Positions 1 through 7,888 of a DNA stretch of 7,888 nt are shown in pieces (position 1 is the first letter of the stretch; every line of letters begins with the position of its first letter). Position numbers and translations under genes: made by a program. Origin of the DNA: Octopus sinensis (Eukaryota); contig NW_021828652.1 in NCBI RefSeq assembly GCF_006345805.1, positions 1 to 7,888 of the forward strand, written 5' to 3'. The notes beneath the pieces are model-generated. The model had not been told where the DNA came from. It searched no databases and was given only the letters and a program-made list of their open reading frames with translations.

Positions 1-47
1 GTGTGTGTTGTGTGTGGTGTGTGTGTGGTGTGGTGTGTGTGTGTGTA
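1..47. repeat. Imperfect (GT)n/(GTG) microsatellite, cut by the window edge
   Basis: Direct reading: gtgtgtgttgtgtgtggtgt... Confidence 0.95.
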
Positions 48-53
48 TACCAC

Positions 54-153
54 TATAAAAAAGGACTAAAAAAATTATTTCAATGCCAATATGCTGATAC
101 CAGACTTTTAAATCGTCTGGCAATGAAATAATTTTCTTTAGCCCTTTTTTATA
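54..153. repeat. Long inverted repeat / fold-back (35- and 36-nt arms, 29-nt loop)
   Basis: 54-88 pairs with 118-153 at 33 of 35 positions. Mismatches are A83:A123 and A65:C142, with C136 bulged. An inner mini-stem CCAGAC (100-105)/GTCTGG (115-120) overlaps the right arm. Confidence 0.9.
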
Positions 154-269
154 AGTTGTTTATAATTTTAACCTTTAAAGGTATTTTAATATGCTGCCAC
201 ATGTTTTGATGGAATTTTTTTCTGTAAAAAAACTTCATCCTATATTAGTATATACATATGTGTGTGTGA

Positions 270-410
270 CCTTCTATCAAATCTACTCACAAGGCTTTGA
301 TCGGTCGAGAGTAATATTAGAAGACGCTTGGCCAAGTCGCCATGCAACGGAAGCGAACCCGGAACTACATGGTAGGGAACCAAACTTCTTACCACGCAGC
401 CAGGCCTGCA
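270..410 (-). mobile_element. Degenerate head-only copy of the tRNA/CORE-like SINE (family 1)
   Basis: Aligns by eye with 1733-1898 and 4995-5153 (ctactcacaaggcttt...agaagacgcttggccaag...gaacccggaac...cttaccacgcagcc), with many substitutions. Confidence 0.85.
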
Positions 411-781
411 TCACACCCTCTGCCTTCATTTAATTTACCAATGCTATGACGGCCAAAATATTTGTGTAGAGTCCATTGTAACATTTAGTATGTAGCTTAT
501 TCTAACAATATCAAAAATTCTCCTGTCACATTAATCTAATAATATGACAACGTTCCTGACAGTTGAGTCCGCTAAATTATTCAAATCTTTGCTTTGCGTC
601 AAAGTGACAATTTTGGAACAGAATTTTGTACAATGAATTCTGCTACATAATAAAATAGGTTAATTATGCTTCGCAATAAAATGGTGCTGTAGTAACCACA
701 CTGCAGTCTACCGGAAGCAGATTAGATGAAGATAATCTACAGGGAACCCTAACCTCACCAGTAGCAGTCATACATCTAATT

Positions 782-1356
782 CAGGGGTCCTCAACTATTT
801 TTAACCTACGGACCCCCTTTGATTACGATTTTGTATGTGTGGACCCCTTACATACTTGCTTGTATTTGTGACGGTATTCACCCATGGCGGGTTGAGCCGG
901 CTTCTTCTCTGGTCCTAGCGGCATCACGAACCATGGCGGCCCACGCTCAATGGTCCTGTGCGAGGTCACTGGAGATAGCGAGCCATTCGCGGTTCCATCT
1001 GCGCAGACCGACCACCTGCGGACCTGAGAGTTCGGAGATGTCCTCATTTATCGTCGTTGCCCAGGTTTTCAGCTGCTCGCTCTTGCGTTTGCGCCAGCTG
1101 GGAAGTGGAGGTGGGATGAGGGCATCGCGAATAGCTATTCAACATTTAAACAAATCCTATTGTATTTTTTTAATTAAATATTATCAAGAATTAGATCAAA
1201 GCCGTTATTTTGTGTATAGTGGACGTATAACGAATGGATTACACATAGATTTTACTGGTCTGGCGCACAGCCTTTTTCCTGGCCCCTGAAAAATTACCGT
1301 GGCCCCTCAATTTACTATATTGTATCCGTGGACTCCAAAAATATTATATGGACACC
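782..1356. mobile_element. hAT (Charlie/Buster-like) non-autonomous DNA transposon; right TIR lost; interrupted by an RTE fragment
   Basis: Starts CAGGGGTCCTCAAC, a typical hAT-Charlie terminus. It is preceded by ATCTAATT (774-781), with TA at positions 4-5 as in Charlie/Buster 8-bp targets. Subterminal GGACCCC/GGCCCC-like motifs at 810, 841, 1281, 1301, 1330 and 1350. No matching right TIR or second TSD is seen. Confidence 0.6.
853..1132 (-). mobile_element. 5'-truncated RTE-clade LINE: ORF C-terminus, short 3' UTR and CAAGTA-like tail
   Basis: Minus frame 1132->878 reads IRDALIPPPLPSWRKRKSEQLKTWATTINEDISELSGPQVVGLRRWNREWLAISSDLAQDH*AWAAMVRDAARTREEAGSTRHG*. This matches the RTE C-terminal pattern W-R/K..KTW..I.EDL....W...AQD...W. 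There is an in-frame TGA at 947-949 and a terminal TGA at 878-880, then tail ...CAAATACAAGCAAGTA. The segment is GC-rich against AT-rich flanks. The ORF track missed it because of the internal stop and the lack of a start codon. Confidence 0.85.
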
Positions 1357-1440
1357 AGCATTAATTGTCAAGCGATGATGAGGGGACAAACACCCTCAAT
1401 AAATAAACACGCACACTCACAGACGCACATGCACATATAT
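1353..1440 (-). mobile_element. Internal fragment of family-1 SINE (body next to the internal CA/TA tract)
   Basis: caccagcat..ttgtcaagcgatg..ggggacaaacac matches 1597-1635 and 4908-4950. Confidence 0.8.
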
Positions 1441-1670
1441 TCTTTCATTCTTATACTTGTTTCAGTAATTTGTCTGCGGCCATGCTGGAGCACCGCCTTT
1501 AGTCGAGCAAATCGACCCCAGGACTTATTCTTTGTAAACCCAGTACTTATTCTATCGGGATCTTTTGCCTAATCATTAAGTTATGGGGACGTAAACACCA
1601 GTACCGTTGTCAAGCGATATTGAGGGGACAAACACACACACAAACAAACATCACACAATACTATACATAC

Positions 1671-1705
<35 letters not shown>

Positions 1706-1898
1706 ATATATATAATATATATATATATATATACGACAGGCTTCTTTCGTTTCCGTCTACCAAATCCACTCACAATTTTTGGTCGGTCGGCCCGAAGTAT
1801 AGTAGAAGACACTTGCCCAAGTTGCCACGCAGTGAGACTGAACCCGGAACCATGTGGTTGGGAAACAAGGTACTTACCACACAGCCACTCCTGCGCCT
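1441..1898 (-). mobile_element. Full-length family-1 SINE (tRNA-derived head, CORE-like block, internal microsatellite, body, pyrimidine tail)
   Basis: Minus-strand A box TGGCTGTGTGG (1877-1887) and B box GGTTCAGTCTC (1834-1844). TTGGGCAAGTGTCTT resembles the CORE motif TTGGGCAAGTCACTT. Internal (CA/TACA/TA)n runs about 1632-1732. Possible low-complexity TSD CACATATAT at 1432-1440 and 1902-1910. Resembles octopus OR-type SINEs (from memory). Confidence 0.92.
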
Positions 1899-1953
1899 AT
1901 ACACATATATACATACACATACCCCATATATATATTTATATATATATATATAT
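1899..1953. repeat. Imperfect (TA/CA)n microsatellite
   Basis: Direct reading. Confidence 0.9.
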
Positions 1954-2081
1954 CTTGAGATATCTTCCTGGGGCTACAAACTATAGTCATCCATCCTTAT
2001 GGGTTAGCCATATTCAAATGGCAAATATGCACACGATGTGTTCCGAGCACTGTTTATAACTCGCTCTGAGATTTATCATTG

Positions 2082-2083
<2 letters not shown>

Positions 2084-2123
<40 letters not shown>

Positions 2124-2253
2124 GATGGGCTTCTTTCAGTTTCCATCTACCAATCTACTCACAAGGCATTGGTCGGCCCGAGGATATAGTAGAAGACACT
2201 TGCCCAAGTTGCCACGCAGTGGGACTGAACCCAGGACCATGTGATCAGGAAGC
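2084..2253 (-). mobile_element. (TA)n plus head-only family-1 SINE, lacking the A box
   Basis: (TA)n at 2084-2122, then acgatgggcttctttcagtttcc...gggactgaacccaggaccatgtg matching 4995-5120. Similarity stops near 2253. Confidence 0.9.
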
Positions 2254-2678
2254 ATCTCCAACGCATTAATTCCTAAGGTTACACTTAACATAAACTAGCA
2301 GATCAACAATAACAGGGAAGCCTCTATTTTTGAATTTCTCTAGTAATTCTTTATTTGTTTCTTCACCGAAATTAGACCGTCGTTATGGTAATGGTTTCCT
2401 GATAGTTATGATTAGAATAAATATAAATTGGTCCAATATGGCAGCCGTATCGATTTTTCAGGTTTTGGTCATAAAACATTAATAGAAATTCTATTTCCTT
2501 AACAAACTTATAAAGTTAGTATTTCCGAAATAAATTCCCATAAATTTCTGTATATTCTATATGTTTTTGCATAGAAATGTATATAAATTCTAAATTATAA
2601 ATGAATTTATGAAGATGCTATTTGCGAAATATATTTGTATAAATTTCAGACGTCAAATAAATAAATAAATTACAGCAC

Positions 2679-2738
<60 letters not shown>

Positions 2739-2750
2739 GTTATTGTTATT
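2679..2750. repeat. (TTA)n trinucleotide microsatellite
   Basis: About 20 perfect TTA units followed by TTG variants. Confidence 0.97.
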
Positions 2751-3138
2751 TGTCAAAATAAATCTATATTGATGACATTCTTTGAAATCAGGAAATCAAA
2801 GAGATATAACAGAAGTTACCAAAATTCCATTTTGGAAATAACAAACATTTCGCAGCTTTTCTGTTGCTAATTCGATATTTTCCTGAATTTCTGTTAATTA
2901 ATTTTATCGGAGTTTTACTCCCTATGATTTGTGTTTTGATTACAAACGTCAAGAGGGAGATTTTACCTACTAATTACGTAGATAGGCTCAGCTAATCGAT
3001 GTCATTCCATATGCTGAATATATGAGTATTTGCCGTATTTCTGTTTATTGTGCAGAGCGCTCGCTTTTGTTGTCTCTTCCTTACACGCGTACACGTTCGC
3101 ATAAATGCGTTTACGCACAGAAAAGATTGTACAAATAT

Positions 3139-3154
3139 GTATATGCATATATAT

Positions 3155-3213
<59 letters not shown>

Positions 3214-3217
3214 TATA
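3139..3217. repeat. (TA)n microsatellite
   Basis: Direct reading. Abuts hammerhead element 1. Confidence 0.97.
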
Positions 3218-3472
3218 AAGTTAATCCAAACAAGAAAACAAAAAAGACAACACGCAAAGAGGTGGAACAGTAAAATATTATTATTAGGCGCTCAGGAAAA
3301 AAGAGAAGGAGGCATGACGTTTCGAGCGGAGCTCTTCGTCGGAAACATAAGAGAAAGAAGATCCCGAGGTGGGAGGACAGAGTGGAAAAAAACGCAGGTG
3401 TCTTCACGAGGTAAACATACTGAAAGGCGGAGTCGTAGACGAGAGGACAGGTTTTCAAGACAGGAGAGCGTA
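3218..3472 (-). mobile_element. Short (TA)n-embedded element carrying a hammerhead motif (Penelope-like/retrozyme-like, copy 1)
   Basis: Flanked on both sides by TA runs (3139-3217 and ~3473-3527). Contains the hammerhead-like core at 3312-3346. Shares CTCAGGAA and AAAACAAAAA(A)GAC with the element at 7390-7562. Confidence 0.65.
3312..3346 (-). ncRNA. Minimal type-I hammerhead ribozyme-like motif, degenerate (U4C core, weak stem I)
   Basis: Minus strand: GUUU-CCGACGA-A-GAGC(UCC)GCUC-GAAA-C-GU-C|AUGC. Stem II is GAGC/GCUC and stem III is the palindrome ACGU. Predicted GUC cleavage lies between 3316 and 3315. Stem I pairs only 3 of 4. Confidence 0.65.
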
Positions 3473-3488
3473 AATATAGAATAATATA

Positions 3489-3527
<39 letters not shown>
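3473..3527. repeat. Imperfect (TA)n microsatellite
   Basis: Direct reading. Confidence 0.9.
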
Positions 3528-3528
<1 letters not shown>

Positions 3529-3732
3529 TAATATTCGATATACATAATATACTCCAACAAGAATGACTCCGGTAATTTGGTACAATTGTTTCGCACTACA
3601 ATATTTTATTAAAAGTTGTAAGAATAACGCAGATTTAAGATGCTGATTGCTCTTCAGCCAATTATAGAGTTTTTCAATAATATAAAACCTTTCAAATCAA
3701 GTAGTACATTTTAGAGAAGGTAGATATACAGA

Positions 3733-3872
3733 TAAAGATGTAGATTTAAATTTTAAGAGTTTAAATTTTAAATTAAACTATAGTTGTATCAGTCAGATAC
3801 ACCATAGTTTTTGGTCATTAGCGACTGAACTTCACAACCTCATATGTTCTTAAAATTTAATCTACATCTTTA
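3733..3872. repeat. Inverted repeat pair (26/25 nt) around an 89-nt spacer containing a second hairpin; MITE-like
   Basis: TAAAGATGTAGATTTAAATTTTAAGA (3733-3758) is the reverse complement of 3848-3872 apart from one extra T. An inner hairpin spans 3775-3810. Confidence 0.75.
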
Positions 3873-3917
3873 ATTAATTCGTACCATATTCATTTGAATC
3901 AAAATTGGTGCTGATCT

Positions 3918-3922
3918 TATAT

Positions 3923-3955
<33 letters not shown>
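3918..3955. repeat. (TA)n microsatellite
   Basis: Direct reading. Confidence 0.95.
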
Positions 3956-3957
<2 letters not shown>

Positions 3958-4134
3958 TGATTTGGGTACAGAAAATTCAGGTGAGTACTTGATAATTGTA
4001 AGCACCTGTATATCCGTTTGGTTGTGTAGGTGGTGGAGTAAATTAATCAAAATAAAAACATGATTGTTATAATCCGTCTAATAAAGGCCCGAAACATATC
4101 CGTACCCGCTGAATCCTTGCGATGTTTTTATTTT

Positions 4135-4139
4135 TATAA

Positions 4140-4193
<54 letters not shown>

Positions 4194-4215
4194 GTATGTG
4201 TATGTATGCATGCAT
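4135..4215. repeat. (TA)n/(TATG)n compound microsatellite
   Basis: Direct reading. Lies at the 3' end of the family-2 SINE. Confidence 0.95.
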
Positions 4216-4224
4216 GTCATGATT

Positions 4225-4433
4225 CAGTTTTATTTCAAGGCCAGCAATTTCGGGTAAAGGAGTAAGTCGATTACATCGACCCACAATGTACAACTGGTAC
4301 TTACTTTATCGTACCTGAAAGGAAGAAAGGCAATGTTGGCCTTGGCGGAATTTGAACTCAGGACTTAACGACGGCCAAAATGCTGCCAAACACTATGGCC
4401 AGCGTGCTAACGATTCGGCTACCTCACTGCCTT
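4225..4433 (-). mobile_element. Family-2 tRNA-derived SINE (different head; central block resembles the Meta-type domain)
   Basis: Minus-strand A-box-like TAGCCGAATCG (4411-4421) and B-box-like GTTCAAATTCC (4347-4357). These are followed by GCCTTTCTTCCTTTCAGGTACGATAAAGTAAGTACCAG and a GTCGA-N5-TCGAC hairpin (4266-4280). The domain name is from memory and unverified. Confidence 0.8.
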
Positions 4434-4732
4434 AAATAAATTCATGATATTAATCTCGAATTTTCGTAATTTTAAATAATCATTTCGAAAACTAATTTAA
4501 ATTGTTCGCTGTTTGTTTAATGGTCGTTATAGTTGTTCCTTTCACGTATTCGATCAAACAGATTTGGTCATAAATACAAAGTTCGGATTTCTTTATCAAG
4601 TTTTATGTTGGCCAGGTTAAAGGTTACCGTAAAAAAAACAAAGCAGAATCGGAAGCGAAACGAAATAACAACGAAAGCACTAAAAAAAATGAAACCATAG
4701 CAACATAATTCTTACAGACAACGCTGGTTATA

Positions 4733-5153
4733 TACTCTTTACTCTTTACTCTTTACTCTTTTGCTTGTTTCAGTCATTTGACTGCGGCCATGCTGGAGCA
4801 CCGCCTATAATCGAGCAACTCGATCCCGGGACTTATTCTTTGTAAGCCCAGTATTTATTCTATCGGTCTCTTTTTGCCGAACCGCTAGGTGACGGGGGAC
4901 ATAAACACACCAGCATCAGTTGTCAAGCAATGCTAGTGGGACAAACACAGACACACAAGCACACATACATACATATACATATATATACATATATACGACG
5001 GGCTTCTTTCAGTTTCCGCCTACCAAATCCACTCACAAGGCTTTGGTCGGCCCGAGGCTATAGTAGAAGACACTTGCCCAAGGTGCCACGCAGTGGGACT
5101 GAACCCGGAACCATGTGGTTGGTAAACAAGCTACTTACCACACAGCCACTCCT
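4733..5153 (-). mobile_element. Near full-length family-1 SINE with intact-looking Pol III boxes and (AAGAGTA)4 tail
   Basis: A box TGGCTGTGTGG (5138-5148), B box GGTTCAGTCCC (5095-5105), and (TACTCTT)x4 at 4733-4760. Internal CA/TA tract at ~4942-4995. Colinear with 1441-1898. Confidence 0.95.
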
Positions 5154-5390
5154 TTTTCCTTGTTTCAGTTATTTGACTGCGGCCATGCCGGAGCACGGCC
5201 ATGAAGGGTTTTTTTTTTTAGTCGAACAAATCGCTCCCAGAACTTATTCTTTGTAAGCCTAGTACTTATTCTATCAATCCCTTTTGCCGAACCGCTAATG
5301 TTACGTGGACGTAAACGTACCAACATCGGTTGTCAAGTGATGGCGGTGGGGAGGACAAGCACAGACACGCACACACGAATATATACATAT
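5154..5390 (-). mobile_element. 5'-truncated family-1 SINE (body only, ends in the internal microsatellite), head-to-tail with its neighbours
   Basis: ttgtttcagttatttgactgcggccatg...gttgtcaagtgatg...acagacacgcacac. Carries an extra gaagggt(t)n segment at ~5203-5219. Confidence 0.92.
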
Positions 5391-5572
5391 TTTTTTATTC
5401 TTTTACTGGTTTCAGTCATTTGACTACGGCCATGCTGGAGCACCACCTTTAGTCGAACGGATCGGCTCCAGGACTTATTCTTTGTAAGCCTAGTACTTAT
5501 TCTATCGATTTCTTTTGCCGAACCGCTAAGTTATGGGGACGTAAACTACCAACATCGGTTGTCAAGTGATGG
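5391..5572 (-). mobile_element. 5'-truncated family-1 SINE (body only)
   Basis: ggtttcagtcatttgactacggccatgctggagcacc...catcggttgtcaagtgatgg. Similarity ends abruptly at the 5576-5607 hairpin. Confidence 0.92.
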
Positions 5573-5575
5573 TCA

Positions 5576-5607
5576 CGTGACTATAAGACACATGTCTTAT
5601 AGTCGCG
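5576..5607. repeat. Near-perfect hairpin (12-bp perfect core, 15 bp with one G.T) overlapping a 10-bp palindrome
   Basis: GACTATAAGACA (5579-5590)-CA-TGTCTTATAGTC (5593-5604). The palindrome GTCACGTGAC lies at 5572-5581. Confidence 0.9.
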
Positions 5608-5836
5608 AATCTGTTTTTACCATCCGCGTCTCCAGGTGACGCTATTCACACGATGTTAACAGTTAAGTGCGGCTGCCCATTCAAGTGTGCGTGTGACGCT
5701 TAAGACCAGGAATATACTCAGACATGCAATTGGGTTTCAGCACGGTTTCCTTCTACCAAATTTTGCCCGTACGTAAGTCTTCGGTCGTCCTGAAGATACA
5801 AGACGATACTGCCGTCCAGTGAGATCGAACCCAAAC
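5600..5836 (-). mobile_element. Diverged SINE with a family-1-like head but a different body; possible 12-bp TSD
   Basis: 5744-5836 resembles the family-1 head (gtttcc.tctaccaaa; ggtcg.cc.ga; cagtg.ga..gaaccc) with B box GGTTCGATCTC (5821-5831, minus). ACACATGTCTTA is repeated exactly at 5588-5599 and 5837-5848. Assigning 5600-5743 to the element is inference. Confidence 0.55.
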
Positions 5837-5899
5837 ACACATGTCTTACAAAGAGAACTCCTCAGACACACAAGCATGCCTAGTGTACGCGTATGAAAG

Positions 5900-6453
5900 T
5901 CTTTCTCTCCCCTTCTCTCTCTCCTTCTCTCTACCCCTCCCCTTTCTCTCCCATTCTCTCCTCTATCTCCTCCACTCCCTCTCTCCCCTTCTGCCTCTCT
6001 CTCTCTATCTGCCCATATCTCTCTCTCTTCCCTTCCCTCTCTCTGCCCTTCTGTCTCTCTCTTTCTCTCTCTCCCCTTCTTTGTCTTTCTCTCTCTCTCC
6101 TTCTTTGTCTTTCTCTCTCTCTCCTTCTTTGTCTTTCTCTCTCTCTCTTTCTTTGTCTTTCTCTCTCTCCCCTTCTCTTTACCCCTCCCTCTTTTTCTTC
6201 CATTCTCTCTATGTCCCCTTCTCCCTCTCTCCCTCTATACCCTTCTCTCTGTCTGCCCTTCTTTCTCTCTCTTCCTCTCTCTCTCTCTTCCTCTCCTCTC
6301 TCTCTCTCTGCCCTTCTGTTTCTCTCCTTCTCTCTTTCCTTCTCTGTCTGTCTCTCTCTCTGTCCTCTCTCTGTCTCTCTCTTTCTCTCTCCTTCCCTGT
6401 CTGTCTGTCTCTCTCTCCCCCCTCTCTCTCTCCCTCTCTCTTTCTCTCTCTCT
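5900..6453. repeat. ~550-bp (CT)-rich polypyrimidine/polypurine tract with an embedded 24-bp minisatellite
   Basis: The plus strand is overwhelmingly C/T. The unit CTCTCTCTCTCCTTCTTTGTCTTT recurs, with GTCTTT at 6083, 6107, 6131 and 6155 (period 24). Confidence 0.97.
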
Positions 6454-7024
6454 AACCAATTTATTTCATATTAGCTAAGCACCATTTCAAACTGCTACCG
6501 ACATTTCATCAGAATTTATCGATTCATAATTTAATGTAACTTTAATATTATTTGTAGCAAATTCCTTCGCTTCCAACTTTATTCCCTTCTCTGTCTTTCT
6601 TTCATTTCGTTCAACCAGTTCTGCTATCGAAATCTCTGATTAGTTTCAAAGAACAAAGGCTGCTTTTATTTCTTTCGTGTTTCAACAATAAAACTTTACC
6701 CTCACATTTCTTTAGACCGCCATATCTCATTCTTCCCCCATGCGTCACCAACCCTCATTGCGATCTAAGGTCTTAATAAAATGTTCTCAGAACATTTCAT
6801 AAATTTCTCTGTCTTCAAAATTATCGTTTTGTAATAATTTTTTTTTTATATTTCCGTGCAGCAATTCCATTTACCATTCTGCTCCAAGGAATCAAACGCT
6901 TTTTGTTACTCTTTTATTACCAGATAATTCCTGAAAATTTCCAATCACCGTTGGCAGTGATTATTTATGGAGTTACGAAGATAAACGGGCGGAAAACAAC
7001 TTCATATATTATTTGCTTTAACAG

Positions 7025-7094
7025 TCGTCGCTACCGTGTAACCATTGACAGCCCAGATAGGCTGAGCCAATGCGAGAAATGCGCCAACGATGAG
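7025..7094 (+). CDS. Candidate internal coding exon of an unidentified host gene: (x)RRYRVTIDSPDRLSQCEKCANDE; alternative acceptor gives 6924-7094
   Basis: Acceptor TTATTTGCTTTAACAG| and donor GAG|GTAACG. Only one frame is open, codons are GC3-rich, and there is a sharp GC rise over the flanks. I do not recognise the protein. Confidence 0.35.
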
Positions 7095-7275
7095 GTAACG
7101 GGAGCAAGTTTGGGGAGGCGATCAACCTTTTAAAAATATGTGCAAAATCCAGGCCAGTCGCCTTAAGTATGGATGTAAATATGAGTCAAGGAGAGCGACC
7201 TCTACATGGTAACTACGAGTAATGTGGATAGTTACAAAATCGCTCTCGACCCATACGCAACTGTCTTATGTCAGG

Positions 7276-7389
7276 ATATATATATGTATATATATATATA
7301 TATCCAACACCACCACCACCACCACCACCTCCTCCTCCTCACCTCCTCCTCCTCACCTCCTCTTCCACCTATATATATATATATATATA
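7276..7389. repeat. Compound microsatellite (TA)n-(CAC)n(CCT)n-(TA)n
   Basis: TA at 7276-7303, C-rich triplets at 7304-7369, TA at 7370-7389. Confidence 0.95.
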
Positions 7390-7562
7390 GGTAGAGTTTA
7401 CGAAAAAAACAAAAAGACGAAGACAGATGGTGTACAAAACAAACAAATGTATTAGTATAACACTCAGGAATAGAAAAAATCTTTTACGTTTCGAGCCTAG
7501 GCTCTTCTACAGAAAGGGACACAGAAAGAAACAAGGAGAGAAATAAGGAGAGAAAAAACAAG
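7390..7562 (-). mobile_element. Short (TA)n-embedded element carrying a hammerhead motif (Penelope-like/retrozyme-like, copy 2)
   Basis: TA runs on both sides (7370-7389 and 7563-7576). Hammerhead fold at 7481-7516. Same layout as 3218-3472. Confidence 0.7.
7481..7516 (-). ncRNA. Minimal type-I hammerhead ribozyme-like motif with A6U core variant
   Basis: Minus strand: CUUU-CUGUAGA-A-GAGCCUAGGCUC-GAAA-C-GU-A|AAAG. Stem I (CUUU/AAAG) is a perfect 4 bp, stem II is a perfect 12-nt palindrome and stem III is the palindrome ACGU. Predicted GUA cleavage lies between 7485 and 7484. Confidence 0.75.
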
Positions 7563-7577
7563 ATATATATATATATT

Positions 7578-7618
7578 TGTAGTTGGGAAGCCAGTTTCTT
7601 ACCACACAGCGACGCCCT
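7578..7618 (-). mobile_element. Short family-1 SINE head fragment (A-box region)
   Basis: tgtagttgggaagccagtttcttaccacacagc matches 1853-1887 and 5114-5146. Confidence 0.7.
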
Positions 7619-7685
7619 CGAGGTCTTTTCTAAAACATCGAGTATCTGTGAGGTACCAACGAGTATATTAAGAAACAAATAGACA

Positions 7686-7738
7686 AATAATAATAATAAG
7701 AATAATAATAATAATAATAACAATAATAATAATAATAA
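7686..7738. repeat. (AAT)n microsatellite
   Basis: Direct reading. Confidence 0.97.
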
Positions 7739-7888
7739 GCCACGTGTTGAGAGGGATTCTTTGGGGTTTGAATAATTCACCTCTGGAAACATCGGTGGTT
7801 CTTTCAACATCCTTAAACAACCTTATTCAGGGACCTTTTGAGTGGGATGGGTTACTGAACCTGAAGAAAATTTCTAATGGGCCCCACC
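7739..7888. mobile_element. Probable interspersed repeat abutting (AAT)n, cut by the window edge
   Basis: Complex sequence starting sharply at the microsatellite. I recall it as an abundant (AAT)n-associated octopus repeat, but nothing within the window confirms this. Confidence 0.4.

What the first reader, a model, noticed from the sequence alone, without database searches (positions are those of the whole stretch)
7390..7562. Minimal hammerhead ribozyme with a non-canonical CUGUAGA core in a ~170-bp (TA)n-embedded element
Seen: on the minus strand, 7516-7481 reads CUUU CUGUAGA A GAGCCUAGGCUC GAAAC GUA|AAAG. All three helices form, an extra A sits between A9 and stem II, and the only core deviation is A6->U. 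Stems II and III are both palindromes. Established: minimal type-I hammerheads with a loop-less palindromic stem III occur in Penelope-like element terminal repeats and in animal retrozymes, and are thought to cleave as dimers. A6 is normally near-invariant. Inference: this is a non-autonomous self-cleaving retroelement that targets (TA)n. If A6U is the family consensus rather than decay, it is an unusual natural core variant, and the palindromic stem II could add a second dimerisation interface.
Basis: partly seen in the sequence, partly recalled or inferred. Interest (0 to 1): 0.8.

Follow-up and report, generated by a model that had tools for sequence, protein, structure and literature searches.

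The report
Crippled solo hammerhead ribozyme relic
This is a lone copy of the stripped-down hammerhead ribozyme carried by Penelope-like retrotransposons, sitting between two (TA)n runs in an octopod genome, with one core base changed in a way expected to cripple it; it is most likely an ordinary decayed transposon remnant.

Summary
The minus strand 7516-7481 reads CUUU CUGUAGA A GAGCCUAGGCUC GAAAC GUA AAAG, flanked by (TA)10 and (AT)7. It is not chance: a minimal-hammerhead descriptor hits only this site in the window, against about 4e-5 expected per window.

The 4-bp helix I, the extra base between A9 and 10.1, the G10.1-C11.1 pair and the loop-less palindromic ACGU all match the published "min-HHR" of Penelope-like elements (PLEs; Cervera & de la Pena 2014). 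The extra A is therefore not a deviation; A6U is the only one.

Mutations in the CUGA turn abolish activity in comprehensive mutagenesis, and U6 also favours a misfold. The only octopod DNA I could fetch, 20 kb of Argonauta hians, holds three more hammerhead families: one with an intact core in (TA)n-flanked copies either side of a PLE gene remnant, and two with broken cores. Decayed hammerheads thus look common in octopods.

The upstream (AT)7 may simply be the tail of a truncated SINE. No octopus genome was reachable, so I could not test copy number or whether U6 is a family consensus.

Most likely this is a dead solo PLE-lineage hammerhead element. It is a new member of a known kind, of low interest.

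The parts
7481..7516 (-). Minimal type-I hammerhead motif: CUUU / CUGUAGA / A / GAGCCUAGGCUC / GAAA / CG / U / A / AAAG. The predicted cleavage site lies 3' of A17, between 7485 and 7484.
   Evidence: Read directly. It is the only hit of the strict and relaxed descriptors in the window. Null rate about 2.5 per Gb-strand.
7506..7512 (-). Core box C3-A9, reading CUGUAGA. Position 6 (7509) is U where A is otherwise conserved.
   Evidence: U6 raises the probability of a competing UGU/ACG helix from <=0.1 to 0.5-0.7. Mutations in the CUGA turn give low activity (PMC9901934).
7505..7505 (-). Unpaired A between A9 and G10.1.
   Evidence: A nucleotide at this position is reported as a conserved trait of PLE min-HHRs (PMC4209133).
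7493..7504 (-). Helix II: a 12-nt perfect palindrome, forming GAGC/GCUC plus a CUAG loop as a hairpin, with the G10.1-C11.1 closing pair.
   Evidence: The intermolecular duplex scores -23.8 kcal/mol against -4.2 for the hairpin.
7485..7492 (-). GAAA box plus the loop-less palindromic helix III strand ACGU and the cleavage-site base A17.
   Evidence: The ACGU self-duplex scores only -1.7 kcal/mol. Palindromic 15.2-16.2 is a min-HHR trait (PMC4209133).
7517..7562 (-). Pyrimidine-rich 5' part of the element (46 nt), including a 12-nt unit repeated 2.4 times.
   Evidence: It resembles only low-complexity TC-rich DNA elsewhere in the window. The Argonauta hammerhead element also starts with a pyrimidine-rich tract.
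7390..7480 (-). 3' part of the element (91 nt), ending at (TA)n.
   Evidence: No similar sequence in the window, L001 or L002.
7370..7389 (.). (TA)10 flank on the 3' side of the element.
7563..7576 (.). (AT)7 flank on the 5' side of the element. It may be the tail of the adjacent truncated SINE.
7578..7616 (-). First ~39 nt (tRNA-like head) of the window's SINE family, followed directly by (AT)7. This is context, not part of the hammerhead element.
   Evidence: Repeat family D14. The alignment to four SINE copies shows the head, then a jump to the (TA)n tail.

Best explanation
The 173-bp stretch 7562-7390 (minus strand) is a solitary, non-coding remnant of a hammerhead-bearing retroelement of the Penelope-like element (PLE) lineage. 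It is either the 3'/pseudo-LTR end of a 5'-truncated PLE or a solo monomer of a PLE-derived non-autonomous element, and it lies in a (TA)n microsatellite of an octopod genome. In an active parent element, two copies of the minimal hammerhead pair through the palindromic ACGU to build helix III and cut the multimeric transcript after position 17. This copy carries A6U in the CUGA turn, has no partner copy nearby, and has only a 4-bp helix I, so it is most likely catalytically dead. What is shown: the motif, its non-random nature, its fit to the min-HHR architecture, and the abundance of hammerhead relics and a PLE in octopod DNA. What is inferred: the PLE origin of this particular copy, insertion into (TA)n, and loss of activity.
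For: (1) The motif is exact at the stated coordinates and is the only descriptor hit in the window. About 4e-5 are expected per window.

[quoted passage not shown] The same paper reports that most copies are solitary and come from truncated PLEs (PMC4209133). The bulge and the G10.1-C11.1 pair were not required by my descriptor, and no random hit had both.

(3) The window is octopod DNA. A SINE-derived reading frame hits an Argonauta hians protein at 80% identity.

(4) PLEs are one of the six transposon orders in Octopus vulgaris, with an old expansion and 30 recently active Penelope families (PMC13282606).

(5) The 20 kb of Argonauta DNA holds a 5'-truncated PLE. Its RT fragment is followed by a GIY-YIG domain (24.5 bits, above the Pfam cut-off), and its 5' junction abuts (TA)n.

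(6) The same 20 kb holds three hammerhead families in six copies, where 0.1 relaxed hits are expected. Rfam Hammerhead_1 supports two of them. One family lies in ~335-bp copies; one copy is flanked by (TA)n on both sides and the other is followed by degenerate (TA)n, and they sit either side of the PLE remnant with the same layout as the window element. Two of the three families have mutated cores, one of them A6U plus U4C, so core decay appears common in this small sample.

(7) In comprehensive mutagenesis, single mutations in the CUGA turn give low activity and are not rescued by a second mutation (PMC9901934). U6 also favours a competing fold.
Against: No second copy or relative of the 173-bp sequence was found, so family membership and PLE origin rest on motif architecture alone. 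There is no PLE coding remnant in the window. Helix II (4-5 bp) is shorter than the 6-8 bp described for most min-HHRs. Rfam Hammerhead_1 does not score it at all. The predicted fold is not unusually stable. The 5' half of the motif lies at the edge of a low-complexity pyrimidine tract. The upstream (AT)7 can be explained as a SINE tail. Apart from A6U, all other specified core positions and both stems fit the ideal motif. That is unexpected for an old decayed copy, so U6 could be inherited from a source element rather than private.
Confidence: 0.7

Rival explanations
1. The element belongs to an octopus family in which U6 is the consensus, and the ribozyme still cleaves, perhaps as a dimer or higher-order assembly that uses both the ACGU and the 12-nt helix II palindromes. 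That would make it a natural core variant of the hammerhead.
For: Apart from position 6, every core position and both stems are intact, which suggests a young copy or one under constraint. An unrelated Argonauta hammerhead in a 357-bp tandem also has U at position 6, alongside U4C. Natural core covariants such as U3-A8 exist in PLE min-HHRs (PMC4209133). The helix II palindrome is by far the strongest predicted intermolecular contact (-23.8 kcal/mol).
Against: In comprehensive single and double mutagenesis, all changes in the CUGA turn except the C3:G8 swap gave low activity, with no rescue (PMC9901934). U6 stabilises an inactive pairing with A15.1-C15.2-G16.2. Only one copy is known, and the Argonauta U6 copies are near-identical duplicates, so they count as a single event. 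Even canonical min-HHRs cleave poorly in vitro.
Confidence: 0.08
2. The motif is a chance near-match to the hammerhead, formed where a pyrimidine-rich low-complexity tract meets a short palindrome, and has no transposon or ribozyme ancestry. The (TA)n flanks are ordinary microsatellites or SINE tails.
For: No relatives were found. The fold is not special. There is no Rfam hit even at E<=10. CUUUCUGU-like strings are common in the window's TC-rich DNA. A published review warns that minimal motifs with relaxed cores are mostly false positives (PMC6155905). A whole-genome scan would meet about 10-30 such chance hits. (TA)n tracts are dense in this window.
Against: The expected number per window is about 4e-5, and lower still once the bulge and G10.1-C11.1 are required. 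Real hammerhead relics occur at several per 20 kb in the octopod DNA sampled, far above the chance rate of about 2.6 per Mb-strand for the loose descriptor. The negative searches say nothing, because a SINE control pattern drawn from the window's own copies also found nothing in two of the three DNA collections.
Confidence: 0.12
3. It is a solo monomer of a canonical non-LTR retrozyme, meaning a tandem-repeat circular-RNA element, rather than a PLE end.
For: The 173-bp size lies within the 150-450 bp monomer range, and solo monomers are described. A retrozyme-like 357-bp tandem with a hammerhead exists in Argonauta.
Against: There is no tandem copy. The ribozyme lacks the 6-bp helix I, the loop-loop contacts and the looped helix III of retrozyme hammerheads, and Hammerhead_1 does not score it. 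Retrozymes are in any case proposed to derive from PLE pseudo-LTRs, so this is a sub-case of the best explanation.
Confidence: 0.1

Closest known systems
Minimal hammerhead ribozymes (min-HHRs) of metazoan Penelope-like elements (Cervera & de la Pena 2014, PMC4209133)
   Same: Type-I topology, a 4-bp helix I, an unpaired base between A9 and G10.1, a G10.1-C11.1 pair, no loop 3, and palindromic A-C-G-U that can form helix III only between two copies. It occurs as a solitary motif, as most reported copies do, and PLEs are known to prefer (TA)n targets.
   Different: U replaces the conserved A6. Helix II is 4-5 bp rather than 6-8 bp. The cleavage triplet is GUA rather than the commoner GUC. No PLE reading frame or second repeat lies nearby, and no family has been shown.
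Non-LTR retrozymes of animals (Cervera & de la Pena 2020, PMC7229834; Li et al. 2026 preprint, 10.64898/2026.07.22.740005)
   Same: A short, non-coding, AT-rich unit of about 170 bp that carries a type-I hammerhead. Solo monomers exist, and a PLE-derived origin has been proposed for them.
   Different: It is not in tandem. The hammerhead is of the minimal rather than the canonical type, with no 6-bp helix I, no loop-loop contacts and no looped helix III.
Argonauta hians hammerhead element found here (L001 13899-14250 and 19138-19465)
   Same: An octopod element with the layout (TA)n | pyrimidine-rich 5' part | type-I hammerhead | ~60-90 nt | (TA)n.
   Different: There is no primary-sequence similarity. 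The Argonauta element is about 335 bp and its hammerhead has an exact CUGAAGA core, a 6-bp helix I, helix III ACGCGU and a weak A-U helix II. It scores 20.7 bits with Rfam Hammerhead_1, whereas the window motif scores nothing.
CChMVd (+) hammerhead with an extra A between A9 and G10.1 (De la Pena & Flores 2001, cited in PMC4209133 and PMC6155905)
   Same: An extra nucleotide at the same junction is tolerated in a natural, active hammerhead.
   Different: It is a type III viroid ribozyme with a canonical core and tertiary contacts.

Membership tests
PLE minimal hammerhead (min-HHR) | Type-I three-way junction with a short open helix I (4-5 bp). | tested here: met
   CUUU/AAAG forms 4 bp. The pairing probability is only about 0.3.
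PLE minimal hammerhead (min-HHR) | Conserved core boxes CUGANGA and GAAA. | tested here: not met
   GAAA is intact. The first box reads CUGUAGA, with A6 replaced by U at 7509.
PLE minimal hammerhead (min-HHR) | [quoted passage not shown] | tested here: met
   A at 7505. The trait is listed in PMC4209133.
PLE minimal hammerhead (min-HHR) | A G10.1-C11.1 closing pair of helix II. | tested here: met
   G7504 pairs with C7493.
PLE minimal hammerhead (min-HHR) | No loop 3, with palindromic 15.2-16.2 so that helix III forms only between two copies. | tested here: met
   A-C-G-U at 7489-7486. The self-duplex scores -1.7 kcal/mol.
PLE minimal hammerhead (min-HHR) | A longer-than-usual helix II (6-8 bp). 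| tested here: not met
   5 bp with a 2-nt loop on paper; 4 bp plus a CUAG loop in the predicted fold.
PLE minimal hammerhead (min-HHR) | Lies in the terminal repeat of a PLE, or belongs to a genomic family of copies showing covariation. | not testable with these tools
   No PLE coding remnant in the window and no other copy in 30 kb of octopod DNA. No octopus genome was reachable: the SINE control found nothing in the two collections tested, and the protein routes were empty.
PLE minimal hammerhead (min-HHR) | Self-cleavage, at a low rate and as dimers. | not testable with these tools
   Needs an in vitro transcription assay.
Animal non-LTR retrozyme | Head-to-tail tandem repeats of a 150-450 bp unit. 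| tested here: not met
   A single copy, with no direct repeat of the unit in the window.
Animal non-LTR retrozyme | Canonical type-I hammerhead: helix I 6 bp, helix II 4 bp, loop 1-loop 2 contacts, and helix III of 1-2 bp with a palindromic loop. | tested here: not met
   Helix I is 4 bp and there is no loop 3. There is no Hammerhead_1 hit at E<=10, while two Argonauta hammerheads score about 20 bits under the same conditions.
Animal non-LTR retrozyme | Expressed as small circular RNAs. | not testable with these tools
   No transcriptome data available.
Rfam Hammerhead_1 (RF00163) | Score at or above the gathering threshold of 34 bits. | tested here: not met
   No match at E<=10, either on the whole window or on 7450-7550.

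The most novel reading that the evidence does not exclude
U6 is the consensus of a (TA)n-targeting hammerhead element family in octopods, and the RNA still self-cleaves as a dimer or multimer held together by the helix II and helix III palindromes. This would be a natural hammerhead that tolerates loss of the near-invariant A6. The independent U6 in an Argonauta tandem-repeat hammerhead would then be a second instance.
Probability: 0.07. Interest if true: 0.6.

Novelty: new member of a known kind. Interest (0 to 1): 0.2.

Why it matters
If this is a decayed solo PLE hammerhead, as I conclude, it adds little beyond showing that octopod genomes, like other metazoan genomes, are littered with hammerhead relics tied to Penelope-like elements and (TA)n microsatellites. 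I found no paper describing hammerheads specifically in octopods. It would matter only if U6 proved to be a family consensus that retains activity. That would challenge the near-invariance of A6 in the hammerhead U-turn and give a natural test case for how minimal dimeric hammerheads assemble.

Tried and rejected
1. Exact-pattern scans for the hammerhead (CTGNNGAAGAGCCTAGGCTCGAAAC) in metagenome, viral and prokaryote-genome collections found nothing. These results are uninformative, because a 24-nt pattern shared by three of the window's four SINE copies also found nothing in the metagenome and viral collections.

2. Protein-level fishing with a translation of the element found no candidates, and the 1.84-billion-protein library gave no hits. 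This too is uninformative: even a reading frame derived from the window's SINE retrieved only two proteins.

3. Exact look-up of six window ORFs to find the source contig returned nothing on record.

4. Searching with the Argonauta PLE endonuclease to fetch octopod PLE copies found no candidates.

5. The supplements of the two key papers are not held, and a literature search for the sequence string found nothing.

6. I looked for a PLE coding remnant in the window by tblastn with the Argonauta RT and EN fragments and found none.

7. I tested for homology between the window element and the Argonauta hammerhead element and found none.

8. I looked for a second hammerhead downstream of the window's 540-bp TC-rich tract and found none.

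9. I considered reading CUUUCUGUAG as a 3' splice acceptor of an exon. This has no support and cannot be tested here.

10. I considered treating the helix II palindrome as significant and rejected it. Any hairpin with a self-complementary loop is a palindrome, with about a 1/16 chance for a tetraloop.

Full report
**Observation.** In hammerhead numbering:
- Helix I is 7516-7513 paired with 7484-7481.
- C3-A9 is 7512-7506, with U at position 6 (7509).
- An unpaired A sits at 7505.
- Helix II is the 12-nt perfect palindrome 7504-7493, closed by G10.1-C11.1.
- G12-A15.1 is 7492-7489. C15.2, G16.2, U16.1 and A17 are 7488-7485.

The stretch 7390-7562 lies between (TA)10 (7370-7389) and (AT)7 (7563-7576).

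**Is it more than chance?** I wrote a descriptor for a minimal type-I hammerhead: helix I >=4 bp, CUGANGA with at most one mismatch, an optional one-base bulge, helix II >=4 bp with a 2-10 nt loop, GAAA, a complementary 15.2/16.2 pair, U, then H.
- It hits only this site on both strands of the window. A looser version (two core mismatches, 3-bp stems, palindromic helix III inserts) also hits only this site.
- Random sequence with the window's composition gave 1 hit in 200 Mb. First-order Markov sequence gave 3 hits in 1.2 Gb, none with both the bulge and G10.1-C11.1.
- That is about 2.5 hits per Gb of strand, or roughly 4e-5 expected in this window and 10-30 in a genome of about 2.7 Gb.

Thermodynamics adds nothing. 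The 48-nt and 173-nt folds are no better than shuffled sequence. Rfam finds no hammerhead, even at E<=10 on a 101-nt stretch.

**What the architecture matches.** Cervera & de la Pena (2014, PMC4209133) defined the "min-HHR" of metazoan Penelope-like elements (PLEs). [quoted passage not shown] Most genomic copies are solitary and are attributed to truncated PLEs, and in vitro activity is low and seen only in dimers or trimers.

The window motif has every one of these features except two: a shorter helix II (4-5 bp) and the A6-to-U change. A6U is the only core difference.

**Organism and transposon background.** The window contains four copies of a SINE with a tRNA-gene-like 5' head and a (TA)n tail, all on the minus strand. 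ARAGORN called no tRNA gene in the window. A reading frame through one copy hits a hypothetical protein of the octopod Argonauta hians at 80% identity. Octopus genomes carry PLEs as one of six transposon orders, with an expansion at Jukes-Cantor distance 0.2 and 30 recently active Penelope families in O. vulgaris (PMC13282606). PLE clades are reported to prefer (TA)n targets (PMC8557442).

**Comparators from the only octopod DNA I could fetch.** The Argonauta locus L001 (20.3 kb) proved informative.
- It holds a 5'-truncated PLE. RT fragments run 16290-17120, followed by a GIY-YIG endonuclease at 17337-17645 (Pfam 24.5 bits against a cut-off of 22.6). Its 5' junction abuts a (TA)n run.
- The relaxed descriptor finds six hammerhead-like sites in three families, where 0.1 are expected. 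None of 109 random hits in 42.6 Mb had a helix I of 6 bp or more, whereas all six L001 sites do.
- Family A reads CUCUAC CUGAAGA UUUUUAAUAAA GAAA CGCG U U GUAGAG, with an exact core. It sits in two ~335-bp copies that are 94-95% identical and 5.2 kb apart, either side of the PLE remnant. Each copy begins with a pyrimidine-rich tract. One copy is flanked by (TA)n on both sides; the other is preceded by TC-rich low-complexity DNA and followed by degenerate (TA)n. Rfam Hammerhead_1 scores it 20.7 bits.
- Family B reads GCAUGU CCGUUGA GUUC...GAAC GAAA CUAUAG U C AUAUGC. It lies in 357-bp tandem units plus an inverted arm, which is retrozyme-like. It has canonical helices, but U4C and A6U in the core, and scores 19.9 bits.
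- Family C has an exact CUGAUGA box, an 8-bp helix I and helix III AUGCAU, but has lost G12.

In this small sample, hammerhead relics are frequent in octopod DNA, are associated with a PLE and with (TA)n, and often have broken cores. The layout of family A, namely (TA)n | pyrimidine-rich | hammerhead | about 60 nt | (TA)n, is the same as that of the window element, although the two share no sequence similarity.

**Function of this copy.** Comprehensive single and double mutagenesis of a hammerhead found that all changes in the CUGA turn other than the C3:G8 swap give low activity, with no rescuing second mutation (PMC9901934). Folding shows a further cost: U6 completes a UGU/ACG helix that sequesters U4-U6 and A15.1-G16.2. 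Its pair probabilities are 0.5-0.7, against 0.1 or less with A6.

Helix I forms with a probability of only about 0.3. There is no second copy in the window to supply helix III. The ACGU contact is worth only -1.7 kcal/mol, whereas the helix II palindrome would dominate any dimer at -23.8 kcal/mol. It is a thermodynamic prediction only, and a palindromic tetraloop hairpin is not statistically remarkable. I infer that this copy does not self-cleave.

**The flanks.** On the minus strand, the first 39 nt of the SINE (7616-7578) are followed directly by (AT)7 and then by the element. There are two readings. The (AT)7 may simply be the tail of an internally deleted SINE. Alternatively, the element may have inserted into that tail, splitting it into (AT)7 and (TA)10. 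I cannot tell which. (TA)n tracts are so dense here (11 in 7.9 kb) that flanking (TA)n alone is weak evidence of targeting.

**What could not be done.** The decisive test is whether 7390-7562 has relatives and what their position 6 is. That needs an octopus genome, and none of the DNA collections searched yielded octopod sequence: the hammerhead pattern found nothing in any of the three, and the window's own SINE pattern found nothing in the two where it was tried. The protein-based routes returned nothing or almost nothing, even for the SINE. The window's own ORFs are not on record. The negative searches therefore carry no weight either way.

**Verdict.** The best explanation (confidence about 0.7) is a solitary, decayed hammerhead element of the PLE lineage lying in (TA)n. 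The rivals are a chance motif (about 0.12) and an active U6 family (about 0.08). A solo canonical retrozyme monomer (about 0.1) overlaps the best explanation rather than competing with it. This is a new member of a known kind and of low interest, unless genome-wide data show that U6 is a conserved, active variant.

Noticed in passing
L001 14137-14176 and 19352-19391 (+), within copies 13899-14250 and 19138-19465: Argonauta hians has a ~335-bp hammerhead element. One copy is flanked by (TA)n on both sides, and the other is preceded by TC-rich DNA and followed by degenerate (TA)n. The hammerhead has an exact-core type-I motif (CUGAAGA, 6-bp helix I, helix III ACGCGU, weak A-U helix II). The two copies are 94-95% identical and sit either side of a PLE gene remnant. 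Rfam Hammerhead_1 scores it 20.7 bits, below the gathering threshold.
   Followed up: partly
L001 14740-15564 (357-bp tandem units, motif on the minus strand ending at 14978 and 15335) and inverted arm 15558-15744 (motif + 15565-15610): A retrozyme-like tandem repeat whose hammerhead has canonical helices (I 6 bp, II 4 bp, III 2 bp plus a palindromic tetraloop, GUC site). Its core reads CCGUUGA, that is U4C and A6U. This is the same position-6 change as in the window, but the copies are near-identical duplicates.
   Followed up: partly
L001 4709-4661 (-): A third hammerhead relic with an exact CUGAUGA box, an 8-bp helix I and helix III AUGCAU, but with G12 lost.
   Followed up: no
L001 16247-17645 (+): A 5'-truncated Penelope-like element: RT fragments followed by a GIY-YIG endonuclease (Pfam 24.5 bits). 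Its 5' junction abuts (TA)n. No hammerhead is detectable in its 3' region, which runs into four 189-bp tandem units with tRNA-like, SINE-like sequence (17866-18750).
   Followed up: partly
window 240-407, 1727-1892, 2116-2254, 4989-5153 (all on the minus strand); head fragment 7578-7616: A SINE family of about 165 bp with a tRNA-gene-like 5' head and a (TA)n tail; ARAGORN called no tRNA gene in the window. It accounts for at least four of the window's (TA)n tracts.
   Followed up: partly
window 1352-1635, 4720-4948, 5154-5358, 5362-5587: A second interspersed repeat family of about 230 bp (…GACTGCGGCCATGCTGGAGCACCGCC…) in four same-strand copies, two of them adjacent.
   Followed up: no
window 5900-6455: A 540-bp TC-rich low-complexity tract on the plus strand. 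A similar tract directly precedes the second Argonauta hammerhead element (L001 18850-19137), but no hammerhead follows it in the window.
   Followed up: partly
window 5579-5604: A 26-nt perfect palindrome, GACTATAAGACACATGTCTTATAGTC, at the end of a repeat copy.
   Followed up: no
window 2680-2750 and 7686-7738: (TTA)n and (AAT)n tracts forming a long-range inverted repeat about 4.9 kb apart. This is probably just microsatellites of opposite orientation.
   Followed up: no
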